A stretch of DNA of 12,392 nucleotides from an archaeon (GTDB lineage: Archaea; Iainarchaeota; Iainarchaeia; Iainarchaeales; CSSED10-239). The DNA is taken from contig JBAWVI010000022.1 of assembly GCA_037147375.1 (NCBI GenBank), positions 1-12,392 of the forward strand, given 5' to 3'. This document shows positions 1 through 12,392 of the stretch, piece by piece (position 1 is the first letter of the stretch; the number at the start of each line of letters is the position of its first letter). The notes below the pieces were generated by a model. That model had not been told where the DNA came from. It was given only the letters and a program-made list of their open reading frames with translations, and ran no database searches. The position numbers were made by a program, and so were the translations under genes.

Positions 1-1304
1 CTAATGGTGTATATAAACTTACACCAATAAATTTACCAACAGATGTAATTAAAGTGCAATATCTTCTTGATGAAACATCTGAGCTTTGTTTAAAAGATAA
101 AAATTCAACAAATTTTTCATGCGATTTTAATAGCTTTGATTTTGAAGATGGAAATCACCTAATTTCTGCACTTGCTTATGATAAGGCATTGAATGTAGGA
201 ACAAAAAAAATTTCAGTAGCTGTTGAAAATGTTAATGAGGTTATGGTAGAAAGAGAAGAATTATTAGAATCAATTGAATTTAATTTAGATTTAATTAATT
301 CAGAATTAAATATTTATGAAGCATTACTTATTACAATAAATTCAGATGTTAATATTAAATTAAACACTGTGTATGAAAAAATAACTGCAGCACAGACATT
401 AGTTGGAGTTAATGAAGTTTCAGCAAATGAATTATATAATCAAGCAAATAATATTTTAATTGAAGTGAAAGATGTGCTCCCAAAGCAATCAACAATTAAG
501 CTTAAAACTATTTCAAGTAAATATGATTCAAATTCATCAATTGATGTGACTTTATCAACTAATGATGCAAACACAATAACTAATACAACTAAGTTATATG
601 AAACAGCAGCAATAACAGTTGATCGTAATTTTTTGATTATGGATGTAAGTTCTCAAAAATATTATTCAGTTTCACTTGAATTTAAAAATTCATCCGCAAA
701 TCCAATAACAATTACATTTATTGAAGAAATTCCAAAAGAATTTGCAAGCGATATTAGAGATTTAATATTTGCAGATAAAGTTGAAGTTTTAGTGACTGAT
801 CCAGTAATTAAACACACAATTACTATACCTGCAAAGGGATCAACCATTGTAAGATATAATAAAAAAGATCCAATTACTGAATTAGATGTAATAACAAAAT
901 TCGAGTTAATTAATTTTAAATCTCCTGTAATTTTATCTGGAGAAGTTGCTTCTAATAAATTAATAATTGTTTCATCTACTATTAAACAAAAATTGTTTAC
1001 TTATATTGGTATTTTCGTAATTTCATTACTTCTTTTATTAATAATTACATGGCTTGTTGTTTCTGCAAATAAGAAAAAACCTGAACTTGGTAAACCAACT
1101 GCAAAAGATGAAATATATAATACTCTTGGAAAAGGAGATTTTGAAAAACTATCAAAGCTTAAAGATAATCCATCTACTAATAATAAGATTAATGAAGGAA
1201 TGGGTAATCCTACTGCAAGTAAAGTTGCTGTTGATGATAAATTTCAAAGTAATTATGATTTTATATTAGATGCCGTAAAACGATCAAACAGAGATAAGAA
1301 ATGA
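1..1304 (+). CDS. Cell-surface/envelope protein, C-terminal part (5' end lies outside the window): Ig-like domain remnant, long extracellular region, single C-terminal TM anchor, basic cytoplasmic tail
   Basis: The frame is open from nt 3 (NGVYKLTPINLPTDVIK...) with no stop before the track's GTG at 54, so the ORF is cut by the window edge. ISALAYDKALNVG resembles the A-x-D-x-A-G-N signature of Ig-like surface domains. The hydrophobic helix FTYIGIFVISLLLLLIITWLVVSA is followed by NKKKPELGK (positive-inside) and a tail of about 95 aa. Confidence 0.6.
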   Translation, partial: NGVYKLTPINLPTDVIKVQYLLDETSELCLKDKNSTNFSCDFNSFDFEDGNHLISALAYDKALNVGTKKISVAVENVNEVMVEREELLESIEFNLDLINSELNIYEALLITINSDVNIKLNTVYEKITAAQTLVGVNEVSANELYNQANNILIEVKDVLPKQSTIKLKTISSKYDSNSSIDVTLSTNDANTITNTTKLYETAAITVDRNFLIMDVSSQKYYSVSLEFKNSSANPITITFIEEIPKEFASDIRDLIFADKVEVLVTDPVIKHTITIPAKGSTIVRYNKKDPITELDVITKFELINFKSPVILSGEVASNKLIIVSSTIKQKLFTYIGIFVISLLLLLIITWLVVSANKKKPELGKPTAKDEIYNTLGKGDFEKLSKLKDNPSTNNKINEGMGNPTASKVAVDDKFQSNYDFILDAVKRSNRDKK

Positions 1305-2491
1305 TAGAAGGCATAGATAAAAGGATAGTAATTGCTGGTGGTGGGCCAATAGGGCTTTACACTGCATACTTAATTAAGAAGCTTAATCCAAATATACTTG
1401 TTATTGTGCTTGAAGAGCATGAAGAAGTAGGAATTCCTACTTGTTGTTCAGGACTTATTTCTTTATCTGGATTTAATAAGACTAAACTTAAAGATTATAT
1501 AAATATCAATGATTATGTTATAAATAAAGTAAGAGGTGCTGATATATTTGGACCTCATGCAGTTATTTTGAAAGTAGAATCTAGAGAGTATAAAGCAATT
1601 GTTATTGATAGAGAAAAATTTGATAAGAAAATAAGAGATCTTGCATTATCTTTAGATGTTGATATTCAATATAATCAAAAATTAATTTCTGTTGAAGAGG
1701 ATAATATTAAGGTTAAAGATTTAAAAACAGGAATGATTTCTGATTTAAGATTTGATTTTTTAGTTGGAGCTGATGGTCCAAATTCAATTGTTAGAGATAG
1801 TATATTAACTACAAAACCAGAAACTGAATTTATACACACTTATCAGGTTATGGTTGAAGGTGAATTTGGAACTGAAGGGGTTTCTGTTTATCTTGGAGAT
1901 TTTGCAAAAGGTATGTTTGGGTGGGTTATTCCTGAATCACCATATAGAGCAAAGATTGGAGTTGGAACTAGTATTGGAACTAGAAATCCAAAAGAGCAGT
2001 TTGATAAATTTTTAGAAAGAAGTAAAATTAAGTTTGATAATGTTCTTTCAACAACTTCTGGAATTATTCCTGTTTCAAAACCACTTGAAACATATGCGCG
2101 TCACAATCGTTTGATTGTTGGAGATGCTGCTTGTTTTGTTAAAGCAACAACTGGTGGAGGAATAAACTTTGGTCTTCTTTCAGCAGAGGCAGCTGCAAAA
2201 GCAGTTAATGAAAGAATAAAAGAGTTTAAGGATCTTGAAAGCAATTACAAGCATCTTCTTTCAAGATATACAAGTGAACTTAAAACACATTATAAGATTA
2301 GAAAGTATATGGATTCCAAGAATAATATTGAACTTGAGAATCTTTTAATTAAGCTAAAAAAAATTGGTATTGAGAAATTCCTTGAACAAAGAGGGGATAT
2401 GGATTTTCCAAGTTATTTTATGCCAAGATTATTAACAAACCCTGGTTTCATTACTCTTGCTCCTGAAATAATAAAGTTTCTAAGAAGTTAA
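1301..2491 (+). CDS. FAD-dependent geranylgeranyl reductase family protein (digeranylgeranylglycerophospholipid reductase-like)
   Basis: N-terminal Rossmann dinucleotide motif IVIAGGGPIGLYTAY, then VGADGPNSIVR, then VGDAACFVKATTGGGI, in the order typical of archaeal GGR flavoproteins. The ATG at 1301 overlaps the upstream TGA (ATGA). Confidence 0.85.
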   Translation: MIEGIDKRIVIAGGGPIGLYTAYLIKKLNPNILVIVLEEHEEVGIPTCCSGLISLSGFNKTKLKDYININDYVINKVRGADIFGPHAVILKVESREYKAIVIDREKFDKKIRDLALSLDVDIQYNQKLISVEEDNIKVKDLKTGMISDLRFDFLVGADGPNSIVRDSILTTKPETEFIHTYQVMVEGEFGTEGVSVYLGDFAKGMFGWVIPESPYRAKIGVGTSIGTRNPKEQFDKFLERSKIKFDNVLSTTSGIIPVSKPLETYARHNRLIVGDAACFVKATTGGGINFGLLSAEAAAKAVNERIKEFKDLESNYKHLLSRYTSELKTHYKIRKYMDSKNNIELENLLIKLKKIGIEKFLEQRGDMDFPSYFMPRLLTNPGFITLAPEIIKFLRS

Positions 2492-2558
2492 TTAATTTTA
2501 ATTTTTCATAATTAATATATTTCCTTTAAAATTAGTGTTTTTAAGCTTTTTCTATTAG

Positions 2559-2566
2559 TATATATA
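2559..2566 (+). promoter_or_regulatory. Candidate TATA box for the Alba gene
   Basis: TATATATA lies about 55 nt upstream of the ATG in a 129-bp intergenic region. It would give a leader of roughly 30 nt carrying the SD motif. AT-rich background makes this weak evidence. Confidence 0.3.
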
Positions 2567-2606
2567 CTTATTAATTATACTAGGACTAGCAACAACTAAA
2601 ACAACT

Positions 2607-2613
2607 GAGGGGG
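2607..2613 (+). promoter_or_regulatory. Shine-Dalgarno-like ribosome-binding site for Alba
   Basis: GAGGGGG sits 7 nt upstream of the ATG at 2621. The same spacing recurs at GGAGTGA 7239-7245 before the ATG at 7253 and at GGAG 7928-7931 before the ATG at 7939. Confidence 0.55.
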
Positions 2614-2620
2614 AAATAAT

Positions 2621-2899
2621 ATGGACACAATGGAAAACAATATTATTTACATAGGTAAAAAAAATACAATGTCCTATGTTTTAGCTGTTATCACACAGTT
2701 TAATCAAGGTGCAGAATCAGTTATTATCAAAGCTAGAGGAAAAACAATTTCAAAGGCTGTTGATGTTGCAGAAATAGTTAAAAATAAGTTTGTAAATACT
2801 TTGAAAATAAAAAATATAGAAATTTCAACAGAAGAAATTATTACTGAAAACAATACACCTATGAAAGTATCTGCAATAGAAATAACTTTACTTAAGTAG
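2621..2899 (+). CDS. albA: Alba (Sac10b family) DNA/RNA-binding chromatin protein
   Basis: The 92-aa product carries NIIYIGKKNTMSYVLAVITQFNQGAESVIIKARGKTISKAVDVAEIVKNKF, which follows the conserved Alba core (IGKKPVMNYVLA...ARG.AIS.AVDVAEI). A strong SD lies upstream. Confidence 0.93.
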   Translation: MDTMENNIIYIGKKNTMSYVLAVITQFNQGAESVIIKARGKTISKAVDVAEIVKNKFVNTLKIKNIEISTEEIITENNTPMKVSAIEITLLK

Positions 2900-2929
2900 T
2901 TTTTATAAAAAAAAAGGGAGTGAAAATAT

Positions 2930-3124
2930 ATAGTTAGAAATACAATTGATTGGGTTGCAATAATTCTTTTGATTATTGGTGGTCTAAATTGGGGTCTTGT
3001 TGGGATTTTTAATTTCGATTTAGTTAAATTTTTATTCTCATCAATATCAATACTTATAAATATAATTTATATTCTTGTAGGTATTGCTGCAGTATATGGA
3101 ATAATTAGAATAAAGAATATATAA
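2930..3124 (+). CDS. DUF378-family small membrane protein (not in the supplied ORF track; start codon uncertain)
   Basis: The frame is open from 2924 (after TGA 2921-2923) to TAA 3122-3124. It encodes ..VRNTIDWVAIILLIIGGLNWGLVGIFNFDLVKFLFSSISILINIIYILVGIAAVYGIIRIKNI. The IIGGLNWGLVG...FDLV...YILVG.AA.Y pattern is the DUF378 (YuzA-like) signature with two TM helices. GGGAGTGA at 2916-2923 is an SD-like motif. There is no in-frame ATG or GTG, so the best-placed candidate is ATA at 2930. Confidence 0.7.
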   Translation: MVRNTIDWVAIILLIIGGLNWGLVGIFNFDLVKFLFSSISILINIIYILVGIAAVYGIIRIKNI

Positions 3125-3134
3125 TTATATATTC

Positions 3135-3149
3135 TTTTTTTTTATTTTT
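3135..3149 (+). terminator. Oligo-T tract (T9 A T5) after the DUF378 gene, in the convergent gap
   Basis: tttttttttattttt lies directly after the stop at 3124. Archaeal RNA polymerase terminates at oligo-T runs. Confidence 0.35.
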
Positions 3150-4611
3150 AATTTACAACTAACTTAGGTATTGGAAGATTTAATTTTGTAAAGTATGTAT
3201 TTACATCTAAAACAAAGTTCTTGTTTGTTACAAGTATATTTTCTTTTTCAAGCTCTATAAATCTTGGAGAGGTACGCTCTGGTGGGCAAGATCTAATTAT
3301 CATCTCTTGTTTGATTGCTTTAATTGCATTTGCAACTTCGGGTGTGTAAAATTTAGTATTTGTGTGTGCCATAAATCTAGGTATTTCAGATAATAAATCA
3401 GAAAGAAGAGAATATTCTGTCATATACAGAGTGTATGCAAAATTATTATCAAGCTCGCTTGATACTTTATTTGAATAATTAAGATAATTACTAATTGAAA
3501 TTGATTTTTCTATGATTTTTAATCTATTAATAAGTTTTGATATTATTTCAGAGATAAATGATTCGTTCTTTAAGCAATACCAATTAAGCTTATTGTTTTC
3601 ATTAGTAATTGTTACGTCTCCAGTCTCTGATAATCTAATAGCATCAGATAAGGGAATTTGTTGTTTTTCTCCAAAAAAGAATGGACCACAAGGAAGATCT
3701 TTGATTTTATTTTCATGCATGTAAACTAATCGATTCTCCTGTCTTTCATCTTCTTTATGATATTGATATCTAAATTGTTTATTAGTTGATATAAAATAAA
3801 ATCCATTTCTTTCAAACCTTACCTCGACTAATGAGTTAGATAACGTATTTAAATCAAATATCTTGCTTGGTTTACAGCAAGAGCAATTAATTGTTTCAAA
3901 TCCAACATTATAACGCCCTTTTAAAAGAAGGTGAGGCAGTACATTTGAAAAATCAAGACAATAACTTTTTTTCAAAGATTCTTTTTTTCTAGGGATAGAT
4001 ACAATTGGTCTATTTTTCAGAACTAGTGCATTTTTATAAAAATTATTTTCAAATAAAGTATTCAATATTTGATCATTTGGAATTTCATTACTTGGGTTTA
4101 TATATAATAAGTTACTTGTAATTAGTTTTCTTGTAATAGATGTACATATTTTTGTTTTTTCTGAATCAGAAAGATTATTTGTGATCTTCTTTATCGCAAT
4201 ATGTAAATCATTTTCATCTTTTATTTTTTTAATTTTATTTTCATGGGTAATGCAAAAGGTATCATAATAACTCCAATTATTGTTTAATAGGTATTGTCTT
4301 TCAGGTTCTAAAAGAATTATATTCTTTCCTGTTGATATTGAAATAATCTTAGAACACTTTTGTAAGATATCATAATTTCTTGCATTTACTTTAATTTTAT
4401 TTAATTCAATTCCTTCTATTTTAATATCTCCTTTGAATTCAGAAAGAAGCTTTTTTCCAAGATCTTGTGGAATATCAATATAAAAATAAGGATTAAATTT
4501 TTCTTTGTATGTAAAATCAAATTTGGAAGATAAAAGATTATTTGAAAAATAGAGTACAATTCTGTTTTTTTCATTCTCATATATAGAATTTAATAAATAT
4601 AATTTTTCCAT
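3148..4611 (-). CDS. Family-B DNA-polymerase-like protein, apparently lacking the exonuclease domain and catalytically degenerate
   Basis: Collinear PolB-like blocks are present. These are an N-terminal block (YLLNSIYENEKNRIVLYF...FNPYFYIDIP), EPERQYLLNNNW, a motif-A-like block (CLDFSNVLPHLLLKGRYNVGFETINCSCC), NWYCLKNESF, and a motif-C-like block (TLYMTEYSLL in place of Y-x-DTD-S). See findings. The long uninterrupted ORF makes coding status solid; the functional call is by eye. Confidence 0.55.
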   Translation of the reverse strand: MEKLYLLNSIYENEKNRIVLYFSNNLLSSKFDFTYKEKFNPYFYIDIPQDLGKKLLSEFKGDIKIEGIELNKIKVNARNYDILQKCSKIISISTGKNIILLEPERQYLLNNNWSYYDTFCITHENKIKKIKDENDLHIAIKKITNNLSDSEKTKICTSITRKLITSNLLYINPSNEIPNDQILNTLFENNFYKNALVLKNRPIVSIPRKKESLKKSYCLDFSNVLPHLLLKGRYNVGFETINCSCCKPSKIFDLNTLSNSLVEVRFERNGFYFISTNKQFRYQYHKEDERQENRLVYMHENKIKDLPCGPFFFGEKQQIPLSDAIRLSETGDVTITNENNKLNWYCLKNESFISEIISKLINRLKIIEKSISISNYLNYSNKVSSELDNNFAYTLYMTEYSLLSDLLSEIPRFMAHTNTKFYTPEVANAIKAIKQEMIIRSCPPERTSPRFIELEKENILVTNKNFVLDVNTYFTKLNLPIPKLVVN

Positions 4612-4650
4612 AATCTATTTTCCTTATAGTTTCACAAATCCTTGATGTTT

Positions 4651-4864
4651 AGGGGAGAGAAAAAGATGATTGGTGGCAGGCCATATCATCTTAATCTTTA
4701 AAGAAAGCTTTAAATTAAAAGAGTAAAAAGAGGGAATCCCTGCCCCCTTCAAAACCCTTCCGCTTTTCCTATTTTCTATTATATATGTACTACAAGGTAG
4801 GGTATATGCTTTTGGGAGGGGGGTATCTGGCCAAGCATATTTGTTATCCAAACTATAGTTTTTT
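4651..4864 (+). ncRNA. Candidate structured RNA of unassigned class (G+C-rich island in divergent intergenic region); strand tentative
   Basis: The island contains G/C runs that are rare elsewhere in the window (GGGGAGAG, GGTGGCAGGCC, CCCTGCCCCC, GGGAGGGGGG). Perfect or near-perfect complementary segments are 4663-4673/4681-4692, 4697-4703/4708-4714, 4743-4750/4815-4822 (one G:U on + that would be A:C on -), 4754-4761/4796-4803 and 4804-4811/4833-4840. The + strand has no T run of 5 or more inside the island and ends in a palindrome plus T6. The - strand would contain two U5 tracts. Confidence 0.4.
4850..4864 (+). terminator. Palindrome AAACTATAGTTT running into T6; candidate 3' end of the + strand RNA
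   Basis: The 12-nt perfect palindrome at 4850-4861 overlaps the T run at 4859-4864. It lies immediately after the last G+C-rich helix. Confidence 0.35.
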
Positions 4865-4865
4865 A

Positions 4866-4895
4866 TATACTTTATAATATATATAATATATATCA
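4866..4895 (+). promoter_or_regulatory. TATA-rich tract, candidate promoter region for the DHH gene (and, read on the - strand at 4861-4868, a TATATAAA box pointing into the G+C-rich island)
   Basis: tatactttataatatatataatatatatc lies 37-66 nt upstream of the ATG at 4932. This is low-complexity AT sequence, so specificity is poor. Confidence 0.3.
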
Positions 4896-4931
4896 AATAA
4901 ATTTGATTAATAACAAATTAATAAGAATATT

Positions 4932-5813
4932 ATGATTTATATAACTGGCCACATATATCCTACTACTGATTTAGATAGTATTGCTTCATCAATTCTTTTA
5001 CCTAAATTTATTAAAAAGAAATATAATTTAGAATCAAAAGCAATATATCTTGGATCAAAGAATAATGATCTATCAAAACTTATAATTAGATTAGGTTTTT
5101 CTTTTCCAAAAAAGTATACTATAGATAAAACAGATTTATTTGTACTTGTGGATCATAATTTACCAACTATTTCTATACATACTAAAGGATATAAAAATAG
5201 AATATTTGGAATTGTTGATCACCATAGAGATAAACAAACAGAATATATAAAGTTCAAGATTATAAAAAAGTTAGGATCGTGTGCAACTATAATTTATAAT
5301 TTATACAAACAAAATAATATTGAAATTAATAATAAAGAAGCAAAGTTAATGTATTATGCAATAATTGTTGATACTTTAGGACTTTCTGTTGATGCAACTA
5401 GAAAACAAGATATACTAGTTATTAATGAATTAAAAGCAAAATATAAAAACCTACCATCAATAGAATTTGTATTATCAGATGTATTTAATTTTAATCTAAA
5501 TAAAAGTATTAAACAAAAATTATTAGAAGATGAAAAAATATGCACTTATAAAAAAAATAAAATAATCCTTTCAAATATTAAAACAAATGGTGAACTTATT
5601 AATTTAAAAGCCATAAAAAAATATTTGAAAAAAGGTTTTCATCTAAATGTAGTTATGATTTTAGATTTGAAAAATAAAACCACAGATATATATTATTTTG
5701 GTAAACTATCTAAATATTTCATTAATAAAAAGTATAATAAATTATTATCAAGAAAACGATATTTAGTGCCATTTATTGAGAAAAAAATAGATAAACTAGA
5801 TATTCCACAATAA
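4932..5813 (+). CDS. DHH/DHHA2-family phosphoesterase (family II inorganic pyrophosphatase / nanoRNase-like)
   Basis: The DHH motifs appear in order: GHIYPTTDLDSIAS (motif I, H..D.D..S), FVLVDHN (motif II), GIVDHHRD (motif III, DHH) and IIVDTLGL (motif IV). The C-terminal LLSRKRYLVPFI resembles the DHHA2 SRKKQ..P element. Confidence 0.75.
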   Translation: MIYITGHIYPTTDLDSIASSILLPKFIKKKYNLESKAIYLGSKNNDLSKLIIRLGFSFPKKYTIDKTDLFVLVDHNLPTISIHTKGYKNRIFGIVDHHRDKQTEYIKFKIIKKLGSCATIIYNLYKQNNIEINNKEAKLMYYAIIVDTLGLSVDATRKQDILVINELKAKYKNLPSIEFVLSDVFNFNLNKSIKQKLLEDEKICTYKKNKIILSNIKTNGELINLKAIKKYLKKGFHLNVVMILDLKNKTTDIYYFGKLSKYFINKKYNKLLSRKRYLVPFIEKKIDKLDIPQ

Positions 5814-5833
5814 TTTAAACTATTGTGTTTTTT
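5806..5833 (+). terminator. Hairpin plus T6 after the DHH gene
   Basis: CACAATA (5806-5812) and TATTGTG (5821-5827) form a 7-bp inverted repeat with an 8-nt loop. It is followed directly by TTTTTT (5828-5833). Confidence 0.45.
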
Positions 5834-5927
5834 AAAAAAATATAATTTATAATATATTTTTAAATAGTTTCAAGTATATAATATATCTAAAATATAATAT
5901 AAAATAAGGTAAAAAGATAAGAATACT

Positions 5928-7259
5928 ATGTGTTTAAAAAAAATAAGTTTATTTTTTAAGAAAAGAGCATTTTATCTATTTGTATTTATATTAATTATTT
6001 TATTTATTTTATTTGTGAGAAGTTTAAATATATATGTACTTTTAATAATATTTGGATTCTTATTTTACTTTTTAATATTATCCATAATAATTGCAAAGAA
6101 ATACCCAACAATTTCAAATTCAAAGCAATTTCCAAAGAAAGCACCAAAAGTAGCTGTAGTTACTTATGCATTTAATAATTTCCAACCAATTCTTTTAACT
6201 GTTGAAAGACTAAAACAATTAGAATATCCAATCCCATTTACTGTTTACGTTATCACGGATGGAACTTGTAAATTTCTTGATAAAGTTCCTGGTGTGAAAC
6301 AAATTATTCTTCCTAAAAAATACTTTCTTAAATCAGATATTAATCTTAAGTCGAGAATAATAAATAAGGGCTTGAAGTATATAAAAGAAGAAAATGTGTT
6401 TCAAGTAGATGGGGACACTATTCCAAATAAGGATGTTTTAATGAAACTAACAGGAACACTTAGGGATAATGTTGTTATGGCTATTGGTTCAGTTGGAGTA
6501 ACAAACACAAATAATTTTATTGAAAAAGTACAAGTTGTGGAATATAATTTTGGATTTGGATTTCCAAGAATGGTTATGACTGCAATGAATTCTTTAGATA
6601 TTGGAACTGGTGCATTATGTCTATATAAGAAAAAAATATTTGATGAAGTGGGAGGATATGATGTAAATAATATTACAGAAGATAAGGAAATTGTATATAA
6701 ATTCATTGAACATGGATATAGAGCTGAATTTGTTGTTGATGCTAAAGCAAAAACAATAGTTCCTAGTACTATAAAAGGTTTTTATATTCAAAGAGTTAGA
6801 TGGTTTAGAGGAGGATATGATGTAACCAATAAATATGCACATTTTTTGTTTAAGAAAAATCTTGGGTTCTTTTCATTCTTCTTTATATATACTACAGCAG
6901 CCATGATTTTAGGTATGTTATTTGTTTCAAAAACAATTTATGATTTCGTTAGTAATTTTATAATAAATGGATATTATTATATTTCTAATTTTATAAACTA
7001 TGGTTTTTCATTTACTGATTTATTAAATATCAAAATTTCATTTGTACCATTTATGAATTCATTATTATTATTAGCTTTAATTTCAATTACTGTTGCACTT
7101 TATTTTATTATTATTTCATTTAAATATAATGATTTTAAATTAGAAAGAAAATATATAATTCCATTATTCTATATGATTTTCGTACATGGTTTTATATTAC
7201 TTTTGATAAGTATTATTAGTATAATCTATGGTGTATTCGGAGTGAAATATAAATGGTAA
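5928..7259 (+). CDS. Membrane-embedded processive family-2 glycosyltransferase (cellulose/chitin/PNAG-synthase-like)
   Basis: N-terminal TM helices are followed by a GT-A core with VYVITDG, QVDGDT (DxD), GTGALCLYKK, ITEDKE (TED) and QRVRWFRG (Q-x-x-R-W). Several C-terminal TM helices follow. Confidence 0.85.
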   Translation: MCLKKISLFFKKRAFYLFVFILIILFILFVRSLNIYVLLIIFGFLFYFLILSIIIAKKYPTISNSKQFPKKAPKVAVVTYAFNNFQPILLTVERLKQLEYPIPFTVYVITDGTCKFLDKVPGVKQIILPKKYFLKSDINLKSRIINKGLKYIKEENVFQVDGDTIPNKDVLMKLTGTLRDNVVMAIGSVGVTNTNNFIEKVQVVEYNFGFGFPRMVMTAMNSLDIGTGALCLYKKKIFDEVGGYDVNNITEDKEIVYKFIEHGYRAEFVVDAKAKTIVPSTIKGFYIQRVRWFRGGYDVTNKYAHFLFKKNLGFFSFFFIYTTAAMILGMLFVSKTIYDFVSNFIINGYYYISNFINYGFSFTDLLNIKISFVPFMNSLLLLALISITVALYFIIISFKYNDFKLERKYIIPLFYMIFVHGFILLLISIISIIYGVFGVKYKW

Positions 7260-7921
7260 AATATATTACTGCAAATGTTTTTCTAACTGCATTTTTGATA
7301 TTATTAATTGTATTAATGATTGCATTTTTTGGAGTTATGGCTTATGATAATTATAAAAAAAGTGGTTATGAAGAAGATATAAAGTTATTAAATCAACAAA
7401 TGGTTCTTGATGATTTATTTATGGTTTATGTTGCTGATTCAAACAATACAGCGGAGAAATGTGATATTCTTGAAAAGCAATATAATGCGCAATATAATCT
7501 TAATAGACAATTATTAAGTAGACTTAGACAAATAAATGAAAATGCATTAGTTCCGACAAGCAACTATATAAAATATATGTATGTATTAACTAATGTTAAA
7601 TTATGGATGTACCATAAAAAATTAAATATTGATTGTGATAAAAATAAAACATTAATATTATATTTTTATTCTGAAACAATTAGACAAGGAAAACTAGATA
7701 GAATAAAAGATGAACAGTTAAATAATCTATTTGAAGACACATTAAATAATTTATCAGATAGATGTAATAATGTAAATGTATTTGTTTTACCTTACAATAA
7801 AGAAATAATTATTTTAAATCAAATAATTTCAGATTATAATGTAAATAATTATCCTGCAATTGTTATTGATAAAAATGTATATTATAATGTATCACCTCTA
7901 AAAGATTTTAATTGCGAGTAA
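7253..7921 (+). CDS. Hypothetical membrane-anchored extracytoplasmic protein with 4 Cys; possible thioredoxin-like fold without CxxC
   Basis: The ATG at 7253 overlaps the GT2 stop by 7 nt and is preceded by GGAGTGA at a 7-nt spacing. The N-terminal TM helix is VFLTAFLILLIVLMIAFFGVMA. The rest has no family I can name with confidence. Confidence 0.6.
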   Translation: MVKYITANVFLTAFLILLIVLMIAFFGVMAYDNYKKSGYEEDIKLLNQQMVLDDLFMVYVADSNNTAEKCDILEKQYNAQYNLNRQLLSRLRQINENALVPTSNYIKYMYVLTNVKLWMYHKKLNIDCDKNKTLILYFYSETIRQGKLDRIKDEQLNNLFEDTLNNLSDRCNNVNVFVLPYNKEIIILNQIISDYNVNNYPAIVIDKNVYYNVSPLKDFNCE

Positions 7922-7938
7922 TATAATGGAGAATAATT

Positions 7939-8709
7939 ATGGCAACACAAGCGACCCACATACACTTTGTTAAGGAAGAATACTATAAACATCCAAATCT
8001 TTTCGCGAAAGTGGATTTACCTAACGCCTATTTTGGATCTATCCTAGCTGATGTGTATTATGTTAAATTATATGGTAGAAAGAAAGCTAATTTTGGTGTT
8101 GCTCTGCATACAAAAGATTTTGGATTATATTTAGCAAAAAAATTATTTGCTGAAGCTCACAATAATAAAGAAAGATCTTTTGCAATCGGTTTTGTATCTC
8201 ATTTCATACTTGATAAATATATTCATGGTTATTTAATGGAAGTTGGTATGTTTAGTAGGGTTGAACATATGGCTATTGAGTTTTTTTTAGAAGCAGAAGT
8301 TGCTCGTGAAAGAAACAATATGAAAATAAGACGCTATCCAAAAGCTTTATTTAAAAGAACTTTAAAAAGAGATTACCCACACGTTTATAAAATATACAAA
8401 GACGAATTACATGTTTATTTTCCAAAGCTTATAATGTATAAATTTGCAAATGATGTTATATTTAGATACATGTTAACAAGTAAATATCTTCATAGTCATC
8501 CACAAAAGAATATATTCCTTGATTTATTTTTGAGGATCTGCTATTATTTACCACTAAAAGCATATGATTACAGAATAAATACATTAATTTATCCAAGTCA
8601 TCATTTAAAGGAAAAATATCTTGGGGAAATGAAAAAAAGATATCATCTTGCTCAAATTGAATTCCATGAGTTCATGAAAGATTTACCAAAATCAAATCCA
8701 ATCTTTTAG
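7939..8709 (+). CDS. Putative metal-dependent hydrolase, zinc-dependent phospholipase C-like family
   Basis: N-terminal ATHIHF, then GSILADVYY, then GFVSHFILDKYIHGY. These match the H...(P)D...H..D..H ligand pattern of the short 'zinc dependent phospholipase C family' proteins. A GGAG SD lies 7 nt upstream. Confidence 0.5.
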   Translation: MATQATHIHFVKEEYYKHPNLFAKVDLPNAYFGSILADVYYVKLYGRKKANFGVALHTKDFGLYLAKKLFAEAHNNKERSFAIGFVSHFILDKYIHGYLMEVGMFSRVEHMAIEFFLEAEVARERNNMKIRRYPKALFKRTLKRDYPHVYKIYKDELHVYFPKLIMYKFANDVIFRYMLTSKYLHSHPQKNIFLDLFLRICYYLPLKAYDYRINTLIYPSHHLKEKYLGEMKKRYHLAQIEFHEFMKDLPKSNPIF

Positions 8710-8747
8710 ATTGATACTATTTTTGTTAATTAATATAGTTTTTTAAA

Positions 8748-10040
8748 TTATATTAATTTAACTTTTGGAATAATTCCAAATGAATATAATCCATTTCCAT
8801 AAAATCTTTGCTCTTTTGAGAAATAAATGTCTTTAAATGAATTTATTAGATTACCAGTAAATCTTAAATCTGTAATTGTATCCTTGAATTCACCATTAAC
8901 TATTTCTTTTCCAGCTCCAATAACTAATGAAAAGTCTCCAGTTGTGATTTTATTTGTGTGCATTCCTAAAAGAGAATAAATTAATATTCCCTTCTTGGTT
9001 CTTGAGATAATATCTTCTATACTTTCGCTTCCAGGAAGTTGAATAAGATTTGTGTGATTACAAGAAATAGTGCTTCCTACTCTAAACCCATTTCCTGTGA
9101 TTTTTTTATTATATTTTATTGCATTGTATTGATCATAAATTGGTGTGTGAAATGTGCCAGCATCAAATATTGTTTTCTTCTCAGTTCTAAATCCTTCATC
9201 ATCAATTGAACAAGAACCCATAAAATCATCAATGTGTGGTTCTTCATTGATTGTTAGATTTTCAGAGAAAACCTTCTTTCCAACAAATGAGTGAAGATAA
9301 GATTCATTTTTTTCAATAACTTCCCCAATTGTTCCTGGTATGATTAATCCAGAAAGTATATCATTAAATACATCTGGAGTGAAAATTAAAGTATATTCTC
9401 CTTTTTCTCCAACCTTTGGATTTAATAAAATATTTGCATCATGTTTTGCTTGATTAAATGTTCTTGTAATGTCTATATCTTCTGCTTTTGTAAATATATC
9501 AGAATAAGAACCACTTGATTGTTTTTTGTCTTTTGTAACTACATTTACTCCAAGATTAATCATTGATCTCTCTTCTTCCTTTTTTGTATAAGGATTAATA
9601 TAAAACTCATAATTTTCAATTTTGTTTAATCCCCCTTCATAAGAAGAAATATATTTTTCTTTTTTAAGTTCGTTCTTAATTTTTGGAATAAAGTTTGTAA
9701 AATCAATATTTCTAATTTCTTTATCGAAATTTATGTGTGTGTTTGATTTAGCATGCCCAAAATCATTAATTTTAATATCATTCTTTAATTTTGCAATTAT
9801 TTTTGCTTTATTAATTCCTTTTCTTATATTCTTTTCATTAATTTCAGTAATTGTATAAAATCCAATTTGTACATTAACTATTACTCTAATATAAAGAACT
9901 GCACTTTCAATATTTGTTCCTTTTGTAACATCAAATTTTTCAAAAGTTATGCTTACTTTCTTTCCAGAAGAATATATAAATTCAACTTTTTCTTCCTTTG
10001 AAATTTTTTCACATAAATTATATACTTCTTCTTTATTCAT
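8748..10040 (-). CDS. pmbA: PmbA/TldE-family metallopeptidase partner subunit (no HExxxH)
   Basis: The PmbA_TldD-type C-terminal region is present (GNGFRVGS..., TTGDFSLVIGAGKEIVNGEF). The protein has no HExxxH and sits directly downstream of tldD. The track's start at 10055 is a TTG. I prefer the ATG at 10040-10038, which is preceded by GGTGGA and overlaps the tldD stop (ATGAATAA). Confidence 0.85.
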   Translation of the reverse strand: MNKEEVYNLCEKISKEEKVEFIYSSGKKVSITFEKFDVTKGTNIESAVLYIRVIVNVQIGFYTITEINEKNIRKGINKAKIIAKLKNDIKINDFGHAKSNTHINFDKEIRNIDFTNFIPKIKNELKKEKYISSYEGGLNKIENYEFYINPYTKKEEERSMINLGVNVVTKDKKQSSGSYSDIFTKAEDIDITRTFNQAKHDANILLNPKVGEKGEYTLIFTPDVFNDILSGLIIPGTIGEVIEKNESYLHSFVGKKVFSENLTINEEPHIDDFMGSCSIDDEGFRTEKKTIFDAGTFHTPIYDQYNAIKYNKKITGNGFRVGSTISCNHTNLIQLPGSESIEDIISRTKKGILIYSLLGMHTNKITTGDFSLVIGAGKEIVNGEFKDTITDLRFTGNLINSFKDIYFSKEQRFYGNGLYSFGIIPKVKLI

Positions 10041-11445
10041 GATTTGTTCCACCAACTATAACATTATCTATTTTTAAAAATGGGCCACCATCTCCAACAT
10101 ATGCGGTCTGATTTGCTTTTCCACAAAAACCAGAACCTTCTAAATGTTGTATATTTCCAATCTTTGTTATATTATTTAAGTATGTTAATATATTTCCTGA
10201 GATTGATGCTTGTTTAAATGTACCAATAATCTTTCCTTTATCATACTTTATAGCTTGCTTTATACCAAACATAAAGGTTCCAATTGATGGATCAACCATT
10301 CCTCCAGCAAATCCTTTAAGATAATATCCACTAAAATCAGTTAGCATATCTTTGTGTTTATCCTTTCCAGGTAGAAAAAAAGTATTACTCATTCTTACAA
10401 TTGGCATGCTTGAAAAACTTTCGGCTCTTGCAGAACCATTTGATTTTTCATTTTCTATTGTTGCAGTTTCAATGTTTGTCATGTAATCATTAACAACTCC
10501 ATTTTTAATTAAAGTTGTTTTATTTGCTCTTATTCCTTCATCATCATAAACCATGTGACCAAATCCATTACTTGTAGGATCATCAACAATTGTGATATCT
10601 TTATTTTTAGTTAAAATCATTCCTTTTTTCTTTAAAACAGTAGCATTTACTAATTTTGCATCAGCTTCACAAGGATGACCTATAGCTTCATGAGCAAGAA
10701 GTCCAACAACTTCTGGGTCAAGCACAATATTAGCCTTAATTGCATTACATGGTTTTGAGATTAATAATTCTCCAAGAATACTTTTATTTTCAGAAAGTAG
10801 TTCATTCTTTTTTTCAAAGGTAATAGCATCAAGTCCACCTTTTTTGCAGAATCTATTTAAATTTGTTTCAATAATTTCATTCTTTTTTCCAGTCATAAAT
10901 GAATACATCATTATGTACGGTTCATCTTGATAAATATAACTCCAAGGATTTACAAAATATTTTTCAGTATAATCTTCCTTATATCTTATTTCTGATTCAA
11001 GTAGTTTATAATCTTGATTATTCTTTGTGATTATTTCATTATTTATTTTAACTAGTTCATTTACCTTGCTTTCAAGAGAAGAATCTTCAAAACTTTTGTG
11101 CTTGTATTTAATGGTTGCTTTGTTTGCAGCAAAGTTTTGCATATCTGTTTTTTTAGTTAACTTCTCTGTTGCTCTTATGCACTCATCAATAATTAATTTG
11201 TAATTATCAAGATTAGTTGTTGAACAAAAACCAAGCTTCTTATTTTTATATATTCTAATTCCAATTCCTGTAATTTCAGTATCTCCAATTGCTCTTACCT
11301 TATTATTATCAATTACAATTCCTGTTTTCTTGCTTTTTTCAAGACGTATGTCATAATAATCTAGATCTTTTCTTTCAAGATAGTTTTTTATATTTTCAAG
11401 TATAGATTCAATTTCTGTTTTTTTAAAATTAGATTTAGCTTTCAT
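10033..11445 (-). CDS. tldD: TldD-family zinc metallopeptidase
   Basis: The catalytic motif LLAHEAIGHPCEAD (HExxxH) is present. So are the C-terminal GxC and glycine-rich blocks (GSGFCGK, GGMVDPSIGTFMFG) typical of TldD. It is paired with a PmbA-like gene. Confidence 0.9.
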   Translation of the reverse strand: MKAKSNFKKTEIESILENIKNYLERKDLDYYDIRLEKSKKTGIVIDNNKVRAIGDTEITGIGIRIYKNKKLGFCSTTNLDNYKLIIDECIRATEKLTKKTDMQNFAANKATIKYKHKSFEDSSLESKVNELVKINNEIITKNNQDYKLLESEIRYKEDYTEKYFVNPWSYIYQDEPYIMMYSFMTGKKNEIIETNLNRFCKKGGLDAITFEKKNELLSENKSILGELLISKPCNAIKANIVLDPEVVGLLAHEAIGHPCEADAKLVNATVLKKKGMILTKNKDITIVDDPTSNGFGHMVYDDEGIRANKTTLIKNGVVNDYMTNIETATIENEKSNGSARAESFSSMPIVRMSNTFFLPGKDKHKDMLTDFSGYYLKGFAGGMVDPSIGTFMFGIKQAIKYDKGKIIGTFKQASISGNILTYLNNITKIGNIQHLEGSGFCGKANQTAYVGDGGPFLKIDNVIVGGTNHE

Positions 11446-11503
11446 ACAATATATATGTTAAGAAATCTTTTTAAACTAAATATACTATATATATCTTATA
11501 TTC

Positions 11504-11511
11504 TATATAAA
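11504..11511 (+). promoter_or_regulatory. Candidate TATA box for the GtrA-family gene (divergent intergenic region 11446-11540)
   Basis: TATATAAA is centred about 33 nt upstream of the ATG at 11541, implying a very short leader. AT-rich background. Confidence 0.3.
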
Positions 11512-11540
11512 TTCTAAAATTATAACAGTAAGGCAAAAAA

Positions 11541-12062
11541 ATGACACTAAAAGAACAAGAATCTAAAAAAAATAATTATAGATTCACAAAATCATTATTA
11601 ATTAAAAAAAGAACATCTTTTTTACATAAAATTTATTATAGTTTAGTTTCAATTCCACTTATTTATAAATATAAAACTAAACTTAAATATGTGTCTTTAG
11701 GGTTTTTTGGAGAAATTGTTGATTTCTTATTATTATTTATATTAACTTCTTTCTTAAATGTTTATTACCTTTTATCAACCATAATTGCATATGTTGCTGG
11801 CATGTTTGTTAATTTTAATTTACATAAAAATTATACATTTAAATATAATACAACTAATCTATGGAAAAATCTGTTTTCATTTTTTAAATATACAATGATT
11901 TCTATAACTGGATTAGTAGTTACAGTAATTTTAATGGGTGTTTTTGTTGAATTTATTGGCATGCATTATCTTCTTGCAAAATTAGTTGCTGGTATGATTG
12001 CATTTTCTATAAACTATTATGGTCATTCATATATCCTTTCTCATCAAAGATTTTTAAATTAA
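11541..12062 (+). CDS. GtrA-family membrane protein (polysaccharide/lipid-linked sugar translocation-associated)
   Basis: Four TM helices show the GtrA pattern: LKYVSLGFFGEIVDFLLLFIL..., YVAGMFVNFNLHKNYTF, and a C-terminal KLVAGMIAFSINYYGHSY. There is an extra basic N-terminal extension of about 45 aa. Confidence 0.8.
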   Translation: MTLKEQESKKNNYRFTKSLLIKKRTSFLHKIYYSLVSIPLIYKYKTKLKYVSLGFFGEIVDFLLLFILTSFLNVYYLLSTIIAYVAGMFVNFNLHKNYTFKYNTTNLWKNLFSFFKYTMISITGLVVTVILMGVFVEFIGMHYLLAKLVAGMIAFSINYYGHSYILSHQRFLN

Positions 12063-12123
12063 GTAAATAAATAACCAAACCCAATGTTTTTAATTATTTA
12101 TATATACAATATTATTGATAATT

Positions 12124-12392
12124 ATGACTGATTTATTAAAAGAAGATATTGGATATCTAGTTTTAATCTCAAAAGAGATAAACGGAAAGAAGATTGAACA
12201 TAAAGGTTATGTTGTTGATGTGTCTAAAGATGTTATAAAACTCAAACTTTTAGATAATGGATATAATATAGATGTTTCAGTTGATGGTAATACAATAATT
12301 CAAAAGTTTCCAGAAAAAATAAACCTTGGTTCAATTCCTATTATTAAGCTTAAAGAAAATAAAGATCTTCCTTCTATTACATATATTGGAAC
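12124..12392 (+). CDS. Hypothetical protein, N-terminal part (runs off the window; not in the ORF track)
   Basis: An ATG at 12124 is followed by 89 sense codons with no stop to the window end (MTDLLKEDIGYLVLISKEINGKKIEHKGYVVDVSKDVIKLKLLDNGYNIDVSVDG...PSITYIG). The composition is similar to neighbouring genes. I do not recognise a family. Confidence 0.5.
   Translation, partial: MTDLLKEDIGYLVLISKEINGKKIEHKGYVVDVSKDVIKLKLLDNGYNIDVSVDGNTIIQKFPEKINLGSIPIIKLKENKDLPSITYIG

Follow-up and report, generated by a model that had tools for sequence, protein, structure and literature searches.

Inactivated modules of family-B DNA polymerases (PolBs) are rare, and those that are understood, such as the C-terminal half of Pol epsilon, are architecturally central to the replisome. 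This C-terminal module (DUF1744) has a PolB fold without catalysis and serves as a scaffold on the replicative helicase. In archaea, the paralogue PolB2 retains a degenerate exonuclease-like domain, a thumb and one motif C Asp. As cited in PMC7544198, PolB2 is the 'inactivated' PolB family of Rogozin et al. (2008), and further work cited there connects a crenarchaeal member with damage-tolerance synthesis. The catalytic domain of Pol epsilon carries a P-domain and the CysX [4Fe-4S] cluster formed by C665/C668/C677/C763 (PMC6582351). Such a Cys-framed palm insertion had been regarded as a property of Pol epsilon orthologues alone, and archaeal PolBs had shown no metal-binding domain (PMC7544198).

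The window analysed here, a stretch of 12,392 nucleotides from an archaeon of the Iainarchaeota, encodes a 487-aa PolB derivative, hereafter mini-PolB, for which no previous account was found in the literature searched. The gene is a complete ORF on the minus strand, running from an ATG start to a stop codon, in agreement with the original prediction of a 487-aa product at 3148-4611. From the N-terminal domain through the motif A segment and the fingers to the second palm segment, it is collinear with L028 PolB (761 aa, contig CAZHGP010000038.1) and its relatives, with which it shares the pattern YN(I/V)(S/G)FETINC.CC ... (W/V)C(K)K..(S/G)(F/L)(I/L)S. The features of the locus are:

2621..2899, plus strand: Alba gene, a convergent conserved neighbour, given for context only (Pfam Alba, 3.8e-22)
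3148..4611, minus strand: complete mini-PolB gene (ORF list, homologues, dN/dS)
4222..4611, minus strand: PolB N-terminal domain, aa 1-130 (hhalign of aa 1-118 to PolB 1-154; BLAST HSP q11-112/s11-119; column frequencies)
3967..4221, minus strand: short helical linker in place of the 3'-5' exonuclease domain, then the second part of the N-terminal domain, aa 131-215 (hhalign; aa 151-215 to PolB 322-400)
3871..3966, minus strand: palm motif A remnant, aa 216-247 (YCLDFSNVLPHLL...YNVGFETINCSCC), with D220, C243, C245 and C246 (hhalign against L028 PolB, 92% probability, E 6e-7; position map)
3577..3870, minus strand: insert of ~100 aa, aa 248-345, a module resembling the GINS B-domain (unmatched in canonical PolBs; dN/dS; Pfam; Foldseek; hhalign)
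3367..3576, minus strand: C346 and the fingers, aa 346-415, with two long helices at 352-377 and 391-415 (model secondary structure; BLAST HSP q346-465/s452-560; position map)
3151..3366, minus strand: second palm segment, aa 416-487, with the palm helix at 424-440 and a degenerate motif C hairpin at 450-461 (hhalign; column frequencies)

Full-length homologues of mini-PolB number 35, at 43-93% identity, and the family comprises ~159 representative sequence clusters, nearly all 480-530 aa long and so far seen only in the Iainarchaeota/Diapherotrites (DPANN). Over the whole gene, dN/dS is 0.06, which indicates strongly purifying selection. Phylum-wide, a single copy is found among housekeeping genes at each locus examined. 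Relatives are absent from IMG/VR contigs, and neither PHROGs nor PADLOC gives a match to mini-PolB; a viral or mobile-element origin was rejected on these negatives.

Homology to PolB is supported by four methods, namely Foldseek, hhalign, hmmsearch and BLAST HSPs. The structural check that had been proposed together with the original prediction returned a PolB fold: for the AF2 model (pLDDT 85, pTM 0.85), Foldseek gave 123 matches at E<=1e-3, the best 50 matches of the whole model in the PDB were all PolBs with probability 1.0, the list was headed by Pol epsilon chains, and a viral library yielded PolBs only. A profile-profile alignment of the family with 29 canonical PolBs by hhalign reached 97.7% (E 2.3e-12, q1-481/t1-579). 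Similarly, hmmsearch --max with the family HMM against 240 PolBs gave a best full-sequence E of 4e-16 (Z=1000), the matches falling into 2-3 collinear segments, and BLAST of mini-PolB against L028 PolB produced three collinear HSPs. The decisive PolB profile was built from L028-type PolBs; a Thermococcales-only profile gave a weak and partial alignment. The proposed profile check against Pfam DNA_pol_B and DNA_pol_B_exo1 came back empty, with 0/79 members matching at E<=1 and the gathering threshold not reached, and searches of Pfam, NCBIfam and PDB sequences with the single protein or a close-family profile also gave no match. DUF1744 (PolepsilonC) was matched by two members, weakly and far below threshold.

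What survives of PolB in mini-PolB is the N-terminal domain, the core of the palm and the fingers with their two helices, arranged canonically (Foldseek, hhalign). Several correspondences that had been drawn by eye hold up in the profile-profile alignment. The segment at aa 5-50 does parallel the PolB N-terminus (FNPYFY vs YKPYFY/FRPYIY, also recovered in the BLAST HSPs), and P41 of this FxPYFY block is invariant in the family. The segment at aa 101-113 (EPERQYLL) corresponds to the (A/W)xxF(I/L)(L/I)D block found ahead of the exonuclease domain; it overlaps aa 102-119, where the pattern EPERQFL...WSYFD.F is highly conserved. That the exonuclease domain is lost was also correctly called: PolB ~155-320, which includes Exo I-III, is unmatched in hhalign, and aa ~113-160 stand in its place. 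The following aa 131-215 show the pattern LSN.L..P....I.N.LFEN.FF. At the other end, the alignment stops at PolB residue 579, ahead of KKKY at 593-596 and the thumb beyond it, and the protein itself closes with ..NLPIPKL at the equivalent of PolB residue ~585. Because mini-PolB ends before the KxY strand, it has no thumb. The missing KxY strand and thumb, the ~100-aa insert and its resemblance to the GINS B-domain had escaped the original prediction.

The catalytic motifs have fared differently. At motif A, aa 217-246 align with the PolB motif and the downstream N.S.ET.N..C segment as had been proposed, and PolB D411 maps to D220. This Asp is indeed kept in the window protein, but family-wide it is D in only 63/79 members and N in 10/79; the S, Y (steric gate) and P positions of the motif are unconserved. 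Motif B had been described as unrecognizable, and the position map bears this out, since K498/N502/Y505/G506 of PolB map to S404/S408/P411/R412 (S..LS.IPR at aa 404-412), so that K, N, Y and G are all lost, and the family columns are unconserved except for P411 (P in 55/79). For motif C, the reported destruction is real and its placement was wrong. TLYMTEYSLL (393-402) sits in finger helix 2 (391-415), just N-terminal to the motif B position, and T398/E399/Y400 are unconserved across the wider family. The true position is aa 450-461 (RFIELEKENILV vs KVIYIDTDGIQF), where E455-K456-E457 occupy the D-T-D positions (PolB D550/D552 to E455/E457) and the columns are unconserved family-wide (N14 S13 D9 at column 455; S19 N11 E8 at column 457). 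The pairing of NWYCLKNESF (343-352) with RWYCKECAES of the Pyrococcus enzyme (Pfu 501-510) likewise proved to be a false friend; its counterpart is HKFCKDIPGF (Pfu 440-449; ANVCKKNRGL in L028 PolB), that is, the Cys and the start of finger helix 1. The arithmetic behind the nucleotide ranges given for aa 217-246 and for aa 396-401 is sound.

Next to canonical archaeal PolBs of ~750-850 aa, the 487-aa mini-PolB has neither exonuclease domain nor KxY strand nor thumb, and its motif B and motif C residues have been lost. Given these losses, it should be unable to polymerize DNA, and its sequence supports a non-catalytic protein in which the functional polymerase active site was lost. The earlier picture of a miniaturized, exonuclease-less PolB homologue without a functional active site, encoded by an intact and conserved gene, is supported in its core. 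The inactivated PolB2 that had been offered as a precedent resembles mini-PolB as a conserved PolB paralogue with disrupted catalytic motifs, and shows that archaeal PolBs can be exapted or deviant. It serves as a loose analogy only, because PolB2 keeps its exonuclease-like and thumb domains; in contrast, mini-PolB has neither of these, nor a conserved motif C Asp, and it has a GINS-like insert that PolB2 lacks.

No other part of mini-PolB is as constrained as this insert (aa 248-345), whose dN/dS is 0.016. R294, G309, P310 and D323 are invariant, and N255, H285, F311 and W344 nearly so. It lies between the CxCC motif and the fourth Cys, where canonical PolBs have no counterpart (hhalign). Several lines of evidence, each individually weak, indicate a resemblance to the GINS B-domain. 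Pfam PSF2_N matches the insert in 12/78 members (best E 3.6e-4, sub-threshold) and Gins51_C in 4/78, while every other Pfam family matches in at most one member. The isolated insert is modelled at pLDDT 88.6, and about half of its best 50 Foldseek matches are GINS subunits, at E>=0.26, including Psf2 (8ouw_B; probability 0.97, rmsd 2.6) and the Gins51 B-domain (5ghr_D; TMt 0.69). Against human PSF2, hhalign places P.GPF...IPL.DA..L on PSF2 32-62 (E 3.5e-4, probability 37%), and in a PDB hmmsearch the GINS-like similarity has an E of 1.2. The similarity mainly covers the beta-hairpin/helix core: the insert appears to share with the GINS B-domain (Psf2 N-terminal PF25005; Gins51 C-terminal PF22090) a small fold and the core GPF....(I/V)PL..A..L....(I/L), with sub-threshold scores. 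It departs from a GINS subunit in its setting within a polymerase palm, in a further pair of helices (aa 278-301) and in the lack of the alpha-helical A-domain; no member has a Sld5/GINS A-domain Pfam match, and the rest of the protein has the PolB fold (Foldseek).

The insert is framed by cysteines. C243, C245 and C246 lie 23-26 aa past D220, and C346 follows after ~100 aa, 6 aa ahead of finger helix 1. C243, C246 and C346 are invariant across the family; C245 is present in most members, a few having D or G instead. The Pfu pair C429/C443 is the counterpart of C246 and C346. C243-x-x-C246 with C346, joined in most members by C245, is a probable structural metal site. A comparable arrangement is seen in Pol epsilon, which also carries an extra, Cys-framed palm domain, placed after motif A and ahead of the fingers: D220/C243, C246...C346 of mini-PolB parallel D640/C665, C668...C763 of Pol2. 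In both proteins, ~25 aa separate the CxxC from the motif A Asp, and a further Cys precedes finger helix 1 by ~6 aa. Pol epsilon, in contrast to mini-PolB, is catalytically active; metal binding by mini-PolB is putative. Homology of the insert to the P-domain itself was considered and is unsupported: hhalign against Pol2 640-791 aligns the motif A tail only (E 0.09), no Pol epsilon chain is among the best 50 Foldseek matches of the isolated insert, and what the two have in common is limited to where the insert sits and how cysteines frame it.

Further evidence comes from gene context. In the divergent loci, the order NurA-(HAD)-HerA-miniPolB with Rad50 convergent downstream is found in 5/5, HerA and mini-PolB are 60-75 nt apart in loci L022, L023 and L026, and the NCBIfam names of the neighbours are double-strand-break (DSB) repair Rad50 and HerA. 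Rad50 is convergent with mini-PolB and not part of an operon with it, and this linkage is known from five loci only. Several loci of the window's clade have HerA-like and NurA genes within 3-7 kb of mini-PolB; in the window and its closest relatives, mini-PolB does not adjoin HerA, NurA or Rad50. Near the Rad50 genes, Mre11 was not found by tblastn with an unverified Pfu Mre11 sequence or by Pfam searches of flanking ORFs.

We consider mini-PolB to be a non-catalytic, domain-reduced archaeal PolB derivative that acts as a DNA-binding adaptor in break repair or fork processing, with a probability of roughly 60%. The PolB remnant would form a platform that binds DNA or DNA junctions, and the GINS-B-like module would offer a protein-docking surface. 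The insert occupies the palm loop that leads from motif A to finger helix 1, the same site as the P-domain/CysX of Pol epsilon, and the putative Cys metal site could clamp the base of the module. Such an adaptor would most likely work with the machinery of DNA-end resection and of double-strand-break or broken-fork repair, because the most divergent members are encoded in NurA-HerA-miniPolB clusters with Rad50 convergent downstream. Metal binding, DNA binding, partners and pathway are what we infer from these patterns, and the functional hints diverge, the GINS-like module suggesting the replisome and the gene context suggesting repair. A more specific and quite tentative proposal is that mini-PolB could be an unrecognized non-catalytic subunit of the Iainarchaeota HerA-NurA/Rad50 end-resection machinery, standing roughly in the Mre11 slot, in which the dead PolB core would sense primer-template junctions or the ends of DNA. 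A GINS B-domain that had been captured and is held by a Zn or Fe-S site would then link resection physically to components of the replisome. If so, it would be an archaeal counterpart of the dead PolB half of Pol epsilon that is bolted onto CMG.

The replisome could also be the primary site of action. Mini-PolB would then be a scaffold and play in a prokaryote the part that the inactive C-terminal PolB module plays in Pol epsilon, docking onto a CMG-type helicase (MCM/GINS/RecJ-GAN) or PolD through its GINS-B-like module. The insert, the weak DUF1744 matches in two members and the Pol epsilon chains at the head of the Foldseek list are consistent with this, as is published work on the binding of the Gins51 B-domain to GAN and to the N-terminus of PolD DP1 (PMC9023282) and of PolepsilonC to CMG (PMC7544198). 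However, the conserved neighbours include no replication gene, the linkage being to NurA, HerA and Rad50, and the adjacent DHH gene is a family-II pyrophosphatase homologue rather than GAN, with unconserved adjacency. The Pol epsilon module differs from mini-PolB in being eukaryotic and much larger, in keeping regions that correspond to a thumb and an exonuclease-like domain, and in its fusion to an active polymerase and a Zn-binding C-terminal domain. We regard a replisome scaffold as unlikely, and an active nucleotidyl-transferase as far less credible still. The alternative of a polymerase with very unusual chemistry, raised in the original prediction, could draw on D220 (kept in 80% of members) together with either the invariant D323 or E455 and E457 at the D-T-D positions of the window protein, and some PolBs with one motif C Asp are active (PMC7544198). 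Yet the motif C columns are unconserved, D220 becomes N in 10/79 members, D323 belongs to the 'PL.DA' core of the GINS-like insert and lies outside the palm active site, and there is no thumb, no KxY strand and no K/N/Y/G of motif B, which makes such chemistry very unlikely.

From its neighbours, mini-PolB might be suspected of belonging to a system for defence against phages, or to a mobile element, with HerA and an SMC-like ATPase at the centre, since the HerA and Rad50-like proteins match the PADLOC HerA, LmuB and mad models. The database negatives for mini-PolB itself (PADLOC, PHROGs and IMG/VR), the presence of NurA, the best NCBIfam names being those of DSB-repair HerA and Rad50, and the single copy in housekeeping surroundings across the phylum make this highly improbable. 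That mini-PolB might be a decaying pseudogene fragment, or its PolB likeness due to chance, would fit the empty sequence searches of Pfam, NCBIfam and the PDB with the single sequence or a simple profile. The selection survey that had been suggested as a check excludes decay, given a dN/dS of 0.06 and intact full-length orthologues in ~159 clusters, and with four independent homology methods significant this reading is refuted.

Mini-PolB is a PolB pared down to N-terminal domain, palm and fingers, yet strongly selected; it appears to hold a GINS-type docking module at the Cys-framed palm site where Pol epsilon has its P-domain and Fe-S cluster, and it is linked to NurA-HerA-Rad50 clusters with no Mre11 gene detected nearby. 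If the adaptor model is true, it would provide a tractable prokaryotic system for the reuse of dead polymerases as scaffolds, and may show how reduced DPANN genomes rewire repair and replication.

In the window itself, the neighbours of mini-PolB are Alba, a DUF378 protein and a pyrophosphatase. The last of these, a DHH gene, was considered as a GAN/Cdc45-like partner and rejected: it is homologous to family-II Mn-pyrophosphatases, and only the closest relatives have it next to mini-PolB. Alba is adjacent and convergent to mini-PolB in about 22 loci of the window's clade.

The mini-PolB gene lies exactly where the original prediction placed it (3148..4611, minus strand, ATG start, 487 aa in the ORF listing), within an AT-rich archaeal window (GC ~25%) that also encodes Alba, a geranylgeranyl-reductase-like flavoprotein, a GT2 glycosyltransferase and a TldD/PmbA pair. 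An initial protein search yielded 35 homologues of full length (481-535 aa, 43-93% identity), all unannotated and with a Pfam domain in 0/35. Run exhaustively with the profile built from them, HMMER extended the family to 159 representative clusters (50% identity). Full-length members are nearly all 480-530 aa, and none reaches canonical PolB length. Labelled members and the GTDB loci come from Iainarchaeota/Diapherotrites, including Ca. Forterrea multitransposorum (complete genome), Ca. Iainarchaeum and 'Ca. ainarchaeum'; no relatives were found in IMG/VR viral contigs, and PHROGs and PADLOC gave no match. Strong purifying selection acts on mini-PolB, dN/dS being 0.062 in comparison with an orthologue of 93% identity (dS 0.53) and 0.10 with one of 79%. 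Because full-length homologues exist and dN/dS is low, the family is not one of pseudogenes, and the decay that had been named as a possible refutation is ruled out by intact homologues across the 159 clusters. In one member, the 535-aa P0011, the ~53 aa directly before motif A are duplicated in tandem (..IKNDEILNILFENNFY.NKLVLKNKQKI.Y..; columns 221-273 of the family alignment, A1).

Structural and profile comparisons agree that mini-PolB derives from family-B DNA polymerases, as originally claimed. Single-sequence and simple-profile searches of Pfam, NCBIfam and PDB found no match, so that of the suggested checks the Pfam profile search was negative and the structural route positive: AlphaFold2 gives a confident model (pLDDT 85.4, pTM 0.85), whose top 50 Foldseek matches in PDB are exclusively family-B polymerases at probability 1.0, including Pol epsilon, Sso PolB1, Tgo/KOD/9°N/Pfu and E. 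coli Pol II (123 matches at E<=1e-3). A viral structure library likewise yielded PolBs only. A canonical 761-aa PolB, retrieved by chance in the GTDB scan (locus L028), carries the signature YNISFETINCECC...VCKKNRGLIS, with the mini-PolB family counterpart YN(I/V)GFETINC.CC...WFCKK.ESF(I/L)S. Aligned to this PolB by BLASTP, the window protein gave three collinear HSPs (q11-112/s11-119; q151-246/s322-435, E 5e-7; q346-465/s452-560, E 0.002). In hhalign, the 79-member family alignment matched 29 canonical PolBs related to the L028 protein in a single collinear alignment (q1-481 to t1-579; 97.7% probability, E 2.3e-12), and hmmsearch --max of the family HMM against 240 canonical PolBs reached full-sequence E values down to 4e-16 (Z=1000), in two or three collinear segments apiece.

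In the L028 interval 3703-7323, the PolB has intact motifs A, B and C and KxY, a replaced Exo I DxE (LYFTTIIYSE), and a four-Cys motif CxCC...C after motif A, of which its relatives have the first three Cys in about a third and the fourth in about 60%. A DHH/DHHA1 (RecJ/GAN-like) gene precedes it on the same strand, and its contig is labelled Nitrososphaeria, yet is AT-rich. Further PolB-like proteins of ~581-604 aa (P0325-P0342) cover only ~80% of the L028 PolB and, judged by the NCBIfam match of P0330, apparently lack the N-terminal ~180 aa; they may be another shortened PolB lineage.

Anatomy of mini-PolB (residues of the product of 3148..4611, minus strand)
aa 1-130: PolB N-terminal domain, in which P41 (FxPYFY block) is invariant and EPERQFL...WSYFD.F is a very conserved block
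aa ~113-160: short helical linker in place of the exonuclease
aa 160-215: second part of the N-terminal domain
aa 216-247: motif A with the stretch that follows it
aa 248-345: insert of ~100 residues between C243-x-C245-C246 and C346
aa 346-415: two long finger helices
aa 416-487: palm helix, motif C hairpin, one further helix and a strand

The corrected anatomy therefore bears out the predicted parallels for the N-terminal block, 'ERQYL' and motif A, in profile alignment to PolBs, as well as the loss of the exonuclease domain, whose ~170 residues are missing altogether. The catalytic Asp of motif A aligns with D220, kept in the window protein as predicted, though not universally in the family (D in 63/79 members, N in 10); the Ser, Tyr and Pro positions of SLYPS are not conserved. 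The K, N, Y and G of motif B, noted as unrecognisable, correspond to S404, S408, P411 and R412, in columns unconserved except for P411 (P in 55/79). Motif C is indeed destroyed, at another position than predicted: the supposed TEY lies within finger helix 2, in unconserved columns, and the D-T-D equivalents are E455-K456-E457, likewise unconserved family-wide (column 455 N14 S13 D9; column 457 S19 N11 E8). The 'RWYC' parallel was mistaken, the segment corresponding to HKFC/VCKK ahead of finger helix 1. The C-terminus corresponds to PolB residue ~585, ahead of the KKKY strand (593-596) and the whole thumb. Mini-PolB thus has no exonuclease domain, thumb or KxY strand, and the residues of motifs B and C are gone.

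The insert has no counterpart in canonical PolBs by hhalign. No other part of the protein is as conserved or as constrained (dN/dS 0.016): R294, G309, P310 and D323 are invariant, and N255, H285, F311 and W344 nearly so. C243, C246 and C346 are also invariant, whereas a few members have D or G in place of C245. Pfu C429 and C443 align with C246 and C346; because this pair forms a disulfide in Thermococcales enzymes (KOD/Tgo structures), the cysteines are predicted to come together where the insert leaves the palm. The same topology occurs in Pol epsilon, where yeast Pol2 (sequence verified) has D640, C665, C668 and C677, then a ~85-aa P-domain segment, and then C763, ~6 residues before the fingers. 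The P-domain and CysX were considered to occur in Pol epsilon orthologues only, and archaeal PolBs had shown no metal-binding domain (PMC7544198). Identity of the insert with the P-domain was rejected, hhalign against Pol2 640-791 aligning the motif A tail only.

Several convergent lines of evidence, each sub-threshold, liken the insert to a GINS B-domain, an assignment of moderate confidence. Modelled alone it folds confidently (pLDDT 88.6, pTM 0.78); Foldseek gave weak matches for it (E>=0.26), with GINS subunits making up about half of the top 50. These include Psf2 (8ouw_B; probability 0.97, rmsd 2.6 Å, weak E), human GINS complex chains (by chain order presumably Sld5/Psf1), the S. solfataricus GINS tetramer, T. 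kodakarensis Gins51, and 5ghr_D (TMt 0.69), presumably a Gins51 B-domain on its own in complex with GAN. Pfam matches of GINS type appeared first with full-length proteins and then with excised inserts, 12/78 of which matched PSF2_N (best E 3.6e-4) and 4/78 Gins51_C, any other family matching <=1 of 78. By hhalign the core P.GPF...IPL.DA..L....I (aa 307-338) aligns with human PSF2 32-62 (E 3.5e-4; sequence verified against 2e9x_B), and a PDB profile search found the same motif in Drosophila PSF2 (E 1.2).

In deep branches, mini-PolB is linked to NurA-HerA-Rad50. In each of the five divergent loci, whose proteins are 26-31% identical to that of the window and 28-40% to one another, NurA-(HAD)-HerA-miniPolB share a strand and a convergent Rad50 gene follows downstream, these neighbours being DSB-repair proteins by Pfam and NCBIfam. 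In L022, L023 and L026 HerA lies directly upstream, separated from the start of miniPolB by only 60-75 nt; other ORFs intervene in L024 and L027. Several window-clade loci retain a HerA-like gene 3-6 kb off and NurA about 6 kb off. In archaea mre11 normally adjoins rad50; an approximate Mre11 query revealed no Mre11-type phosphoesterase within ~6 kb of the Rad50 genes of these clusters (L022-L027; e.g. the L023 cluster, 2642-10102).

On the repair linkage in the five divergent loci and its remnants elsewhere, we tentatively place mini-PolB in DNA-end resection or broken-fork repair (probability roughly 0.4). The protein would be unable to polymerise DNA; its N-terminal domain, palm and fingers remnant may form a DNA- or junction-binding surface, the cysteines could hold a structural metal, and the B-domain-like module would dock a partner protein. 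The main alternative, a pure replisome-scaffold role, appears unlikely to us. Exapted or inactive PolBs are already known, namely archaeal PolB2, the Pol epsilon C-terminal half, poxvirus F12 and polinton-like helicase fusions (PMC7544198, PMC2669801, PMC4304020, PMC5499653). In the literature searched we found no archaeal PolB reported to lack exonuclease and thumb together, no polymerase with a GINS-like domain in its palm, and no PolB-like gene in a HerA-NurA-Rad50 cluster; earlier mention elsewhere, for instance in arCOG annotations, is possible.

HerA-family genes near mini-PolB are enlarged (834 to ~1150 aa; L001 14508-17012, L024 90-3497, L027 1775-5224), and the one scanned, that of L001, contains an intein with a LAGLIDADG domain. 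About 1.3 kb upstream of mini-PolB, L008 (4540-4702) and L009 (4606-4770) have tRNA matches of 163-165 nt (model 71 positions), presumably intron-containing.

Alba is convergent with mini-PolB in about 22 loci (the window and its clade, 39-93% identity); in the closest relatives mini-PolB also neighbours genes for a DUF378 protein and a DHH protein. The latter was rejected as a GAN/Cdc45-type protein, being a family-II Mn-pyrophosphatase homologue whose adjacency is not conserved. The small ORF between Alba and mini-PolB (window 2969-3124; 51 aa by ORF list), whose L029/L030 counterpart was called as 64 aa with Pfam DUF378, apparently encodes a membrane protein. The window's two tandem PmbA/TldD metallopeptidase genes (8748-11445, minus strand) overlap by 23 nt (10033-10055), and the pair is syntenic in L004/L005. 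Between mini-PolB and the divergent pyrophosphatase-like gene, the intergenic region 4612-4931 (GC-rich core ~4640-4850) is unusually conserved, at 95% identity to L029/L030 and 76% to L012, whose coding sequence is 80% identical and differs at 59% of synonymous sites. It matched no Rfam family and no tRNA; RNAalifold predicted 50 pairs, 2 of them compensatory. Found by nhmmer in these four loci only, it may be a lineage-specific ncRNA or regulatory leader.

Follow-up and report, generated by a model that had tools for sequence, protein, structure and literature searches.

A candidate two-part control region upstream of a PolB-like gene in a DPANN archaeon

Introduction

What is the role of a G+C-rich island lying between two divergent genes of an AT-rich archaeal genome? 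The question is raised by positions 4651-4864 of the window (the whole stretch of 12,392 nucleotides analysed), which separate a PolB-like gene, on the minus strand, from a DHH gene, on the plus strand. A preliminary description, made from the letters of the window, interpreted the island as a candidate novel structured RNA, more likely of the plus strand, with five helices. The compositional bias on which it relied is real: the G+C content of the island is 37%, versus 25% in the window and 11-21% in the other five spacers. To our knowledge, very little is known about gene regulation in uncultivated DPANN archaea. The comparison with related genomes suggests, at about even chances, that the island is a conserved control region located upstream of a PolB-like DNA-repair gene of a DPANN archaeon, and made of two unlike parts. 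The features discussed are listed in Table 1.

Table 1. Features of the spacer and of the adjoining PolB-like gene (window coordinates)
Feature	Position	Strand	Remarks
PolB-like gene	3148-4611	-	487 aa; spacer elements travel with the gene
SD-like AAGGA	4621-4625	-	AUG ~10-15 nt downstream; relatives have GAGGU or AAGGU (alignment)
UUGUGAAA box	4630-4637	-	UUGUGGAA in relatives; TTTCACAA on the plus strand
U5 tract	4660-4664	-	Directly 3' of hairpin A
Hairpin A	4663-4692	-	8 + 3 base pairs; loop carries GGCAG (4675-4679), CUGCC on the minus strand
Hairpin B	4697-4714		Found in the closest relatives only; no conserved element
Two-tier hairpin C'	4717-4761	-	Overlooked in the preliminary description, from whose two C-rich segments it is built
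C' outer stem	4754-4761 with 4717-4724
C' inner stem	4743-4750 with 4727-4734
U5 tract	4725-4729	-	Inside the 3' side of C'
CCTATTTTCTATTATATATGTAC block	4768-4790		Near-invariant in seven genomes (68-100% protein identity)
GTATAT, second TATA-like box	4802-4807		Columns invariant; preceded by G-tract 1 (4796-4802)
G-run + TGGCCAAG box	4814-4835		GGGAGGGGGGTATCTGGCCAAG; single occurrence in the window
T6 overlapping TTTATATA	4859-4869	+	TTTATATA.TTTA kept throughout the clade and also in L017

Results

The PolB-like gene and its spacer

The PolB-like protein has zero matches in Pfam and NCBIfam, and nothing meaningful was obtained by searching PDB sequences; the fold search alone was informative. 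The AF2 model has a pLDDT of 84, and its top Foldseek matches are all family-B DNA polymerases (E ~3e-7, TM 0.44-0.50). Orthologues were found at ~70 loci, at 26-93% identity. In two of these, L083 and L084, the homologue lies inside a NurA-HerA...Rad50 cluster. Seven orthologous spacers were compared, window included, the others having been recovered at 68-93% protein identity; more distant loci were found at 26-52%.

As anticipated in the preliminary description, the spacer is non-coding and conserved together with the PolB-like gene. One-base indels are scattered across the alignment. The 90-aa minus-strand ORF (4624-4896) is open in the window and lacks a Pfam match; truncation or a frame shift already breaks it in L008 and L009, and L011-L013 lack it. 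It is refuted because the frame is not conserved; we see practically no chance that this ORF, or any other small one, is genuine. A leaderless mini-ORF (M-P-V...) starting from NTG-CCG-GTG was likewise discarded, as only three codons are common (by eye). No second copy of the element was detected by nhmmer or by a covariance model in 218-480 kb of related DNA, which rules out a repeated element or MITE.

Lack of similarity to known RNA families was also borne out. Rfam returned no match in the window; at E<=10 the best scores in 4550-4950 were 10-21 bits, versus thresholds of 45-109, and in 20 related loci only unrelated tRNAs located elsewhere were detected. ARAGORN identified no tRNA and Rfam none at the site, and C/D boxes (RUGAUGA, CUGA) are absent from both strands of 4640-4870. 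A split tRNA-Trp 5' half, its D-loop enlarged by an insertion and its anticodon loop reading AUCCAAA, looks neat in the window, but fails in L010, L012 and L013.

Helices proposed for the whole island

The five pairs of complementary segments previously described are present at the positions and with the sequences reported, and the same is true for TTATAG at 4624-4629 and for CTATAG plus T6 at 4853-4864. Yet four of the five helices find no comparative support in the seven orthologous spacers. The covariation score of the five-helix model is 0.150, versus 0.152 in shuffles, and is equalled or exceeded by 280 of 500 shuffles. Hairpin B is lost in L010-L013; both long-range helices feature one-sided changes only, devoid of compensatory support; the pseudoknot arm (4804-4811/4833-4840) has zero compensatory changes and many broken cells, and its pairing is out of register in L011-L013, so that a conserved stem around the G-run was rejected. 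Folding energy, a check suggested at the outset, does not set the whole island apart from dinucleotide shuffles on either strand (z -0.41 on plus, -0.33 on minus). TTATAG, regarded as a weak TATA-like promoter element, is not conserved in the aligned relatives. The idea of a structured RNA may survive for the left half, which has real conserved hairpins, and falls for the right half, the long-range helices and the pseudoknot.

Two conserved hairpins in the left part

Hairpins A and C' are found in 7/7 genomes, with stem sequences that differ; hairpin A is the one helix of the preliminary description retained throughout. Compensatory changes occur in its outer stem among the seven genomes, and in L012 and L013 the inner stem is swapped, UGG/CCA being replaced by AUUUUU/GAAAAU. 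A U5-U7 tract is located 3' of hairpin A in 6/7 genomes, the exception being L011, which has CUCUCU. Stems flanking GGCA are rare in flank shuffles of L011 (2/500), L012 (15/500), L010 (29/500) and the window (46/500), and common in those of L009 (274/500) and L013 (237/500). GGCA hairpins are not a feature of all clades: they surpass shuffled flanks in two clades only, that of the window and that of Forterrea.

In the five close genomes 94-100% of the C' cells are paired, versus 53-72% with slid partners, and hairpins A and C' taken together have 95% of cells paired. At the C' position a hairpin also forms in L012 and L013, where stem sequences differ. In the five close genomes C' features 21 G.U cells versus 2 A.C cells, and the minus strand is therefore favoured. 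This contradicts, for C', the plus strand chosen earlier, on which the 21 G.U cells would be A.C and 2 cells are favourable. A scan for terminator-like sequences gave 2 matches at C' on the minus strand, versus 0.3 expected. Hairpins with G+C pairs followed by a U-tract, the sequence hallmark of intrinsic terminators and attenuators, are hence present on the minus strand, and may function as such. T5+ runs were correctly described as missing from the plus strand between 4651 and 4858 and occurring twice on the minus strand (4660-4664 and 4725-4729); on gene sense strands of this genome they are 3 times rarer than A5+ runs.

Folding z-scores of 4651-4764 range from -1.9 to -4.9 in six relatives, but only from -1.2 to -1.6 in the window, whose left module is the weakest in the clade; the MFE z range of -1.2 to -4.9 holds on both strands. 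Covariation of A plus C' in the five close genomes is modest (0.186 versus 0.161, a score reached by 31/500 shuffles), and compensatory evidence comes mostly from two divergent genomes, a sample too small for statistics, aligning marginally to the model (17-18 bits). The covariance model matches orthologous spacers only, on the gene strand; a search of 218 kb gave no further copy. The left part is read as either a structured 5' leader or a small RNA, which would be transcribed from the minus strand, that is the strand of the PolB-like gene.

TATA-like boxes and a shared motif in the right part

The right half (4796-4864) gives no structure signal in any lineage (z -1.25 to +1.33). Its conservation, and that of the adjacent CCTATTTTCTATTATATATGTAC block, is of a different type. 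The block contains a palindromic TATA-like box (4776-4787) and has the base of hairpin C' ~20-26 nt away; we infer that it is a promoter. GTATAT is separated by 23 nt from TGGCC, in agreement with the TATA-to-motif distance of 21 nt in deep relatives.

Essentially all related loci carry the G-run/TGGCCAAG box ahead of the PolB-like gene. We regard the box as the local variant of the motif RRGT-N3-4-TG(N)CC(R)G. Ahead of the PolB-like gene, this motif adjoins a TATA box throughout Iainarchaeota and in a Micrarchaeota-labelled MAG; the equivalence of the window box to the TGCCGGT box of deep relatives is drawn from graded intermediates, read by eye. Deep relatives share the layout CAT, 20-24 nt, TTTA(A/T)AAA, ~20 nt, TGCCGGT, the CAT-to-CCGG distance being 50-53 nt in most loci. 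The spacing between the motif and the nearest TATA box is 16-23 nt and differs between clades. Strict matches to the motif fall in a promoter layout in ~27/34 cases (139 kb), and tandem copies are found in L036, L078, L079 and L074.

The same motif is found upstream of NurA and HerA. With a weight matrix trained on other loci, the upstream regions of the PolB-like, NurA and HerA genes rank 1, 2 and 4 in L083, and 1, 2 and 3 in L084; the ranking was done in these two independent 9.5-kb loci, which are small genome samples. Within such small samples, the motif has the traits of a transcription-factor regulon motif, being oriented, similarly positioned in promoters and common to several linked genes. 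The G-run/TGGCCAAG box is read as an operator-type DNA element rather than as part of a folded RNA, and the motif is taken to be the putative binding site of a regulator of double-strand-break-repair genes. Other roles of the G-run were discarded: upon inspection, G3 tracts with loops are too few in most lineages for a G-quadruplex, and start codons are not suitably spaced in most lineages for SD or anti-SD mimicry.

Elements close to the flanking genes

The stretch from hairpin A to the ATG of the PolB-like gene is the least conserved portion of the spacer, and no conserved TATA box was found there in the alignment. The UUGUGAAA box is present in all relatives at 45-100% identity, 4-21 nt from the ATG. 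The SD-like element would imply a leadered PolB-like mRNA in the window clade. At the other end, T6/TTTATATA is the probable promoter of the DHH gene, which has its ATG at 4932; a DHH neighbour is similarly found in L017.

Discussion

Alternative interpretations

The island is not a single new RNA of ~210 bases, and is more likely a regulatory region; for a molecule of this size, a structure signal would be needed in the right half, where no lineage gives one. The plus-strand ncRNA of ~210 nt spanning 4651-4864, with long-range helices, a possible pseudoknot and a T6 end, is accordingly held to be very improbable, even if the island is G+C-rich, the strand runs from 4651 to 4858 free of T5+ runs and meets T6 at 4859-4864, and several genomes allow a closing stem, GGGGAGAG/CUCUUCC, around hairpins A and C. 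The island is as stable as its shuffles only, neither the long-range helices nor the pseudoknot arm are backed by compensatory changes, and the C-rich arms that they would need pair locally in a conserved hairpin favouring the minus strand. Moreover, no conserved promoter lies upstream of 4651, and an invariant TATA-like block would fall mid-way inside the molecule. A shorter plus-strand RNA (~30-60 nt), starting at or near the G-run as divergent partner of a bidirectional TATA promoter, would turn the box into an RNA 5' end. In deep relatives the box lies ~49-51 bp from the ATG with a symmetric TATA box in between, the spacing measured at bidirectional archaeal promoters (PMC6640164). Many loci have T-runs after the box, and a small hairpin, CCRGU-GGC-AYUGG, with plus-strand G.U pairs may be drawn by eye in L016, L049 and L060. 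We regard this RNA as unlikely: neither its structure nor its length is conserved, at many loci its transcription would enter the 3' end of HerA in antisense, and the distance of the box from the TATA element varies by clade. The occurrence of the box before several genes and in tandem copies is typical of DNA sites bound by proteins.

The spacer could also be a replication origin next to a polymerase-like gene, in which the G-run/TCCAGTG-like box and an inverted GGCAG box would serve as origin recognition boxes (ORBs). Similarity to the euryarchaeal ORB consensus GTTCCAGTGGAAAC-AAA----GGGGG (PMC1868953) is seen in TGTCCAGTGGAAGC of L020, GTTTCCGGTGCGGA of L079 and, ahead of NurA, GCAGTGGAAAC of L081. 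The box is adjoined by a G-string, and is faced by a second, inverted GGCA box 60-150 bp off, across AT-rich DNA. In the consensus, however, the G-string is on the other side or the other strand; here it precedes the core when the G strand is read. Full boxes are one or two per spacer, cdc6/orc1 is absent from a 32-kb contig, and a single gene cluster has the same motif at three of its promoters. GC skew has placed the origin of the closed Forterrea genome beside cdc6 (PMC5905446), and the locus, at 122-130 kb of the 840-kb record, is not there. G-string polarity, copy number, the missing cdc6 and the position of the Forterrea origin led us to reject an origin, to which we assign hardly any likelihood. 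Finally, the hairpins might be incidental or act at the DNA level, as palindromic protein sites or insertion remnants, and the left half would then encode no functional RNA. The module is confined to one clade, GGCA stems being elsewhere at chance, except in the Forterrea clade; in other clades the GGCA loop box is found at a BRE-like position beside the TATA box, and the z-score of the window itself is weak. On the other hand, the stems vary in sequence without losing their pairing, around a conserved loop, the reverse of what is found at sites of dimeric proteins, and the G.U bias is strand-specific, a bias for which duplex DNA gives no reason. Such an explanation has in our opinion a small chance of being correct.

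A model for the spacer

Returning to the control region made of two unlike parts, the observed conservation, hairpins, strand bias and motif distribution allow start sites, protein binding and a regulatory effect to be predicted. The promoter region (4765-4864), including the invariant TATA-like boxes and the G-run/TGGCCAAG box, would act at the DNA level, and minus-strand transcription would start from it at ~4755-4764, every start site being placed by TATA-like boxes, which abound in a genome of 25% G+C. The RNA would carry in order, from its 5' end, the two-tier hairpin C', an AU-rich linker, hairpin A with its CUGCC loop and a U-tract. Two identities are envisaged for this RNA: a structured 5' leader of the PolB-like mRNA, in which attenuation might occur at the U-tracts, or an independent transcript of ~100 nt whose end is the U5 tract. 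Both a leader and a small RNA are retained, because the two minus-strand U5 tracts speak against efficient read-through. A more elaborate version, in which the left module is a regulatory leader RNA with two attenuators and CUGCC recognition, and the ORB-like box defines a repair regulon under an Orc1/Cdc6-like or other winged-helix regulator, looks rather doubtful. The hairpin/U-tract units would there be controlled by a protein or a signal, and the regulon would include NurA, HerA and the PolB-like gene in DPANN archaea.

If the two-part reading is correct, the motif would tie the promoters of NurA, HerA and the highly diverged PolB-like gene into a repair regulon, linking an orphan PolB-like protein to double-strand-break repair, and the gene strand would host a clade-specific structured leader or small RNA. 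This would provide three handles on gene regulation in uncultivated DPANN archaea. G+C enrichment in an AT-rich archaeal spacer would mark a promoter/operator plus a leader, not a stand-alone RNA gene. Major concepts are left unchanged by this reading, all the functional steps of which are predicted.

Comparison with known systems

Part of the island recalls a tRNA. GGGGGGG-UA-GCU is similar to an acceptor stem followed by U8, A9 and the start of a D arm, and TGGCCAAGCAT is identical to an 11-nt stretch of the L024 tRNA-Gln D arm (loop and 3' stem). There is no cloverleaf, however, and lineages differ in sequence far more than a tRNA would allow.

Terminators made of a hairpin and a U-tract, and the leaders of attenuators, are of bacterial type; archaea terminate at oligo-U, and a hairpin is unnecessary. 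The left part of the spacer is similar to these systems in that both minus-strand hairpins are followed by U4-U7, and T5+ is avoided in genes of this genome. It differs in that the hairpins occupy a divergent spacer ahead of a gene, with no upstream gene to terminate, and no alternative antiterminator pairing was found.

Similarity to ORB and mini-ORB elements (PMC1868953) includes the TCCAGTG-type core beside a G-string, the occasional arrangement of copies in tandem or inverted, and the association with replication and repair genes. In contrast, the polarity of the G-string is reversed, copies are 1-2 with no adjacent cdc6, several promoters are involved, and the locus is away from the skew-defined origin.

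The right part may be compared with the bidirectional BRE-TATA-BRE promoters of Pyrococcus furiosus, in which paired start sites are 49-50 bp apart (PMC6640164). The symmetric TTTA(A/T)AAA of deep relatives, often GC-flanked on both sides, is similarly located midway between ATG and box, which are ~50 bp apart. Divergent transcripts of Pyrococcus are regarded as non-functional, and the regions where they start are not conserved (PMC6640164); in the present case, conservation on the divergent side extends over a phylum, and several promoters share the sequence. The symmetric-TATA bidirectional geometry fits in deep relatives, with predicted start sites, whereas in the window clade the gene has moved ~170 bp from the box, and the geometry has changed.

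Setting of the PolB-like gene

The window has a G+C content of 25%, its source being an AT-rich DPANN archaeon, and carries typical archaeal genes, among which Alba and a geranylgeranyl-reductase-like gene. A MAG contig in GCA_964445425.1 is identical to it over most of its length. The stretch ~11,440-12,392 is absent from the otherwise identical MAG contig CAYUKR010000004.1 (a probe at 11,401 matches, one at 12,001 is without match), which indicates a strain or assembly difference; a 173-aa ORF (11541-12062) lies partly or wholly inside the missing stretch. Relatives are labelled Iainarchaeum, 'ainarchaeum' or Forterrea, and related loci and genomes carrying PolB-like homologues are denominated L008 to L084.

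The 487-aa protein has no sequence match in Pfam, NCBIfam or PDB. Its AlphaFold model is confident (pLDDT 84), and the label PolB-like used in the preliminary description is acceptable, because the only PDB fold matches are family-B DNA polymerases (E ~3e-7, TM 0.44-0.50). Homologues form a graded series from 93% to 26% identity. Members of the family (480-560 aa), for which Pfam and NCBIfam hold no model, share the family-B polymerase fold (TM ~0.45-0.5) and an invariant C-x2-C..P motif. In further Iainarchaeota a homologue (hhalign probability 100%, E 2.5e-39) is the gene following HerA in a NurA-HAD-HerA-PolB-like cluster that has Rad50 close by, and this position suggests a role in double-strand-break repair. 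Directly past the stop codon of the window gene, a perfect AT-rich palindrome (AAGAATATATAATTATATATTCTT) followed by TTATTC (~3105-3140, minus strand) is probably the terminator region.

Coordinates of genes, spacer elements and related sites (window positions unless a locus is named)
Feature	Position	Strand	Remark
Spacer holding the island	4612-4931		320 bp
PolB-like gene, window	3148-4611	-	487 aa
DHH-family gene	4932-5813	+
Hairpin A	4663-4692		kept in 7/7 genomes
Hairpin C'	4743-4750 with 4727-4734; 4754-4761 with 4717-4724	-	two-tier
Conserved block CCTATTTTCTATTATATATGTAC	4768-4790
GTATAT	4802-4807
G-run box GGGAGGGGGGTATCTGGCCAAG	4814-4835
PolB-like gene, L083	5657-7291
PolB-like gene, L081	5987-7678
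PolB-like gene, L084	5843-7444
Box sites upstream of NurA and HerA, L083	~1961, 3952		PolB-upstream type
Box sites upstream of NurA and HerA, L084	~1803, 3964		PolB-upstream type
Box site at another gene, L039	~1375		PolB-upstream type
Box site at another gene, L064	~235		PolB-upstream type

Folding and conservation of the island

A plus-strand structured RNA with five helices had been proposed at 4651-4864. The underlying features are real: every paired segment is present at its stated coordinates, TTATAG and CTATAG plus T6 are there too, T5 runs are distributed asymmetrically, and G+C reaches 37%, where the window's five other spacers have 11-21%. The fold did not withstand comparison. The fold of the whole island does not beat dinucleotide shuffles (z -0.41 on the plus, -0.33 on the minus strand). 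The spacer is alignable in six further genomes (L008, L009, L011/L058, L010, L012, L013; 68-93% protein identity), and in the resulting seven-genome alignment covariation of the five-helix model is not above controls (0.150 vs 0.152). Hairpin B is not maintained, all changes in the two long-range helices are one-sided, from C to U opposite a G-run that never varies, and the pseudoknot arm (4804-4811 with 4833-4840) has many unpaired cells and no compensatory change. Searched with the window and with 20 related loci, Rfam gave no family at threshold, nor did a permissive scan of the spacer; ARAGORN detected no tRNA in the window, and C/D boxes were not found at the island. A 90-aa minus-strand ORF, considered as a coding alternative, is interrupted as early as L008 and L009 and absent further out, and the spacer is therefore non-coding.

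The left half (4651-4764) can be regarded as a conserved module of predicted hairpins. In L012 and L013 the outer stem of hairpin A carries compensatory changes, and an AU-rich stem takes the place of the inner one, GGCA being retained in the loop. The two C-rich segments assigned to the long-range helices pair locally as hairpin C', not with the G-run; a hairpin forms at this position in all seven genomes, with differing extensions. Compared to shuffles, the module scores z -1.9 to -4.9 in relatives and weakly in the window (-1.2 to -1.6), and in the five close genomes 95% of the cells are paired, vs 53-72% with slid partners. Read on the plus strand, 21 G.U cells of hairpin C' would turn into A.C mismatches, vs 2 cells of the opposite kind, or about 9 vs 2 independent positions. 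On the minus strand U4-U7 follows each hairpin in 6/7 genomes, and a terminator-like scan detects hairpin C'. A covariance model of the module recognized orthologous spacers only, on the gene strand, with no other copy in 218 kb. Because of G.U asymmetry, U-tract polarity and gene-strand matches, the folded strand is most likely the minus, not the plus strand favoured earlier. U-tracts probably matter in this organism, since T5+ runs are 3x rarer than A5+ on gene sense strands (2.8 vs 8.1 per kb, all window CDS), a scarcity consistent with oligo-T as terminator signal.

A box shared by repair genes

In none of the lineages does the right half (4765-4864) give a structure signal (z -1.25 to +1.33), and it nevertheless contains the most conserved sequence: the block CCTATTTTCTATTATATATGTAC, GTATAT and the G-run box GGGAGGGGGGTATCTGGCCAAG. 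Relatives at 43-52% protein identity have a spacer that can no longer be aligned; the box arrangement still recurs upstream of, and divergent from, the PolB-like gene, whichever the neighbour. Close to the start codon stands a (T/C)TCCACAA box, next comes a GGCA(G/A) box beside an AT-rich box, and after these AGGGGGT...GGGGGGGTAG.TGTCCAGTG or a variant. Relatives at 26-32% identity (other Iainarchaeota and L072, a Micrarchaeota-labelled MAG with a TTCCAGT variant) have a compact, regular layout: the CAT of the gene, 20-24 nt, TTTA(A/T)AAA, ~20 nt, (RRGT-N4-)TGCCGGT, with a CAT-to-CCGG distance of 50-53 nt in most loci. This 50-bp arrangement with a symmetric TATA box at its centre is the same as reported for bidirectional promoters of archaea (PMC6640164). 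Intermediates, as GAGTAAATGTCCGG in the related locus L014, seem to link distant boxes to GGGT-ATC-TGGCCAAG of the window, by our own reading rather than by statistics.

Within the conserved box, TGGCCAAGCAT (4828-4838) matches 11 nt of the tRNA-Gln(CUG) D arm (loop and 3' stem) at L024 6158-6168 without a difference, and G-run-UA-GCU is reminiscent of the 5' end of a tRNA; the site has no tRNA structure. Rfam tRNA matches of ~163 nt in L018 (1549-1711, plus) and L019 (1418-1581, plus), on both of which ARAGORN is silent, are presumably intron-containing tRNA genes.

About 27 of the 34 strict matches to the motif RRGT-N3-4-TG(N)CC(R)G in 139 kb of deep relatives are in promoter layout, and four deep-relative loci have tandem copies. 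Strict matches are found also upstream of a HerA-like gene (L039), a 356-aa gene (L064) and a HicB-like gene (L032). The latter is inserted between HerA and the PolB-like gene (L032 ~440-1040) together with a second TATA-plus-TGCCGGT promoter unit; the promoter was therefore duplicated at insertion. PolB-upstream sites of other loci served to train a weight matrix, with which two independent loci of 9.5 kb each were searched. In L083 the regions upstream of PolB-like, NurA and HerA take ranks 1, 2 and 4, in L084 ranks 1, 2 and 3, and every site points the same way with respect to its gene. In these respects the box behaves like an oriented DNA regulatory motif common to repair genes, and its presence upstream of PolB-like, NurA and HerA looks like a small repair regulon.

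A proposed composite control region

The preliminary description had observed a real island and over-interpreted it: what lies here amounts to a composite control region instead of one novel structured RNA. For its most conserved element, the best reading is a DNA motif that belongs to a regulon of repair genes. Box and TATA, the deeply conserved unit, would most likely be the promoter/operator of the PolB-like gene, with putative start sites and protein binding. In deep relatives the gene would be leaderless, directly next to the promoter/operator; in 45-52% relatives a short leader with CUGCC and UUGUGGAA elements would intervene, and in the clade of the window the leader would have grown to ~150 nt, folding into hairpins C' and A. 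Through its two U-tracts this leader could act as an attenuator, with a putative regulatory effect; the tracts could also end a separate ~100-nt RNA, the gene being left to a weak proximal promoter. Promoter/operator plus leader is supported because no conserved TATA box separates hairpin A from the start codon, the intervening stretch is the least conserved of the spacer, and an SD-like element precedes the AUG.

The box is similar to origin recognition boxes (PMC1868953), but the polarity of its G-string is reversed. A replication origin in the spacer is unlikely, because of this reversal, because only one or two box copies and no cdc6 gene are found nearby, because three promoters in a single cluster carry the motif, and because in the closed Forterrea genome the skew-defined origin adjoins cdc6 (PMC5905446), the PolB-like locus lying at 122-130 kb of that record. 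Motif and leader module both appear undescribed, and belong to known kinds of element.
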